IMG/VR virus record: IMGVR_UViG_3300022927_001696
Coordinates: 1 to 64,000 of that record
Source of the DNA: a virus
DNA length: 64,000 nt
Strand: one strand, 5' to 3'
The position numbers and the translations under genes are program-made. Below the pieces are notes generated by a model. It saw only the letters and a program-made list of their open reading frames with translations. It ran no database searches and was not told where the DNA came from. Positions 1 through 64,000 of the stretch are shown one piece after another. The first letter of the stretch is position 1, and each line of letters begins with the position of its first letter.

Positions 1-2684
1 ATCGCCGTTATAGAAACACTTTCTATATCACCAGCATCGTTAGTGAAACTGATAACACCAGTTGCACTATTATAACTTAAATCACCACTTACACTAATAG
101 CATTTCTGGCTCTTGCATCTGTATAATATAGATTGGAACCTTCACCAATATGAGATGTTGAATTTGGTATGCTGAACACACCAGTAGCACTATTATAACC
201 TGCAGAACCATTTGTTGCACTAATTGCCGCTCTTACTCTGGCGTCAGTATAATATTTGTTTGTGCCTTCTGCTAAATCATCAGTATCAAATGCTGACATG
301 TCAACACTTATTGTATCAGCCGCAACACTTATGCCTGTGCCTGCACCAATGTCCAGGGTAACAGTACCACTTAATCCGCCTCCTGACAAACCAGAGCCTG
401 CTATAACACCTGTTATGTCAGCACTATTAGTATTTGTGACTGTTATAGTTTTTCCACTATGTGTTACATCTATTCCACTACCACCCAATATGGAAACTAA
501 GTTGCCACTAGAAACACTTTCACTTGAACTTGTATCTGTGTCAAAATTCCAATTACCATAATTGTCTGCAGATGTACTAATTACTCCTGTTCCGCTATTA
601 TACGCAATAAGTCCAGTGCCACTAAAATGCGATCTAATATCACTTGCACTTGGGCCTGTATATGTAATAACACCTGTACCTGAATTATATGATAAACTAC
701 CATCACCGCCGTTATCAATAACACTAAATGCACCTCTGATTGCACTTATGTCTGCTTCTATTGTTACTGCTGTTGCAGTTTCACTTAAACTTGTATAGGT
801 TCCTTCTTCTAAACCTTTAATAGCATGAAAATCGTCTACGCCTATAGTTCTTTTACCTGCGTATAGTTCGTATGTACTTGTTCCTGTTGTACTGCCTACT
901 AGAGAATAAGATAAAGAACTATTGGCTTGTTCTGCTGTACCTAAACTGCTTGTTGGCGTAATTTGTTTTTTACTACCATTAACATATACCCATGCTTCAT
1001 TGCTGTCTGTAAATATAGCATTTTCGGTTGTTACATCTGTAGTTGGTAACAAAAGTTCACCAGTAAATGTTTTTACACCTGCTAAACTTTGATTACCTGT
1101 TGTTCTTATTACTGTACTATCTACTTCAATATCATTTGCATTTGCAGTAATACCATCTCCGCCTATAACATTCAATGTTCTTGTAGATGCTATTGTGCCG
1201 CCACCTGTTAAACCTGTACCTGCTGTAATACTTACAGATGTATGGTCTATGTGTTCATTTGCTACAAATCCATCTAAACTGTCATGTTGTATTTCACTTT
1301 CTACAGCCTGAAATGCTCCTGTTGAGCTATTATAGTCTACACCGTTACTTGCACTAAAGTCTGAAAATAGTAGCATGTTATTATCGGTGCTACCATCATT
1401 ACTAAACTGCCATCTGCTAGTTCCTTCGTCCCATTTTAAATATGTATCGTTACCTGTGGAACCTCTTTCATTTTTAATTACTGCATCTTGAGCCGTTACC
1501 ACATTACTGTTTAAAATTATTTCTGAATTTTGTACCTGTAGATCTACATAGTTAAGTGAGTTTACATTTCCTGTTACTGATAATTCTCCAGTAACTGTAA
1601 AGCCAGGTACTGTTGCCCCACTTAAATCTACTGTACCGGTAAATGTTTTTGTTCCTGCAATAGATTGATTACCACTTGTTCTAACTACAGTACTGTCTAC
1701 TTGTATATCATTTGCATTTGCAGTAATACCATCGCCACCCACAACATTAAATGTTCTACTTGTAGTTATATCGCCACCGCCTGTAAGACCTGTTCCTGCT
1801 GTAAGTGTTACGCCACTGTGATTTATATGTTCATTTGCTACAAAGCCATCTAAACTATCATGTTGTATTTCACTTTCAACTGCTTGAAAGGCTCCTGTTG
1901 AACTATTGTAGTCAACACCATTACTTGCACTTAATAATCCTTTGATATAGGAATCATCTGTTTGTATATCGTTAGCATTTACAGTTATACCTGTTCCGCC
2001 TACAATATCAAAAGTTCTACTTGATGTGATGTCCCCACCACCAGTTAAACCTGCTCCTGCAGTAAGAGTTACACTACTATGAGCAATGTGTTCGTCTGCT
2101 ACAAAATTTAATAAAGCATCATGATTTATAGCAACATCACTTGCTGTTGTAATTCTACCTTGTGCATCAACAGTAATTTGTGCCGCATCATTGCTTGTAC
2201 CATAAGTACCTGCAGTTACTCCACTGTTTACTAAATTGACCGGTAAAGTTACTGAGTCTCCAGCATTTATAAAACTTGTACTGCCTGTTGCATTACCGCT
2301 TAAATTTAAAGTTACTGCACTACTCAATGCATCTGCATTACTGGCGGTACCTGTTAAATTTCCTGTAAATCCTGAACCACCTATACTTCCGCCACCGTCT
2401 ATAATAATAGATTGGCCAGATGCTACAAATAAATTTCCTTGTAGTCCGGGTTCTGCGGCAATATTACCGCCATCAGTAAATGTTAATGAACCTAAAGTAC
2501 CGTTACTGTTTAAATTTAATATGGCCGGAGTATTATCACCATCACTGTTAATAGTGAAAACATTGCCTTGAAGATTTGTAACCTGCTGAGTTGTTTCAAT
2601 CTGAGTTACATTTCCTTCAATGGTCAGTTGACCTTTGATTACTAGTTCTTCATCTGCATTTATGTAGGTACGTTTTGTTGCCAT
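1..2684 (-). CDS. Long Gly/Thr/Ser-rich fibre protein (head or tail fibre), runs off the left edge (>890 aa)
   Basis: Not in the ORF track because its stop lies outside the window. ATG at 2684 reads MATKRTYINADEELVIKGQLTIEGNVTQIET. Contains AGxGLTGGG fibre motifs, SGVTAGTYG...ITVDAQGRIT and EGxNxYYTDAR repeats. Preceded by GATAAATA. Confidence 0.8.
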   Translation of the reverse strand, partial: MATKRTYINADEELVIKGQLTIEGNVTQIETTQQVTNLQGNVFTINSDGDNTPAILNLNSNGTLGSLTFTDGGNIAAEPGLQGNLFVASGQSIIIDGGGSIGGSGFTGNLTGTASNADALSSAVTLNLSGNATGSTSFINAGDSVTLPVNLVNSGVTAGTYGTSNDAAQITVDAQGRITTASDVAINHDALLNFVADEHIAHSSVTLTAGAGLTGGGDITSSRTFDIVGGTGITVNANDIQTDDSYIKGLLSASNGVDYNSSTGAFQAVESEIQHDSLDGFVANEHINHSGVTLTAGTGLTGGGDITTSRTFNVVGGDGITANANDIQVDSTVVRTSGNQSIAGTKTFTGTVDLSGATVPGFTVTGELSVTGNVNSLNYVDLQVQNSEIILNSNVVTAQDAVIKNERGSTGNDTYLKWDEGTSRWQFSNDGSTDNNMLLFSDFSASNGVDYNSSTGAFQAVESEIQHDSLDGFVANEHIDHTSVSITAGTGLTGGGTIASTRTLNVIGGDGITANANDIEVDSTVIRTTGNQSLAGVKTFTGELLLPTTDVTTENAIFTDSNEAWVYVNGSKKQITPTSSLGTAEQANSSLSYSLVGSTTGTSTYELYAGKRTIGVDDFHAIKGLEEGTYTSLSETATAVTIEADISAIRGAFSVIDNGGDGSLSYNSGTGVITYTGPSASDIRSHFSGTGLIAYNSGTGVISTSADNYGNWNFDTDTSSSESVSSGNLVSILGGSGIDVTHSGKTITVTNTNSADITGVIAGSGLSGGGLSGTVTLDIGAGTGISVAADTISVDMSAFDTDDLAEGTNKYYTDARVRAAISATNGSAGYNSATGVFSIPNSTSHIGEGSNLYYTDARARNAISVSGDLSYNSATGVISFTNDAGDIESVSITA
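1059..1931 (-). repeat. Internal ~99-codon duplication in the fibre gene (1635-1931 and 1059-1355); a third partial copy lies at ~1962-2123
   Basis: Both copies read SASNGVDYNSSTGAFQAVESEIQHDSLDGFVANEHIxH...TAGTGLTGGG...GGDGITANANDI...KTFTG and are 576 nt apart. Confidence 0.85.
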
Positions 2685-2709
2685 TTATTAAAATCCCAAT
2701 ATATAGAAC

Positions 2710-2717
2710 TATTTATC
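2710..2717 (-). promoter_or_regulatory. Putative late promoter GATAAATA
   Basis: Resembles the T4 late promoter TATAAATA; about 25 nt upstream of the fibre ATG; the motif recurs before many virion genes. Confidence 0.6.
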
Positions 2718-2733
2718 ATAATTATCTTCAGTC

Positions 2734-2762
2734 AAAAAAAAGCACACCGTAGTGTGCTTTTT
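2734..2762 (-). terminator. Rho-independent terminator after the major capsid gene
   Basis: Minus strand reads GCACAC-TACG-GTGTGC followed by T8 (C-UACG-G tetraloop). Confidence 0.85.
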
Positions 2763-2817
2763 AATGTTTCTAGTTAAACTAGCAACTGGTCGTCTACGAA
2801 CCTGTAAGTTTTAAGGC

Positions 2818-3963
2818 TTACTGGAATACAACGTTACTTAAAGTAATCGCATCAACGTAGTCTGCCGCATTACCAAGAGATGAAGCAGTATTTGTAAGTT
2901 CTTTATAACCATATCTAGTCATGAAACTTACTACTGGTTCAAATGTGCTTGGGTCCATCACTGGGCCTGTGCTCATTAATGGAATGTATGGGCAATAGAA
3001 TGCTGGAGCATCAGTTTCGCTTGAACCTTTGTAACCAACTAGTACTTTTGTACCGTCAGCCGCATAGTTGTCTACGAATACTTTGATTGTTCCGTTTAAT
3101 GTACCAACAAACTTAGTGTTTGTAGGTGCTTCAAAAGAACCTTCTGTTGTTCTAGCAAATGTTGAAGTTGACGCACTTTGTAGGATTGTCAATGCTTCTG
3201 GAGATACAACGATATAGTTACCAGCACCACGTCTTGTTCTAGCCGCGATTCTGTTAGCCGCTCTGTTGATCTCTATAGCCAATAATGCATGTCTGTCACC
3301 AACGTATGCAGGTGTACCAATTAATGATGAACCTGTAAAGTCTAGTGTAGTACCAGCACCTGCTAGAGTTCTTAGTGAACCGATAATTTCTTGGTCGATT
3401 TCAACTACGATCTCTTGAGCTAATGCCTGCATAATTTCTGCTTCAACGTCCACGCCATGCATTGCTTCTGCATCTTGTGCCGCTTCAAATGTCCATCTAG
3501 CACTTAAACGTCTTGTTTTTGCTTCAACAGTTTCTTTTAAGATTTGGATTGACATTTTGTTACCTGCTGTTCCTTCAGCCGCCGCTGTAGCGTCTGGAGA
3601 ACCTGCGTAACTACCTGCAAGTTTAAAAGGACTTAAAGCCTCGTCACCTGCTGTTGCTCCACCACCAGTTTCAGCATATCTGACTCTTAGTGTGTGGATT
3701 TGTCCTACTGGACCAGTCATAGGCTGAACGCCTACTAGTTCGTTAGCAATAACTGAAGGCATAACCCTTCTAATTAATGGTAACATAACTTTGTTTAATG
3801 TTGCTACTGAACCTGCACCTGTGGCACCTGCTGTTGCGGCCTCTGACAAATGTCTCTTTGTATTTTCGAGGACCACATCTAATGAAGATTTTCTGTTTCC
3901 AGATAAGCCTTCAAGCAAAGCGTCTTTAGTTGCGGACCAGTTGCTTTCAAATAATTCTGCCAT
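2818..3963 (-). CDS. gp23: Major capsid protein (T4 gp23-like)
   Basis: GVQPMTGPVGQIHTLR, VEAKTRRLSARWTFEAAQD, AFYCPYIPL, FMTRYG motifs. Confidence 0.95.
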   Translation of the reverse strand: MAELFESNWSATKDALLEGLSGNRKSSLDVVLENTKRHLSEAATAGATGAGSVATLNKVMLPLIRRVMPSVIANELVGVQPMTGPVGQIHTLRVRYAETGGGATAGDEALSPFKLAGSYAGSPDATAAAEGTAGNKMSIQILKETVEAKTRRLSARWTFEAAQDAEAMHGVDVEAEIMQALAQEIVVEIDQEIIGSLRTLAGAGTTLDFTGSSLIGTPAYVGDRHALLAIEINRAANRIAARTRRGAGNYIVVSPEALTILQSASTSTFARTTEGSFEAPTNTKFVGTLNGTIKVFVDNYAADGTKVLVGYKGSSETDAPAFYCPYIPLMSTGPVMDPSTFEPVVSFMTRYGYKELTNTASSLGNAADYVDAITLSNVVFQ

Positions 3964-3978
3964 TTCTAACTCCTGTTA

Positions 3979-5091
3979 TTATTTTGAAAGTCCGGCTAAT
4001 TTACGGATCATATCAATTTCTACGATATCATTCGCACTTTTGTCATCGGCTTCTGTTATTACAGCCGCCTTATTACCAGTGTGTTCACTAGTAACTGATT
4101 CTGACAACGTCTTCTTCACTCTTGGTGTTTCGCCATCTAAAACAGATGGAAGATACTTATTGAATTGCTTCTCTAAGTTCTCTGTCTTAACACTTTCAAG
4201 TAAGTCTGACATAATTTCTTTCTTCTCTTTGCCAAGTGGAGCCAAAAGTTCGTTTAATGTTTCTTTACGATTCATTTGATCTTCTGCTACTCTTAACTTA
4301 GACTCAGTTAAAGCAACTGCTTCTTCTTTATCAGCAATAATTTGCTGTGCTTCGTTAAGTTTAGTTTCCATCTCAGCGATTGTTTTTTCTACTTTCTTGA
4401 TTTCTTTTGCTTCATTCAGATAACTTACGTTATATTCATTTGCAAATGCTTCAAAAATTCTTCGACCGAAGTCATTTTCACGTGCCTTAGTAATGTCATC
4501 ACGGAAAGATTTAACTTCATTAGTAATTACGTTATTGACAACGTTTTCAACTTTGTCTGCCGCTTTCTTAATGAAATCTTGTTTGGCTTCTGCTAATTGC
4601 TTCTTGCCTTCTCTTACCATTTTAACTTTTTGCTCCACTAAGCCTTTTTTGTCTTCGTGGAATTCAGACAGTTCACTAGCAAGTTGCTCTGCTACAAAAT
4701 TATCTAATTTTGCTACATGCTCACTTGTTTTTGTTCTATCTGCTCTAAGTTCTTTAACTTCCTTTGCAACCATTTCAGTTACAAATTTGTCTAAAACTTT
4801 GGCATGTTCACTAATGGCTTTCGTGTATTTTACTCGATCGTTTGCAAGGGCTGTTTTTTCCTCTGCAATTTCCGCCACTTCTGCTGTTACTTTTTCTGAG
4901 ATGAATTTGTCCATTGCTTCAACGATTTGACCTTTGTCATGCTCGTATCTTTGTGCAAACTCTTCTCTAAGTTCCGCAGTAAGTTCTTCTCTTGCTTCAG
5001 AAATTTTACCTTCCCATGCTTCTTGAAGAGCAGATTTTACTTCTTCAGTAAGTTCCGCATTTTCAAGTAGGTCTTTAAAATTCACTGCCAT
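3979..5091 (-). CDS. gp22: Prohead core scaffold protein (gp22-like)
   Basis: Glu/Lys-rich coiled coil between the protease and capsid genes; GRRIFEAF motif. Confidence 0.8.
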   Translation of the reverse strand: MAVNFKDLLENAELTEEVKSALQEAWEGKISEAREELTAELREEFAQRYEHDKGQIVEAMDKFISEKVTAEVAEIAEEKTALANDRVKYTKAISEHAKVLDKFVTEMVAKEVKELRADRTKTSEHVAKLDNFVAEQLASELSEFHEDKKGLVEQKVKMVREGKKQLAEAKQDFIKKAADKVENVVNNVITNEVKSFRDDITKARENDFGRRIFEAFANEYNVSYLNEAKEIKKVEKTIAEMETKLNEAQQIIADKEEAVALTESKLRVAEDQMNRKETLNELLAPLGKEKKEIMSDLLESVKTENLEKQFNKYLPSVLDGETPRVKKTLSESVTSEHTGNKAAVITEADDKSANDIVEIDMIRKLAGLSK

Positions 5092-5100
5092 CGTAGTCTC

Positions 5101-5727
5101 CTACTTTATTTTTAATTCATTGATGAAACCAGTGATTGCTTTCATCAAATACTTTTCTGCACTTTTATCGTGTGTTAATGCTCCAGCGGTATCAAATAAT
5201 GATGCTCCGCCTCGCATGTTAAATAAACTTTCATAGATTGTCTTTGGGTAGGCATCTGGTGCACTTGGTTGTGCCACAATGTCCACTGTTACTATGTCGA
5301 AGTCGGAAACTTTACCACTTTCGTTAACGTTTCCTGAACCTCTACTACTTACACCAAGTTTAGCACCTGCTTTTAACAATGCTCTTGCAATGTTACCCAT
5401 TGGTGTTTCTATGATTTTTAATTTTCCTAATCCGTTTGAATCATCACAATGCATATCTGTTATTATGTGACTTACACGGTCTAGGTTAATTTGTAATTCT
5501 TCTGGGTGATCTAACTCTCCCATTACAGTTTCACCACTAGATAAACGAGATTTTACACTTTCTACTGCTTTTCTTATTTCATCTTTGGGATATACTCTAC
5601 CATTTTGGTTTTTTACATCACCTTGAATGAATAATCCTTGCATGAACAGGTCTTTACCGTCATTAGATTCAGTAATCTGAACCTTAGACTGCTCAGGACT
5701 CATGTATTCGTATAGTTTTCTCGCCAT
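5101..5727 (-). CDS. gp21: Prohead protease (gp21-like)
   Basis: NQNGRVYP, GELDHP, LGVSSRGSG, DIVAQPSAPDA motifs. Confidence 0.95.
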   Translation of the reverse strand: MARKLYEYMSPEQSKVQITESNDGKDLFMQGLFIQGDVKNQNGRVYPKDEIRKAVESVKSRLSSGETVMGELDHPEELQINLDRVSHIITDMHCDDSNGLGKLKIIETPMGNIARALLKAGAKLGVSSRGSGNVNESGKVSDFDIVTVDIVAQPSAPDAYPKTIYESLFNMRGGASLFDTAGALTHDKSAEKYLMKAITGFINELKIK

Positions 5728-5750
5728 CAGTTACTCCTAATTAAAAAGAC

Positions 5751-6569
5751 TTACGCCTTTTTAGGTTCAACGTTTATGTTATCTGTTGGTGTGTTATCTG
5801 CTGGTTTGTTGTCGCCCATACTACCTTCGCCGCCATCTTTATTTTCGATGCCTGCTTTTTGACCGTCAACTACAAATGTTTTCTTAGGTGCATTTGTAAG
5901 TGAAGATTCTTTGTTGTCTGGGTTTTCGTTTTTAGCAACTTCAGGTGCTTTATCTTGAAGTTTAGTTGCTTCTTCAACAACTTCATCTTCTTCAGCAACT
6001 TCTTCATCAAGATCATATTCAACTGACTCTAAATCGAGTTCGTCTTCCATGTCCATTTCTGCGTCCATTTCTGCTTCTTCACCGTCTTCGACTTCTTCGT
6101 CGTCTGCTAACAATTTTTCGAATTCTGCTTTAAGTTCGTCAAGCTCGTCTTCTAGGTCGTCAACTTTGTCCTCTAGGTCTCCGTTTTCTTCCTCTTCTTC
6201 GCTTTCTTCTTCTTCGCCGACTTCGTCTGCTTCGATTTCTTCTTCATCAGCAAGAATATCATCTTCAAAATCGTTTGATTGATCAATTACTTCATCAACT
6301 TCGAACTCTTCTTCGACTGCTTCTTCTGATTCTTCAACAGCCTCTTCTTCAGATTCTTCAGCCTCTTCAACTGCTTCTTCTTCTGATTCTTCTGCTTCTT
6401 CAATTTCTTCAACTGCTTCTTCTTCAGAAACGTCTTCATCTAGAACTTTTTCATATTCTGCTCTTGCTTTTGCAACAACATACTCATGAAGCATTTCTTC
6501 TGCTTTTTCGTTTTCTTCAGCAAGGAGAAGTTCAAGAATTTCTTCTAATTTACTTCTTGATTCTGACAT
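5751..6569 (-). CDS. Highly acidic prohead core / internal protein
   Basis: Extremely Glu/Asp-rich with EEAVEE repeats; sits between portal and protease like the T4 core genes 67/68; SD GGAG upstream. Confidence 0.6.
   Translation of the reverse strand: MSESRSKLEEILELLLAEENEKAEEMLHEYVVAKARAEYEKVLDEDVSEEEAVEEIEEAEESEEEAVEEAEESEEEAVEESEEAVEEEFEVDEVIDQSNDFEDDILADEEEIEADEVGEEEESEEEEENGDLEDKVDDLEDELDELKAEFEKLLADDEEVEDGEEAEMDAEMDMEDELDLESVEYDLDEEVAEEDEVVEEATKLQDKAPEVAKNENPDNKESSLTNAPKKTFVVDGQKAGIENKDGGEGSMGDNKPADNTPTDNINVEPKKA
6309..6428 (-). repeat. Tandem (S)EE(E)AVEE coding repeats, four copies
   Basis: SEEEAVEEIEEAEESEEEAVEEAEESEEEAVEESEEAVEE. Confidence 0.8.
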
Positions 6570-6610
6570 TGTGGTCTCTCCATATAAAATTTAAAGTGAT
6601 TGAACACTCA

Positions 6611-6645
6611 GCTCGGAAATATACCGAGCCATCTAATTACTTATA
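6611..6645 (-). promoter_or_regulatory. Late-promoter variant TATAAGTA (6638-6645) followed by a 5'-UTR hairpin GCTCGG/CCGAGC (6611-6629)
   Basis: Seen directly; lies upstream of the acidic protein-gp21-gp22-gp23 operon. Confidence 0.5.
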
Positions 6646-6654
6646 GTAAAGTTG

Positions 6655-6710
6655 TGTTTTTATGTATAAAAAGGTGTTTTTTGAGTGTTTTTGATGTTTT
6701 TTAGTTGTTT
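6655..6710. repeat. Helically phased TGTTT(T) tracts
   Basis: TGTTT begins at 6655, 6675, 6686, 6695 and 6706. Confidence 0.6.
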
Positions 6711-6718
6711 CTCTAAAG

Positions 6719-6726
6719 TATTTATC
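6719..6726 (-). promoter_or_regulatory. Putative late promoter GATAAATA
   Basis: Motif match upstream of the head operon. Confidence 0.5.
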
Positions 6727-6929
6727 TAAAATGCATTATTATTGTCAACTGGAGTAGCATACATTACCTTCTGAAATTTTGCATGTTCTAACTCTTCTGC
6801 ACGTTGTACTTCGCGAACTTTTCTGAGTTTGCCAAGAGTTTCAAGAGTCATTTTGCTCTTTCTTGTATCATCTTGATGTTGTTTTTGAAACTCATCAAAT
6901 TCAGGATTGTAAAATTCGTTTAATCTCAT
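6726..6929 (-). CDS. Small head-module protein (67 aa)
   Basis: ATG at 6929 immediately after the portal stop (MRLNEFYNPEF...), preferred over the track start at 6953. Confidence 0.65.
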   Translation of the reverse strand: MRLNEFYNPEFDEFQKQHQDDTRKSKMTLETLGKLRKVREVQRAEELEHAKFQKVMYATPVDNNNAF

Positions 6930-6930
6930 A

Positions 6931-8652
6931 TTAAAGTTCTGGTGTATTCCCACCAGGTATTTGGTTTGGATTTGTATCAGTAGTATTTATGCCTAGATCG
7001 TCTGTATTATCCATTGCTTGATCAGGTAAATCACCAAAGTCTAAATCTGCTCCAGGTGTTACCGATGCATCAGGCTCTGGTCTTATACCAAGATTTCTGA
7101 GATCTGCTTGTTTTTCACCATCAACAAATTTTTCATAACCGTTTTCTTTACGCCATAATTCTTCGTTGTCTTTAAATTCGTCTTCTGTAAGACCTAGATA
7201 TTTCTTCAATTTAAATTGATTACTTAAGAACGGTGTAGCCGCCAATGTATTAAACAAGTTAGCTCTTTCCTGATCAATTTGTAGGTCTCTATATGAACTA
7301 AAGTTCATTGGTTTATTAAATGTAATAAAGAAATCTGAATTATCTAATTCTATACCTCTGTGTTTGAGGAACATTTTGAATTCTGTATCTAAATCTTCTT
7401 GTATTTGTTTTTGTAATCTTTCACAGTATCTAGCAAATCTGTATTCCTGAATGTAAGCAATACCCACTTTACCGTCGTTATAAACACTACTTCCATCTTC
7501 TGGTCCAGTAGGCAAGTAACTGCTTGGTACTCTTAAACCTCTTAAAAGTTTATTATTAAAATATCTTAAATCGTCTATTTGTCCTAAGTTTTCACCGCCT
7601 GGTAGTGTGTCTACTTTACTACCTCTACCATCTGCCGTTTGTGCAAAGAAGTAATCTTCTAACATACTCATTGGATTGTAGGCCGCATCTGCAACACTAC
7701 TGCCATCTGACTTTTTATTAGGAACACGTTTTTGCTGTACTTCGTATTTTACTTGTTCCAAATACTGTCTTGCTTTATGTGGTGGCATGTTACCCACATC
7801 AATAAAGAACACACGTCTTTCAGGTGCTCTGTGAACCCTGTATATAATAATACTGTCTTCTAATAATTCTTTTTGTTTGAATACTTTAAATATTGGTTCT
7901 AAAATACTTACACCAAAAGGCCATGCATGGTCCATTGCTTCAGTTAAACTTATATGAACAACATGTTTTGCATCTACAGGAACACCCTGGTCTACACCGT
8001 CTATTGCACCAGTTAAATAGTTACCAGTTTGCGGTCCTTGAAGTCCACCGCCCATCATTCCGGCACCGGAGCCATATGGCCTTGCATGTAATCCGGACAC
8101 ATCTGTAGCAACCATATCTGCAAAGTTAGGTTCTAAATTTTTAATGAAATATGTTTCTATCTTTTTGCCTTCACTTTCATTAACAATAACTTTCTCTACA
8201 TTAGCAGGGTCTATCCAAAATAATTTATAAGTCTCTGGGTCTCTAATAAAGAATTGATCACCGTATTTTATAGTGCTACGGAACACTCTAAATGCTCTTT
8301 TATGCATCTCATTGAGCCTGCACCATTGAGTTAGGGTCTTAGTAATTATCTTTTGTTCTGTGTCAGAAGGGTCTCTATTATAGTTTATTTCAAAAGGAAG
8401 TCCACTATATTCATCTTCTTGAGTACCAAATTCTGCTATTGTGTCCAATGCTGAATTGATTTCTAAGTCATTGTCCATTTGATCATATTGCATATATCTC
8501 ATCAAACGGTTAGGAGAACCGGCATAAACTTCCGGCAACCAACTAGCATATCTGCTTGTTGCCGCTCCTGGGCCTCCTTCAGGGGTATTACCTGTTACAT
8601 TTAATGGTAAACCACTGTTATCGACACTAGAAAAGTATTTTCTCCAACTCAT
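6931..8652 (-). CDS. gp20: Portal vertex protein (gp20-like)
   Basis: LEDSIIIYRVHRAPERRVFFIDVGNMP, MSMLEDYF, TLPGGENLG, LRVPSSYL motifs. Confidence 0.95.
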   Translation of the reverse strand: MSWRKYFSSVDNSGLPLNVTGNTPEGGPGAATSRYASWLPEVYAGSPNRLMRYMQYDQMDNDLEINSALDTIAEFGTQEDEYSGLPFEINYNRDPSDTEQKIITKTLTQWCRLNEMHKRAFRVFRSTIKYGDQFFIRDPETYKLFWIDPANVEKVIVNESEGKKIETYFIKNLEPNFADMVATDVSGLHARPYGSGAGMMGGGLQGPQTGNYLTGAIDGVDQGVPVDAKHVVHISLTEAMDHAWPFGVSILEPIFKVFKQKELLEDSIIIYRVHRAPERRVFFIDVGNMPPHKARQYLEQVKYEVQQKRVPNKKSDGSSVADAAYNPMSMLEDYFFAQTADGRGSKVDTLPGGENLGQIDDLRYFNNKLLRGLRVPSSYLPTGPEDGSSVYNDGKVGIAYIQEYRFARYCERLQKQIQEDLDTEFKMFLKHRGIELDNSDFFITFNKPMNFSSYRDLQIDQERANLFNTLAATPFLSNQFKLKKYLGLTEDEFKDNEELWRKENGYEKFVDGEKQADLRNLGIRPEPDASVTPGADLDFGDLPDQAMDNTDDLGINTTDTNPNQIPGGNTPEL

Positions 8653-8671
8653 AAATATAATCCTTTTAGTT

Positions 8672-8700
8672 ATATTACACTATTTATCGTATTGTGTCAA
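8672..8700 (-). promoter_or_regulatory. Nested promoters for the portal gene: sigma70-like TTGACA-N17-TAATAT enclosing late GATAAATA (8681-8688)
   Basis: Seen directly on the minus strand. Confidence 0.5.
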
Positions 8701-8733
8701 GAGTGATTTTAATATTTGACAGGAAACTGGAAA

Positions 8734-11370
8734 TTAATCGTTAAAGTCTTTGTTTAGTAAATCTGCAAGATGTTTAGTTTGTTTTTTAGATTCACTAAGC
8801 ATAAGTTGTAAAACCGATGTTTGTTGATCGGACAGGTTGTTTACTTTGTCTACTAGTTCTTTTTCCTCAGGTGTATAATTCTTAGGATCTATGCCACTGT
8901 TTTGAATATTAGTTGCAGTATCAATTTCCCTTTGTGTCGCCGTAACAACATCTATTGGAGCAGTATTATTACGTTGTGTTGCATTCAACCTATTAGTTGT
9001 ATTCATCACAGGATTAACCAATCTAACAATAGTTGGGTCTGTAATATGTATTGTCATAGATTTTGCAGTAACATTCATCACTGCTTCTCTTAAGGCAACA
9101 TTGCTGTCTAGTGCTGTATTAGATTCAACCTCTTTTCCTTGAGCTCTTTCTGCAATTTCTTTGGAACTGCTACCTAATAATCCAAAGGTTAAACCATTTA
9201 ATAAACTGGAACCTGCATTTGCCATTTTGCCAGTAAATGAAGCATTCTGATCTGCACCAAAACCTTGAAAGGCATCATACAGTCCCAATGCCGCAGTTAC
9301 AGGTAGTAGGAATTTACCAGCAACTCTAGTAGCACCTTTTAGTACTCCTTTAGTTGTTGTTTTGTTTGCTTTGGGCTTGTTGTTAGGTTTACCATCTTTA
9401 TTTAAAAGTTTATTAGCGGCGGTGCCTGTTGCGGCCGCACCTGCGGCTGATGTTCCTGCCGTCGTTGCAGTTGTTAATGTAGTAGTTAAACCCAATCCAG
9501 CCGCCGCTTTTGTAAATAAAGAGGTCATTCCTGCAATAAGTACACTTGTTACGGCTGTAGCCAAACTTTTTAGTGCAAACAAGGTCAAAAAGCCTCCAAC
9601 TATTGCACCAACTACATCCATATTTGTAATTGCTATTTTAAAGCCTTCCATTATAACAACACCTGCTAATTTTAGTGCCGCTACTAGGCCTTCTGCTATC
9701 ATGTTGACAAAGCCTTGATATATTTGCAAGTTGCCTTGTTTGTCCACAAACCCATTTAAAATATTTTCAAATAATTGTGCACCTTCTTCAAGCAGATATC
9801 CTATGCCGTCTGAAATCTTTGCTATTGCGGCATCCATACCGCCCATTCTTGAAATCACATTATTAAATATTGTGCCAAATCTTCTACCTGCATTTGTAAG
9901 CATTTCTGCAAATTCTTCGTTCTGTATTGCGGAATCAAGTAATTTACTAAATCCATTTAATCCTTGACTTGCACCTATCACCAATGCATTTTGGAAACCT
10001 GACAAGGCTCCTTGTGCTTTACTTACAATGTTTTGGAATGTGATAAGACCGCTTTGTGTATCACTAAATGCAAGTGGCATATCTAATTGCTGTCTTAATT
10101 TGTCAACACTATTACCTGCATTAATAAATCCTTGTACCAAAACTTCTGAAGTTCCGGCAAGCTCGCCACCTAATCCTGAAATAATAGGTATTAGTTGATT
10201 GATTGTTGATGGGTCTACATTAGCAAATGCTTCTGTTATTCTTAATACTGCTTGGTTGGCATTTGACTGGTCTATACGCCCTGATCTTAATCCTTTCGCA
10301 ACATCTTCAACCACTCTAGCAACGCCAGGAGCCAAAGGCACTAACTCATTTACAAAATCATCTATAGCACCAACACCAGTAGCAGATATTGTTAAAAGAC
10401 CATTTGCAACCTGTTGTCCTGCTTCACCTAACGAACCAAACAACCCTGTTGCCAACATTTCTGCACCTGTAATAACACTTTGGCCGTTTTGCAAACTAGC
10501 CGCATAGGCTTTAAAGGCTGTATTTCCGTCTATAACATTCTGAGCATTTTTCTTTAATTCATCACTGTTAATACCTAGTAATGTAGAGAACATTCTGAGA
10601 TTTCGATTTAATGCTAAAGAATCTCTAATTGCTTGTTCATTGTTGATCTGATCTCTTCTCAACATCATTGTTCTGAACATTAAGTCTTCTTGCAAGAATT
10701 CTGTTGCATCTTGAAGAGTTGAACCAAATGCTAATCCGCCGTCTGATAAGTCTAAGAAAGATTTTGTTGCACCAACTACACTACTTTGGCCTAATACCGC
10801 CATAGTCCTTGAATAATTACCCAGTACTTCAACAGCCTGACCTGTTGTCAAGCCCAGTTTGTTCATGGACAGGATATTCTCTTCTGCACTTATACTTGTT
10901 TGTGAGAGAGAATCACCAAAAGCACCACCAACATCGGTTAATGTTTTTAACCCTTCACCTAAATTTGTAAATCCTTTTACTAAGAATGTACTTGCAACTG
11001 CACCTGCTGTTATTAATACTGTTGTTAAAGTAGTTACAGCATTACCAACCTGTCTGAAGTCCCTTTCCATATTATCAAGAACATCAGCACTAACTCTTTC
11101 TCTGAGTGTTTTCTTTTTAGACTGATTTTCTTTAAAGAACTTTTCCATTGTTTTAACTAGGTTATCAGTTTCTTTTTTCTCATTGCCTGATTTTGTTTCT
11201 TTAACTAGTTTTTCTATGGATTCTTTTGTGTCAGAATTAAGTTTAGTTGACTTACTTAAAATATCTTCTATCTTTTTTAATGTTGATTCCAGGGCAAAAT
11301 CAGGCACAGACACATCAACGTTATATGTGTTGCTTTCACTGTCTGTTATCGTACCCTTAAAATTTGCCAT
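8734..11370 (-). CDS. Tail tape measure protein
   Basis: 878 aa, helical and Ala/Gly-rich, with hydrophobic segments and a GKFLLPVTAALGLYDA...NGLTFGL C-terminal motif; next to a gp26-like gene. Confidence 0.7.
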   Translation of the reverse strand: MANFKGTITDSESNTYNVDVSVPDFALESTLKKIEDILSKSTKLNSDTKESIEKLVKETKSGNEKKETDNLVKTMEKFFKENQSKKKTLRERVSADVLDNMERDFRQVGNAVTTLTTVLITAGAVASTFLVKGFTNLGEGLKTLTDVGGAFGDSLSQTSISAEENILSMNKLGLTTGQAVEVLGNYSRTMAVLGQSSVVGATKSFLDLSDGGLAFGSTLQDATEFLQEDLMFRTMMLRRDQINNEQAIRDSLALNRNLRMFSTLLGINSDELKKNAQNVIDGNTAFKAYAASLQNGQSVITGAEMLATGLFGSLGEAGQQVANGLLTISATGVGAIDDFVNELVPLAPGVARVVEDVAKGLRSGRIDQSNANQAVLRITEAFANVDPSTINQLIPIISGLGGELAGTSEVLVQGFINAGNSVDKLRQQLDMPLAFSDTQSGLITFQNIVSKAQGALSGFQNALVIGASQGLNGFSKLLDSAIQNEEFAEMLTNAGRRFGTIFNNVISRMGGMDAAIAKISDGIGYLLEEGAQLFENILNGFVDKQGNLQIYQGFVNMIAEGLVAALKLAGVVIMEGFKIAITNMDVVGAIVGGFLTLFALKSLATAVTSVLIAGMTSLFTKAAAGLGLTTTLTTATTAGTSAAGAAATGTAANKLLNKDGKPNNKPKANKTTTKGVLKGATRVAGKFLLPVTAALGLYDAFQGFGADQNASFTGKMANAGSSLLNGLTFGLLGSSSKEIAERAQGKEVESNTALDSNVALREAVMNVTAKSMTIHITDPTIVRLVNPVMNTTNRLNATQRNNTAPIDVVTATQREIDTATNIQNSGIDPKNYTPEEKELVDKVNNLSDQQTSVLQLMLSESKKQTKHLADLLNKDFND

Positions 11371-11393
11371 TACCGGTTTCTCTATTATATGCG

Positions 11394-11445
11394 TATTTAA
11401 TGAAGATAAATACTACATGATAAATTATCACTATGTATATTTATC
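11394..11445. promoter_or_regulatory. Bidirectional late-promoter region
   Basis: GATAAATA on + at 11405-11412; GATAAATA on - at 11438-11445; TAAATA on - at 11394-11399. Confidence 0.55.
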
Positions 11446-11469
11446 AACTTAATTAACAGGAGTTTTAAT

Positions 11470-12345
11470 ATGGCAGATAATACCAATCCACTAGCAGGAC
11501 ATTTTAGGTCGCCAAAGTTATATACACAATTACCCAGTAAAGGTAAATTTTATACCCCGGATGTAGTAGACATGTCGGAAACTGGAGAATTACCAGTATA
11601 TCCCATGACTGCTAAGGATGAACTAATGCTAAAAAATCCAGATGCATTATTAAACGGTGAAGCAATTGCCACAGTAATTAGCAGTTGTATACCAACAATC
11701 AAATTACCAAGAAAACTTTTAAGTAATGACATAGATGCATTACTAATTGCTATTCAGGGTGCTACTTATGGTGATGATATGGAGGTATCCAGCACTTGTG
11801 ATAAATGTGAAGAAGTTGTCACTGAAAACGTCAGTGTAGAGGGTGCTTTATCCACTATGAGTACATTAGATGATGCATATCAATTTAATACTGATACAGG
11901 TCTACTAGTAGAAATTAGACCTTTTAGTTATGAAACTACAGTAAAGGCCGGAGTAGCAAACTTTAGAAGTGAAAGAAGTTTACAATCAATTGCTACCATA
12001 GATGATGAAGTGGAAAGAATTCGTGCATTTAATAGTAATTTTATAGAACTTTCTCAATTAAATTTTGATATAATGGTGGATAGTGTGGCTTCTATCACAA
12101 TTCCTGCCGTTGATAAAGACAGCGATGACATAATCGTTAATGACTCAAATAATATTCGCGAATTTTTAGAAAACTGTGAAAGTGCTGTTGGAAAACAGAT
12201 AGAAGAATTTATCTCAGAGATTTCTAATATAGGTGTAAACAAAGAAGTACTCATGAGATGTACTGCATGTGGTACTGAAGAAGAACCATATGAGTTCCAA
12301 GCACAGGTAAACTTTAATCCCGTAAATTTTTTCACGGCTTCCTAG
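11470..12345 (+). CDS. gp26: Baseplate hub / tail assembly protein (gp26-like)
   Basis: LPSKGKFY, PMTAKDEL, DIDALLIAIQGATYG and two CxxC pairs (CDKC, CTAC); ends NPVNFFTAS. Confidence 0.75.
   Translation: MADNTNPLAGHFRSPKLYTQLPSKGKFYTPDVVDMSETGELPVYPMTAKDELMLKNPDALLNGEAIATVISSCIPTIKLPRKLLSNDIDALLIAIQGATYGDDMEVSSTCDKCEEVVTENVSVEGALSTMSTLDDAYQFNTDTGLLVEIRPFSYETTVKAGVANFRSERSLQSIATIDDEVERIRAFNSNFIELSQLNFDIMVDSVASITIPAVDKDSDDIIVNDSNNIREFLENCESAVGKQIEEFISEISNIGVNKEVLMRCTACGTEEEPYEFQAQVNFNPVNFFTAS
12324..12333 (+). other. Candidate -1 ribosomal frameshift site A-AAT-TTT-TTC
   Basis: Two overlapping X-XXY-YYZ heptamers in the correct phase; the -1 frame is open from 12318 to 12566. Confidence 0.6.
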
Positions 12346-12368
12346 CTCAATCAGAGCCTGAGGAGGTA

Positions 12369-12566
12369 GTGGCATACCTTAGGAAGCTCAACGAAGAAAC
12401 AGACGCCATAGAGAAAAACATAACTGAACTAGTTGTGTATAGTAATGGATCTGTCACCTGGTCTGAAGCATGGGAAATGTCATCAAAACAAAGAGCTTCA
12501 TTAGTTAAAACTATAAATGATTATAATCAAGCAAAAGCAGGCAAATCTCCAACAGAACAACTTTAA
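12369..12566 (+). CDS. gp51-like assembly protein, possibly made as a frameshift extension of gp26
   Basis: GSVTWSEAWEMS motif; GTG start with AGGAGG only 2 nt upstream; lies in the -1 frame relative to gp26. Confidence 0.6.
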   Translation: MAYLRKLNEETDAIEKNITELVVYSNGSVTWSEAWEMSSKQRASLVKTINDYNQAKAGKSPTEQL

Positions 12567-12582
12567 TCTTTAAACTCTATAT

Positions 12583-12600
12583 AGGTCCTACGGACCTTTT
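12583..12600 (+). terminator. Hairpin AGGTCC-TAC-GGACCT-TTT, possible terminator or boundary between convergent transcripts
   Basis: Perfect 6-bp stem followed by a short T run. Confidence 0.5.
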
Positions 12601-13064
12601 CAAACTACATTCAATCACTTCGTAAACTTCGTTCTTTCATTTGTTTGAAAGAATTTTTTAAGTAGACCGTTATCATGTATGTTGAAGCCATAACTCACCT
12701 ATACAGGTGAGAATGAAGTCATCATGTGATGCCGTCGCCATCTTAACCTCGGGTGCTACTAGGAACCAGTGAGCCTTCTGTCCCCATACACTACCGTCAC
12801 GAATCTCACGGAAATCATATAACCTAGGTAAGTTTAGTTATATAACTTGTAAGTTGCTTTTTCTCAGAGCTTACATCCTTTTATACTGTCTGTCGTGTGT
12901 TTGTACTTTGCCGCTATACATCTCCAGTATCTCGCACCGGGTGTTGCCATTGCCGGATTGTCAAGGAGCCAGATTTAATTTGCCTCTGTTGGGGCCGGTG
13001 TATAGTCCTATGTTTGTGCCTTTGTATGCCTTAGTGAATTGTGTTTTAACTTTCGTTTTAACAC
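12583..13064 (-). ncRNA. Putative ~480-nt structured non-coding RNA of unknown family
   Basis: The longest non-coding gap in the window. About 46% GC by hand count over 12721-13020, versus about 25% in the 17761-17880 spacer. At least seven stems, a GAAA tetraloop on the minus strand, and TATAAGTA at 13068-13075. Confidence 0.55.
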
Positions 13065-13070
13065 ACCTAC

Positions 13071-13499
13071 TTATATGTCTTTGAGCTCTTCCTTGAGGAT
13101 TTTTGAACCGCCCACTCTGACATTGATAATTCCATTATAATAATCGTCTGTGAGTAATACTTTTCTGTCAAATTGTTCCTTTGCTTCTAAATAACTTGCA
13201 ATGCCTCGACTGGAACAAAAGTACAAAATTTCTCGTGTAAATTTATCTTCTCCCAATGATTCAACGTCTTCTTTGAGATGATCGTTACTACCCCAATAAG
13301 TTTGCCAATCGCTTTCTTTGGTGCCACGACGTTTGTTCTTTTTACCTTTTAAGGGAGGTTTGGTTGTTTTGAATTTGGCTAATTTTTTACCAACATACAT
13401 TTTTCCATTTGTGTTATTCGTTATTAGATATACAAATGCCTCACAATCGTCTGGTAATGTTGTTACTGTTTTGTTTTTGTAAAGCCAATTAGCCATCAA
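13071..13499 (-). CDS. GIY-YIG family endonuclease
   Basis: FVYLITNNTNGKMYVGK (GIY...YIG), YWGS, LEAKEQ (Glu), YYNG (Asn); Lys/Arg-rich insert KPPLKGKKNKRRG. Confidence 0.8.
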   Translation of the reverse strand: MMANWLYKNKTVTTLPDDCEAFVYLITNNTNGKMYVGKKLAKFKTTKPPLKGKKNKRRGTKESDWQTYWGSNDHLKEDVESLGEDKFTREILYFCSSRGIASYLEAKEQFDRKVLLTDDYYNGIINVRVGGSKILKEELKDI

Positions 13500-15258
13500 G
13501 ATACTCAGTGTCCGTGTTATATGCTGTAAAGCCGCCTTCTTTAACGACTGTTAAAACATTATTTACACGTCCGACTAGTTCTTCTTTGTGAGAAATGAGC
13601 ATGATGTTTTTGCCTTGTTCCCTGTGCATCTTTTTAAGTATGCCAAGTGCATTTTCTACACCCATAGTATCCATACCTGAATCTATAAGTTCGTCAATAC
13701 ACATTAAATTCATAGGCCTATTTAAACTTTCATACATATCTCTGAATGCCCAACTTAATCCAAGTATAAGTCTATTACGTTCACCTCTGCTCAAATTATC
13801 AAAGTCTAAGTCCCTGCCATATTCTGTAATTTCTACACCTAAATCACTAGCAAATTTAACATCATGTGGAAGTCCTAGTTTATCCAAATAGTGTGCCAAT
13901 CTGTGATTTAAGTATGCTATATTTTGATCTATTATTTTCTTTCTAATAAAACTATCTTTACTTGTTAATAACTTATATAAAAACTCTTGATGTTCCTGTA
14001 AATGAGTAAGTTCATTCATTGTTTCAAAACTTATTTCTTGTATACCAGTTGTTTTTAGTCCTTCTATTTGTTCTATGTACGGATTTACATCTAATGCCAT
14101 TGTTTCTAAATTTGACTGCATCGTGACAAGATTATGTTTATGTTCTAATGCTTCTTCCAATGTATTATAATATACATCCGATGCTTCAGGAATATCACCT
14201 ATTTCATCTATTGCTCCACATGTTTTTAATAGTTGTAATTCTAAATCATCATAGTATTCTTTTTCTGCTGTGATTTTTTCCTGTAATTCTTCGGTATATT
14301 CCTCATGTGTTTCTAAATGTGCTGTATCTTGCCCACATGCAGGACATACACCCTCTTTGGCTCTTGTTAAATTACTTTTAAGTTCTTCCAGTTTATTTTT
14401 ACTGCGATCAGCACTATTAGTCAGTCTTTTCTGATCTGCTTCTAATGTAGTTTTTTGATTAATTTTTTCTTTTATAGTAGATAACAATTTATGATTTTCT
14501 AATTCGGCATCAATATCTATTCGTTCCATGCGAATAATTTTTTCGCCTAACTCTATTAATTTGTCATCCTTATTTTTTTCCCAGGCTCTACTGCGACTTT
14601 CTATCTCATTAATATTTTTTTCAATTCTTTTATTACTTTCTTCCACAGCATTTATTCTGATTTCTTCTTCTTTGATACTTTCACGAGTAACTTTTTGTCT
14701 TTCTTTAAGAACTTCTGCTTTTTTAGAAAGCTCAGTTATACCTAATAACTGTTCAATCATATCACGTTGGTCATTGGCTTTCATACTTAGGAAAGGTTCT
14801 GTGTATGTGTTGAGAGCAATTAAATGCTTAAACATATTATGAGGGAAACCAATTATCTTTTCAATTTCTTTTTGTGTTTCTCTACTATCACCTTGTTGTT
14901 CATTATCTAAAACATCCTCTCCGTCTATAAACAGTTTTAAAATATTAGGTCTTCTTCCTCTTTCTATTCTGTACTTTTTATCTTGAATCTCAAATTCAAC
15001 AGTAGTAATCATTCCTTTACCGTTTGTTTTGTTTATAAGGTTATCACGTCTGATGTTTGTTAATGCTTCCCCATAAAGTGCATAACTTAATGCATTTATT
15101 ATAGTAGTTTTACCAGTACCGTTTCTGCTACCGTCTCCACCCATGTCTAAGTTATGTCCTAATACAAGTGTAAGTTGGCAGTTGTCAAAATTAACTGCCT
15201 GTGTGTTGTTGCCAACACTCATAAAGTTTTTTGCTGAAACGTTTTTAATTTTTAGCAT
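13489..15258 (-). CDS. gp46: Recombination endonuclease ATPase subunit (gp46 / Rad50 / SbcC-like)
   Basis: Walker A NGTGKTT, zinc hook CPAC, signature LSRGE, Walker B CIDE, ISH. Confidence 0.93.
   Translation of the reverse strand: MLKIKNVSAKNFMSVGNNTQAVNFDNCQLTLVLGHNLDMGGDGSRNGTGKTTIINALSYALYGEALTNIRRDNLINKTNGKGMITTVEFEIQDKKYRIERGRRPNILKLFIDGEDVLDNEQQGDSRETQKEIEKIIGFPHNMFKHLIALNTYTEPFLSMKANDQRDMIEQLLGITELSKKAEVLKERQKVTRESIKEEEIRINAVEESNKRIEKNINEIESRSRAWEKNKDDKLIELGEKIIRMERIDIDAELENHKLLSTIKEKINQKTTLEADQKRLTNSADRSKNKLEELKSNLTRAKEGVCPACGQDTAHLETHEEYTEELQEKITAEKEYYDDLELQLLKTCGAIDEIGDIPEASDVYYNTLEEALEHKHNLVTMQSNLETMALDVNPYIEQIEGLKTTGIQEISFETMNELTHLQEHQEFLYKLLTSKDSFIRKKIIDQNIAYLNHRLAHYLDKLGLPHDVKFASDLGVEITEYGRDLDFDNLSRGERNRLILGLSWAFRDMYESLNRPMNLMCIDELIDSGMDTMGVENALGILKKMHREQGKNIMLISHKEELVGRVNNVLTVVKEGGFTAYNTDTEYLDG
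15232..15258 (-). repeat. 27-bp direct repeat, copy 1 (5' end of gp46)
   Basis: 25/27 identical to 15743-15769; both encode MLKIKN(V/I)SA. Confidence 0.85.
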
Positions 15259-15769
15259 GTCTATCCTTTAATAACTCTTGCTTGGCTTCTTCGGCATCGC
15301 CCCATCCTTCAATAGTCACCCACTTGCCATCGTCTAGATCTTTGTAATACTTAAAGAAATGCTCAATTTGATTCTTAAGTGTTGTTTCTACATCATCAAT
15401 GCATCTAATATGTCTGTACGCCTCTGATAAATTATCTGTAGGAACTGCTAATATTTTAGAGTCTTTTCCTGCTTCGTCTGTCATTAATAATACACCAACG
15501 GGCCTAACAGTAATAACACTATGAGGTATTAGTGGATGCGGTGTTATAACTAATACATCAGTAGGGTCACCGTCTTCTGCTAATGTATCTGGTACAAATC
15601 CATAGTTACAAGGATAAAACATAGGAGACGATAAAAATCTATCTACAAACATTGCACCAGACTCTTTATCTATCTCATACTTTACAGGAGATGAATTTGC
15701 TGGTATCTCAATGATAACATTTACTTCATCTGGTAAGTTACCTGCTGATATGTTTTTAATTTTTAGCAT
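15245..15769 (-). CDS. ppa: Family I inorganic pyrophosphatase
   Basis: VIIEIP, KYEIDK, VDR, YPCNYGFVP, DGDPTD, DEAGKDSKILAVP, HFFKYYKDL motifs. Confidence 0.95.
   Translation of the reverse strand: MLKIKNISAGNLPDEVNVIIEIPANSSPVKYEIDKESGAMFVDRFLSSPMFYPCNYGFVPDTLAEDGDPTDVLVITPHPLIPHSVITVRPVGVLLMTDEAGKDSKILAVPTDNLSEAYRHIRCIDDVETTLKNQIEHFFKYYKDLDDGKWVTIEGWGDAEEAKQELLKDRHAKN
15743..15769 (-). repeat. 27-bp direct repeat, copy 2 (5' end of ppa)
   Basis: Perfect 18-nt core ATGCTAAAAATTAAAAAC shared with the gp46 start. Confidence 0.85.
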
Positions 15770-15875
15770 TCTTTGTCTTTTGACCTTTTAAAAATAATTT
15801 GTTTGCTTGACGTTGAAAACTTAGTTCTATTTGTTTGTCAAACCAACGTCTAAACCATTGTCTTAATTTGCCCAT
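15756..15875 (-). CDS. Small basic 39-aa protein
   Basis: MGKLRQWFRRWFDKQIELSFQRQANKLFLKGQKTKNAKN; fills the gp47-ppa gap and overlaps ppa by 14 nt; below the track length cutoff. Confidence 0.55.
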   Translation of the reverse strand: MGKLRQWFRRWFDKQIELSFQRQANKLFLKGQKTKNAKN

Positions 15876-15877
15876 TA

Positions 15878-16894
15878 TTATTGTATCTCGATCTCATTGT
15901 AAATATCAATTAATTTTTGTTTGTCTACCGTGTTGCTTTCTATTGTTTCAAGTTGTTGTAAAACTATTTGATCAACACTTTCAAAACTTATATCACCGCC
16001 CTCAAATTCTTCTTCGTCTTTTACAGGAATAAGTTGTAATTCTCTAACCTTATATTGTTCTGCAAATTTTTCTCTGATAAAATTTGCTTCTTCATATGAA
16101 ATACTAATATCTAATTTTACCCTTGCATAAGTGTATTCATCTAATAAATCTTGGTGGTTGTCCAATAGTTCTTTTAATGTAAATACTCTATACTTAGGAC
16201 AATCTTCCCAATTTACATATTGAGGTTCTTCGCCCCATGTCAAAAACATTGCTCCTCTTTCTTCGTCTCCTACATCTGCATAATTATGTGGGAAAGCATT
16301 TCCTATATAATGTATATTATTTTTATATTGGCGTTTATGGAAATGGCCACTAAACACATATTCAGGACCACTCAGCATTTTGTCGTTTATACCTCCGTGG
16401 TCTGGCATCTCTACCATTGCATTCATTTTAAAGTAAGGTAATTCAAAATGTCCAAACATATATTTGACATCCATCTTTGCTACTTGTTTGTGTTCGTCCC
16501 CTACAAGCCAAGGTATAATAGCAACGTCATCTTGGACAAAATGTTCGTCCACCATTACAAAATTAGACAGGTCTCTGGCGTATTCAATACTGTTTAAATC
16601 ACGTTTTTCTCTGTAATATAAATCATGATTACCTGTTATAAAGTAAACAGTTTCAAATGCTTCATTTATTTTTTTAAGATCTCTGATAGTTGCATTCATT
16701 GTAGCAACATTAACACTTGCTCTGTGATGATGCCAGTCACCAAGGAATATACAAGTTTCTGCATTTCTGGCTTTTGCTTCTGCAATAAACCAGTCAACAT
16801 ATCTCTCACAATCCTGTAAGTGTAAACGACTGTTCTGTTTTAATCCGTAATGTATGTCCGTAAAACAGGCCGCTGTCTTAAACAACTGACTCAT
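15878..16894 (-). CDS. gp47: Recombination endonuclease subunit (gp47 / Mre11 / SbcD-like)
   Basis: DIHYG, GDW, GNHD, GHF, SGHFH metallophosphoesterase motifs. Confidence 0.93.
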   Translation of the reverse strand: MSQLFKTAACFTDIHYGLKQNSRLHLQDCERYVDWFIAEAKARNAETCIFLGDWHHHRASVNVATMNATIRDLKKINEAFETVYFITGNHDLYYREKRDLNSIEYARDLSNFVMVDEHFVQDDVAIIPWLVGDEHKQVAKMDVKYMFGHFELPYFKMNAMVEMPDHGGINDKMLSGPEYVFSGHFHKRQYKNNIHYIGNAFPHNYADVGDEERGAMFLTWGEEPQYVNWEDCPKYRVFTLKELLDNHQDLLDEYTYARVKLDISISYEEANFIREKFAEQYKVRELQLIPVKDEEEFEGGDISFESVDQIVLQQLETIESNTVDKQKLIDIYNEIEIQ

Positions 16895-16897
16895 AAA

Positions 16898-17758
16898 TTA
16901 TTCTGGGTTTGATTCATTTTGTGCAGATTCTCTAATGGCTCTCATTTCTTCTTCGTGCCTTATTTGTCTGCCATAACTTGGTAAATGTCCAGAGTCTATT
17001 AAAATATCGTCTCTGATTGTTTGGTTCCTTTTTTCCATATTAAGAACTCTTGTAAAACTATTATTAACCGCCGCAGTATAGTATGCAAATGGATTATCTG
17101 ATTTTGCTTCGTTAAATTGCAATCCAATTTGTGCTAATTGAAGAATTGCTTGTCCTCGCATTTCGTCAACATAAGTATATCCACGCCAATTAGATCTATG
17201 ACTATATCTTTCAACTAGTTTTAAAAACATGATTCCTAATTTATTTGTTAGGGTTCCATGAGAAACACTAAAGTGCCCATTACTTAAACTGCCCTCCCAA
17301 TGGCTTCTAGCAACTTCTTTAAGTTCATCATTTATATAAGCATAATGTTTATATGCAGGGAAGTTTACTCTTTCTTTGGTTTCTGCTTCGTTTTTGGGAT
17401 TTTTCTTTCTGCCTGGGGCATCTGGAATATGATCATATGTCATAACCCTAAATACTAAATCCTCTAAGGGTATCTCTTTAGGGTCTACAGCAAATTCTTT
17501 TTGTTTGGGTTTATTTTTATAATCCTTAACATCATGTGTTGCCATTGCGGCCTGATACCCATCATATTGTATCCTAGCGGCCCTGTTTTCTCTGGCTAAT
17601 TTTATGCTGTTTCTATTGATTTTTTTGACATCTTCTAATATGATATCAAATATAGAATATTTTTCGTCTGCAAGATAGCAAAAAGACATCTTGCTTTTGT
17701 GTATTTCTTTTAATATATCTCTATTATTAAGATAATTAACTTTTTTAGGCTGTGCCAT
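16898..17758 (-). CDS. gp55: Late transcription sigma factor (gp55-like)
   Basis: NYLNN at the N-terminus, NWRGYTYVDEM, KSDNPFAYYT; upstream of gp47/gp46 as in T4-like phages. Confidence 0.85.
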   Translation of the reverse strand: MAQPKKVNYLNNRDILKEIHKSKMSFCYLADEKYSIFDIILEDVKKINRNSIKLARENRAARIQYDGYQAAMATHDVKDYKNKPKQKEFAVDPKEIPLEDLVFRVMTYDHIPDAPGRKKNPKNEAETKERVNFPAYKHYAYINDELKEVARSHWEGSLSNGHFSVSHGTLTNKLGIMFLKLVERYSHRSNWRGYTYVDEMRGQAILQLAQIGLQFNEAKSDNPFAYYTAAVNNSFTRVLNMEKRNQTIRDDILIDSGHLPSYGRQIRHEEEMRAIRESAQNESNPE

Positions 17759-17797
17759 TAACTCTCCTCAAAATTATCGTTCATTTATATTGTTAGT

Positions 17798-17825
17798 ATT
17801 ATACACAGTCTTTTGTGTATGTCAA
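17798..17825 (-). promoter_or_regulatory. Consensus sigma70 promoter TTGACA-N16-TATAAT for gp55, overlapped by the inverted repeat ATACACA-N6-TGTGTAT
   Basis: Perfect hexamers; inverted-repeat arms at 17801-17807 and 17814-17820. Confidence 0.75.
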
Positions 17826-17872
17826 TTAGTATTTAGTAAAACTGGCAGATTAAAACTAGTTTTAATGAATAC

Positions 17873-17880
17873 GATAAATA
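17873..17880 (+). promoter_or_regulatory. Putative late promoter GATAAATA for the baseplate operon
   Basis: Motif followed by SD GGAGA and the ATG at 17899. Confidence 0.6.
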
Positions 17881-17898
17881 TAAGCATGGAGATTTATA

Positions 17899-18771
17899 AT
17901 GTCATTTTTTGAAAAATCAGTAAATAACTATCTAACTAAAAAAGCAGGCAAGGCTGTAAGTAAGTTAGACCCTAGAGTACAAAGTGTTCTCAATGCATTT
18001 TTGCCTGGATTAGCAGGTGGTATTGAAAATTATTCAGATAATACATTTTTTCAGGCTCAGCAATTAAACTCACAAGAATTATCAGATCAAGTCATAAATG
18101 CAGGACTTGTTCAAAACAAGTCTGCTCAAGGCGGTAGTGTACCAAGGTCTGACTGGAGAGCTAGATTGAGACCTAAAGACGGTGGTGCAGATGTAATTTA
18201 CTCTGCTGATAATAATGGTCTATTAGAACCTTTAAGACGTGCTGGTGGCTTAGTTTGGCAAACAACACCAAACATCTTTATATCAGGTATCGTGGAATAT
18301 GCAGAGCAACTTTTACATGGTATGAACTATCCAATATATTCATATAGTGCAACAAGACCGCCTATATTACCTGTTACAGCAGACTTTTATGCAAATGACA
18401 TATATGATGCACAATATCTTTTGGCAGTATTTCATTTTTTAAGAACAGTTACAAAAAGTTATTTTGGTGACCAAACAGGACCAGATAAAAAAGGCACACC
18501 CCCACCGGTATTACTTTTTGAATACATGGGAGAGCATGGATTTAATAAAGTACCAGTAATTTTAAGAGACTACACAATACAGTTACCAGATGATGTTGAT
18601 TATATTCCTGTAAAAACAAAAGTAGCAGGTAAAGATCAAACCACATACATGCCAGTTAGAATGAATATCAGTATTAACTTGGTACCAGCATTAACACCTA
18701 AGAAAGTTAGAGAGAAATTTAATGTTGAATCATTTAGAAATGGTAAACTTTATAAGGACGGATTTATTTAA
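17899..18771 (+). CDS. Baseplate / tail-tube initiator-like protein (gp48/gp54-like)
   Basis: GTPPPVLLFEYMG...FNKVPVILRDYTIQLPDDVDY motif; sits just before gp53. Confidence 0.6.
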   Translation: MSFFEKSVNNYLTKKAGKAVSKLDPRVQSVLNAFLPGLAGGIENYSDNTFFQAQQLNSQELSDQVINAGLVQNKSAQGGSVPRSDWRARLRPKDGGADVIYSADNNGLLEPLRRAGGLVWQTTPNIFISGIVEYAEQLLHGMNYPIYSYSATRPPILPVTADFYANDIYDAQYLLAVFHFLRTVTKSYFGDQTGPDKKGTPPPVLLFEYMGEHGFNKVPVILRDYTIQLPDDVDYIPVKTKVAGKDQTTYMPVRMNISINLVPALTPKKVREKFNVESFRNGKLYKDGFI

Positions 18772-19073
18772 TGGCTACTTATACTAACGAATCATTTATT
18801 AAAAATTTTTCAGTCATGGAAGGAAAATTTTTGGATGTAAATAAGTTACCTACAATACAAGCATCACCTTATGATGAAGATTATGTAATACCTCAACAAT
18901 ATGATGAAAGGCCTGATCTTTTAGCATACCAATTATACGAAAGTTCTAGACTATGGTGGGTTTTTGCTATGAGAAATTTAGATGAAATACGTGACCCTAT
19001 ACGAGATTTCAAAGCAGGTAAAACAATCAAACTACCGGCAGAGAATATTGTATTAAGATTTAGAGGTAGATAA
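18771..19073 (+). CDS. gp53: Baseplate wedge subunit (gp53-like, LysM fold)
   Basis: ERPDLLAYQLYESSRLWWVFAMRN motif. Confidence 0.8.
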   Translation: MATYTNESFIKNFSVMEGKFLDVNKLPTIQASPYDEDYVIPQQYDERPDLLAYQLYESSRLWWVFAMRNLDEIRDPIRDFKAGKTIKLPAENIVLRFRGR

Positions 19074-22000
19074 TGTCCAATTACACACCTCCTAAATTTC
19101 AGCCATATGGATTAACCACAAACTTAATTAATTTAACCGAGATTGCACAAAAGGGCACAGTAGGTGACTTCACAAATTATTATGATCAAATTATACAAAA
19201 TGATAATAGAATAAAAGGCAATATAGGCAAAAGAAAGACTACTGCTGATGAACAAGCTCTGGGTAAGGGCGATGAGACTATAACATACGATGGAAATAAA
19301 CTGGACCTTGTAGGAAATGGTCTACTTACCACAGAAGAACGTGCAGAATTAGATAGACTATTTGAACAAAGAAAAGAAGGCCCGATTAGTAATATCGCTG
19401 ACGAAACACTTAAAAAATTAGGTCTTGACCCCACCGACGCAAGTAAGACCTTTAGGGATTCACTATACCTTGATCATCCTGTAGCCGGCAATATTTTAGA
19501 TAATTTTGATGTATCAACATACAAACTTAGATTATTCATGAAGAAGAAAGATGCCGCGGCAATCGAACAAAATAATTTAATAGAAAGACAAAAATCACAA
19601 CAAGAGCGAGAAAACGAATATGGCAGAGAGGAATTTGATGTAAAACGTACCACACCTGATCCCAGAGATATAGTAATTATTGCAGAAACTGGAAGTACGG
19701 ATATCAATATAGATAATCTCAGTATATTAAATTTCCCAGATAAAGCGGCTCAGGTTAAATTTACATTAACAGAAGCAGGCGCAGTAACATTATTAGACAG
19801 ACTTGCGGCAACAAAATCTTTTTGTGGATATGAAGCGACGGAGTTGCCTTTAATTTTAGAAATAGAATTCAAAGGATATGTAGGACAAGATGCGAACTCT
19901 AATGAAGACGGTGGTGGTTCACCTATTGTTATAAAAGGCCCTTTCTTTTTTCAACTAGGTGCTGTAACATATACTATGGAAATTACACCGGAAGGAGGTA
20001 TATATGATTTTACAGCAACACCAAATAATGACATAGCATTATTTGACCAAAACTACAGAATACCCAAACAATTAAAAATCACAGGTACAACATTAAGAAC
20101 ATTACTAAACGACGGTGATGGAAGTTTGCAATCAGTATGGAATGCAAAACTTAAAGAAAATGCAGAAAAGGATGGAACTGTAGCAGATGAAGTTATAATA
20201 AATGTAGATAATTTAATACAAAATTCTGCTAGTAGGACACCAACTATAGACGGTGTTCACAAAGAGGTTCAAGTTACAAGCGATGAATATGAAGGCGATG
20301 AACATTTATTACAAGACAAATTATTTCATAGTATAGCACTTAAAGAAGAATTTGCTCAAAGATTTCCAGGAGGAACATTTACTGTTGGAGGCGATGAAGA
20401 AGAAAATCAGCAAATTACAGATGACACAGGAGACGGACCATCATTAGAATTAGAGTCGAATCCAACCAGCGTTTTTTTAAATCCGGAGACCACAGGCGCT
20501 TTGGCTATTCCTCGTACACAAGGGGTAATAATTAATTTTCCTGAAAAAGAAAGTTTTGAAGATATTTTAGCAACAATTTTATCACTAAGTGAAGATCTAT
20601 TTAAAAAAGCAACCAGAATGACAGATCCAAATGATCCAAGAAGTAGTGTTGAATTAGATCAGGCTTTTATTAGTTGGTATAAAATTAATACAAAAGTAAT
20701 TATAGATTATAATAAACTTGATACAAAACGCAATGAATATAAAAGAATTTTTATATTTGAACCTGTGCTTACAAGAGAAAGCCGTACAGACGTAGGCGTT
20801 TCTATGAATGAACTTAATGCTGGTCAAAATTTACAATTGGAAAACGTTAAGAAACGAATTAATGATCTTAAAATATACAAAGAATATTATTATATGTTTA
20901 CAGGTAAAAACGATCAAGTTATAGATTTAAATTTACGTTTTGATGAGGCATTTGTTCTTACATCTCCTTATTACGGAGAGGGAAGTTTTGCAGATCAAGC
21001 CGCAATGGCTACAGCAACATCACTAACTGAGGACGAAGCCTCTGAAAATGTTCAAGATAAGGCTCCTGTTGTAGAAAAACAAAAGAAAGAATCTAAAAAG
21101 CAAGGTATATTAGCAGGTCTTACTGATTTAAAAAACAAATTTGATGAGCAAAGAAAAGGGTATGAATTTAGTAATATTTTAGGACAGTTTGGTGAATATG
21201 TTGGGTTCACTGATGCAGAAATTAAAGAAATTGAAAACGACATTAACGGCACAAAAGCTCAACAATTAGCAGAAAGTTTAGCAGATGAACAGATAAGTTC
21301 TGCATTAGCAAGTAACGAACTTGTTAAAAAAGTAACAGCACCTCAGGAGGGGTCTCCCACTGATGGTGACGAATTTGATGATGACCTTTCCTATAATGAC
21401 AAGGGGTATATAGACTTTTTGTATTCTTCTGAACTTATTAAAGGTTTAGAGGGTGACGGGTCTGATCAAGATGCTATACGAGATGAACAAATTGCTAAAA
21501 ATGTTGTATTAGCAAATGTTAGAAATAAAACTGCGGTTAAATCAGTAGAACCCGGCGATAAAACTACAAATGCTCCAGGAGAAAGGGGATCGTTTAGACC
21601 CAGTATGTTTTCTCATTTAATGGATGCTCACAGTAATAAAACAAAAAGTACATTAGAAATTAATATGACTGTTAGGGGAGATCCTTGGTGGATAGGAAAT
21701 AATAATTTATATGATGATGCAGTAGGAAGTATAAACGAAAACACTAGTATTAATGTCAAACCAGAAAAACATCTAACAACAAATTTATTTGGTATGTCTT
21801 ACGATGATTCAGACACAGATTTTTTACTTGTTTTAGAGAGTCCAAGAAAATTAGATTTTAATATAGACGATGAAGACCAAAATACAGGATTATATGATTT
21901 TTCTGGGATAAATTATACTATGAGTGGTGTTTATCAGTGTTTAAAAACAACCTTAAATTTCAGTAATGGATTATTTACATGCGACTTACATGCTAAGAAA

Positions 22001-22150
22001 AATAACGCATACGAAATGTCTATGTTAGAACAAATTAAACAGGAAATTAACACACAGTTTGAAGAAAGAAGAGGTGACGTGGCTCGTGAAGGTGTAATAG
22101 ATGAAGTACTTAATAGCAATATTGGTCCTGACGGTGTACCATTGTCATAG
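19073..22150 (+). CDS. Baseplate hub protein (gp27-like, enlarged)
   Basis: KEYYYMFTGKNDQV, MTVRGDPWW, SGVYQ...FSNGLF motifs; between gp53 and gp5. Confidence 0.6.
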   Translation: MSNYTPPKFQPYGLTTNLINLTEIAQKGTVGDFTNYYDQIIQNDNRIKGNIGKRKTTADEQALGKGDETITYDGNKLDLVGNGLLTTEERAELDRLFEQRKEGPISNIADETLKKLGLDPTDASKTFRDSLYLDHPVAGNILDNFDVSTYKLRLFMKKKDAAAIEQNNLIERQKSQQERENEYGREEFDVKRTTPDPRDIVIIAETGSTDINIDNLSILNFPDKAAQVKFTLTEAGAVTLLDRLAATKSFCGYEATELPLILEIEFKGYVGQDANSNEDGGGSPIVIKGPFFFQLGAVTYTMEITPEGGIYDFTATPNNDIALFDQNYRIPKQLKITGTTLRTLLNDGDGSLQSVWNAKLKENAEKDGTVADEVIINVDNLIQNSASRTPTIDGVHKEVQVTSDEYEGDEHLLQDKLFHSIALKEEFAQRFPGGTFTVGGDEEENQQITDDTGDGPSLELESNPTSVFLNPETTGALAIPRTQGVIINFPEKESFEDILATILSLSEDLFKKATRMTDPNDPRSSVELDQAFISWYKINTKVIIDYNKLDTKRNEYKRIFIFEPVLTRESRTDVGVSMNELNAGQNLQLENVKKRINDLKIYKEYYYMFTGKNDQVIDLNLRFDEAFVLTSPYYGEGSFADQAAMATATSLTEDEASENVQDKAPVVEKQKKESKKQGILAGLTDLKNKFDEQRKGYEFSNILGQFGEYVGFTDAEIKEIENDINGTKAQQLAESLADEQISSALASNELVKKVTAPQEGSPTDGDEFDDDLSYNDKGYIDFLYSSELIKGLEGDGSDQDAIRDEQIAKNVVLANVRNKTAVKSVEPGDKTTNAPGERGSFRPSMFSHLMDAHSNKTKSTLEINMTVRGDPWWIGNNNLYDDAVGSINENTSINVKPEKHLTTNLFGMSYDDSDTDFLLVLESPRKLDFNIDDEDQNTGLYDFSGINYTMSGVYQCLKTTLNFSNGLFTCDLHAKKNNAYEMSMLEQIKQEINTQFEERRGDVAREGVIDEVLNSNIGPDGVPLS

Positions 22151-22159
22151 AGATAATAG

Positions 22160-24355
22160 ATGGATAGTAGTAAACAGTCAACAAATAATCCGATTAATAG
22201 GAAACAACTAAGAACTAGTAAAAGAGCAGGCATTTATCTGGGCGAAGTAATGGCTACAACAGACATTACCAAAACAGGTACACTTACAGTATTCATCGCC
22301 TCCCTAGCAAAAAATAAAGAAGATAAAAACGGATACTTTGAATGTATTTGGAGCTCACCGTTTGCAGGTGGAACAAATTATGCGGCAATCCAGGTTAATG
22401 ATACGAAATCATTTATAGGCACACAAAAATCTTATGGTATGTGGATGGTACCGCCCGATAAAGGTAATATTGTACTTGTTGCTTTTGGTGACGGCAATAT
22501 GAAATATCCTTTCATTATTAGTTGTTTATACCCACATAGAGCAAATCACATGATACCAGGCATACCTGGTAGTGTCAGAAATTACGGTGCATTAGGGAAC
22601 AACTTACCTGTAGCAGAAAAAAATAAATTTGACCCCATGCCAGAAGATGGTACTGATATTTTAAGGCCAGTGCATGACGATTTAGCAGAAACAATCACAA
22701 AACAGGGTCTCATAAACGACACAATAAGAGGTGCATCATCTAGTGGTGCAAAAAGAGAATCACCAAGTGAAGTATTTGGTATTTTAACACCCGGTCCTAA
22801 AGACACCAAAAATGACGGTCATAGACACACTGGTCACCAGTTTATAATGGACGACAATCTTAACAGTAGAAATATAAGATTAAGAACGGGCGGTGGTAAT
22901 CAGTTATTATTAGACGATACAACTGGCACAGTTTATATCATTAACAAAAGCGGTAGAGCCTGGGTTGAATTGGGTGCAGACGGGTCTATAAATTTATACG
23001 GTGAAAGATCTTTTAATGTAAGAACTAAAGGAGATTTTAACCTACGTGCAGATAAAGATATAAAAATAGAGGCAGGTGGCGACGTAAAAATAAAAGCCGC
23101 AGGAGACACACTTGGGGATAAAAATGTTGGTATACCTAAAAAAGGAATACCTTTACCAGGTGGTCCTCTTGGATACGGCGGACATATAAGATTAGAAAGT
23201 GTAGGTGAATTTACAGCACATGCTGGTACAGGAACAAAACTCACATCCAAAGACGGCGACTTTGATATAAATGCGGCAGGCATGATTAGGCAGTCAGGGC
23301 TAAAATATGATTTAGATGTTGGAGTAGGAGGAATCTCTGTGGGCACACAGGGACAAATGTATATGAGCAGTCTTTTAGGTGCTACATTTAAAAGTGAAGT
23401 GGCGACAGCAGTACAAGGTCTCACAGTACTATTAAACAGTGGTCCTGGTGCGGCTCCTATTATTCCTGTAAAGGCACAGACAGCACCTGAATTAGAAGTA
23501 CAAACACATGTAGATCAACCTAAAGATCAACCAGAATATGACAGAGACAGCGAACAAAAATTACCTGAAAACGGTGAACGTCCAGGCGGCCCCACAGAAT
23601 TAGATTCTTTAGTTGGTGTCCTTGTAACTGCTGAACCTTGGGACGGACACGACATGCCAGACCTTATGACACATAGCAGTGAAGGTATGGTGGAAGATAC
23701 TGAAGCGGACATAGACCCTGCGACACAGCCGGTAGCAGATGCCAATTCTCCTGAAGGGTATAAACAGGCAATTGAAGCAAGTTTATTAACCATAGAAAAA
23801 AGCAAGGCGGCATCTAAGGCCAAGGATCTTGCTAAAGGTGTTTCAGGAATATCAGATAAACTTGGTGGTATAACAGATAAAATCAGTGGACTGGGAGACA
23901 AGTTTGGAGGCCCTCTTAAAGACAAATTAAGTAACTTTAATATACCTGGTATGAAATACTTACAAAGTCTGCAAGGATTTTCTAATTATAGTGATATGCT
24001 AACTAAATTATTACCGCCTTTGAGATTCCCTACAACTAATGCATTTGCACAAAAAATTATAGGACAATCTAAAATACTCACAGAATTAGAAGCAAGATTT
24101 TCAGCAATGGGATTTGGTTTTGATGGTCTTCCTTTGGAGTTTCAAGATTTAGAAAATATTGCAAGTGGGAAACTTAATGCATTATCAGAATTAAAAGGCA
24201 AAGTAGACGGGGCAATAGGAGGAGTTTTTGCTAAAGCAGGTCTTCCAGGCGGTGGTTTAAAAGATCTTAGTAATCTATCTAATACATTACAAAATGAAGT
24301 TTCTGTAGACACATTACAAAATATTGTTAAAGATGCTAAAAAAGGAATTGGATAA
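22160..24355 (+). CDS. gp5: Baseplate central spike (gp5 / VgrG-like)
   Basis: OB-fold SYGMWMVPPDKG...VLVAF, GHQFIMDD...IRLRTGGGNQLLLDD, beta-helix region, AEPWDGH. Confidence 0.8.
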   Translation: MDSSKQSTNNPINRKQLRTSKRAGIYLGEVMATTDITKTGTLTVFIASLAKNKEDKNGYFECIWSSPFAGGTNYAAIQVNDTKSFIGTQKSYGMWMVPPDKGNIVLVAFGDGNMKYPFIISCLYPHRANHMIPGIPGSVRNYGALGNNLPVAEKNKFDPMPEDGTDILRPVHDDLAETITKQGLINDTIRGASSSGAKRESPSEVFGILTPGPKDTKNDGHRHTGHQFIMDDNLNSRNIRLRTGGGNQLLLDDTTGTVYIINKSGRAWVELGADGSINLYGERSFNVRTKGDFNLRADKDIKIEAGGDVKIKAAGDTLGDKNVGIPKKGIPLPGGPLGYGGHIRLESVGEFTAHAGTGTKLTSKDGDFDINAAGMIRQSGLKYDLDVGVGGISVGTQGQMYMSSLLGATFKSEVATAVQGLTVLLNSGPGAAPIIPVKAQTAPELEVQTHVDQPKDQPEYDRDSEQKLPENGERPGGPTELDSLVGVLVTAEPWDGHDMPDLMTHSSEGMVEDTEADIDPATQPVADANSPEGYKQAIEASLLTIEKSKAASKAKDLAKGVSGISDKLGGITDKISGLGDKFGGPLKDKLSNFNIPGMKYLQSLQGFSNYSDMLTKLLPPLRFPTTNAFAQKIIGQSKILTELEARFSAMGFGFDGLPLEFQDLENIASGKLNALSELKGKVDGAIGGVFAKAGLPGGGLKDLSNLSNTLQNEVSVDTLQNIVKDAKKGIG

Positions 24356-25005
24356 TGGCAAGTAATACAAATATAAAATTATTTAAAGACATAGTTGAGG
24401 GACTTTTAAAAGAAGGCATAGAACCAATTATAGATGGCCCAAGTATTATTTTAGTAGACAAAAAAGGAACAAAACTTGTTGATTTTTCTAACGGTCTAGG
24501 CCCAGTTGGAACTAATATGACAATTATATCACAGGCAGAGGAGGCATCAGTTGCTGTGAAAAAATTAATCAAGGTCAAAATAAGTGATTTTCAATTCATT
24601 TCTCTAGTAAGTTTGGCAATGCATATAGGACCAAAGAATTTTGCAAAAAGCACAATAGTAAGAGAACTTAATAAAGAATTTTACGAAAGAATACCCGGCT
24701 TGATTCAAAGATGGAGGAAAGGCCCTATAAATGATAATACTCCACCGCAGTATAAAAAAGAATATGCTGATAGAAGAAGATTTGAAGCAGAATTATTCAC
24801 AACACCAGACTTTGTAAATTTTGATTATAAACCAAGTGAAGGCTCCAGTTTGACTTGGGCCCAATTAACAGCGAAATTAAAAAAATATAAAAAAGAAGCC
24901 TTAGCAGAATTAGAGGCTAAAAAATTCATTAATGATGACCCAGTGACTGGACAACCTGTAGAACCAGGCGATCTACCAGATAATCCGAATTACCCTATTT
25001 ACTAA
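24355..25005 (+). CDS. Lysozyme-like (GH24 C-terminal lobe) protein, apparently non-catalytic
   Basis: QFISLVSLAMHIG...STIVRELN...RW...RRRFEAELF; no E-x8-D-x5-T triad. Confidence 0.6.
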   Translation: MASNTNIKLFKDIVEGLLKEGIEPIIDGPSIILVDKKGTKLVDFSNGLGPVGTNMTIISQAEEASVAVKKLIKVKISDFQFISLVSLAMHIGPKNFAKSTIVRELNKEFYERIPGLIQRWRKGPINDNTPPQYKKEYADRRRFEAELFTTPDFVNFDYKPSEGSSLTWAQLTAKLKKYKKEALAELEAKKFINDDPVTGQPVEPGDLPDNPNYPIY

Positions 25006-25187
25006 GTTTTAATTAACTTTTTAAGATCAGCATTCTCAACAAGCAATCTATATTTTTGCTCTTGCTCTTCTGCTACTGCTTTTTCCAATAATTCAATATG
25101 AGCTCTTAGAGCGGCACATTCATTATTTTTATCAACAAGCATTACTCTTAGTTCTTCTTCTAGGGTGTTGTTTAATGATATTTCCAT
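25002..25187 (-). CDS. Small coiled-coil protein on the strand opposite the baseplate operon
   Basis: SD GAGGAG, heptad pattern, and its own sigma70-type promoter. Confidence 0.7.
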   Translation of the reverse strand: MEISLNNTLEEELRVMLVDKNNECAALRAHIELLEKAVAEEQEQKYRLLVENADLKKLIKT

Positions 25188-25230
25188 TTTCTCCTCACTT
25201 GTATTTAATTAAAAAATACAAATTAGACAC

Positions 25231-25259
25231 ATTATACAGTCTTTTTACCCAATAGTCAA
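25231..25259 (-). promoter_or_regulatory. sigma70-type promoter TTGACT-N17-TATAAT
   Basis: Seen directly; shares the spacer motif AAAAGACTG with the gp55 promoter. Confidence 0.7.
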
Positions 25260-25289
25260 TATCTTATTAAAACTATATTTAATTATTAT

Positions 25290-25297
25290 GATAAATA
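25290..25297 (+). promoter_or_regulatory. Putative late promoter GATAAATA, 5 nt before the gp25 ATG
   Basis: GATAAATA-CTTGT-ATG. Confidence 0.6.
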
Positions 25298-25302
25298 CTT
25301 GT

Positions 25303-25674
25303 ATGGCAATGTTTAAAGGATTTAGTACAATAGATAAGGCAAGAGCGCCTTATACTCTTATAGATAAAGAACTTGTAAAAAGAGATCTTTTAAACCATTT
25401 TCATACACGCAAGGGCGAAAGATTAATGAGACCACAATTTGGGTCTATTATTTGGGATCTATTAATGAACCCAGAAGATGATCTTACAGAAGATTTAGTA
25501 AAAGAAGATATAGAACGAATTATAGATACAGACCCCAGAGTAGATTTAATAGATACCAGTATTTTTATTTTAGATCACACAATTAGAGCAGAGGTAACTT
25601 TGACCTATAGGGGAATAAACGATGAAGATATATTGTATTTAGAATTCGTAAACAAAGTATTAGACGAACAATAA
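25303..25674 (+). CDS. gp25: Baseplate wedge subunit gp25
   Basis: TRKGERLMRPQFGS, DPRV motifs; start moved to 25303 because the track start overlaps the promoter motif. Confidence 0.88.
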   Translation: MAMFKGFSTIDKARAPYTLIDKELVKRDLLNHFHTRKGERLMRPQFGSIIWDLLMNPEDDLTEDLVKEDIERIIDTDPRVDLIDTSIFILDHTIRAEVTLTYRGINDEDILYLEFVNKVLDEQ

Positions 25675-25676
25675 AA

Positions 25677-28600
25677 ATGGCATATTCAGAAAGACAAAAT
25701 AATTTATTCGCGGCAGAAGATTGGAAAGTCGCATATAAAGCCTTCTCTAACATAGATTTTACATCTTATGATTTTGATACCATGAGATTGTCTATGGTAA
25801 ATTACATAAGACAAAATTTTCCAGAAAATTTCAACGACTACATTGAGAGCTCAGAGTTTATAGCAATTATAGAATTACTTGCATATCTATCTCAATCATT
25901 GGCCTTTAGAATGGATTTAAACAGCAGGGAAAACTTTTTAGAAACTGCTGAACGAAGAGACTCAGTATTTAAACTTGCCAGAATGCTTGGATACAATCCA
26001 AGAAGAAACGTACCAGCAAGTGGATTAATGAAAATTACAGGCTTACGAACAAACGAGCCTTTAACAGATAGTCTCAATAGGAACCTTGCAAACAAGACAG
26101 TCTTTTGGGACGATGTAAACAATCCTGAAAGTTACGAACAATTTATTACTATTTTAAATAGCACATTTAGTAATACAAATAGATTCTCATATCCTATTAA
26201 ATCAGGCAAAATTAGTAATATAAAAACTGAATTATATAGAATAACAAAACAAATTGGAACTACAAATGCTATTTCCATGCCACTAACTATAAACGGAGTA
26301 CAACGTAATTTCGAAGCAGTAGATGGTGATTTTAATGACGGTGAATTTTTCTTTGAAAGACATCCTGACCCTCTTAACGATATGGGTGTTTTTTATAGAA
26401 ACGACGGTAAAGGATTAAACAGTAGTAACACTGGTTTCTTTATGTTATTTAAACAAGGAAATTTGTCGTTCACAGATTTAAATTTTACAACTCCAATAGC
26501 AAACAGAGTAGCAGATATAAATCTAACTAACATAAATGAAACAGATTTATATGTACAAGAACTTACAGAAAACGGCGGCGTTTTAAATAAATGGACAAGG
26601 ATACCTAATACAGTAGGGCAAACTCTTAACTTTAACAGCCAAGCATTAGGTTCTAGAAATCTATTTGCAACAGAAAATTTAAATAATGACGGAGTAAGAA
26701 TAAAATTTCCAGACGGTAATTTTGGTAATATTCCGGTAGGTTCATTTAGAGTATGGCATAGAGCAAGTTCTGGTGATAGGTATTCTATTCAACCTGAGAA
26801 TGCAAGAAATATTCCCATAGAAATACCATATGAAAACAAAAACGGTGGAAAATATATTCTAACAGTAATACTGAGTTTACAGACATCTGTAAATAATAGT
26901 TTACCTACCGAAACTCTTGCAAGTATTAAATCTAAAGCACCACAAACATATTACACACAAAATAGAATGGTGTCAGCACAGGATTATAATATTTTCCCAT
27001 TTTCACAAAGCAGTAATATTAAAAAATTAAGAGCGGTTAATAAAACACATGCTGGGCATAGTAGATATATTGATATAAACGACCCAACAGGAACATTCCA
27101 AAATATAGAATTATTTGCTGATGACGGATACATATACAAACAAAAGAAAGATACATCATCTTCTGTAATTGTTAGTGCGAATAATACTGCTAATAATATT
27201 ATTAAAAACACGATTCCTGATCTGTTAAGACAACAAAATGTCAATAATTTTATATATGATGGTGCTAGACGTGCCTGGATAGATTATAAAAGTGTTTCTT
27301 TTAATTTAGAAACATTAGATATTAAATGGAAACCACTACCGGTATCATCAGAAAGCTCAACAGGTTATATGACGGAAACCACAAGTGTTTCGTCCTCTGG
27401 CAGTGAACAAGTTTTAACAAATGTATATGAAACATTTAAACAAATACAAGAAAATAATTTTATAAAATTTGTTAATCCAAATGACCCAGCAGATTACAAA
27501 TGGGTAAGAATCACTAAAGAAACCAATGCAGGTCTTTTAACAAGTGGATTAAGTACAAGTGTAGGTCCATGGACACTCAGTGAAGATGTTCCCTTAAATT
27601 GGACTGCACATGAAGTTATTGTTACATTAAGAAAAGAATTTGATAGTGCAGAAATATCTTCAATACAACAGCAGATAGAAGATAAGAAAACGTTTGGCAT
27701 AGGATACATGTTGACTAATAAATCTACATCTCTTTTAGCAGATAAATGGTATGTAATAGAAAATGAAAATTTAGATAAAACAAGTCCATACAACGTATCC
27801 AATGCAGGTAGCACAACGGGCTCACCAATAGATGCAAGTTGGGTAGTATTATTTAATTACGTTCCAATAGATGATAATTCATACAAGTATGATGTATCCA
27901 TACGAGGTGAACAATATATATTACAAAGTGCTAAAGATATAAAATTTTACAATATCAAAAATATAAAAGTTGTAGATTCTAATAATAAAGCAAACACAGA
28001 TAAAATTACAATCACAACATTTAACGATAAACCCGGCAGTAGTGAAGTATTTAGATGGTACGACAGTACAGGTAATGGAATAGGCGATACCTGGTACAGT
28101 GAAGAGACTGCTTCTACTACCACACCAAACGGATTTGAAATAAATCTTCCATTAAGAACAAGAAATCAAAAATGGTATGATGTTGAATTTAACTGGGTCA
28201 GTAACTTTGGTATTTTAAAATCAGAGGGAGAATCCAATGTTTCAGTAATTACTGCAGAAAATGAATTTGTTCATGAAGCAGTAGTTCCAATTAATACATA
28301 TTTTGATAACGGTGATGCGGCCGCACTTACACCAAATGTAACTATAGCAAATAATTTGGGTAGAGTAAATAGAGTACCTAGTAACGTAAATGTATCATTT
28401 AATAATGCAACATTCGGCTTTAATATTTTAGATGGGTCTGGAAATGTACATTACAAGCAATTAAATTCAGGCACAGGAGTCGTAGAATTTTATCAGGCAA
28501 ATAATAGTGGAGCCACAAAAAGTTTTGGTACAGACGGAGCAACTTATAATGCTAGTGCAGATGGGCATTTAATATTAACAAGCTCAAATACATCCACACA

Positions 28601-29876
28601 ATCAGGCACATTCCTATATGAAGATTTAGATAATAATAATCATCTTTTAGCACAAGATTCTACTGCTGTAACAAGTACAGATAAAATAAGATTGGATTAT
28701 GTGAATTATAAAGAAAGATTAGACACTAACATAGATTGGCATATAGTTGATACTGTTATAGAAGATGACGGGTATACCGATAGATCTAAAGTTGTAATTG
28801 CGCCTTTTGATACTGATAACGATTTGATCCCGGATAGACCGTTACAATTTTATGAATTTGTTGATACTGATGACTTAGTTTATTTAGAAAAGTATTTAGA
28901 CTTTGATGGATATAGTTATGATGTCCCATCTTCAGGAAAAATTTTAGATTACCGTAAAGAAACATCTGTTAATTTGGACATAGGTTCAGATACAATAAGT
29001 CCTACATCTTATAGTGACCCAGTTGATATAAGTGGTAATGATATAGCATGGATATCAGTTGTAAGTAAATCTATATTAGAGAATGATTTAGAAAATGACA
29101 GTGGTAAACTTTCCGGTACAAAGGTATATGTTGAATCAGAAGATAAGGTATATTTACTCACACCTAATAGTACGAATACATTACAGATTAGAGGTGTTGT
29201 AACAACAGATTGTTCTGTAAGAAACGGTAGAGGGGAAACACAAAATACACTTTTACCAGTTAAAAATGCAATGATATTTAAATGGAATCATGTTGCTGAT
29301 AAGAATGTAAGAATTGATCCCAGTATCAGCAATGTTGTAGAATTTTTAGTATTGACTGAAACATATAATGACCAAGTACAAAGATACCTAAATGTTCCTG
29401 GAACTGCCTTCCCATTACCTCCAACAAGTAATGATCTTGCATTAGAATTTGCAGATCTAAATCAATTTAAAACAGCAAGTGATATACTAGTATATAAAAG
29501 CGGTAAATTTAAACTTTTATTTGGCAACGATGCAAGTCCGGAATTGAGGGCAAAATTCAGAGTAGTAAAATTAAACGAAAGATTTAGTGATAACGAAATT
29601 AAAACAAGAATTATTAGAGCATTTAATAGATATTTTGACCCAACAAATTGGAACTTTGGGGAAACATTTTATTTTACAGAATTAAGTTCTTTTATACACA
29701 GTCAATTAGGCAATAGTATAGGTAGTATAGTGATTTTACCTAAAAACACAAATGGAAAATTTGGTGATCTATTTTCAGTAAAAGCAGAATCAGATGAAAT
29801 ATTCTTAAGTACTGCAAGTGTATCTGATATAGAGGTAGTTAGTAAAATTACAGAACAAACATTAAAAACTAGATAA
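25677..29876 (+). CDS. gp6: Baseplate wedge protein (gp6-like, enlarged)
   Basis: DFTSYDFD, FLETAERRDSVFKLARMLGYNP, FPDGNFG, QNRMVSAQDY, NFGETFYFTEL motifs. Confidence 0.88.
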   Translation: MAYSERQNNLFAAEDWKVAYKAFSNIDFTSYDFDTMRLSMVNYIRQNFPENFNDYIESSEFIAIIELLAYLSQSLAFRMDLNSRENFLETAERRDSVFKLARMLGYNPRRNVPASGLMKITGLRTNEPLTDSLNRNLANKTVFWDDVNNPESYEQFITILNSTFSNTNRFSYPIKSGKISNIKTELYRITKQIGTTNAISMPLTINGVQRNFEAVDGDFNDGEFFFERHPDPLNDMGVFYRNDGKGLNSSNTGFFMLFKQGNLSFTDLNFTTPIANRVADINLTNINETDLYVQELTENGGVLNKWTRIPNTVGQTLNFNSQALGSRNLFATENLNNDGVRIKFPDGNFGNIPVGSFRVWHRASSGDRYSIQPENARNIPIEIPYENKNGGKYILTVILSLQTSVNNSLPTETLASIKSKAPQTYYTQNRMVSAQDYNIFPFSQSSNIKKLRAVNKTHAGHSRYIDINDPTGTFQNIELFADDGYIYKQKKDTSSSVIVSANNTANNIIKNTIPDLLRQQNVNNFIYDGARRAWIDYKSVSFNLETLDIKWKPLPVSSESSTGYMTETTSVSSSGSEQVLTNVYETFKQIQENNFIKFVNPNDPADYKWVRITKETNAGLLTSGLSTSVGPWTLSEDVPLNWTAHEVIVTLRKEFDSAEISSIQQQIEDKKTFGIGYMLTNKSTSLLADKWYVIENENLDKTSPYNVSNAGSTTGSPIDASWVVLFNYVPIDDNSYKYDVSIRGEQYILQSAKDIKFYNIKNIKVVDSNNKANTDKITITTFNDKPGSSEVFRWYDSTGNGIGDTWYSEETASTTTPNGFEINLPLRTRNQKWYDVEFNWVSNFGILKSEGESNVSVITAENEFVHEAVVPINTYFDNGDAAALTPNVTIANNLGRVNRVPSNVNVSFNNATFGFNILDGSGNVHYKQLNSGTGVVEFYQANNSGATKSFGTDGATYNASADGHLILTSSNTSTQSGTFLYEDLDNNNHLLAQDSTAVTSTDKIRLDYVNYKERLDTNIDWHIVDTVIEDDGYTDRSKVVIAPFDTDNDLIPDRPLQFYEFVDTDDLVYLEKYLDFDGYSYDVPSSGKILDYRKETSVNLDIGSDTISPTSYSDPVDISGNDIAWISVVSKSILENDLENDSGKLSGTKVYVESEDKVYLLTPNSTNTLQIRGVVTTDCSVRNGRGETQNTLLPVKNAMIFKWNHVADKNVRIDPSISNVVEFLVLTETYNDQVQRYLNVPGTAFPLPPTSNDLALEFADLNQFKTASDILVYKSGKFKLLFGNDASPELRAKFRVVKLNERFSDNEIKTRIIRAFNRYFDPTNWNFGETFYFTELSSFIHSQLGNSIGSIVILPKNTNGKFGDLFSVKAESDEIFLSTASVSDIEVVSKITEQTLKTR

Positions 29877-32800
29877 TGGCAGATAAATTATATAAAAAGT
29901 TACCAGGCATATTGCAAACGGATGCTACAAAGAATTTCTTTGAAAGTACTGTTGAGCAACTCTTCAGTAAAGCAAATGTTGAAGTAATTAATGGTTATGT
30001 AGGGTTACAGAAGTCTGAAGACTTCGATGTAACATCTGAGTTTTTAAGAGAAAGCACAGCAACTAGACAGCATTATGCATTAAGTCCTGCTGTTAATACT
30101 TTAAATGCAAATACCAATGCCAGTGAAAATTTAATCTTTTATGATGAATTTTTAGATACTTTAAAAATTAGCGGAACTGGAACCAATAATCAAAATAGAT
30201 TATTCAGTACAGATTATTCTTCTTTCCTTCCCCCTATAGATATTGATAAATTTGTAAATTATCAAGAGTACTATTGGAGTTATGATCAACTACCAGCAAT
30301 AAGAATTTCTGGAACAGTAGATAATCCTATAGATATAGATGTTGATATTATTGGTAAGAAGTCATTCACATCAGCAAATGGAGTAACATTAAAATCAGGA
30401 ATGAGAATTATTTTTGATGGTGGATATGTTATACCAGACACCAAAACTACAGCAGAATATTTTGTTGAAGGTGTAGGTGAATCTATAAGACTTATAGATA
30501 CAAACGAAAATGTAGAAACACCTTTTAGTACAGCAACATTAACAGCCTGGGATAGTACAGCATTCACAAGCAATGACAGTAATGTGGCATACACAGCCGG
30601 TAACATATCCTCTGTAAGTGTTTTACATGGCGGCATTGGTTATATAAACCCTGTGGTAAATTTTATAGGTGCTAATACATCTGTTGCTTCTGCAACTGCA
30701 AATGTGGATAGCAATGGCACAATAACTGATGTTACTGTAACTAATACAGGTGCAAATTATAGTGCACCAATAAGCATACAAATATCCAGTGATTCCATTA
30801 CAACAAGTTTAAATTCAGGAAATACCTTTGTAACATTTTTAAATGAAAGTATTTCACAAATTGCACCTTACAAAACAATTTCTGTAGATAGCACAAACGA
30901 TGTTTTTGCTGGACAACAATTTAGCCTTAATGGCGAAACAAGAACTATAGAAACTGTTAATAATGCTAGTATTATTGCTATAGAAAACATAACAAATCAA
31001 TATGATTCCAGCAGAACTCCAGGTAGTTACATAGTAAATGGCACCGGCGGTTCAGGGTCTGGACAAGAATTTATTGTAGATGTTGTTGGGCCTAATGCAG
31101 ACGGTATTGTTGAAGTCGGAAATATCACATTAAGCAACACTTCCTTAACCGGTACTTATCCAATAGATTTTAGGTCTGCTAATAGTTTTATAGCAGGTAA
31201 TATAACAACATCAGGCACTGGAGCAAATGCATATTTGTCCGTAACTTTGGACGGCAGTGGCGGTGCAGATATTGAGATTGTTAAGGGCGGAGATGGTTTT
31301 GTAGAAAATGATACTATTACTATAAGTGATAATATTTTAGGTGGCGACGGTTCAGGTAATTTAGAGCTCGTTGTAACAGATGCCGTTACTGTAGGCGATA
31401 CATTTATTTCACTTAGCAAGAACGGAAGCGGTTTTATTGTTGGTGAAACAATAACTATATCAGACAGTGATTTAGGCGGCGGCGGCGCAAACAACATTAC
31501 TTTTGATATTGCAAGAATAGGTGATACTCTCACTATAGACGAAGAAATATATTTAGACGGCACAAGTAACGGGAATATACAATTCATTGCTAACGGATTC
31601 CAAGCAAGTATACAAACAAGTATGTTTACACTTACATCTGATGCAAATGGTTCTGTAATTACCGGTGTTTCCTCTATGGCACTTGCCGGAGTTAATCCAA
31701 CAACAGGAGAATTTTATCTTAGTGGTAGTCCAGATTTTGGAGAGAATTTCGGTTGGGACATAGATACAGATAGTAGCCTGCCTGGTGGCGACGCGGAAGG
31801 CGATATTCCATGGGGAGGTAGAACAACTCAAGATAATCCAGATTATAATGTAGTAGGAAGAGGGGCATCTAATAAAAATATCTGGAGTAGGGTAAACTTC
31901 TGGCATCATGCAGATAACTTTAAAGAAGCAGGAGTTGATTTACCTGGTGCAGAATATAGAGCTAAAAGACCAATTATAGAATTTGATTATTCACTGGAAA
32001 TGTTTAATACAGGAAACCTATCAGTTGGTGTCGTAAATATTGTAAGTAACGAATTTAATAAAGATGATATAGACGGAACCATATCATCCGATACTGTTGA
32101 TAATAGTCCATTAAGTATTGGTTCAACTATTATTTTCCCTAACGACGAAGACAACAAAAAGTACATATTTAAAATTGCCCATGTAGGCGGAAATATCAGT
32201 TTATCAAAAATAGGCGACCCTATAAGTAATCCTGCAGATACAGAAGAAGGAGATGTAGGATTTATTCCTTTTGAATTTAAAGAAGGAATGCAAGTCAGTA
32301 TAAAATCAGGCGCTTTGGGTAGAGGATTAGAATATCACTTTAAAGACAATAACTTAATTTTAGCACAGTCTAAATTAAAATTACATCAGGCGCCTTTATT
32401 TAATTTATATAATGATGAAGGAAAATATTTAGGTGACGAGCTTTTATTTAAAGACAATACCTTTATTGGCTCTAAGATTTTTAATTACAAAGTCGGCACA
32501 GGCACAGATGATAGTGTTTTAAATTTCCCATTGTCATATAAACCTTTTACGAACTCTGCAGAAATAGAATTTCAAAACTTTTTAGAAACAGATAGAACAA
32601 ATTATATTCCAGTAGGCTCAACATCAGAAACAGAAATTTTAGGTTACTATTATTTTAAATCTCAAAACGGGTACAGTAATAACTGGAAGATGTCTGATTC
32701 TAAATCTATGCAAGATATTAAAACTTTTTATCATATAAACACTTTTAATATAAAGGATAAAAATACAAAATATTATATAGGATGTGAACCTAATATAAAT

Positions 32801-35800
32801 TCTAATAAGTCTAGTGGGTATGACATAACCGTATTAAAAAATGGTAGTGAAATAAAAGATTACACTTACGTTGGAAAAGGATTTATAGAATTTAATACTT
32901 TCAATTTTATTGCAAAAGATATTATAGAAATAATTGCTAAATCAGATTCTGGATTATTAAATGAAAGATCTATAAGTAAGTATACCATACCTTTAAACTG
33001 GTCTAGAAATCCGGATAAAGAAAATATAACATTTATTTCAGAACCAGAGTATTTAGGTCATTTTACCAATTTAATCAAAGGGCAAGAAAATTTTACTGGT
33101 AAAGAATTAGAAGCAAATAATTTTAAAGATACAGCAAAAAATTCTAAATTTGCTACAGACATAGTAAATGTTGAAGAGGATTTAAGATTAGGAGCATTTT
33201 TATTAGATGATCAACCACATAACTTATTAGAAGCAATAAGATTTAGTGAAAGAGAATACACTAAGTACAAAAATAGATTAAGATCTGAAGTAACAAAATA
33301 TTATAATTCTTTTGATGTAAATGAATTTACAAATGAATATATACTTAATCAAGTTTTAAGAAATGTATTATCTCTTAATGTAGGTAATAATACTTTTCAA
33401 CAAACATACATAGTTCCCTTTGGAGATAATTATATAGAAGAATCATTTATAATAAATGATGTATCTCTTAGATCCTTCACAATGACTGCCTATGAGGATT
33501 TAAAAAAATTAGAAAACAGTTTATTGGTCTATAAGGCCAGAGGCAATACACATACTCTTTTAACAATAAATGAAGAATTCACTCTAGATTCTTATAACCC
33601 TATTAAAATTACATTAAACGCCAATTTAGATATTGAATTGGGTGATATTATATATTTAAAACTTTATAATAAAGATAGAGATAGTGCCCAATGCCCACCT
33701 ACACCAAGTGCAATGGGTCTTTATCCTCTTACATTACCAGTAATAGAAAAGGATTATTCTTTTAAAGAAGAAATTAGTGTGCTAGTAGGACACGATGGTT
33801 CAAGAAGCACTCTATTTGGTGATGCCAGAGACGATATAATTTTAGAATTTGAAAAGCGAATTTATAACTCGGCAATTGAAGAACTAATTGATGCAAACAG
33901 TTTACCCTCATTAAATATTTTTAATGTAAGAGCCGGAGCATTTAGAAAAACAAATTTCAGTAATAGTGAGTGGTTTGATTTGTTATCAAATAATTTTTCT
34001 AATTGGGTTAAAGATAACAACGTTGATCCGGTAATAAATGAAACATATAATTCATCTGATAGTTGGACATGGAATTTTAGGGGTTCTCAAGATATACCTG
34101 GATACTGGAAGGGCTGGTATGAATACTATTACGATACAGTAAGACCTCATACTCACCCTTGGGAAATGTTAGGTTTTACAGAAAAACCAAGTTGGTGGGA
34201 AGATGAATATGGTACAGATTATACTTCCACAAACACAGCATTGTGGGACGATTTAGAATTAGGTATTATTAGAAAAGGCCCTAGAGCAAACTTTGTAGAT
34301 AACTCTTATTTGGATTTACCAAACAACCCATGTGCTAGAATAGGATTACACGAAGTAATTCCTGTAGACGGTAATGGAAATCTAATATCACCTTATGATA
34401 TTATATCAACAGGTAGCACTACATTAAAAACTGTATGGACAAATGCATTTGTTTCAAATACATTCCCAGGAAATACCTTTATAAACAATGATGGTAGTTT
34501 AAACAATGGTGTATCTGTATCTACAGATGCATCAAACATTTACATTTCTAGTAATGCATTAGTAAACCATGATATTAATCTTACTACAAATAATGTAGGA
34601 CATAATGAATTAGAAGAACAAATTATTAGTTACAATGTTCCTTTTACATCGATATCAGGAATTAATTCAGTAACATCAAATCCAACAAGTATGCCAGAAT
34701 ATGCAATAGGGGTATTAGTAAACGGTCTCCCATTATACAATGTTGCATCAGAAAACAGTTTTGATAACGGTAACACTTGGCATTATAATAAATTATTATC
34801 TGAACACAGTGATTTAGAATTAGGCCATACTGATGAAAAAGGCCTTTTACATTATTATAAACCTAGTCCACAAATTCTAGGACTAGATGAATGGAGTACT
34901 GACGAGCATTCCCCTATAGTAGGCTGGAGTTTTGATGGTATTCCAATTTATGGACCTTATGGGTATACAGAATATGAAGCAAATGGCGACATAAAAGATA
35001 ATACAATAACAAATATAAAGAGTTGCTTTAGATTGAGACTTGGAGACAGGATTTCAACTCCAAAAGGTTCTTATTCAGGTTACTTTGTAGAAGATTACGA
35101 ATATGACAGTTCAAAAGAAGGTATACCAGGACATACCGGTAGCACAAGTTCAGGTTCATATGGAAAATACAATTTAAGATATGGTATTACGCCTGACTCC
35201 AATGGAACGCCTATACAGTTTTATGTTGCTACACAAGATGATAACGGTGAACCGATGTTCCCTTATGCTATAGGTGGCGGAACAAAAACACATTCAGGTG
35301 GAAACTTAGTATATGCTAATAAGTATTATGGAACACCTCAAGATATTGCTAATAATACATTATCAAAAGGTTACGAAAATACAAGTGCTTCTGAAATTGT
35401 AAGAACAATAAAGACTATAGATAAATCAAGTACAGACAAAATCAATGATTCATGGATGCTTGGTGACGGTGCTCCAGTAGAAAATGCATGGAAGTATAGT
35501 TCATCTTATCCATTCGCTATTACTACAGCATTATTACTTGCAAAACCAGGTAGATTTGCAACAGTATTTGCTGATCCTATTAATGTAGTAAGCACAAATA
35601 TAGAAAAGAAAAGATTAATACATAAAAATACCAGAAGATCTTGGAATTTTAAAGATTCAACTGATTTTATAATACACGGTAGTAGAGATACTAACGGTAA
35701 TTTCGTTTCAAATGTTGGTTATACACAATTTATAAAATCATATTTAAATTATCAAGGATTAGAAATACAAGATAATTTTATTACACCATTAAAAACTTTA

Positions 35801-38800
35801 AATATTAAATTAGCTCACAGAATGAGTGGATTTATTGATAAAGATACATCAACTATAAGAACTGATCAATATAGTATAACTGGTTCGGCAAGAACATTGA
35901 TAATACCTTCAGAAAACATATCAATAAATGTTCACGACTCAGCATACAAATCAAGAAATTCCTATACAGGTGTAATTATAGAAAAAACAACTAATGGATA
36001 TAAGGTACGTGGATACGATAGAAGTTTTAGTTACTTTACAATATTAGAAAGTGATAAAAATGGTAGAAAACAAAGTATAGAAAGAGGCGGAAAGCCGGCT
36101 GACTATGTAAATTGGTCAACTAATCAGTCATTTAATATTAATACCATTGTAAAATATTTAAATTCTTATTATATTGCTAAAGAAAAGATACCAGCAAGTT
36201 CAAGTTTTGATAAATCACTGTGGTCAAGGCTACCTTCACTACCACAAATCGGAGGTGCTAAAGGTGTCTATTACAATGATACAACAGGATTTACAAGACG
36301 TGTAAATTATGATACAGAATACACAAAAGTTGAAGATTTATTTGATTTTCTTGTAAGTTTAGGAAGATATCAAAAATCTTTAGGTTATTCTTTTGGAGAA
36401 TATGATACAACTATTAATGATGTGAGAGATTGGGCATATGCGGCGGAACAATTCTTGTTTTGGACAACAGGCGGCTGGGAAATAGGTAATACTTTAGAAT
36501 TATCTCCTATGGCATCCAATGTGATATTTGAAAACAGTAATGAATTTGTCGCAAAAATTAATAAAACTGATAAAAACCAGTTTACTTTGTTAGATCAAGA
36601 CGGAATATCTATATCTCCAGAAGAATGTAGTATTTTAAGAGAAAATAATAGAATAGAAATTACTCCACCACAGGGTAGACAAATTTATAGTGCTGTATTA
36701 TTCACAAAACAAATAGAACATGCTCTTATTCTTGATAATTTAACAGATTTCAATGATACCATTTACAATCCTTTACTAAACCAACGACAGGATAGGATTT
36801 TTATTAAAGGTAAAAGAACATTAGGTTGGACAGGTCGTTTCAGTAGTGAAGGATACATTATAGACAATGATGAATTACAACCTAATTTAGATAATGCTAC
36901 AAGCACAATGGGAGACTACCATACATTAGGGTTTATACCTGTAGACAAAGACGTTTATGTGGCATCCAGAAGCCTTTTTGGATTTGAAGAAAGATCTTAC
37001 CTAACAGATTTAGATATTTTAGATGACGATCAATTTGAATTCTATAAAGGTATGCTACAAAGCAAAGGAACAGAACAAAGTTTATCACAAATAGGAAGAA
37101 GTAGCTCTATTGTACAAGGTAATATTACAGTTTACAGCGAATGGGCCTTAAAAACAGGTGAATTTGGTGATACAGATAACGAACAAAGTTTAGAATTAAA
37201 AATAGACAAGCACGAAATAGTTCAAGACCCACAATTATTTAAATTAGAATTTCCTGAAGACGTTACCGGTATAATTAAAGATATTGTAATCACAGAAAAC
37301 AAACACAAGTATTTTACAGTACCTTCTTTGGAAATATCTGCTCCAACTAAAGAACCCAAAGAACAGGCAACTGGATTAGTTACTTTAGATAGTGACGGAC
37401 TTATATCAAGTGCAACAATCACAAATCAAGGTAGTGGATACGAATCTCAAAACGCAGTTGCAAAAGTCTTAGCAGGAAATATTAATATATCAGATACTTC
37501 TACTACATTTAATGTTGTAATTGCACAAAGTTCTGCATTATTTGGTAATGCTAACGTAGTAGGCATATCAGATATAGAAATTACAGACCATTTTGGTAAT
37601 GGATTAGCAACAAACATAGATTTAAGTTCAGCAAACACAGTGATAGACGTTGTATCAGCAATTAATTCTAATAGCATAACAAATGCTAATGTTGTAGCAA
37701 GTTCAGTGGAATCATTTGATGCAAACAGCAATACAAACTTTTATGTATTACAGATAACTGGTAATGATTTTACATTAGGCGGTTCAGGGTTAGCAAATCT
37801 TAATATTTCTGCAGATAGATATCAACCTAAACAAAGATATGCTATAGATATCGCTGGAAATACTTCAGCAGGAACAGGAGCAACAGTTAAATCAGATATA
37901 TTGGTATATGTTGATAACACTTTGGTTAGCGATACAAATTACGACTATGATGCAGGTGATAGATGGCAATTCACAACATCATCTATAATTACATCTGGAA
38001 ATTATGTACAAAATATATTAAATCCAGGTTCTGAAAATAGTAGTTCTGCATTTGCATCTGAAAATATTGTACAAGTAGATGGAAAATATCCTTTTGTAGA
38101 TGTTTATGTAAATGGCACCAAATTAATTAATGATACAAATCAAACACAATACACAGTTGCCAATACTACAGCAATCACTTTCCCTGATGTTACAAATTTA
38201 CCAGGTGGAAAACTTGATACAAACGCAAATGTTTATATTGTGGAACGTGCAACTATAGATTTTGTTGATGCTTATCAGGGAGACATACCAGGAAAAACTT
38301 TACAAATAAAAGTACAAACAAATGATGGTATTGCCTTTACATATGGTGAGAAAAAATTATATACTATAACACCAGATATAGAAAACGACGAAATTATTAC
38401 TATAGATATAGACGATAACGAAAGATTCCTTAAGAAACCAACAGGTGCTAGAAACAATAAATTATGGCCTACTACAGATAAAGTAAATTATTCAGGTGTA
38501 ACAGATTCTGATTATAGAACTTTACCAAATGCAGGTTACGTTTTAAGGAATAATGTAGATTATCAGGCATATGGTGTTACAGATATAGCAGATCTTTTTG
38601 ATGTAGATAGATTATATAAACCAAGTAAAGACAATTTAATACATGTGGCATCAAGTGAGAACAAAGACTGGAACGTTTATAAATTAAGACAGCCAGCCAA
38701 TAGCCAAATATCTTTTGTAGAACAAGAGTCCATAGATGATACAGCATATCTATATTCTACATCTAATTTATTTGATTATATAGACAGTAATCAATTGCAA

Positions 38801-41800
38801 CAAAACGATTTATCAAGGTATTTAGATTATACATTAGTACTTAAAAAGGCAAGTATTACAGATAATTTAGTGATTTGGACAAACCAAGAAATAGTTGATA
38901 AAAAATCTGCAATGATTAGAGATTTTGGTGCAGTATCAATGTTGCAAACAGATGTTGCGAACGTAACTCCTATTGATACATATGAGATAACAAATATTCA
39001 ACCTGCTTTTTCACAAGTAATTGAAGGGACAGCAACAGTAGGTGCAAACAGCACGGTTACAATCAGTTATAATCAGGGTGCACCTAAAAACGGAGACACA
39101 GTACGAATAGTTGATATTGCTGACAACAATCAAACATATAGTGCAAGTAATATAGCTCACAAAGATTACGGTAATGCAAATTTATCACCGGCACCCGGAG
39201 CAGTCTATAATAGTTATATAGAGGTAACAACAAATGCGGCAAATGTTGCTAACATTGTGCCTAATGTGACGCCTATTGTTTTAACATTTACAGCAAGTGA
39301 TTATGATGGTATAGAAGTTGAAGACGTTTTAGAAGAAGTATTTGTTGCGAGTAATGTAAATTATGCAACAGGCGTATTTGAAATTTACAGTGATTCTGCT
39401 GTGTTCCAATCCTATTTTGGAAATGTTGTTCATGATTCCAATATAGCAAATATAACCAGTAATATAACAAATATAAGTTATTCAATAGATGTTAAGAGTA
39501 ACATTCATAATCAACAGTATACAATAAGTAATGTAAATCCAAATACAAGTACATTTACAATTACTGATGCAAATGTAACGGCAAATGTTTCACCAGTTAT
39601 GGTTGAATATTTCAATAAATGTGAACTTACCGTATTGCCTATTATTGCAAATACAACATCATATATGCACAATTTAGTTGCAGGAGATGTAATTAAAGTA
39701 TTCTCACAAAATATCAGAGGGTACTATAACGTTCAAGATGCAACAGAAGAAACTATTATTATTAATGCACCTTATGATTCAAATATTGCAACAACAGGAA
39801 AAATTGTTACAAGAGGTGTAGATATACAAACAACCGAAAATCATAATTTAGATAAAAAGTATAAAGGCAAACGTGTTATGATACACAATGCTGATAATAG
39901 ATATTATAACCAGTTGTACAGAGTATTCAATGTTATTAATGACAATACAATAAGAAACACAGAAATATTTGCATACGAGCCAGGAAGAACCGAATTAGCA
40001 AATGCAATACTTACAACATTAGATCACGATGTTGTTAAGTTAAATAATACATCTATTAAAATAGACAACATATCCAGTGTTCCTGCTATTGCTGACAGTA
40101 TAAACAGAACGCAGGCTATTAAACGTGGGTTTACAACCAGTGATACATTTGGATTAAGTTTCCCAATGCTTACAAATGGTATAAACAATCTAGGATTTAA
40201 ACCTTTAGATTTTGCAGGTAGTATACCATATGTCACAAAATTTGATAGAGAGGCATTAGAAAATTTAACCATAGCAGGTGGGTTACCCATAGCAAAAAAT
40301 TTACCAACTGGATTTACTAAAGATAAAATAAAAGGAAATGAATTAGAGCCTAAGTATATAGAAGCAATGTCTAATAGAGATGGAGTTCCTAATCCGATGA
40401 CTTTTATAGAACCAATCGGGCAAGGTTCTAACTTACCATACAATCAACCAGTACAGAGTCCTATCAACAAAACTATTGATCCTTATGTAGCACCAATTGA
40501 TTATGGAGAGCCTAAGGATACAATTACAGAAGTTCCTGTTGTGAGAATAACAAGTAAAGGTGCTTCAAGACTAAAAGGTGTAGATAAAAATCCTAGATTA
40601 GGTAACAGGGAATCAGTTGTTTTGACAGCAAGTGTATTAGATACAGCACCAAAGAAAAAATGTGGTCCTGAGTGTTCAACAACAAGATACAGAGGAACAA
40701 GAAAAGAAGATATTAAAAATCCAGTAACATGCTATACTGGTGTTAATCTTACAAACTGGTCAGTGAACGGAACAGGTAAAGACGAAAGAAAATGGCAGTC
40801 ACAATACAGTGGATTTTATACCCCAACTAATTCTGCAGGTGGTAGTCATGGTAGTATTGGTTTCCAGAAACTTGGTATTGCTGGTGCAAAAACATGGAGT
40901 GATAACGGTTCTACAGAAAGTATCACAATGTCATTTACAAGTCAGACAAAAGGCACAATATACATACATGTATATCAAATAGGTAAAGGAAGTTACGATA
41001 CAACAAGAATAAGTGTTTCAGGAGGTTCACCTGATTTTAGCACTTTACCAGGTTATTATATTGGTAAGACTGAAAGAGCAGGTAGTGTATCACGAAATAT
41101 AATTAGACTTGATTTAGAAGAAGGCGACAATATCACAATAACTGGAACTGTTAAGGGAGGTAGTAATCACTGGCATGCATTAGAATTCCATTTATCCGCT
41201 CAAGAAGCCTCATTTAATACTTGTAGTCTTCCTCAAACAGACAATTCTGAAGAAGACTCTGGAACAGCAAATGCCCCATCTACTGGAACAGATACAGATA
41301 GAAAAATATTTGCTTATCATTATAAGGGTACTAGTATAGGATTCCCCTGGTGGTCTCAAGAAGAAAAAAGAAATCATTTTTATTCAGTTTCAAATGGCGG
41401 ACTAGGCACATTGTTATTTGAACACTGGGGCATAGCAGATGCCATAAATATTTTCCAAGGTAAAGACAAAGAAAGTTGTAGTAAGTTAATCGGGCAATCT
41501 AATTTAGATCAATTAAGAAAATTAACAAGTGAAGAAAAAGATCTACTTATGCATGGGGAATTATGGGGGACAAGTGGTACCAAAAATTTTGCTAAGACTC
41601 CATTTACAGGCGGTTTTAAACCTGAAAGTAAAATCACAAATAAAAGATACGGAGTAAGAGGTTCAGGTGCTTTAGACTTTAATATAAATGAAGAAGACGG
41701 AAAATTCTTGAGGATAGAAGTATACGGAAAAAGCACTTATCATCATGCATTACAACTACCAAATGTAATTCCAGATATAGAAAATCCAGGAGTAGATCCT

Positions 41801-44800
41801 AATCCAGTTGTAGGCTGTGGGGAGGAAACACCAATACCTGAAGATGCTAATTCAAGTGTTGTTGCAACACCTTCTGCAGGTGCTAAGACATCGATTATTA
41901 CTCCTGTGGGCAACCCAACAACCAAGAAACAATCAGGCGGTAATAGAAGAAGAGGCGGTGGCGGCGGACACACCAGATACGATCAGACTGCATATAAGTA
42001 TCATCATAACTTTGCAGGCTTTAACAGGCCGTCTATGGCAGGATTTAGTTTTATACCAAGTATATTTAGAAAATCTGTAAAACTCACGTATGCACCAGAC
42101 TATGGTGTTCCAGTTTCACTTGCTAGTGGTAGGTATGTAAATAATAATGTACAAAAAATCAGCGGTGGTTTCATATTACCATTAGCAAAAAGATTGACAT
42201 CTAATATTCCTTTAGATAGTGCACCATTAAGATCCTTAGACTCAAAAGAATTACCATTCTATAACATTTTAGATGCAAATCAAAGATCATTTGAAAGAGG
42301 CGGTATTTTCTATAACTTTGATCCTAGAAAAATTAGTTCAAGTATTAAATTATCTGATGGCACATTCGTAGATGTTTCTACAGGAACAACAATTACAGCA
42401 GGTGAAGACGGACAACTATTAGGATTAAATCTTGGTGAAACATTTAATTATGATAATCCATATGATGGTTCTAATCCATTTGGTCCACCGTCAGAAGACC
42501 CAGTTGACGTAATACCACCAGAAGAAATTTCTGAAGGTCCTGTACAACCTGATGAGTACAACGAAAATATGATTATTACTATTACACCTACAGACGGTGA
42601 CAATAATCCTGCAGGGCCCGAAGTTCCGGTGCCAATTTTTAGACCTACACCAGGATATACAATTGATTTAAATGGTATTAATTTGAATCCAGAAGATGAT
42701 TTCTTTATTAATGGAACTAGAATTGCTCCAAAAGGAAACAGTCAAGCAGATATTTTAAAATCTATAAATTGTGTAGCCGTAACAGGATTTGAAGCAAAAC
42801 CTATAGGCAAAGATAAAATAAGGATCAGTAGTTGTACCAATGCTCCACTTACAGTAAAAGAAGGTTGCTCAGGTGGTGTATACAAAGAAGTACTTGACTT
42901 CCATATTGTTAAATCATTTGTTAATTCTGAAGTAAGTAATACATCAGTACTAGCACCTGGTACAATATCTGGTAATACTAATCCTGTAAATAATTACACA
43001 CACTTAGATACTGATGGTGGTGTTATTGGAACATCCACATCAACAACATCAGGTGCAACAGGACAAGGTTATGTATTATCAAGTAAATCAGTAACCACAG
43101 GTGGTGACGGATATAGTGTTGGTGACAGACTTAGATTAATAGGTGGTACACCTATTACAGATCCGTTTGCAGGAATCAAAGAAATCTGTATTCCATTTGC
43201 AGGTGCCGGTTATAGTGCACCAGAAAATATTGTAATTACAATTGGAGATGGTACAACCCCAGGTAGAAATGCCACAGTTAAGGGTGTTGTATTTGATAAA
43301 AATAATGGTATTAAAAATGTACTTATAGATAATCCAGGAAGTGAATACGATGCAAATAGACCCCCAGTAGTAAATATAATTGATACAGGTTCTGCACAAT
43401 CACCTATAGTATGGGCAAGTAATATTTCAGTATCAACTAATGATTTAATTCAATACAACGTAAAGGGTGTAGAGTTTATTACAAATATTAGCTCAGCAGA
43501 TGCCGACAGAACACCAGGAACATACGATGTTGATACTTACAATTACAGTTTACAAGGTGGTAGAAAAGCAGAGTTTAGGATTACTATAGATGAAACAGGC
43601 GCCGCAACAGTAGATATTTTAGCACCTGGAATAGATTTCCCTCAAATTGCAGGTGGTACGTTTACTATTGATGCCGGCGATATAGGCGGCACAGGAAGTG
43701 ATTTAACTTTTGATCTCTTTAGTGTAGGAACTGTAGACATAAAATATTATCAAGCATACGGTAATTTTACAACCGGTAATACATTTGATACAAATAATTT
43801 AAGAGAAAGAAACTCTTGGACTGCGCCTGTTCCTGCTAAATTAGAAGCAGTAGTGGCAGAAAACGGAAGAATACCTCGTGTTGCTAAATTTGAAGTAACA
43901 AGTACAGACTACTTAGGAGGTATAACATCTCTAAGAATAATAGACAGAGGTATATACAAAGTCTTCCCAAGTGACTTAACAAATGGTTTACCTATAGAAT
44001 ACGATCACGTTAATTTAGGTGATGAAACCGGTACTGACGATGACGGAAACTTTACACAAGGTTCAGGTTTAGGTGAATTTGATCCTCAAACATTAATAGC
44101 TCTGGAATCACCTGGAGCATACGATCCTATATTAGGATTGACCGGAGGTGGTAGAGGTGCCAAAGTATTCTTAACTTCAAGAGAAATTCCAGACTGTAGT
44201 CAGAAAGGTGGAATGAAAGATGCTCTAGGCTTACCAGACTTAATAAACGATCTTAATCCTTTAGACGACTTAGCAAGTGCTATACAAGGAGCAATAGGCG
44301 ATTACGGTTACGATCCAGATGATTTAAACGTTGACGTTGATGATATAAATGATTATATAGGCAGACTGAAAATAAATGCACCTGGTTTCGAAGGCATTAA
44401 TATAGATGAGTTGACACCAGGATTATTAACAAAATTAGGTATACCGCCTGGAGATTATAATGTTGCATCACTTTGTATACAAGCAGTTGTAGAAACATCT
44501 GAAGCAGACGACAATCCGGTTGTAATTGATAAATTAACAGAATTTGCAGATAACTTAGGTTTAGGAATCAGTAAAGAAGGACCTGTAGAAGTGTTAAAAC
44601 TACTTTGTGTTGACACTATAGGTACAGGCCCAGGCTCACAGACACCTGGTCTTACAGATGACAATAATGTTAATATACCGGGTGCTTCATCTAATATAAA
44701 TGGTGACGGTTCAAACGGGCAAGACAGAAATAGTATTTTTGGAGACGGTAAAGTTACATTTGCAAAAGACTTATATCAATATGAATTAAGAACAGTAACA

Positions 44801-47800
44801 GGTAAACCTGTAAATTTATTAGGTTCCGAAATAAGTCAGGAAACTGAAGTATTATATTTAGAAAGTCAAAGATACGATACAGAAACTGCATTAGTTTCTG
44901 CAAATAATATAAACATTTCTAACAATATAAACACATTTGGTAATGTATGGATAGACGACTATCAAGGAAATGGTTGGGCATATTTAGAAAACGGCGATAT
45001 AATTCTACAACAAGAAGATATGGTTGATCCTAAATTTATAAACAACTCATTATTATATGATTCAGAAACAGGAAATAAAAAATATGACTTAGATCTGTGG
45101 GACCCATTTAAAGGTGTATTACCGGGCTTTATAGATAAAGAAATTGATTTTATAAGTGAAAATGATCCTGTAGTTTATACATCTTCCAGAAGTAAATTTG
45201 ATGACAATTATGTTGGTAAGGTCTGGTGGGATACAAGTACACTAAGATATAATTGGTACGAACAAGGTACTAATAGACAAAGGTGGCTAAATTGGGGTAG
45301 CACGTTTCCTGGTAGTGTTATATCATTATATGAATGGGTTAAGAGTGATGTACCACCAACAGGCTTTGCTGGAGAAGGAACACCTAAATCTACAGACGGT
45401 TATATAGAAAGAAAAGAAAGAAACCCTGTAACAAATATTCTACAACCTGTATATTACTACTGGGTAAGAAATTTAAAAGTTTTAAGTGATGAAGTTGCAA
45501 ATAGATTAGGAAGAAATTACGATACATACACTCTAGCAACATATATTTCAGACCCAATAAATTACGGTTTAAATTTAATTAGTTTTATAAGTGATAATTC
45601 ATTTGTTGCAAGTAACTTGTCACAAATAATAGATGATGAAGGAGATCATTTACAGATTAATTTCAGTAGAAGTTTAAATAACGATGGTAAAAAACATGCC
45701 TCATGGGCATTAACTAGAGAAGGCGACAATAATAGTATTATACCAGAAGATCACAGTAGAAAATTAATAGATAGTATTTGTGAAAAAGATTCTGCAGGAA
45801 ATATTGTACCGGACCCATTATTAAGTAAAGTACAAAAATATGGTATAAACTTTAGACCAAGACAAACAATGTTTAAAAATGCTAAGGAAAGCAGAAGAGA
45901 ACTTGTAAAATATTTAAACAATCTATTTGCTGGATTGAAATTAAATACAGAATATTCGAATTGGGATTCAACATTACCTGTAGAAAGAAAATATATTAAA
46001 ACTGTTGATTGGTTTGAAACTAAAGGACGAGATAATGTTTCTAAACAACCTATTTATTTCGATGAAACATTTAAACCAATTTACAAAGTTAATAGTACAG
46101 CAGAACTCTTTACATTAAATAATATAGATGACGGTACAGTTGTTCAAGTACAAGGTAGTGCTTCTGAAAGAGCAAAATTATACATTTACGATGGCATTAG
46201 TAAGACATTTGGATTAATATCAATAAAAGCAGAAACAATACAAATAGATTCTTCTGCATATACCGATGATATAAACGACCAATTAGCAAATGAGTTACGT
46301 TTATTATTGCAATTATTAAAAGACAATGTTTTAAAAGAAAAAGTTATTTGGAATAATTTATTCTTTACAATGTTAAACTATGCAATGGTAGAACAACCAC
46401 AACTTGATTGGGCATTTAAAACAAGTTATGTATATGTCGAAAAAGAAGAAGAAGACCTTAAAGAATTTAAAGGATTTAAACCTGATAACTTTGAAAAAGT
46501 TATAGAATATATGAATGAGGTAAAACCGTTTACAGCAAAAATCAGAGAATATAAAGACGGCAAGTCTACACCAATAGAATATATTAAAGATCAAATGATA
46601 AGTGATTTTGATAAACCGCCTTATGTAGATTTTGTAAATGGAACTGTAAGAATTTTAGATGAAAATAATGCAGACGATGTAACAATTTTAAGTACAGATA
46701 CACAATATACAAAATACAATTCAATTTCTAATAAAGGCAGTAGCCCGATTAGACAAGGCAATACGACTATTGTATTTGATAGAACAAACTGGAAACCCAC
46801 ACAATTTGAGTGGCAACCCTCAGTAGAATCCGCCAATTTAAGCATTGCCAAAAACTTAGCATGGTTGAGTTCAAGTTCAAATACAATAGTTTCAGCCAAC
46901 ACAAATGTAAGGGCAGTTGATAGATTATTTAAATATGATAGTGGTATACAATCATCATTTAGTACAGGAATGCAAAATTATTTAACAACAGAGTTAAGTT
47001 ATTCTAGTGATGACGCAAGTAATATTGCAAATATAAATTTACAAAATAATATATTTAATGCTATAGAAACAGGATATCTTGATAGTACATTATCAGATCT
47101 TAAACTTAAAGTTGGAGGCAATTTTAAAGGTGAAATATTAGATGCAAATGTATTTACAAAGGTAGTTCCTGGCTCCGATGGCACCTCAGATTTGCAGACA
47201 ACTTTTGCATATGATACATTAACATATGATTCTGATAGTTTAGATATAAATGCTGATGTTGTAAATTACTCAGGAACTTTCGATGATAGTGAAGTAGATT
47301 TCAGAAGATTTGATGCTACATATCAAGGTTTTGACGGCGTGACATTTAATAAAATGTTATATGGTGAAGAAAGACCGGAAGAATTGATTTCAATAGACCC
47401 ACTAGAGAATTTTATAATTACAGTTACAACAAGTGGGTATGAAAACGGTGATGCAACTGGTAATCTAATTACTGCAAATGCAAGTACAGTAATATATAGA
47501 ACACACAAAGACATGTTTGGTGGCGCAGAATTTATTAGAGTTAATTTATCAAATGCTACTACTTTATCAGCAAATGTTGATGTAAAAGATGATGTTATAA
47601 GTGTTGTTGATGCTTCGATATTACCAAAACCTAGAGAAAATACACCAGGTGTTATTTGGATTGAATCAGAAAGAATTGAATACAAATCTAGAGATACTGT
47701 TAATAATATAATAACTGAATTGACGAGAGGAACAAGAGGAACTACACCACAAAGTTGGATCATAACAGATGAGTCTGGTGCAAGTATTACAAGAAACGTA

Positions 47801-47953
47801 TATGATGGTAGCGAAGATCAAACATTTACAAATTTAGTACAAGAACCAGAAAAAGGAATATGGTTAGACAGTGGTGCAATAAGTTTATCTGATAAGGCAA
47901 ATTCAGACATAGGAAATATATCAAGCATCATGAACTTCCTTCACAATAATTAA
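29876..47953 (+). CDS. Giant 6025-aa baseplate / virion structural protein (gp7-like position) with YHYH, CBM-like and GxGY repeat modules
   Basis: Uninterrupted ORF coupled to gp6; DIDKFVNYQEYYW, YYDTVRPHTHPWEMLGF, VWWDTS, YMNEVKPFTAKIREY, RGTRGT motifs. Confidence 0.8.
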   Translation: MADKLYKKLPGILQTDATKNFFESTVEQLFSKANVEVINGYVGLQKSEDFDVTSEFLRESTATRQHYALSPAVNTLNANTNASENLIFYDEFLDTLKISGTGTNNQNRLFSTDYSSFLPPIDIDKFVNYQEYYWSYDQLPAIRISGTVDNPIDIDVDIIGKKSFTSANGVTLKSGMRIIFDGGYVIPDTKTTAEYFVEGVGESIRLIDTNENVETPFSTATLTAWDSTAFTSNDSNVAYTAGNISSVSVLHGGIGYINPVVNFIGANTSVASATANVDSNGTITDVTVTNTGANYSAPISIQISSDSITTSLNSGNTFVTFLNESISQIAPYKTISVDSTNDVFAGQQFSLNGETRTIETVNNASIIAIENITNQYDSSRTPGSYIVNGTGGSGSGQEFIVDVVGPNADGIVEVGNITLSNTSLTGTYPIDFRSANSFIAGNITTSGTGANAYLSVTLDGSGGADIEIVKGGDGFVENDTITISDNILGGDGSGNLELVVTDAVTVGDTFISLSKNGSGFIVGETITISDSDLGGGGANNITFDIARIGDTLTIDEEIYLDGTSNGNIQFIANGFQASIQTSMFTLTSDANGSVITGVSSMALAGVNPTTGEFYLSGSPDFGENFGWDIDTDSSLPGGDAEGDIPWGGRTTQDNPDYNVVGRGASNKNIWSRVNFWHHADNFKEAGVDLPGAEYRAKRPIIEFDYSLEMFNTGNLSVGVVNIVSNEFNKDDIDGTISSDTVDNSPLSIGSTIIFPNDEDNKKYIFKIAHVGGNISLSKIGDPISNPADTEEGDVGFIPFEFKEGMQVSIKSGALGRGLEYHFKDNNLILAQSKLKLHQAPLFNLYNDEGKYLGDELLFKDNTFIGSKIFNYKVGTGTDDSVLNFPLSYKPFTNSAEIEFQNFLETDRTNYIPVGSTSETEILGYYYFKSQNGYSNNWKMSDSKSMQDIKTFYHINTFNIKDKNTKYYIGCEPNINSNKSSGYDITVLKNGSEIKDYTYVGKGFIEFNTFNFIAKDIIEIIAKSDSGLLNERSISKYTIPLNWSRNPDKENITFISEPEYLGHFTNLIKGQENFTGKELEANNFKDTAKNSKFATDIVNVEEDLRLGAFLLDDQPHNLLEAIRFSEREYTKYKNRLRSEVTKYYNSFDVNEFTNEYILNQVLRNVLSLNVGNNTFQQTYIVPFGDNYIEESFIINDVSLRSFTMTAYEDLKKLENSLLVYKARGNTHTLLTINEEFTLDSYNPIKITLNANLDIELGDIIYLKLYNKDRDSAQCPPTPSAMGLYPLTLPVIEKDYSFKEEISVLVGHDGSRSTLFGDARDDIILEFEKRIYNSAIEELIDANSLPSLNIFNVRAGAFRKTNFSNSEWFDLLSNNFSNWVKDNNVDPVINETYNSSDSWTWNFRGSQDIPGYWKGWYEYYYDTVRPHTHPWEMLGFTEKPSWWEDEYGTDYTSTNTALWDDLELGIIRKGPRANFVDNSYLDLPNNPCARIGLHEVIPVDGNGNLISPYDIISTGSTTLKTVWTNAFVSNTFPGNTFINNDGSLNNGVSVSTDASNIYISSNALVNHDINLTTNNVGHNELEEQIISYNVPFTSISGINSVTSNPTSMPEYAIGVLVNGLPLYNVASENSFDNGNTWHYNKLLSEHSDLELGHTDEKGLLHYYKPSPQILGLDEWSTDEHSPIVGWSFDGIPIYGPYGYTEYEANGDIKDNTITNIKSCFRLRLGDRISTPKGSYSGYFVEDYEYDSSKEGIPGHTGSTSSGSYGKYNLRYGITPDSNGTPIQFYVATQDDNGEPMFPYAIGGGTKTHSGGNLVYANKYYGTPQDIANNTLSKGYENTSASEIVRTIKTIDKSSTDKINDSWMLGDGAPVENAWKYSSSYPFAITTALLLAKPGRFATVFADPINVVSTNIEKKRLIHKNTRRSWNFKDSTDFIIHGSRDTNGNFVSNVGYTQFIKSYLNYQGLEIQDNFITPLKTLNIKLAHRMSGFIDKDTSTIRTDQYSITGSARTLIIPSENISINVHDSAYKSRNSYTGVIIEKTTNGYKVRGYDRSFSYFTILESDKNGRKQSIERGGKPADYVNWSTNQSFNINTIVKYLNSYYIAKEKIPASSSFDKSLWSRLPSLPQIGGAKGVYYNDTTGFTRRVNYDTEYTKVEDLFDFLVSLGRYQKSLGYSFGEYDTTINDVRDWAYAAEQFLFWTTGGWEIGNTLELSPMASNVIFENSNEFVAKINKTDKNQFTLLDQDGISISPEECSILRENNRIEITPPQGRQIYSAVLFTKQIEHALILDNLTDFNDTIYNPLLNQRQDRIFIKGKRTLGWTGRFSSEGYIIDNDELQPNLDNATSTMGDYHTLGFIPVDKDVYVASRSLFGFEERSYLTDLDILDDDQFEFYKGMLQSKGTEQSLSQIGRSSSIVQGNITVYSEWALKTGEFGDTDNEQSLELKIDKHEIVQDPQLFKLEFPEDVTGIIKDIVITENKHKYFTVPSLEISAPTKEPKEQATGLVTLDSDGLISSATITNQGSGYESQNAVAKVLAGNINISDTSTTFNVVIAQSSALFGNANVVGISDIEITDHFGNGLATNIDLSSANTVIDVVSAINSNSITNANVVASSVESFDANSNTNFYVLQITGNDFTLGGSGLANLNISADRYQPKQRYAIDIAGNTSAGTGATVKSDILVYVDNTLVSDTNYDYDAGDRWQFTTSSIITSGNYVQNILNPGSENSSSAFASENIVQVDGKYPFVDVYVNGTKLINDTNQTQYTVANTTAITFPDVTNLPGGKLDTNANVYIVERATIDFVDAYQGDIPGKTLQIKVQTNDGIAFTYGEKKLYTITPDIENDEIITIDIDDNERFLKKPTGARNNKLWPTTDKVNYSGVTDSDYRTLPNAGYVLRNNVDYQAYGVTDIADLFDVDRLYKPSKDNLIHVASSENKDWNVYKLRQPANSQISFVEQESIDDTAYLYSTSNLFDYIDSNQLQQNDLSRYLDYTLVLKKASITDNLVIWTNQEIVDKKSAMIRDFGAVSMLQTDVANVTPIDTYEITNIQPAFSQVIEGTATVGANSTVTISYNQGAPKNGDTVRIVDIADNNQTYSASNIAHKDYGNANLSPAPGAVYNSYIEVTTNAANVANIVPNVTPIVLTFTASDYDGIEVEDVLEEVFVASNVNYATGVFEIYSDSAVFQSYFGNVVHDSNIANITSNITNISYSIDVKSNIHNQQYTISNVNPNTSTFTITDANVTANVSPVMVEYFNKCELTVLPIIANTTSYMHNLVAGDVIKVFSQNIRGYYNVQDATEETIIINAPYDSNIATTGKIVTRGVDIQTTENHNLDKKYKGKRVMIHNADNRYYNQLYRVFNVINDNTIRNTEIFAYEPGRTELANAILTTLDHDVVKLNNTSIKIDNISSVPAIADSINRTQAIKRGFTTSDTFGLSFPMLTNGINNLGFKPLDFAGSIPYVTKFDREALENLTIAGGLPIAKNLPTGFTKDKIKGNELEPKYIEAMSNRDGVPNPMTFIEPIGQGSNLPYNQPVQSPINKTIDPYVAPIDYGEPKDTITEVPVVRITSKGASRLKGVDKNPRLGNRESVVLTASVLDTAPKKKCGPECSTTRYRGTRKEDIKNPVTCYTGVNLTNWSVNGTGKDERKWQSQYSGFYTPTNSAGGSHGSIGFQKLGIAGAKTWSDNGSTESITMSFTSQTKGTIYIHVYQIGKGSYDTTRISVSGGSPDFSTLPGYYIGKTERAGSVSRNIIRLDLEEGDNITITGTVKGGSNHWHALEFHLSAQEASFNTCSLPQTDNSEEDSGTANAPSTGTDTDRKIFAYHYKGTSIGFPWWSQEEKRNHFYSVSNGGLGTLLFEHWGIADAINIFQGKDKESCSKLIGQSNLDQLRKLTSEEKDLLMHGELWGTSGTKNFAKTPFTGGFKPESKITNKRYGVRGSGALDFNINEEDGKFLRIEVYGKSTYHHALQLPNVIPDIENPGVDPNPVVGCGEETPIPEDANSSVVATPSAGAKTSIITPVGNPTTKKQSGGNRRRGGGGGHTRYDQTAYKYHHNFAGFNRPSMAGFSFIPSIFRKSVKLTYAPDYGVPVSLASGRYVNNNVQKISGGFILPLAKRLTSNIPLDSAPLRSLDSKELPFYNILDANQRSFERGGIFYNFDPRKISSSIKLSDGTFVDVSTGTTITAGEDGQLLGLNLGETFNYDNPYDGSNPFGPPSEDPVDVIPPEEISEGPVQPDEYNENMIITITPTDGDNNPAGPEVPVPIFRPTPGYTIDLNGINLNPEDDFFINGTRIAPKGNSQADILKSINCVAVTGFEAKPIGKDKIRISSCTNAPLTVKEGCSGGVYKEVLDFHIVKSFVNSEVSNTSVLAPGTISGNTNPVNNYTHLDTDGGVIGTSTSTTSGATGQGYVLSSKSVTTGGDGYSVGDRLRLIGGTPITDPFAGIKEICIPFAGAGYSAPENIVITIGDGTTPGRNATVKGVVFDKNNGIKNVLIDNPGSEYDANRPPVVNIIDTGSAQSPIVWASNISVSTNDLIQYNVKGVEFITNISSADADRTPGTYDVDTYNYSLQGGRKAEFRITIDETGAATVDILAPGIDFPQIAGGTFTIDAGDIGGTGSDLTFDLFSVGTVDIKYYQAYGNFTTGNTFDTNNLRERNSWTAPVPAKLEAVVAENGRIPRVAKFEVTSTDYLGGITSLRIIDRGIYKVFPSDLTNGLPIEYDHVNLGDETGTDDDGNFTQGSGLGEFDPQTLIALESPGAYDPILGLTGGGRGAKVFLTSREIPDCSQKGGMKDALGLPDLINDLNPLDDLASAIQGAIGDYGYDPDDLNVDVDDINDYIGRLKINAPGFEGINIDELTPGLLTKLGIPPGDYNVASLCIQAVVETSEADDNPVVIDKLTEFADNLGLGISKEGPVEVLKLLCVDTIGTGPGSQTPGLTDDNNVNIPGASSNINGDGSNGQDRNSIFGDGKVTFAKDLYQYELRTVTGKPVNLLGSEISQETEVLYLESQRYDTETALVSANNINISNNINTFGNVWIDDYQGNGWAYLENGDIILQQEDMVDPKFINNSLLYDSETGNKKYDLDLWDPFKGVLPGFIDKEIDFISENDPVVYTSSRSKFDDNYVGKVWWDTSTLRYNWYEQGTNRQRWLNWGSTFPGSVISLYEWVKSDVPPTGFAGEGTPKSTDGYIERKERNPVTNILQPVYYYWVRNLKVLSDEVANRLGRNYDTYTLATYISDPINYGLNLISFISDNSFVASNLSQIIDDEGDHLQINFSRSLNNDGKKHASWALTREGDNNSIIPEDHSRKLIDSICEKDSAGNIVPDPLLSKVQKYGINFRPRQTMFKNAKESRRELVKYLNNLFAGLKLNTEYSNWDSTLPVERKYIKTVDWFETKGRDNVSKQPIYFDETFKPIYKVNSTAELFTLNNIDDGTVVQVQGSASERAKLYIYDGISKTFGLISIKAETIQIDSSAYTDDINDQLANELRLLLQLLKDNVLKEKVIWNNLFFTMLNYAMVEQPQLDWAFKTSYVYVEKEEEDLKEFKGFKPDNFEKVIEYMNEVKPFTAKIREYKDGKSTPIEYIKDQMISDFDKPPYVDFVNGTVRILDENNADDVTILSTDTQYTKYNSISNKGSSPIRQGNTTIVFDRTNWKPTQFEWQPSVESANLSIAKNLAWLSSSSNTIVSANTNVRAVDRLFKYDSGIQSSFSTGMQNYLTTELSYSSDDASNIANINLQNNIFNAIETGYLDSTLSDLKLKVGGNFKGEILDANVFTKVVPGSDGTSDLQTTFAYDTLTYDSDSLDINADVVNYSGTFDDSEVDFRRFDATYQGFDGVTFNKMLYGEERPEELISIDPLENFIITVTTSGYENGDATGNLITANASTVIYRTHKDMFGGAEFIRVNLSNATTLSANVDVKDDVISVVDASILPKPRENTPGVIWIESERIEYKSRDTVNNIITELTRGTRGTTPQSWIITDESGASITRNVYDGSEDQTFTNLVQEPEKGIWLDSGAISLSDKANSDIGNISSIMNFLHNN

Positions 47954-47973
47954 TAATATGTTTTTTGAAATAT

Positions 47974-47981
47974 GATAAATA
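47974..47981 (+). promoter_or_regulatory. Putative late promoter GATAAATA, 5 nt before ATG 47987
   Basis: GATAAATA-GTTAC-ATG. Confidence 0.55.
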
Positions 47982-47986
47982 GTTAC

Positions 47987-48625
47987 ATGGAACACAAGAT
48001 GAAAGAAAATAACGAACAAAACGTAGATACAAGCCATACTATAGATAATGCCGGTATCAACGTAAGTGGTCACATCTTAATCAGAGACAAAGACACAGGC
48101 GAAGAATTAATAAACAAGAGAAATGCTATCCATTATGGAAATATGGCATTTATTGTAGCACAGGCATTAAATGGGTTTAATACAGAAAATGCATTTATAG
48201 ATAGAATTGCATTTGGTAATGGTGCTACTAGTGTTGATACCTCTGGTAAAGTAATTTATAAGTCACCTAAGGTAAGTGAATCGTATGAGAATTCTGCTTC
48301 ATTATATAGTAGAACATACTCTAAAAGATTAAATCCTGCGACTTCGGATACATTCATAGAAACTATTAGTGGTGCAAGTTATACTGATATAAAGATAAGT
48401 TGTACACTTGGTTATAATGAACCCAGTGATGCAGAAAATTTTGATTCTTCAGCAAATAATGAAGGTGACTATGTGTTTGACGAACTTGGTCTATTTACAT
48501 TTCCAACAGATGGTTCTGATATAGATACTAGTACCATGCTTACACATGTAATCTTTCATCCAGTGCAAAAGAGTCAAAATAGAAAAATCGAAGTTGTATA
48601 TACAGTAAGAGTACAACTGAGCTAA
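47987..48625 (+). CDS. Virion structural / baseplate protein
   Basis: GHILIRD...NAIH, FGNG, YVFDELGL, LTHVIFHPVQKS motifs; start could be 47987 or 47999. Confidence 0.65.
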   Translation: MEHKMKENNEQNVDTSHTIDNAGINVSGHILIRDKDTGEELINKRNAIHYGNMAFIVAQALNGFNTENAFIDRIAFGNGATSVDTSGKVIYKSPKVSESYENSASLYSRTYSKRLNPATSDTFIETISGASYTDIKISCTLGYNEPSDAENFDSSANNEGDYVFDELGLFTFPTDGSDIDTSTMLTHVIFHPVQKSQNRKIEVVYTVRVQLS

Positions 48626-48636
48626 TGGGGTAAACG

Positions 48637-50622
48637 ATGGCATATACAATTACAAATTCAGATAGTAGTGTTACAATAACAGTTCAGGACACAACTGTCG
48701 ATACAACCTATGCCTTAAAATTAATAGGTAGAAATGTATCAGGATACGGTCAGTACTTTGTAGAGAATACAGTACGACAATTAGAAAATTTTGCAAGTAC
48801 AGTTCAACCATCCGGTATAAAATTAGAAGGACAAATTTGGTACGACAAGGGTGAAAAAATTCTAAAAGTTTGGACTGGAACTAACTGGAAAAGAGCAACA
48901 AATATTGTAATTGGTACATCTGAACCTACAAATTCTGTAGCAGGTGACGCCTGGTATAGAACAGATAACAAAAAATTATATATTTACGATGGTTCAAATT
49001 TTGCTTTATCAGGTTATGCAGGTGAAATATCAGATGCATATAAAAACGATTCCACAGTAGGAAATCCAAATAATTACGGTACAAAATTAAGAAACATCTA
49101 TCTAACAGATAGTACAGGTAAAGCGAAACCAGTCTTAGCATTAACAATGGTTAACGATGGTTCTTTAAATGCTGGTACAACTGTAACGCCAGATGGTAAA
49201 GAAACTATAATGGCAATATTCAGTGATCATCCGGAGTTTACTGCTAAAAACGATAACAGTATTTCAGAAGGGTCACAAATAAATTATTACAATGAGTTAG
49301 TAAATTCAAGTGGTATAGGTACTACTATTAAACCAGGTCTTAATTTAAGAAGTGAGTATGCAGATACGGCTGTTGCACTTTCAGAAAGAGCATACAGATC
49401 AGATGCTTCATATAAATTAAATCTGGGAACACCTGGTACAGATGCAGGTAATATTGATGCAAGTTGGGTAGCATACAACAGAGTTGACTTTATACCTAAT
49501 ACAACAAACAGCATTCAATTAGGTAACGATCAAAAACATTTTGCAGGATTATACACAAATTTAATAAGAATAGGTGAAGGCGGAACAGCGGCCATAGAAG
49601 CAAATGGTACTATAAGTATTGGTAACAGCAGTAGCAGAGTAAATAAAATATGGTCACAAGATTTAGATGTTAGCGGAGATATAACATTTGGGTCAGGTGT
49701 GCAAAATATAGGTGCAAGTGGCACTCCAGTAGAGAATTTTTATACTGCGAATGCTGTAGTTAGTTCTTCTTTTACTGTTGGTAGCGGAGGTTCAGCATAT
49801 ACATTACCTTCATCAGACGGAACAACAGACTATGCTTTAATAACAAATGGTTCAGGCACAGTAAGTTTTGGACCAGTACCATTGACAACAACACAAATGA
49901 TTGCCGGTGCAGGTTTAACAGGTGGCGGTACTCTTGCAAGTGATAGAACATTTAATGTAGGCGCTGGTTCGTACATCACAGTAGCCGCAGATTCAGTAAG
50001 TGTTGACGGAACAGTACCAGCAACAGCAAGTAAAGTTGTTGTAAGGACAGGTTCAGGCGGAATTAATTCTGAAGGATTAGATGCAGGTGCTGGAACAATA
50101 GAAACAACAGGAACAGTAAGAGGTGGTACTGTAACGGACGGAACATTAAGTATTTCTTCTGGAAGTATTACATCAGGTGCAACTGCAACATTCTCAGGTA
50201 ATGTTGACGCCGCAAACTTTAACGGTGTAGCATCGTCGGCCAAATATGCTGACTTGGCTGAGATATATGAGGCAGATGCAGACTACGAGCCTGGTACAGT
50301 TGTTAAAATAGGCGGAGAAAAAGAAATTACACAAACATCAAGTCATGCAGATTTAGAAGTATTTGGTGTTATCAGTACAGATCCTGCATATTTAATGAAC
50401 AGTGATGCAAGTGGATTACCAGTAGCATTACAGGGTAGAGTACCAGTTAAAGTTGTAGGTAAAATTAAGAAAGGCGAAAGATTAGTAGCAAGTGACGAAC
50501 CAGGATATGCTTGGGGACTAGGATCAGACGAGTATGACCCAAGATCAATTATTGGTAGAGCATTACAAGATAAAGAAGACGGCGGCTTGGGAATTATCGA
50601 AGCAGTCATAGGTATTAAATAG
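48637..50622 (+). CDS. Tail fibre protein with a C-terminal chaperone-like domain
   Basis: N-terminal LENFA...GQIWYD, AGAGLTGGG repeat, C-terminal YADLAE...GVISTDPAYLMN...ALQGRVPVKV. Confidence 0.8.
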   Translation: MAYTITNSDSSVTITVQDTTVDTTYALKLIGRNVSGYGQYFVENTVRQLENFASTVQPSGIKLEGQIWYDKGEKILKVWTGTNWKRATNIVIGTSEPTNSVAGDAWYRTDNKKLYIYDGSNFALSGYAGEISDAYKNDSTVGNPNNYGTKLRNIYLTDSTGKAKPVLALTMVNDGSLNAGTTVTPDGKETIMAIFSDHPEFTAKNDNSISEGSQINYYNELVNSSGIGTTIKPGLNLRSEYADTAVALSERAYRSDASYKLNLGTPGTDAGNIDASWVAYNRVDFIPNTTNSIQLGNDQKHFAGLYTNLIRIGEGGTAAIEANGTISIGNSSSRVNKIWSQDLDVSGDITFGSGVQNIGASGTPVENFYTANAVVSSSFTVGSGGSAYTLPSSDGTTDYALITNGSGTVSFGPVPLTTTQMIAGAGLTGGGTLASDRTFNVGAGSYITVAADSVSVDGTVPATASKVVVRTGSGGINSEGLDAGAGTIETTGTVRGGTVTDGTLSISSGSITSGATATFSGNVDAANFNGVASSAKYADLAEIYEADADYEPGTVVKIGGEKEITQTSSHADLEVFGVISTDPAYLMNSDASGLPVALQGRVPVKVVGKIKKGERLVASDEPGYAWGLGSDEYDPRSIIGRALQDKEDGGLGIIEAVIGIK

Positions 50623-50629
50623 ATAAATA
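50622..50629 (+). promoter_or_regulatory. Putative late promoter GATAAATA
   Basis: Followed by SD AGGAG and the ATG at 50653. Confidence 0.6.
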
Positions 50630-50652
50630 CACTATATATTTAGGAGATTTAG

Positions 50653-51690
50653 ATGGCATCAGGATCAACAGTTTCACTAACAGGCGGAACTAATATGACG
50701 CAAGTTGTATCAGGTGACGTTATAGACGACGCAGATTTCAATAATGCTAGAACCAATGTAAATAACATGCTAGGCAATGCTCAGGATGTAACATTAGGCA
50801 CATATACAGCATCATCAACATACGGTTACACCCAGGGTGGTGTAGGTGTAAATGCCGCTAGTGCAGGTGGATTGGTATACGCCGATAACGCCACAGGCGG
50901 TTTTAAAAGATTACAAGACGATGTACAGGCATTATGTGCATTCTTAGGCCAAACTGTTAGAAGTGGTGTTGGTAGTGATGTAACAAGTAGTACAACTATT
51001 ACAGCATCTACATGGTCTAATTTAATGTTAAACATCAAAGATTGTTGGGATAACAGATTTTCACCAGCAAGTAGAACTCTATCAACAATAGGCACAGTAA
51101 CTAGAACAAGTGCATGGAGTTCAACATTAACACAAGAAACAACATATACATTTGCTAATGAACAAACTGCTAGAGGTTATTTTAACGGTGGTGGAAGAAT
51201 TGGTTTCAGTTCAAGTAGATCAGGCGGTAGTTCAACAACTCAAAATACTGACTGGACAAACTTATTAAGTGCGATGGGTTTTGTGTATATTACACATAAT
51301 ACGGCAGGTGGTGCTTCAGGTACTAATGCAGGTAAAGGATTTTACGAGTTAACTACATCATATCAAACACTATGGACAAAATACGGTTCAGGTGCTTATG
51401 CAAGTAACTTCTTTAGAATGGACGGTAAAGTTAATTCAACAACTAACCCAACAGTTGTAACACTTAAAGCAACATATAGTGATCCATATACAGCGGCGGC
51501 GGCCGCGGCGGCAGATGGTGCTGTGGGTCCTGACGGTGTACCAAGTACAGGTGACGATGCTTCAGGATACACAGACAGCATTGACGGAACACTAACACTT
51601 AATGCTAGAGCACAGGTACCAGATGCTAACGGTTCAGGATTTAGTTTTTCTGCTCCAACAGACAGTATGGGTGCTATAAGCGGTTCATAA
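50653..51690 (+). CDS. Virion structural protein (Thr/Ser/Gly-rich)
   Basis: ARGYFNGGGRI, QNTDWTNLL motifs; late promoter upstream and terminator downstream. Confidence 0.65.
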   Translation: MASGSTVSLTGGTNMTQVVSGDVIDDADFNNARTNVNNMLGNAQDVTLGTYTASSTYGYTQGGVGVNAASAGGLVYADNATGGFKRLQDDVQALCAFLGQTVRSGVGSDVTSSTTITASTWSNLMLNIKDCWDNRFSPASRTLSTIGTVTRTSAWSSTLTQETTYTFANEQTARGYFNGGGRIGFSSSRSGGSSTTQNTDWTNLLSAMGFVYITHNTAGGASGTNAGKGFYELTTSYQTLWTKYGSGAYASNFFRMDGKVNSTTNPTVVTLKATYSDPYTAAAAAAADGAVGPDGVPSTGDDASGYTDSIDGTLTLNARAQVPDANGSGFSFSAPTDSMGAISGS

Positions 51691-51707
51691 AATTAACAAT
51701 ATACAAG

Positions 51708-51730
51708 AAAAGGGCTATTGCCCTTTTTTT
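51708..51730 (+). terminator. Rho-independent terminator ending the structural operon
   Basis: AAAAGGGC-TATT-GCCC-T7. Confidence 0.8.
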
Positions 51731-51746
51731 GTGACTAAATATTAGC

Positions 51747-52982
51747 ATGTTAAATTACAAAATTACAGAGTTCTATATAGAACACTTACAGGGAGTTTTG
51801 GACGACCTTGTGCGTAATAATTATAATGAAGGAATAATTGAATTTAAAAATAAAAAAGTATTAATTCTTTACTTGGAAGATCCTTTATTAGATAAAGCAT
51901 TACAAACTTTTAAATTAATAAAAAAACATGATAATCTAGACGGTATAATATTATTTAATCCTTCAGAAGTAATAGACTTTGAAATAATAAAAGTATTTTA
52001 TTTTTATTGTATAGATAATAAAATTAATCACATTGCTATACATGATCCTAGATTGAATGATGGTAATCAGATAAATTTTCCTTTTGCTGGAAGAAATGTA
52101 TCCATGCCCGTAATACCAACAACAGTCCTAGGACTAATAATCAATACTAATATAAATCCAGATGTTATAGAAAATTTAGATCTATCTAATACAGACTGGG
52201 AGGGCATTAACAAAAAATTACAGGAAAATAAATTAAGACATGATAGATATTACTATTATACAAAAGATAACTTCAAATCCGGTAGCGAAAGAAATGTTTT
52301 ATTCACTTGTTATAATAGGCAACCAAGAGTAAATAGAGTTTTATTAATAAATGAAATTTGCAAACAGGATTTGCATGAAAAAGGTGTTATAAGTTGTGGG
52401 TATCATGATGCAAAATTTAAATATTATAAAGATTTAGTAGAAGAAAAATATGTAGACTTATTCCCCATGCAATTAGAAGATAGTACGATATACACAAATC
52501 AAAGTATAAATGATGAAATATGTAACCAGTCTATAACTAATGAACAATTAAATTCTTTTATAAATGTTGTTTCAGAAAGTTCAAGTGATTGTAATATCTT
52601 ACCTTTAGATAAGGACAGTTGGACAGCACCTTTTTTTACTGAAAAAACTGCAAAAGCATTTATTTGTCATAATATTCCATTATTCTATGCAACAAGATTT
52701 TATGTAAAGAAATTAAGAGATTTAAATTTTGATGTTTTTGATGATTTTATAGATCACAGTTATGATACTGAAATAAACCCAATTAGAAGAGTGGAAAAAC
52801 TCACAAATGAATTAAAACGACTATGCTCTTTGCCTAAATCAGAACTCGTCGATATAGTAGACGGGTTAGAACACAGAATGAAAAGCAACATGTTAAATCT
52901 TATACATTATATGAATGATATAGATATAGACAAATCCAAAGAATTTTTAAAATTTTTTGAGGGCGTAGCAAAAAATAAATAG
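51747..52982 (+). CDS. Glycosyltransferase-like protein (GT-B / GT10-like C-terminus)
   Basis: YNRQPRVNR, FINVVSES...FFTEKTAKAF...FDVFDDFIDHSYD; TAAATA 5 nt upstream. Confidence 0.5.
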   Translation: MLNYKITEFYIEHLQGVLDDLVRNNYNEGIIEFKNKKVLILYLEDPLLDKALQTFKLIKKHDNLDGIILFNPSEVIDFEIIKVFYFYCIDNKINHIAIHDPRLNDGNQINFPFAGRNVSMPVIPTTVLGLIINTNINPDVIENLDLSNTDWEGINKKLQENKLRHDRYYYYTKDNFKSGSERNVLFTCYNRQPRVNRVLLINEICKQDLHEKGVISCGYHDAKFKYYKDLVEEKYVDLFPMQLEDSTIYTNQSINDEICNQSITNEQLNSFINVVSESSSDCNILPLDKDSWTAPFFTEKTAKAFICHNIPLFYATRFYVKKLRDLNFDVFDDFIDHSYDTEINPIRRVEKLTNELKRLCSLPKSELVDIVDGLEHRMKSNMLNLIHYMNDIDIDKSKEFLKFFEGVAKNK

Positions 52983-52986
52983 TTAT

Positions 52987-53616
52987 ATGGAACTATATTG
53001 GAAATTTGATATCCCTGCACAAAAATTGTCTGTAAATATAGATGACAATTTATCTTATCAGGCTCTTAAAGGCTGTCGTGAAGGAGTGATAAAAACTTAT
53101 AACAGTAAGGAATCATTTATTTCTTATGAAGATTGGCAAACAGAAAAAGAATGGCTTTCTAAAAATTATTCTCATATTGTAGGTGAACTAAAGGAGCCAA
53201 GTTTAGAGGAAATGAATTCATATAGAGAAAGAATTTCTCACATAACAGATGATCCAGGTGAGCCCTCTCACGGAATATCTTTAGACGGCTGGGCATATGA
53301 TCGAATGCAACGAAAATCTTTATGGTTGCAGAATGCTGAATGTTCTTTAATGGTAGAAATAGGCAGAATAGAAAATGTAGGTATTTTTGAAACACCAGAC
53401 GGAACAAATGTTTATAAAAGACCGTGGTGTGAATACGAAAATACATATTATAATACTATGCCCTGTTGTGTCTTTCCGGACAATCCTGGATGGCAAAAAT
53501 CCAGTATACAAGAATTAGAAAAATATGATTTAGATATTAATCATGACTGGGTTAAAAGTAATTTAAATAATGTACAAAAAGATTTATTGAATTCTTTATT
53601 TGTTTTACCAGCATAA
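52987..53616 (+). CDS. Hypothetical protein
   Basis: 209-aa ORF with TAAATA 5 nt upstream; no motif recognised. Confidence 0.6.
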   Translation: MELYWKFDIPAQKLSVNIDDNLSYQALKGCREGVIKTYNSKESFISYEDWQTEKEWLSKNYSHIVGELKEPSLEEMNSYRERISHITDDPGEPSHGISLDGWAYDRMQRKSLWLQNAECSLMVEIGRIENVGIFETPDGTNVYKRPWCEYENTYYNTMPCCVFPDNPGWQKSSIQELEKYDLDINHDWVKSNLNNVQKDLLNSLFVLPA

Positions 53617-53636
53617 CTTTGTAGGTAAATATAGAT

Positions 53637-53996
53637 ATGAGTACACATTTGAATAAAGCTCTTGAGTTTGCAAATTATCGAGTCACATTAAATAATCAGC
53701 ATTCGCAACTTAAAGCAAAAACACAAAGTTTGTTAAGTTATAGTATAAATGGCGGAACATTTACTATAGATATACCCCTTATCACATTTTGTAAACAACT
53801 ATTAGATGACAAATATACTGATGTCATACTTTTAGATATTTACAATAATCCCATAAAAATAGATGTTAAAACGTTTTATGATGAAATTCATAGTAGATAT
53901 TTTGAAGTAACAAACGATTACTATGCTGAATATGAAAAACTTCGCAAAGCAAGAAAAGTTCATAAGGTTTTAGGTCTAAATGAAAAAGGAGAATAG
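53637..53996 (+). CDS. Hypothetical protein leading the glycosyltransferase run
   Basis: KALEFANYRVTLNNQ...NGGTF...LLDIYNNPI; TAAATA 5 nt upstream; overlaps the next gene. Confidence 0.65.
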   Translation: MSTHLNKALEFANYRVTLNNQHSQLKAKTQSLLSYSINGGTFTIDIPLITFCKQLLDDKYTDVILLDIYNNPIKIDVKTFYDEIHSRYFEVTNDYYAEYEKLRKARKVHKVLGLNEKGE

Positions 53997-54879
53997 TAAA
54001 GGATTTTTAATGTTTGCTCATAATAATGAGGAAATAGACTATATGCAATTGGCTGTAATAAACTCTTTACTAATACAAAAGCATCTTAAAATAAAAAACA
54101 TCACAGTTGTTACTGATCCTCACAGTTTAAAACATGCCGAAAAAACATTAGGCAAAAAACTTATTAAAAAAGCAATTAATAATTTAGTTGTTGTAGAAAA
54201 AGATAAAAAATTTAAAGCAAAAAATATTAGACTGTATAAAGATACAAGTCATACTGCTAAATCCTTACCTTTTTATAATGTAAATAGATGTGACGCATAT
54301 GATATATCACCATATGACGAAACAATTCTTATTGATGTAGACTATCTTATATTAAGCGATGTTCTTAATCAATGTTGGGGACACAATAATGAGGTTATGA
54401 TGAATTGGAAATTTCAGGACATAATGTATGAAAGAAAAGATCCTACATTAAATAGACTATACGATATGGGTATAACCATGTATTGGGCCACAGTGGTTTA
54501 TTTTAGAAAAACAGATTATGTTAAGGATTTATTTGAGTGTGTAAAACATGTTAGAAATAATCAGCAATATTATAGAGATATTTATAAATGGCCCGGTAAT
54601 CTATATAGAAATGACTTCAGTTTTAGTATTGCCGCTCATATGATGTCTGGCTTTGTGGATAAAGGTATACCACAACTACCAACTACATTATATAAAAGTT
54701 TTGATACTGATAATATTCACAAAGCAGTAGATGATGAGACTATAATTATGCTTTTAGAAAAGCCAAAGAGCCCGGGAGATTTTATGTTGACCAGATGGAA
54801 AGGTCTGGATTTGCATATAATGAATAAATGGGCTATAAATAGAGCAAGTAAGGAATTGTTAAGTTATGTCAGTGACTAA
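53980..54879 (+). CDS. GT-A fold glycosyltransferase-like protein (GT8-like)
   Basis: SPYDETILIDVDY (DxD), YWATVVYF, RNDFSF; paralog of 55879-56742. Confidence 0.65.
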   Translation: MKKENSKGFLMFAHNNEEIDYMQLAVINSLLIQKHLKIKNITVVTDPHSLKHAEKTLGKKLIKKAINNLVVVEKDKKFKAKNIRLYKDTSHTAKSLPFYNVNRCDAYDISPYDETILIDVDYLILSDVLNQCWGHNNEVMMNWKFQDIMYERKDPTLNRLYDMGITMYWATVVYFRKTDYVKDLFECVKHVRNNQQYYRDIYKWPGNLYRNDFSFSIAAHMMSGFVDKGIPQLPTTLYKSFDTDNIHKAVDDETIIMLLEKPKSPGDFMLTRWKGLDLHIMNKWAINRASKELLSYVSD

Positions 54880-55051
54880 AATAAAATCTCCTTGTGTGGG
54901 CATTTGTAATTTAGATTTTTCTACACATACAGTTTGTCAAGGATGTGGGAGATCAGTAGATGATATAGCAAACTGGTCAGTATATACTGATGAAGAAAAA
55001 ATATCAGCAATAGAATCAGCAACAGAAAGAATGAAAGAAATAAATGGGTAA
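54866..55051 (+). CDS. DUF1289-like small Cys protein (predicted Fe-S binding)
   Basis: SPCVGICNLD...CQGCGRS...IANW pattern. Confidence 0.75.
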   Translation: MSVTKIKSPCVGICNLDFSTHTVCQGCGRSVDDIANWSVYTDEEKISAIESATERMKEING

Positions 55052-55223
55052 AAAAAGACAACCAGAAATAGGAGACAAAATAGAACATTTTTGTCGTTTG
55101 AACGGAGCATTTCAAGGTGAAGTAATAGAAATACTTGGTATGCAGTTTGTTTATAAAACAGGCGATGGTCTCGAAAGGCATTGTCTGTTTAGAGAACAAT
55201 GGAAATTTATAAATGAAAAATAG
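55044..55223 (+). CDS. Small hypothetical protein (59 aa)
   Basis: MGKKRQPEIGDKIEHFCRLNG...HCLFREQWKFINEK; overlaps both neighbours; below the track cutoff. Confidence 0.6.
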   Translation: MGKKRQPEIGDKIEHFCRLNGAFQGEVIEILGMQFVYKTGDGLERHCLFREQWKFINEK

Positions 55224-55659
55224 ATATTATATATTAGCCGGTGTACTGTACACATTGTTTATAGGCTTTACTGCGAGTGCAATCCAGTACAGACTTTCAA
55301 TGGAGGAAATTAAAGAACGGTATCAGACAGAATATTGTGAAGTTGTATATGAATACACAGGTGAAGTAGGCGGAGAAGATTGGGAAGAATTGATGACTCT
55401 TGCTATAGAAATGCAGGAAGAACGTGACGAGTTACAAGAAATAGTTGACGAAGGTATAGACAAGTACTACGAAGAAGAATTTGGCGAAAGCCGTAATCAA
55501 AGTGATGCTGATGCATACATAAGTTTATTTATGAATTTGACTGATCCTATTAATTGGGTATTCACATTGATAATTGCTACATTCATAGCAAGTTTTTATC
55601 TAGCATTTTATAGTTGTAAACTTGCTATAGAAAGACATTTTAGGAAAGAAGATGACTAA
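55213..55659 (+). CDS. Membrane protein with two hydrophobic segments
   Basis: Hydrophobic helices near both ends flanking an acidic loop. Confidence 0.6.
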   Translation: MKNRYYILAGVLYTLFIGFTASAIQYRLSMEEIKERYQTEYCEVVYEYTGEVGGEDWEELMTLAIEMQEERDELQEIVDEGIDKYYEEEFGESRNQSDADAYISLFMNLTDPINWVFTLIIATFIASFYLAFYSCKLAIERHFRKEDD

Positions 55660-55882
55660 GAAATATATACACGTTAATCAACACAAGATTAGAAGTAATT
55701 TAAAACACGGCACTAACGAGCCTGTGATTACAATTAAAGAAGGACGTAATAACACATACTGCCACGAAGTAGAAGTCAAAGGTCCCAGCAAAGTAATTTA
55801 CGGCGTAGACGGTGAAAAAATACTTGCCTGTGGTGCAAGAGTAGTAATAGAAACAGAGAGTGATATAGAAATAGTACGATGA
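55652..55882 (+). CDS. Hypothetical protein
   Basis: IHVNQHKIRSN...PVITIK...CGARVVIET; translationally coupled to its neighbours. Confidence 0.65.
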   Translation: MTKKYIHVNQHKIRSNLKHGTNEPVITIKEGRNNTYCHEVEVKGPSKVIYGVDGEKILACGARVVIETESDIEIVR

Positions 55883-56742
55883 GTAGAGGTTATATAGTAA
55901 TCGCACAGAATAACGAAACGACTGATTATTTAGAGCAGGCGTATGCACTCGCACTCAATTTAAAACTAACACAGACGGTTGTAAGCAATCTAACAGTATG
56001 TGTAGACACTGATACTAAGAAACTTTTAACGGCAAAACACAAAAAAGTCTTTGATAATATCGTAGATATTCCTTGGCAAGATGATGCCGCAGATGCAGAT
56101 TGGAAAATTAATAATAAATGGAAGTATTACTATATGACTCCGTACGATGAAACTGTAATACTAGACACAGATATGATATTCCCCACAGATGTAAGTTATT
56201 GGTGGGATATTATGTCACAACAGGACGTTTGGGCAACTACAAAAGTAAGAACTTATAGAGGAGAGGTTGTAACAAGTAATTTTTATAGAAAATATTTTGT
56301 AGCAAATAACCTACCTAATGTATATACAGCATTTTTTTACTTTAAAAAATCAGATCTAGCAAGTGAGTTATTTGCTATGATAGAAATAATTTTTCAACAC
56401 TGGCAACGTATGTTTTACAAATATATGCCTAAAGGAAAACCAGATTGGTTGAGCGGTGATGTTGCATTCGCTCTAGCGATGCAAATATTAGGTATAGAGG
56501 CAGAATGTACAAGAGAAAATATAGACGAAGTACCAACATTTATACATATGAAAAGTCATGTGCAAAATATACCTGATACAAGAATAAGCGAATTATGGAC
56601 TGAAACACTCCCTACTTATTATAACTCATATAAAAATTTTAAAATAGGTAACTTCCAGCAACAATATCCTTTTCATTATGTAGAAAAAAATTGGATGGAT
56701 AAAAATAAAATTAAACAAATGGAAAAAGAATTACTAGCATAG
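55879..56742 (+). CDS. GT-A fold glycosyltransferase-like protein (GT8-like)
   Basis: TPYDETVILDTDM (DxD), YTAFFYF, FIHMK, FHY motifs. Confidence 0.65.
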   Translation: MSRGYIVIAQNNETTDYLEQAYALALNLKLTQTVVSNLTVCVDTDTKKLLTAKHKKVFDNIVDIPWQDDAADADWKINNKWKYYYMTPYDETVILDTDMIFPTDVSYWWDIMSQQDVWATTKVRTYRGEVVTSNFYRKYFVANNLPNVYTAFFYFKKSDLASELFAMIEIIFQHWQRMFYKYMPKGKPDWLSGDVAFALAMQILGIEAECTRENIDEVPTFIHMKSHVQNIPDTRISELWTETLPTYYNSYKNFKIGNFQQQYPFHYVEKNWMDKNKIKQMEKELLA

Positions 56743-56750
56743 GAGAATTT

Positions 56751-57395
56751 ATGACAACATCATTAGCAGAAAAAAGACGTAAATTATTTTTGAAGGAAAA
56801 AGAAAAACATGAAGATGTAAATGCCCTTATAAGGAATAATATAGAAAAAGATGTAGATGTATATTTTAATGATAACGGAGATATTTTACAAATAGGCCAT
56901 GGTAAAAGAAGAAAAAACAAAAAAGAATTAAAAATTACAATGAAGAGAGAACAAGTAAATATCTTAGAGGGGAAAAATTGGAACCTATATAAAATAGAAA
57001 AAGACCCTATAGAAGATAATGTTTTTTCTATTCAACTAAGACCAACAGAAAATTTATTTGTTAAAAGTGAAGAAGAGTTTTTGCAAAAAATAGAAACTGG
57101 AAACAAAAGAGATTCAGAAATAATTATCACTATAAAAGAATACTATGTAAGAATTGAGATGTCTAAAAAGGCTAAAAATATTTTTAAAGGCAAAGAAAAC
57201 GTTTCCATAAAAGGTTCTAAAGTCTTAAAATTCTATTTTACAGCAGAAAATGATCCTCATTATATGATACATGGTATAAATGTTTTCTTAAAAGATTTAA
57301 TAAAAGAAGAAGCAGTAGAGGTTAAAACACCTTTGGATGTTACTCACTGTGATGTGTATACCTATAAATTATTTGATAAATATGTGCGTACTTAA
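56751..57395 (+). CDS. Hypothetical protein
   Basis: SD AGGAG; 214-aa ORF with FYFTAENDPH. Confidence 0.65.
   Translation: MTTSLAEKRRKLFLKEKEKHEDVNALIRNNIEKDVDVYFNDNGDILQIGHGKRRKNKKELKITMKREQVNILEGKNWNLYKIEKDPIEDNVFSIQLRPTENLFVKSEEEFLQKIETGNKRDSEIIITIKEYYVRIEMSKKAKNIFKGKENVSIKGSKVLKFYFTAENDPHYMIHGINVFLKDLIKEEAVEVKTPLDVTHCDVYTYKLFDKYVRT
57375..57382 (+). promoter_or_regulatory. Possible late promoter GATAAATA
   Basis: About 35 nt upstream of ATG 57417, inside the end of the preceding gene. Confidence 0.4.
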
Positions 57396-57416
57396 AAAAT
57401 ACACAGGACGACACAT

Positions 57417-58415
57417 ATGGCAAAAATTGATGTTACAGAACTAGATATATTCTATATTTCTTACGATGAACCTAATGCAGAAGAGCATTGGGCTGATTTA
57501 TTAAACAAAGTACCGTGGGCAAAACGTGTTCATGGAGTTACAGGCTTTGACGCCGCTCATAAGGCATGTGCAGAACAATCTGAAACAGACCGTTTTATCA
57601 CAGTAGATGGTGATAATATAGTTATGCCTGATTTCTTTGAGCAGGTATTGGATGTACCTGATACTGACCATGACGGTAATGACATCAGCCAAAGTATATT
57701 CAGTTGGAATGCTAAAAATATATTAAACGGTTTAGTATATGGTAATGGCGGACTTAAATGTTGGCCTAAGCAATATGCATTAGATATGAAAACACACGAA
57801 GATGCAGATGATGATGAAGGCATGGAATTTTGCTGGAAACTTAACTACATACAACTAAACGATACATTCTCAGAAGTACATCAGACTGCTTCTCCCTTCC
57901 AGGCATTTAGAGCAGGTTTTAGGGAAGGAGTAAAGATGAGCCTAGATCAAGGTTTAAGAGTTAGACCAGATGAATTTATACAAAAAATTTGGTATGGCAA
58001 CTATAATAGATTGCAAACTTGGTGTAACATTGGCAGTGATGTTGAGAACGGACTATGGGCAATATATGGTGCAAGACTAGGATGTGATATGACGGTATTA
58101 AGTGATTGGGACACTAATCTTATTTCAGACTACGATTGGTTTAAAGATTTTTTTAAGAATGACATAATTCCTCGTTTCCCTGGTGATACTATTTGTAACA
58201 ATACCAAAGTCTCTTACAACTCAGAAATGTTATATATTGCTATACAAGATTTAGGAGTAAAACTAAATGAAAACATAAATGAGATGATGCTATTTGATCC
58301 AAACGAACAAATGTGTAAATTTTTTAAAAAAACTTTTGTCAATCCTAGACGATGGGGTGTTATGATAAGAGAAAAACAAATACAAGATTTATTAGAAAAA
58401 GGATTAATTAAATGA
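57417..58415 (+). CDS. Glycosyltransferase-like protein (GT-A / GT2-like)
   Basis: FYISYDEPNA, RVHGVTGFDAAH, ITVDGDN (DxD), YGNGG, QAFRAGFREGVKM. Confidence 0.6.
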   Translation: MAKIDVTELDIFYISYDEPNAEEHWADLLNKVPWAKRVHGVTGFDAAHKACAEQSETDRFITVDGDNIVMPDFFEQVLDVPDTDHDGNDISQSIFSWNAKNILNGLVYGNGGLKCWPKQYALDMKTHEDADDDEGMEFCWKLNYIQLNDTFSEVHQTASPFQAFRAGFREGVKMSLDQGLRVRPDEFIQKIWYGNYNRLQTWCNIGSDVENGLWAIYGARLGCDMTVLSDWDTNLISDYDWFKDFFKNDIIPRFPGDTICNNTKVSYNSEMLYIAIQDLGVKLNENINEMMLFDPNEQMCKFFKKTFVNPRRWGVMIREKQIQDLLEKGLIK

Positions 58416-59065
58416 TTAAAAGATATGTATTAGGATTCGCTACAGCAATATTATTACTATTATTAAGTTTTAAAGTATCAGCACTTGATGTTGGTTTGGG
58501 TATAGAGGAAGATGACGGCGATATAGAAATTGATTTAAGTCTTGATTGGGCAAATGAAGTTGGCCCATGGCAATCAATTGTAGAATTCGATCATGTAACA
58601 GAAGAATCTCAAGGAGAAGAGAAAACAAATTTAACATATTTAAATTTAAAACAAAATTATCAGTATAGTGATAAAATATATGTTATAGGAATAGTGCAGT
58701 TCGATACAGATAAATTTAGGGAAGACTACAAAACAAGATCAGTAATTGGTGGTGGTATAGGTTATAAAATTTATAAATCAGATAGAATAAAAATTAGTAA
58801 CGAATTTTCTGTTGCATATTTAGAAAGTGATATTACAGAAGAAATATATAGAAATAGTTTATGGGCATCTTTTAAACTTGCAGAAAAGATAAATGCATCT
58901 AATAAGTTTTTATATGAGTCTGGCGATGAGCCCTATAAAAGAAATGAATTTGAAATAGATTATCAACTAACAGAAAATATGTTTATTGGATTATCATGGA
59001 GGAAAATACAAGAAGGATTAAAAGACAGAGATACAAAATCTTTAACTTTCAAAATTAAATTTTAA
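58412..59065 (+). CDS. Outer-membrane beta-barrel protein (DUF481 / YdiY-like)
   Basis: Signal peptide MIKRYVLGFATAILLLLLSFKVSA, DKF...GGGIGY, alternating beta-strand pattern, C-terminal LTFKIKF beta-signal. Confidence 0.7.
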   Translation: MIKRYVLGFATAILLLLLSFKVSALDVGLGIEEDDGDIEIDLSLDWANEVGPWQSIVEFDHVTEESQGEEKTNLTYLNLKQNYQYSDKIYVIGIVQFDTDKFREDYKTRSVIGGGIGYKIYKSDRIKISNEFSVAYLESDITEEIYRNSLWASFKLAEKINASNKFLYESGDEPYKRNEFEIDYQLTENMFIGLSWRKIQEGLKDRDTKSLTFKIKF

Positions 59066-60597
59066 TGAGCATATATGATCAAGCCGCAGATAAGGCCAAA
59101 GAACAATTAGATGCCATAAGCGATACAATGTGTTACGCAAAATGGACACAGGTGTCTATGCATTTAACAAATGGCAAAACACATAGTTGCTATCATCCTC
59201 CTACACATGATATAGATGTAGAAGAACTAGAGAATAATCCTTCAGCATTACATAATACAGCAGAAAAGAAAGAACAACGTAGACAAATGTTAGCAGGTGA
59301 ACGACCTGAAGGTTGTAGTTACTGTTGGCGTATAGAAGATGTAGGCGGTAGAAGTGATAGAGTTTATCGTAGTGGTGAATACTGGGCACAAAACGCCAGA
59401 GAAGAAATATCAGAAGCAGGTGCAGACGGAAATATAAATCCACGTTATGTAGAAGTAAACTTTAACCAAGCCTGTAATTTTAAATGCTCATATTGTTCTC
59501 CTCATTTAAGTAATAGTTGGGAAAAAGAGATTAAAGAATTTGGTGCATACAAGATAATAGATGGTGAGCATAACAATTTAGAAAGTTTAAGTAATCAGAG
59601 ATTACTACCACAAAAATTAGCACAAGGGGAAAATCCATACGTTACAGCATTTTGGAAATGGTGGCCTGAATTATACAAAACATTAGAAGTATTTCGTATG
59701 ACTGGGGGCGAGCCATTAATGGATAGTAATACATTTAAGGTTCTAGACTATGTGTATGAAAATCCAAATGCCTGGTTGGAGATGTCATTAACATCGAACA
59801 TGGTACCACCTAAACCTATCTTAATGGATATGTTTATAGAGAAACTACAAAGATTAGAAGAGATACAAATTTGGGAAGATCCAGAAAAGTTTAATCCAAA
59901 CTCTGGAAATAACTGGTATGTAGCACCAGCATGTAAGAACTTTGCCACGTTTGTAAGTGTAGATGGTTACGGTGTACAAGCAGAGTATATGCGTACAGGT
60001 ATGGATTTTTCAGTGCTACAAAAAAATGTAAAACGTATATTATCAGAAACAGATAATAGTACTATAACATTTATTAATACGTTCAATGTGTTAAGTCTTA
60101 CAAGTTTACGTGACTATTTACAATGGATATTAGACTTGCGAGATGAGTATGCTAAAGACAGACAAGGTATAAAATATATACCTATACCAGATAATGGTGA
60201 TCATAAACATGATGATTATGAAATAAGACCCAAACAAAGAATATGGTTTGATATTCCTTTACTAAGAGCACCTTTATGGCAATGTATACAAATATTACCT
60301 GAGTACTATCAAAGTTATTTAGAAGAAGCAATAGCATTTATGGAAATGAATCAAGCAGATGAAGTAAATATAGACTATAGAGGATTTAAAGACTTTGAGA
60401 TAGACAAAGTTAGACGTAATTTAGAATGGATGAAAGCAGGTTCTAAAATGGAAAAAGAAGAAGTTATCAAAGCAAGAGCAAATTTTTATAAATTTTTTAC
60501 GCAACATGACGAAAGAAGAAGCACAGATTTTTTAAGCACATTTCCTGAAATGGAAGACTGGTGGCAAATTTGTAAAGAGGCAGAGGCAATGGTATGA
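59065..60597 (+). CDS. Radical SAM enzyme with an N-terminal Twitch-like domain
   Basis: CNFKCSYC, TGGEP; N-terminal CYAKW...SCYH...GCSYCW. Confidence 0.9.
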   Translation: MSIYDQAADKAKEQLDAISDTMCYAKWTQVSMHLTNGKTHSCYHPPTHDIDVEELENNPSALHNTAEKKEQRRQMLAGERPEGCSYCWRIEDVGGRSDRVYRSGEYWAQNAREEISEAGADGNINPRYVEVNFNQACNFKCSYCSPHLSNSWEKEIKEFGAYKIIDGEHNNLESLSNQRLLPQKLAQGENPYVTAFWKWWPELYKTLEVFRMTGGEPLMDSNTFKVLDYVYENPNAWLEMSLTSNMVPPKPILMDMFIEKLQRLEEIQIWEDPEKFNPNSGNNWYVAPACKNFATFVSVDGYGVQAEYMRTGMDFSVLQKNVKRILSETDNSTITFINTFNVLSLTSLRDYLQWILDLRDEYAKDRQGIKYIPIPDNGDHKHDDYEIRPKQRIWFDIPLLRAPLWQCIQILPEYYQSYLEEAIAFMEMNQADEVNIDYRGFKDFEIDKVRRNLEWMKAGSKMEKEEVIKARANFYKFFTQHDERRSTDFLSTFPEMEDWWQICKEAEAMV

Positions 60598-60845
60598 ATA
60601 CAAAAGTAATAATTGACGCACTTAAAGAAGGAGTTGTAACAGTTGTATTCGAAAAAATAGATACAGGCGAAATAAGAACAATGCCTTGCACATTAAATAA
60701 TAAAATATCAGGGACAAGTATGACAATAAAAGATTACAGTAGTCCTGATACTTTAGTAATGTATGGCTTAGATGTAAAAGCATGGAGAGATGTAAGGGTA
60801 GATACTATACAAGATTGGTATGAAGGATATCCAAAGGAGAAATAA
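60594..60845 (+). CDS. WYL_2 / SH3-fold small protein
   Basis: LKEGVVTVVFEK...RTMPCTL...AWRDVRVD pattern. Confidence 0.65.
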   Translation: MNTKVIIDALKEGVVTVVFEKIDTGEIRTMPCTLNNKISGTSMTIKDYSSPDTLVMYGLDVKAWRDVRVDTIQDWYEGYPKEK

Positions 60846-62509
60846 TGGGAAGAAGGCAAGGCGAAAGTCACAGAGAATATAAAGCAAGGATGATAGATCC
60901 TGTTTCAGAATCCTTTTGTGGTGCTAAGTGGTACAATGCTACCATATGGCTAGGACACGGCGGAACAACCAGTTGTCACCATCCACCTGCACACCAAATT
61001 GATTTAGAAGAGATTAAAACTAATCCTTCTGCGATTCATAACACACGTCATAAAAAGAAAATGCGTGATATGATGCAGAAAGGTGATAGACCTAAAGAGT
61101 GTGAGTACTGTTGGAAGATAGAAGACATGGAAAAAGACTCTGATGGTAATGAGCCTGTAAGTGATAGAGTTTACAAAACAGTTATATATGAAGATGAAGA
61201 TTTACATACTGCGGCAACATTAGACCCGCAGTTTGATGTAAACTTAAAAACATTGGAAATAGCATTTAATAGAACTTGCCAATTAGCATGTAGTTATTGT
61301 AACCCAGCATTCTCCTCTACATGGGTAAAAGACATTAGAACTAATGGAGGTTATCAAGGAATTAAGAGTGATGCAAGAGGTCATTTTATCGACGATGCCC
61401 CCTACGCCGAACCATTTGATGAAGGGCAAGCCAACCCTTATGTGGATGCCTTCTGGAGATGGTGGCCAGAACTTAGTAAAGATTTAGAAGAAATCAGAGT
61501 TACAGGTGGAGAACCACTTATGACTCCTGACATTTATCAGTTGTTTGATTGGTTTGAAACAACAGACGAGCCAAATAAAGATAATATGAGATTTGCTATT
61601 AATAGTAATTTAATGGCAAAGAAAAGTTTACTAGACAAACTTATAGCAGGTACACAAAATATTAATAGATTCCATTTATATTCTAGTTGCGAAGCAATGG
61701 GCAAACAAGCAGAATATATCAGAGATGGATTAGATTGGGATACCTGGACACAAAATTTTGAAAGAATATGTAGCGAAGCAAATATTGAAGGACTACATAT
61801 GATGATGACAATCAATGCACTATGTTTAGATACCATAGTGGAATTTTTAGATTGGATGCTAGGAATGAAACGTAAATACGGTCATAATCGTCCTGGATTT
61901 ACCTGTAACATTTTACGTTTCCCTAGTTTCCAATCGCCTTTAACATTGCCTGACAACTTGCGTAAATTATATCACGACGAGATAAGTGCTTGGTTAGATG
62001 GAGTCAGAGAACGTGAAGAAAAGGATAAAGACGGATTACTACTAGTGCAACCTTGGGAACAAGACCAATTAACAAGACTAATAGAATACTTAGATGTTGT
62101 TAAGACTCCACATAGAAATACTGCTGACAAAGAACTATTAGAACATGATTTTAAATTATTTTATGAGCAATATGATGCTAGAAGAGGGTATAACTTTAAA
62201 GAAACATTTCCAAGACTTGCAGAATTTTATGATAATATAAAGATTATGTCAATAGGAGACAATGAATTAGACGTACAAGCACCTAAAACACACGGTGTTA
62301 CTGATAGTTTATATGCTAAACGTATTGTTACAGAAGACGGTGAAGTAAAAGTAGTTGAAATGAAAATGCGAGGAAGAGAAACAGGTGAAAGTCAAGATAA
62401 CTACGACGATGAAAAGTATGCTGATGATGAAAGAAAAAATAAAACTGGCAGTAGTATTGGTTGGGACACTGAAACAGATGGGTTAGGCGGAGAAGTAGGC
62501 AATGATTGA
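60845..62509 (+). CDS. Radical SAM enzyme with an N-terminal Twitch-like domain
   Basis: CQLACSYC, TGGEP; N-terminal CGAKW...SCHH...ECEYCW; paralog of 59065-60597. Confidence 0.9.
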   Translation: MGRRQGESHREYKARMIDPVSESFCGAKWYNATIWLGHGGTTSCHHPPAHQIDLEEIKTNPSAIHNTRHKKKMRDMMQKGDRPKECEYCWKIEDMEKDSDGNEPVSDRVYKTVIYEDEDLHTAATLDPQFDVNLKTLEIAFNRTCQLACSYCNPAFSSTWVKDIRTNGGYQGIKSDARGHFIDDAPYAEPFDEGQANPYVDAFWRWWPELSKDLEEIRVTGGEPLMTPDIYQLFDWFETTDEPNKDNMRFAINSNLMAKKSLLDKLIAGTQNINRFHLYSSCEAMGKQAEYIRDGLDWDTWTQNFERICSEANIEGLHMMMTINALCLDTIVEFLDWMLGMKRKYGHNRPGFTCNILRFPSFQSPLTLPDNLRKLYHDEISAWLDGVREREEKDKDGLLLVQPWEQDQLTRLIEYLDVVKTPHRNTADKELLEHDFKLFYEQYDARRGYNFKETFPRLAEFYDNIKIMSIGDNELDVQAPKTHGVTDSLYAKRIVTEDGEVKVVEMKMRGRETGESQDNYDDEKYADDERKNKTGSSIGWDTETDGLGGEVGND

Positions 62510-63266
62510 TCTTTATGCTAATATAGGCATGGCACATGAATGTGATTGGCAAGTCATAAAATCTAGAGTGGTAGCGGCGGCACAATGTAATGCTGATGCC
62601 GTAATAATGACAAAATCTACACCTAGAATTGCAATTCCGGAACACAAAAAATATGTTAGTATTCAGAGCAAGTGGGGAAATTTACCATATATAGAAGTCG
62701 CCGAGCAAAGTGAAGTTGATGACCTTGTAATTAAAAAATTTAATGATTTAACAAAACAAATTGGTATACCGGTAATATGGTGTATAACAGATTCAGAAGC
62801 AGGAGGTTGGGTAAAAGAAAAAACAGATTGCCAGCATGTTAAAATACATTACGATTTTAAAAATGATAAAGAAACAATAGATTATGCTATTAACAATTTT
62901 AAACAAATTATCTTATCAGGAGATAGTATTTGGAAGGATTACTGTATTAAATTATGTAAAAACGTAAGAGATCGCCAAAACTTCTCTTTTTACCATACAA
63001 CAAGTAAATTCCCTTCTCAAATAGAAGAACTAAATTTAAATCATATGAGAACATTTACTAAATTATCAGATTTCAAAATAGGATATGAAGGCAGATGTAA
63101 TGGTATTTTTCCAGATTGTTCTGTAGTATTTAAAGATGTAGATTTTATAGAAAAATATTTAGGTGATAATGATACAGAAAATTCTGTATTATTGAATCAT
63201 CAAGAATTTTATGATTTTTTTGTAAATATGAATCAATTAGAAGTTGCAAATGGCAAAAAAGATTAG
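62502..63266 (+). CDS. Degenerate NeuB (N-acetylneuraminate synthase)-like protein
   Basis: YANIGMAH...ADAV, HTTSKFP...ELNL, GYEGR and FIEKY match the NeuB motif layout with substitutions. Confidence 0.65.
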   Translation: MIDLYANIGMAHECDWQVIKSRVVAAAQCNADAVIMTKSTPRIAIPEHKKYVSIQSKWGNLPYIEVAEQSEVDDLVIKKFNDLTKQIGIPVIWCITDSEAGGWVKEKTDCQHVKIHYDFKNDKETIDYAINNFKQIILSGDSIWKDYCIKLCKNVRDRQNFSFYHTTSKFPSQIEELNLNHMRTFTKLSDFKIGYEGRCNGIFPDCSVVFKDVDFIEKYLGDNDTENSVLLNHQEFYDFFVNMNQLEVANGKKD

Positions 63267-64000
63267 ACCTAAATGGGAACACGGGCAAATGAGCCCAGAC
63301 TCAGAAAACAAAGTTTTTTGTACTGCACCTTGGACCCACACATATATTTCTCCTCAGTCAGAGAGGCGTATGTGCTGTGCCTCCCGCGAAGATCACATGA
63401 TGCAAAAGCAATATATAGATGCCAGTAATGACGAAAGTACAGGAATGTTTAGACCAGTAGGAACAATGGCAGACTATAAACCAGTAACACTAAAAGAACA
63501 CTGGAACTCAGCATATATGATGGACATAAGAAAGAAACTTATGGCAGGTGAGGAAATACCACAATGTAATGTTTGTAACGATAGTGTGTTAAGCCAAAGT
63601 ACATATAGACAATGGTTTACCGGTTACTTGTTTGAAAATAAAATAGATCAATGTTTTGAGGAGACAGACGAAAATGGATATACTACAATGGAACCTATCT
63701 CTTTTGATTATAGGGTTAGTAATTTATGCAATTTTAAATGCCGTATGTGTGGTGAGCCGCTCAGCTCAGCATGGGAGGCCGAGAAGCGAAAGCATAATCA
63801 ATGGTCGCCTGAAAACCAGCCGTTCATGGTTCCAGAGAATAAAAAGATAATAGACAAGTTTCAAAAGGAAGTAGTAGAAGAAGAATTTTGGGAATATATT
63901 TGTTCAGGAACAGTTGAAGAATTGTACTGGGTAGGCGGCGAACCATTAATGTATGATATACATTGGCGAGCAATGGATAGACTAGCACAAGATGATAATC
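63250..64000 (+). CDS. Third Twitch / radical SAM enzyme, runs off the right edge
   Basis: Not in the track. ATG at 63250 reads MAKKIRPKW...FCTAPW...MCCAS...QCNVC...SNLCNFKCRMC...VGGEPL. Confidence 0.88.
   Translation, partial: MAKKIRPKWEHGQMSPDSENKVFCTAPWTHTYISPQSERRMCCASREDHMMQKQYIDASNDESTGMFRPVGTMADYKPVTLKEHWNSAYMMDIRKKLMAGEEIPQCNVCNDSVLSQSTYRQWFTGYLFENKIDQCFEETDENGYTTMEPISFDYRVSNLCNFKCRMCGEPLSSAWEAEKRKHNQWSPENQPFMVPENKKIIDKFQKEVVEEEFWEYICSGTVEELYWVGGEPLMYDIHWRAMDRLAQDDN

What the first reader, a model, noticed from the sequence alone, without database searches (positions are those of the whole stretch)
12583..13075. Candidate large structured ncRNA (~480 nt) with its own late-type promoter
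Seen: this is the longest non-coding gap in a tightly packed genome, yet it is GC-rich (137/300, about 46%, over 12721-13020 versus about 25% in the 17761-17880 spacer). Stems found by eye: a GAAA-tetraloop hairpin with tandem A-A mismatches (13041-13064, minus strand); a long-range pair CTATACA/TGTATAG (12914-20 / 12999-13005); CACCGG/CCGGTG (12935-40 / 12995-13000); a possible crossing pair CTCC/GGAG (12922-25 / 12965-68); TGTAAG/CTTACA around an A-rich loop (12848-75); ATATAAC/GTTATAT (12817-43); CTCACCT/AGGTGAG (12694-711); TTCTTTCA/TGAAAGAA (12632-53); AGGTCC/GGACCT (12583-97). TATAAGTA at 13068-75 on the minus strand would place +1 near 13062. Inference: a multi-domain phage RNA. I cannot assign it to tRNA, tmRNA, a group I/II intron or a small ribozyme.
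Basis: partly seen in the sequence, partly recalled or inferred. Interest (0 to 1): 0.85.

Follow-up and report, generated by a model that had tools for sequence, protein, structure and literature searches.

The report
Twin-box structured RNA gene of phages
The longest gene-free gap of this uncultured marine giant phage holds a real gene for a large, doubly knotted RNA of about 480 bases; its middle part is distantly related to a small catalogued RNA motif of unknown function, it carries two short sequence boxes that always change together, and what it does is still unknown.

Summary
The gap 12567-13070 is the longest in the window and is GC-rich. It has no conserved reading frame.

It encodes a structured RNA on the minus strand. 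In 28 related phage sequences, 70 base pairs in 13 helices are 97.7% paired. 41 of them show compensatory double changes, and two helices are pseudoknots.

More than 119 IMG/VR viral contigs carry the RNA's invariant 18-nt loop. Proteobacterial mobile islands carry homologues too.

No Rfam model hits the window. A model I built from the phage sequences hits a Polynucleobacter copy at the place where Rfam's Methylobacterium-1 motif (RF01712, 103 nt, function unknown) scores above its threshold. The phage RNA is therefore an enlarged, distant relative of that motif.

Two 8-10-nt boxes flank hairpin P10. They are identical within each element but differ between elements, and I found no complement in cis.

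The promoter-like TATAAGTA is plausible: the same motif lies upstream of the portal gene and of the gene next to it.

The GIY-YIG gene is a frequent but dispensable neighbour.

My best guess at function is a trans-acting scaffold that holds two copies of a nucleic-acid partner. This is unproven.

This scan has met the same family before on other phage DNA.

The parts
13068..13075 (-). TATAAGTA box, candidate late-type promoter of the RNA; it overlaps the stop codon of the GIY-YIG gene
   Evidence: The motif TATAA[CG]TA also lies upstream of the portal gene (8667-8674) and of the neighbouring gene 5751-6569 (6638-6645). (T/G)ATAA(C/G)TA is kept at -180 to -220 from the P5 loop in nearly all group-A relatives, including L118 where the GIY-YIG gene is not adjacent. 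Bacterial copies carry TATAAATA upstream. No transcript start has been mapped.
13041..13064 (-). 5' leader hairpin with a GAAA loop, specific to this lineage
   Evidence: Present in the sequence. The leader between the nuclease stop codon and the core differs among relatives.
13015..13032 (-). Two AAGGCAYA leader repeats (2-4 copies in relatives) just before the core
   Evidence: The motif is not enriched elsewhere in the window: 9 matches against 5.2 expected.
12914..13005 (-). 5' domain. P1 (12999-13005 with 12914-12920) encloses P2 (12985-88/12970-73), a CUCC/GGAG helix (12965-68/12922-25) and P3 (12953-56/12937-40).
   Evidence: Compensatory changes in P1, P2 and P3. The CUCC/GGAG helix is counted.
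12883..12907 (-). P4 hairpin
   Evidence: 100% paired in group A. All 5 pairs show double changes across the other groups.
12848..12875 (-). P5 hairpin with the invariant loop CUCUGAGAAAAAGCAA (12854-12869)
   Evidence: The stem covaries at 4 of 6 pairs. The 18-nt pattern covering the loop is exact in at least 119 viral contigs and in bacterial copies.
12813..12847 (-). P6 hairpin; its loop forms pseudoknot PK1
   Evidence: 11 of 12 pairs show double changes.
12742..12745 (-). 3' strand of pseudoknot PK1, pairing with 12829-12832 in the P6 loop
   Evidence: 4 pairs, 100% paired, 3 with double changes.
12750..12809 (-). P8 (12788-96/12750-56), P9 (12780-85/12761-66) and pseudoknot PK2 (12805-09 with 12769-73 in the P9 loop)
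   Evidence: PK2 has 5 pairs, 100% paired, 4 with double changes. P8 and P9 are 100% paired with double changes.
12718..12727 (-). Twin box r1 (ACAUGAUGAC)
12688..12717 (-). Extended hairpin P10 between the two boxes
   Evidence: Compensatory variants are visible: CUCACC/GGUGAG against CUCCUU/AAGGAG against UCACCC/GGGUGA. Other groups have GNRA-type loops.
12669..12678 (-). Twin box r2 (ACAUGAUAAC)
12583..12660 (-). 3' tail: A-run, tail helix 12643-47/12601-05, and end hairpin 12583-12597. On the plus strand the end hairpin is followed by a run of U and probably also ends the convergent hub-gene transcript.
   Evidence: The tail helix has 5 pairs, all with double changes. The end hairpin covaries: GGUCC, GACCC, GGUAC, GACAC. 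It travels with the cassette where the cassette is inverted in L012. The terminator scan found none.
13071..13499 (-). Neighbouring gene: 142-aa SegE-type GIY-YIG nuclease, nuclease domain only. It is a frequent but not obligatory neighbour of the RNA.
   Evidence: Pfam PF19835 at E = 3.5e-33. A homologue lies within 2.5 kb in 102 of 127 loci. It is absent or replaced by other genes in others.

Best explanation
Window 13062-12583 on the minus strand is a gene for a stable, roughly 480-nt, doubly pseudoknotted non-coding RNA. It is probably transcribed from its own late-type promoter (TATAAGTA). It is an enlarged phage form of the orphan Methylobacterium-1 RNA family.

Shown: the fold, the strand, the homology to phage and bacterial copies, and the twin boxes.

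Inferred, step 1: it is an independent gene. The GIY-YIG gene beside it is a selfish homing-type nuclease gene that sits next to, and moves with, a highly conserved RNA gene. It is not the RNA's partner.

Inferred, step 2 (weakest): the RNA acts in trans as a scaffold. The invariant P5 loop docks on a conserved cellular or phage component. The two identical single-stranded boxes either side of hairpin P10 each base-pair with the same 8-10-nt sequence, so one RNA holds two copies of a nucleic-acid partner. Change in that partner would drive both boxes to change together.
For: Fold and strand: 70 pairs at 97.7% paired, 41 pairs with double changes, 0 of 500 shuffles as high, slid controls 32-43% paired, and many fixed G-U pairs. 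P4-P6 are confirmed across the other groups and the bacterial copies.

Family: the loop pattern occurs in at least 119 viral contigs. Model R1, built from phage sequences, hits every other phage group and the bacterial copies at E from 1e-20 to 5e-3. RF01712 scores 49.9 bits (threshold 40) on L173 at 1906-2014, where R1 also hits.

Promoter.

Independence from the nuclease: 13 phage loci with enough upstream DNA have no GIY-YIG gene. Their upstream genes include a PDDEXK nuclease, a YqaJ exonuclease and a methyltransferase; in other loci a methyltransferase or another gene lies between the GIY-YIG gene and the RNA. Bacterial copies lie beside integrases or a resolvase, with no GIY-YIG domain among the neighbours I tested. 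A close GIY-YIG homologue in phage Melnitz has no such RNA beside it.

Boxes: 75 of 90 unique elements share a word of 7 nt or more between the two box zones, against 13% for control zones. There are about 30 different shared words; a few are other repeats. There are at least 5 parallel changes between elements whose scaffolds are 83-90% identical. Bacterial copies have boxes at the same positions.

No cis partner: the best complementary run within an element's own RNA equals that found with other lineages' boxes, 6.15 against 6.20 upstream and 5.79 against 5.81 in the tail.
Against: No partner for the boxes was found. The box word is not enriched in the window (65 matches against 60 expected), and the host is unknown.

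Most boxes share a semi-conserved A-U-R-A core. Part of their likeness could therefore reflect a structural or protein-binding motif rather than base pairing.

In about 88% of phage loci with room upstream, the RNA directly follows a GIY-YIG gene on the same strand, and the two diverge together. That is more constant than expected for a purely selfish neighbour.

Transcript ends, abundance and stability have not been measured. Metatranscriptome contigs cover parts of the RNA and its neighbouring genes at similar low depth.
Confidence: 0.5

Rival explanations
1. Anti-defence or defence decoy. The RNA is a sponge whose two identical boxes mimic the target of a sequence-specific host factor, such as a toxin endoribonuclease, a small RNA or a guide-bearing defence complex. 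The boxes diversify in an arms race.
For: The boxes vary quickly on a conserved scaffold. In the two bacterial loci I tested for this, the RNA lies near defence-like genes: a NUDIX protein matching candidate system PDC-S07 at E = 4.5e-44, and HNH proteins resembling type IV restriction enzymes, ZorE, ThsC and PtuB. Phages and bacterial mobile elements share the RNA.
Against: No defence system is consistently adjacent, and the neighbours differ from locus to locus. The invariant loop and the elaborate fold go beyond what a simple decoy needs. No target is known. This idea overlaps with the best explanation: it is the same mechanism with a named purpose.
Confidence: 0.15
2. Ribonucleoprotein with the adjacent nuclease. 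The RNA guides or scaffolds the GIY-YIG enzyme, which has no DNA-binding domain, in the manner of OMEGA systems, with the boxes as guide segments.
For: The GIY-YIG gene ends 110-220 nt upstream of the loop on the same strand in most loci. The pair moves as one cassette, inverted in L012. The protein is only 142 aa with a very basic insert. Other nuclease genes (PDDEXK, HNH) lie near some copies.
Against: The RNA occurs without any GIY-YIG gene in 13 phage loci and in the bacterial copies examined. The same GIY-YIG family occurs without the RNA. Neighbouring enzymes belong to unrelated folds, including integrases and a resolvase. Two identical guides are not expected of a guide RNA. I saw no box match in the flanking DNA.
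Confidence: 0.1
3. Self-processing RNA. A ribozyme, or a substrate of a host RNase, is cut at the two equivalent sites (after CUC in r1 and UCU in r2) and releases the P10 hairpin. The two boxes match because one active site or guide reads both.
For: The two boxes have fixed, slightly different prefixes (CUC and UCU) and flank a conserved hairpin. The loop is invariant and the core is knotted, as in catalytic RNAs.
Against: There is no match to any ribozyme family in Rfam. No internal guide complementary to the boxes exists. One metatranscriptome contig runs unbroken through both boxes (12608-12758).
Confidence: 0.07
4. Cis-acting part of the nuclease cassette. The structured region is a 3' untranslated element that stabilises or regulates the GIY-YIG message.
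For: There is no recognisable terminator between the gene and the RNA, and the two are nearly always adjacent.
Against: A conserved promoter-like box precedes the RNA even where the nuclease gene is not adjacent (L118). The RNA exists with other upstream genes and in bacteria. A knotted fold of about 450 nt is far more than a 3' stabiliser needs.
Confidence: 0.08
5. The element works as DNA or as an R-loop primer. It would be a replication origin or a recombination site, with the twin boxes as direct repeats around a palindrome.
For: There are direct repeats around an inverted repeat. Bacterial copies lie beside integrases and a resolvase. In this window it lies next to the gp46 recombination nuclease gene.
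Against: Helices keep their pairing, not their sequence, and use G-U pairs and GNRA loops, which are RNA features. Blastn found no copy in the plasmid collection. The promoter-like box resembles those before late genes here, whereas T4 origin transcripts come from early or middle promoters (my own knowledge of T4). The position in the genome varies among relatives.
Confidence: 0.05

Closest known systems
Methylobacterium-1 RNA motif (Rfam RF01712; Weinberg et al. 2010, PMC2864571)
   Same: It covers the same central module: the P4 hairpin, the P5 hairpin with the GCUCUGAGAAAAAGCAAC loop, the P6 hairpin and the following CCGU segment. A Polynucleobacter copy scores 49.9 bits against a threshold of 40, at the place hit by my phage-derived model. 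The 2010 paper lists the motif as a likely RNA, not cis-regulatory, from Methylobacterium and marine samples, and I found no function stated there.
   Different: The Rfam model has 103 positions, while the RNA here is about 450-480 nt. It adds a 5' domain, two pseudoknots, P8-P10, the twin boxes and a structured tail. The Rfam model does not detect the window copy (E up to 10) or 15 other phage copies (E up to 1). In the paper library I found no paper that extends the motif.
GOLLD and ROOL (large ornate RNAs often carried by phages and prophages)
   Same: These are also large, elaborate, phage-borne non-coding RNAs of unknown function that were discovered through covariation.
   Different: There is no sequence or structure match. 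The hosts and phage types differ. Those RNAs have no twin boxes, as far as I know.
HEARO / IscB omega-RNA and TnpB reRNA (OMEGA systems)
   Same: In both cases a structured RNA is encoded directly beside a small nuclease gene on a mobile cassette.
   Different: Here the RNA occurs without the nuclease and the nuclease without the RNA. There is no terminal guide that matches a target. The two variable segments are identical to each other. There is no Rfam HEARO match.
Free-standing GIY-YIG homing endonuclease genes of T4 (seg genes; segB lies in the tRNA gene cluster)
   Same: The neighbouring ORF is a SegE-type GIY-YIG domain. It sits beside a highly conserved RNA gene and moves with it. That fits a homing-type gene using a conserved RNA gene region as its landing site. 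The T4 comparison rests on my own knowledge.
   Different: The protein has only 142 aa and no separate DNA-binding domain. Its presence beside the RNA is far more constant than for typical seg genes. No cleavage site is known.

Membership tests
Rfam RF01712 Methylobacterium-1 RNA | The Rfam covariance model scores at or above its gathering threshold (40 bits) | tested here: not met
   Window: no hit at the gathering threshold or at E up to 10. 15 other phage loci: none at E up to 1. The bacterial homologue L173 passes at 49.9 bits; L170 reaches 35.3 bits.
Rfam RF01712 Methylobacterium-1 RNA | Shared architecture: hairpin, then a hairpin with the conserved loop, then another hairpin, then the CCGU segment | tested here: met
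   P4, P5 and P6 are present and covary in the window's group and across groups including bacterial copies. The RF01712 alignment on L173 shows the same order of elements.
Rfam RF01712 Methylobacterium-1 RNA | Homology link between the window RNA and sequences that do pass the Rfam threshold | tested here: met
   Model R1, built only from phage group-A sequences including the window, hits L173 at 1914-2035 with 44.2 bits and E = 5e-9. This overlaps the RF01712 hit at 1906-2014. All loci were chosen for sharing the 18-nt loop, which accounts for part of the score.
Rfam RF01718 Polynucleobacter-1 RNA (named by earlier notes of this scan) | Match to the Rfam covariance model | tested here: not met
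   No RF01718 hit in the window (E up to 10), in 15 phage loci or in 7 bacterial loci including Polynucleobacter (E up to 1).
GOLLD, ROOL, HEARO, raiA, OLE and other large Rfam RNAs | Match to the Rfam covariance model | tested here: not met
   the only two matches were chance snoRNA models at E = 2.3 and 9.8.
tRNA / tmRNA | ARAGORN or Rfam detection of a tRNA-like domain | tested here: not met
   ARAGORN finds no gene in the window, and there is no Rfam tmRNA or tRNA hit.
Group I / group II intron | Interrupts a host gene whose exons flank it, with a ribozyme core detectable | tested here: not met
   The element is intergenic. The cassette is inverted relative to gp46 in L012 and lies elsewhere in L005, L007 and L008. 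There is no Rfam intron hit.
Nuclease guide RNA of the OMEGA or CRISPR type | Obligatory pairing of the RNA with one nuclease family | tested here: not met
   13 phage loci with room upstream lack the GIY-YIG gene, and other genes take its place. Bacterial copies lie beside integrases or a resolvase. The phage Melnitz GIY-YIG gene lacks the RNA.
Nuclease guide RNA of the OMEGA or CRISPR type | A variable guide segment complementary to a target | tested here: inconclusive
   Variable boxes exist, but no complementary target was found in cis and the word is not enriched in the window. Host genomes are unknown.
SegE-type GIY-YIG homing endonuclease (the neighbouring gene) | GIY-YIG catalytic domain | tested here: met
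   PF19835 at E = 3.5e-33, plus homing-endonuclease PHROG families. VYL...YVG motifs are visible in the translation.
SegE-type GIY-YIG homing endonuclease (the neighbouring gene) | Site-specific DNA cleavage and homing into genomes that lack the gene | not testable with these tools
   There is only indirect evidence. The cassette lies at different places and in different orientations in relatives.
T4-type late promoter | TATAAATA consensus upstream of late genes | tested here: inconclusive
   The box is TATAAGTA, not the consensus. TATAAATA itself is rare in this window (2 matches against 14 expected). But TATAA[CG]TA lies upstream of the portal gene and of the neighbouring gene 5751-6569, and the box is conserved in relatives.

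The most novel reading that the evidence does not exclude
The RNA is a synapsis or targeting RNA for mobile DNA. Its two identical boxes would pair with the same core sequence on two DNA molecules or two sites, for example donor and recipient. That would bring them together for whichever nuclease or recombinase the element encodes next to the RNA: GIY-YIG, PDDEXK or HNH nucleases in phages, and integrases or resolvases in bacterial islands. This would be a programmable, enzyme-agnostic relative of bridge or guide RNAs.
Probability: 0.07. Interest if true: 0.95.

Novelty: new variant of a known kind. Interest (0 to 1): 0.62.

Why it matters
Large, elaborately folded RNAs are rare, and each one whose role became known (ribosomal RNAs, RNase P, tmRNA, the omega-RNA that began as HEARO) revealed basic biology or a useful tool.

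This one is widespread in uncultured marine giant phages and is shared with mobile islands of proteobacteria. It shows that a 103-nt motif of unknown function, catalogued in 2010, is only the middle of a much larger knotted RNA.

Its twin boxes, two short segments that always change in step, are an unusual signature that none of the mechanisms I considered accounts for. They give a clear experimental handle: change one box, then both.

If the boxes prove to be programmable recognition segments, the RNA could matter for phage-host conflict or for nucleic-acid targeting.

Tried and rejected
Protein-coding or pseudogene reading. The minus frame that follows the nuclease gene has 7 stops, a mix of TGA and TAA. 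It has no Pfam or PHROG hit and no tblastn hit in phages. No ORF is shared by relatives. A 22-codon ORF that runs through both boxes in the window is kept neither in length nor in frame in relatives, and the box spacing is not constant modulo 3. Rejected.

Degenerate C-terminal half of the nuclease. The GIY-YIG ORF is about 142 aa in all relatives. Rejected.

Rfam: nothing for the window.

Cultured phages and plasmids: no blastn match for three family members in the phage collection or for a bacterial copy in the plasmid collection.

Single-sequence folding energy: not significant.

Cis partner for the boxes: none above the cross-lineage control. Mutual information within group B is confounded by shared ancestry.

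Box word in the window: not enriched.

Boxes against the nuclease gene's start or stop region: no relation.

Genome-collection scan: 40 exact hits, close to my estimate of about 35 from chance. About ten show the family's features: a complementary stem around the loop and, in most, a significant R1 hit.

RNA libraries. Four salt-marsh metatranscriptome runs hold contigs identical to 12608-12758, 12784-13044, 12809-12993 and 12773-12997. Neighbouring genes are covered at similar low depth, these are contigs, and DNA carry-over is possible. This shows presence in RNA libraries only, not ends, strand or level.

Sigma-70 promoter and intrinsic terminator scans: nothing above shuffles on the minus strand.
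Full report
**What is there.** The window comes from a 91.6-kb IMG/VR viral contig rated 26% complete. Its gp46-like gene is closest to those of jumbo phages such as PA5oct and Atu_ph07.

The finding lies in the gap 12567-13070. On one side are the plus-strand baseplate-hub gene (11470-12345, PF12322) and a 65-codon ORF. On the other is a minus-strand 142-aa SegE-type GIY-YIG ORF (13071-13499, PF19835, E = 3.5e-33), followed by the gp46/SbcC-like gene.

G+C is 137/300 over 12721-13020 and 30/120 over 17761-17880, against 33.9% for the window. This 504-nt gap is the longest between called genes.

**Not coding.** Every frame has stops. The minus frame continuing from the nuclease gene has seven, a mix of TGA and TAA. 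It matches nothing in Pfam, PHROGs or phage genomes. Relatives share no ORF across the region, and their GIY-YIG ORF is always about 142 aa, so the gap is not a decayed C-terminal half. Indels in the conserved core are mostly not multiples of three: 295 against 40.

**Conserved as nucleic acid.** Loci fetched with the hub protein showed the gap conserved at the DNA level. Identity is 99.8% in L026, 92% in L012, 84% in L002 and L004, and 70-73% in L005, L007 and L008, although the hub protein of L005-L012 is only 48-51% identical. In L012 the GIY-YIG gene and the gap are inverted together relative to their neighbours.

By blastn these contigs fall into about six groups that share little beyond that hairpin.

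**The fold.** I aligned 28 group-A sequences (A1). RNAalifold gave 56 pairs, 27 of them with compensatory changes. A scan for covarying diagonals added two pseudoknots and a tail helix.

The curated structure has 70 pairs in 13 helices. It is 97.7% paired, 41 pairs show changes on both sides, no shuffle of 500 reaches the observed values, and sliding the 3' partners by 1-3 columns drops pairing to 32-43%.

The helices in window coordinates:
- P1: 12999-13005 with 12914-20
- P2: 12985-88 with 12970-73
- a CUCC/GGAG helix: 12965-68 with 12922-25
- P3: 12953-56 with 12937-40
- P4: 12903-07 with 12883-86
- P5: 12870-75 with 12848-53, around the invariant loop
- P6: 12836-47 with 12813-24
- PK1: the P6 loop 12829-32 with 12742-45
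- PK2: 12805-09 with the P9 loop 12769-73
- P8 and P9
- P10: 12688-12717
- a tail helix: 12643-47 with 12601-05
- the end hairpin: 12583-97

Several positions are fixed G-U pairs, for example 28 of 28, 26 of 28 and 24 of 28 sequences. On the plus strand these would be mismatches, so the RNA is read from the minus strand.

By energy alone the window sequence is unremarkable (z = -0.96). The case rests on comparison between sequences.

CACCGG/CCGGTG does not. The tail hairpin is undecided, and the GAAA hairpin lies in a leader specific to this lineage.

**Relation to known families.** Rfam gives nothing for the window at the gathering threshold or at E up to 10. It gives nothing at E up to 1 for 15 other phage copies. 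ARAGORN finds no tRNA or tmRNA.

A scan of one genome per prokaryote species gave 40 exact hits to the loop pattern. That is about what I estimate from chance, roughly 35. About ten of them have a complementary stem around the loop, and several show the further family features in the printed sequences, including twin boxes at the same offsets. They come from Polynucleobacter, an Oxalobacteraceae isolate (three copies), Burkholderiaceae, Dechloromonas, Sphingomonadaceae, Erythrobacteraceae and Alsobacter.

On these bacterial copies Rfam's Methylobacterium-1 model (RF01712, 103 positions) scores 49.9 bits in L173 (threshold 40) and 35.3 bits in L170. It covers P4-P5-P6 and the next few bases.

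A covariance model built only from phage group A (R1, 177 positions, P4 to P9) hits all other phage groups and those bacterial copies, including L173 at the same coordinates. It hits only one of the roughly thirty hits that lack the family's features, and that weakly (L174, E = 0.0025). The model-fitted alignment again shows abundant double changes in P4-P6.

The window RNA is therefore an enlarged, distant relative of RF01712. Its authors listed that motif as a likely RNA, not cis-regulatory, from Methylobacterium and marine samples (PMC2864571). I found no later paper on it. Polynucleobacter-1 (RF01718), named in earlier notes of this scan, never matched.

**The twin boxes.** Either side of P10 lie two short segments that are the same within an element and differ between elements. 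In the window they are ACAUGAUGAC (12727-12718) and ACAUGAUAAC (12678-12669).

In other groups the pattern is CUC plus 8-9 nt for the first box and UCU plus the same 8-9 nt for the second. Examples are GAAUAAUG, AGAUAAUG, AGAUGAUG, GGAUGAUG, AGAUAAAG, ACAUAAAG, AAAUGAAGC, GUAAGAUA and ACUACAAG. Bacterial copies have CUUCAAGAU or CUUUGAAAU.

75 of 90 unique elements share a word of 7 nt or more between the two zones, against 13% for control zones of the same RNAs. Elements whose scaffolds are 83-90% identical show parallel changes in both boxes at least five separate times.

The two boxes are not complementary to each other. No complementary segment exists elsewhere in the RNA above a cross-lineage control. 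The word is not enriched in the window.

Most boxes contain A-U-R-A, so part of the likeness may be a structural motif. The variable positions still change in step.

**Promoter and ends.** TATAAGTA (13075-13068, minus strand) overlaps the nuclease stop codon. The T4 consensus TATAAATA is rare in this window: 2 matches against 14 expected. However, TATAA[CG]TA also sits in the short intergenic regions upstream of the portal gene and of the gene between portal and prohead protease.

A (T/G)ATAA(C/G)TA box is kept at the same distance in nearly all group-A relatives. This includes L118, where another gene separates the nuclease gene from the RNA. Bacterial copies carry TATAAATA upstream.

This is inference; no start has been mapped.

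The 3' end is probably at or near the hairpin 12583-97. On the plus strand that hairpin is followed by a run of U, so it likely also ends the convergent hub transcript.

Metatranscriptome contigs from four salt-marsh runs match parts of the RNA perfectly. They also match neighbouring genes, at similar low depth, so they show only presence in RNA libraries.

**The neighbours.** A GIY-YIG homologue (50-89% identical) lies within 2.5 kb in 102 of 127 loci. Usually it is on the same strand and ends 110-220 nt before the loop.

Thirteen loci with room upstream have none. Their upstream genes include a PDDEXK nuclease, a YqaJ exonuclease and a methyltransferase. In other loci a methyltransferase or another gene lies between the GIY-YIG gene and the RNA.

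The closest cultured GIY-YIG homologue (75% identical, methylophage Melnitz) has no such RNA.

In bacteria the RNA lies beside tyrosine integrases or a serine recombinase, and near HNH, NUDIX and HIT genes that resemble defence proteins. One Polynucleobacter contig carries two copies 44 kb apart in opposite orientation.

I read the RNA as an independent gene carried by mobile DNA. I read the GIY-YIG gene as a homing-type passenger that has settled next to a very conserved sequence. The constancy of the pairing in phages keeps a functional link possible.

**Function.** Nothing tested here shows what the RNA does. My best-supported guess has two parts: an invariant loop that docks on something conserved, and two exposed identical boxes that each pair with the same short sequence in trans. 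I give the whole statement about even odds only because its structural and genealogical parts are solid; the pairing step alone deserves perhaps one in three. The rivals are a decoy, a nuclease partner, a self-processing RNA, a cis element and a DNA element. They are listed with their tests.

**Earlier notes.** Earlier notes of this scan describe the same family on other phage DNA as the 'twin-box' RNA. I reached the boxes independently before reading those notes. I tested two of their leads: the link to RF01712 holds, and the link to RF01718 does not.

Noticed in passing
window 6638-6645 and 8667-8674 (minus strand): TATAAGTA and TATAACTA lie in the short intergenic regions upstream of the gene 5751-6569 and of the portal gene 6931-8652. 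The T4 consensus TATAAATA is depleted in the window (2 matches against 14 expected). This phage may use TATAA[CG]TA as its late promoter.
   Followed up: partly
window 12318-12566: The baseplate-hub gene ends at 12345 and a 65-codon ORF (12369-12566) with no family match follows closely. Another first-reader note proposes a frameshift that joins them. I did not test this.
   Followed up: no
L012:6070-7000: In this relative the GIY-YIG gene plus the RNA lie inverted relative to the hub and gp46 genes, and an extra 274-codon ORF sits between the RNA and gp46. The RNA is 92% identical to the window's although the hub protein is only 48% identical. This points to recent exchange of the cassette.
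   Followed up: partly
G001 contig C27, 65914-66035 (+) and 110329-110473 (-); loci L195, L196: A Polynucleobacter genome carries two copies of the RNA 44 kb apart in opposite orientation. One follows a tyrosine integrase. The other lies near a tRNA-Met gene, a resolvase, a DnaJ-domain gene and two HNH genes (one fused to HIT, one to DUF3427). They may be two islands or the two ends of one element.
   Followed up: partly
L155:3955-5155: In an Erythrobacteraceae isolate a NUDIX gene and an HNH gene lie divergent from the RNA. The NUDIX protein matches candidate defence family PDC-S07 at E = 4.5e-44. The HNH protein resembles type IV restriction enzymes.
   Followed up: no
window 12849-12881: One metatranscriptome run holds a 39-nt contig at depth 72.8 that covers the invariant P5 loop with 3 mismatches. 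This is far deeper than any contig of the window's own sequence. It may come from many related phages, which would make the family abundant in that RNA sample.
   Followed up: no
window 13071-13499 (minus strand): The 142-aa GIY-YIG protein has a very basic insert (KFKTTKPPLKGKKNKRRGTK) between the GIY and YIG halves and no separate DNA-binding domain. PHROG 447, its best family, is labelled 'NAD synthetase', which looks like a mislabel.
   Followed up: no
3' tails of group-B loci, e.g. L036 and L073 (about 260-330 nt after the loop): In other groups the tail carries a conserved module (a stem around UGAGCGANAGCGAAA) followed by a terminator-like hairpin. The window's group has a different, repeat-like tail (ACGAAGU repeated).
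   Followed up: no
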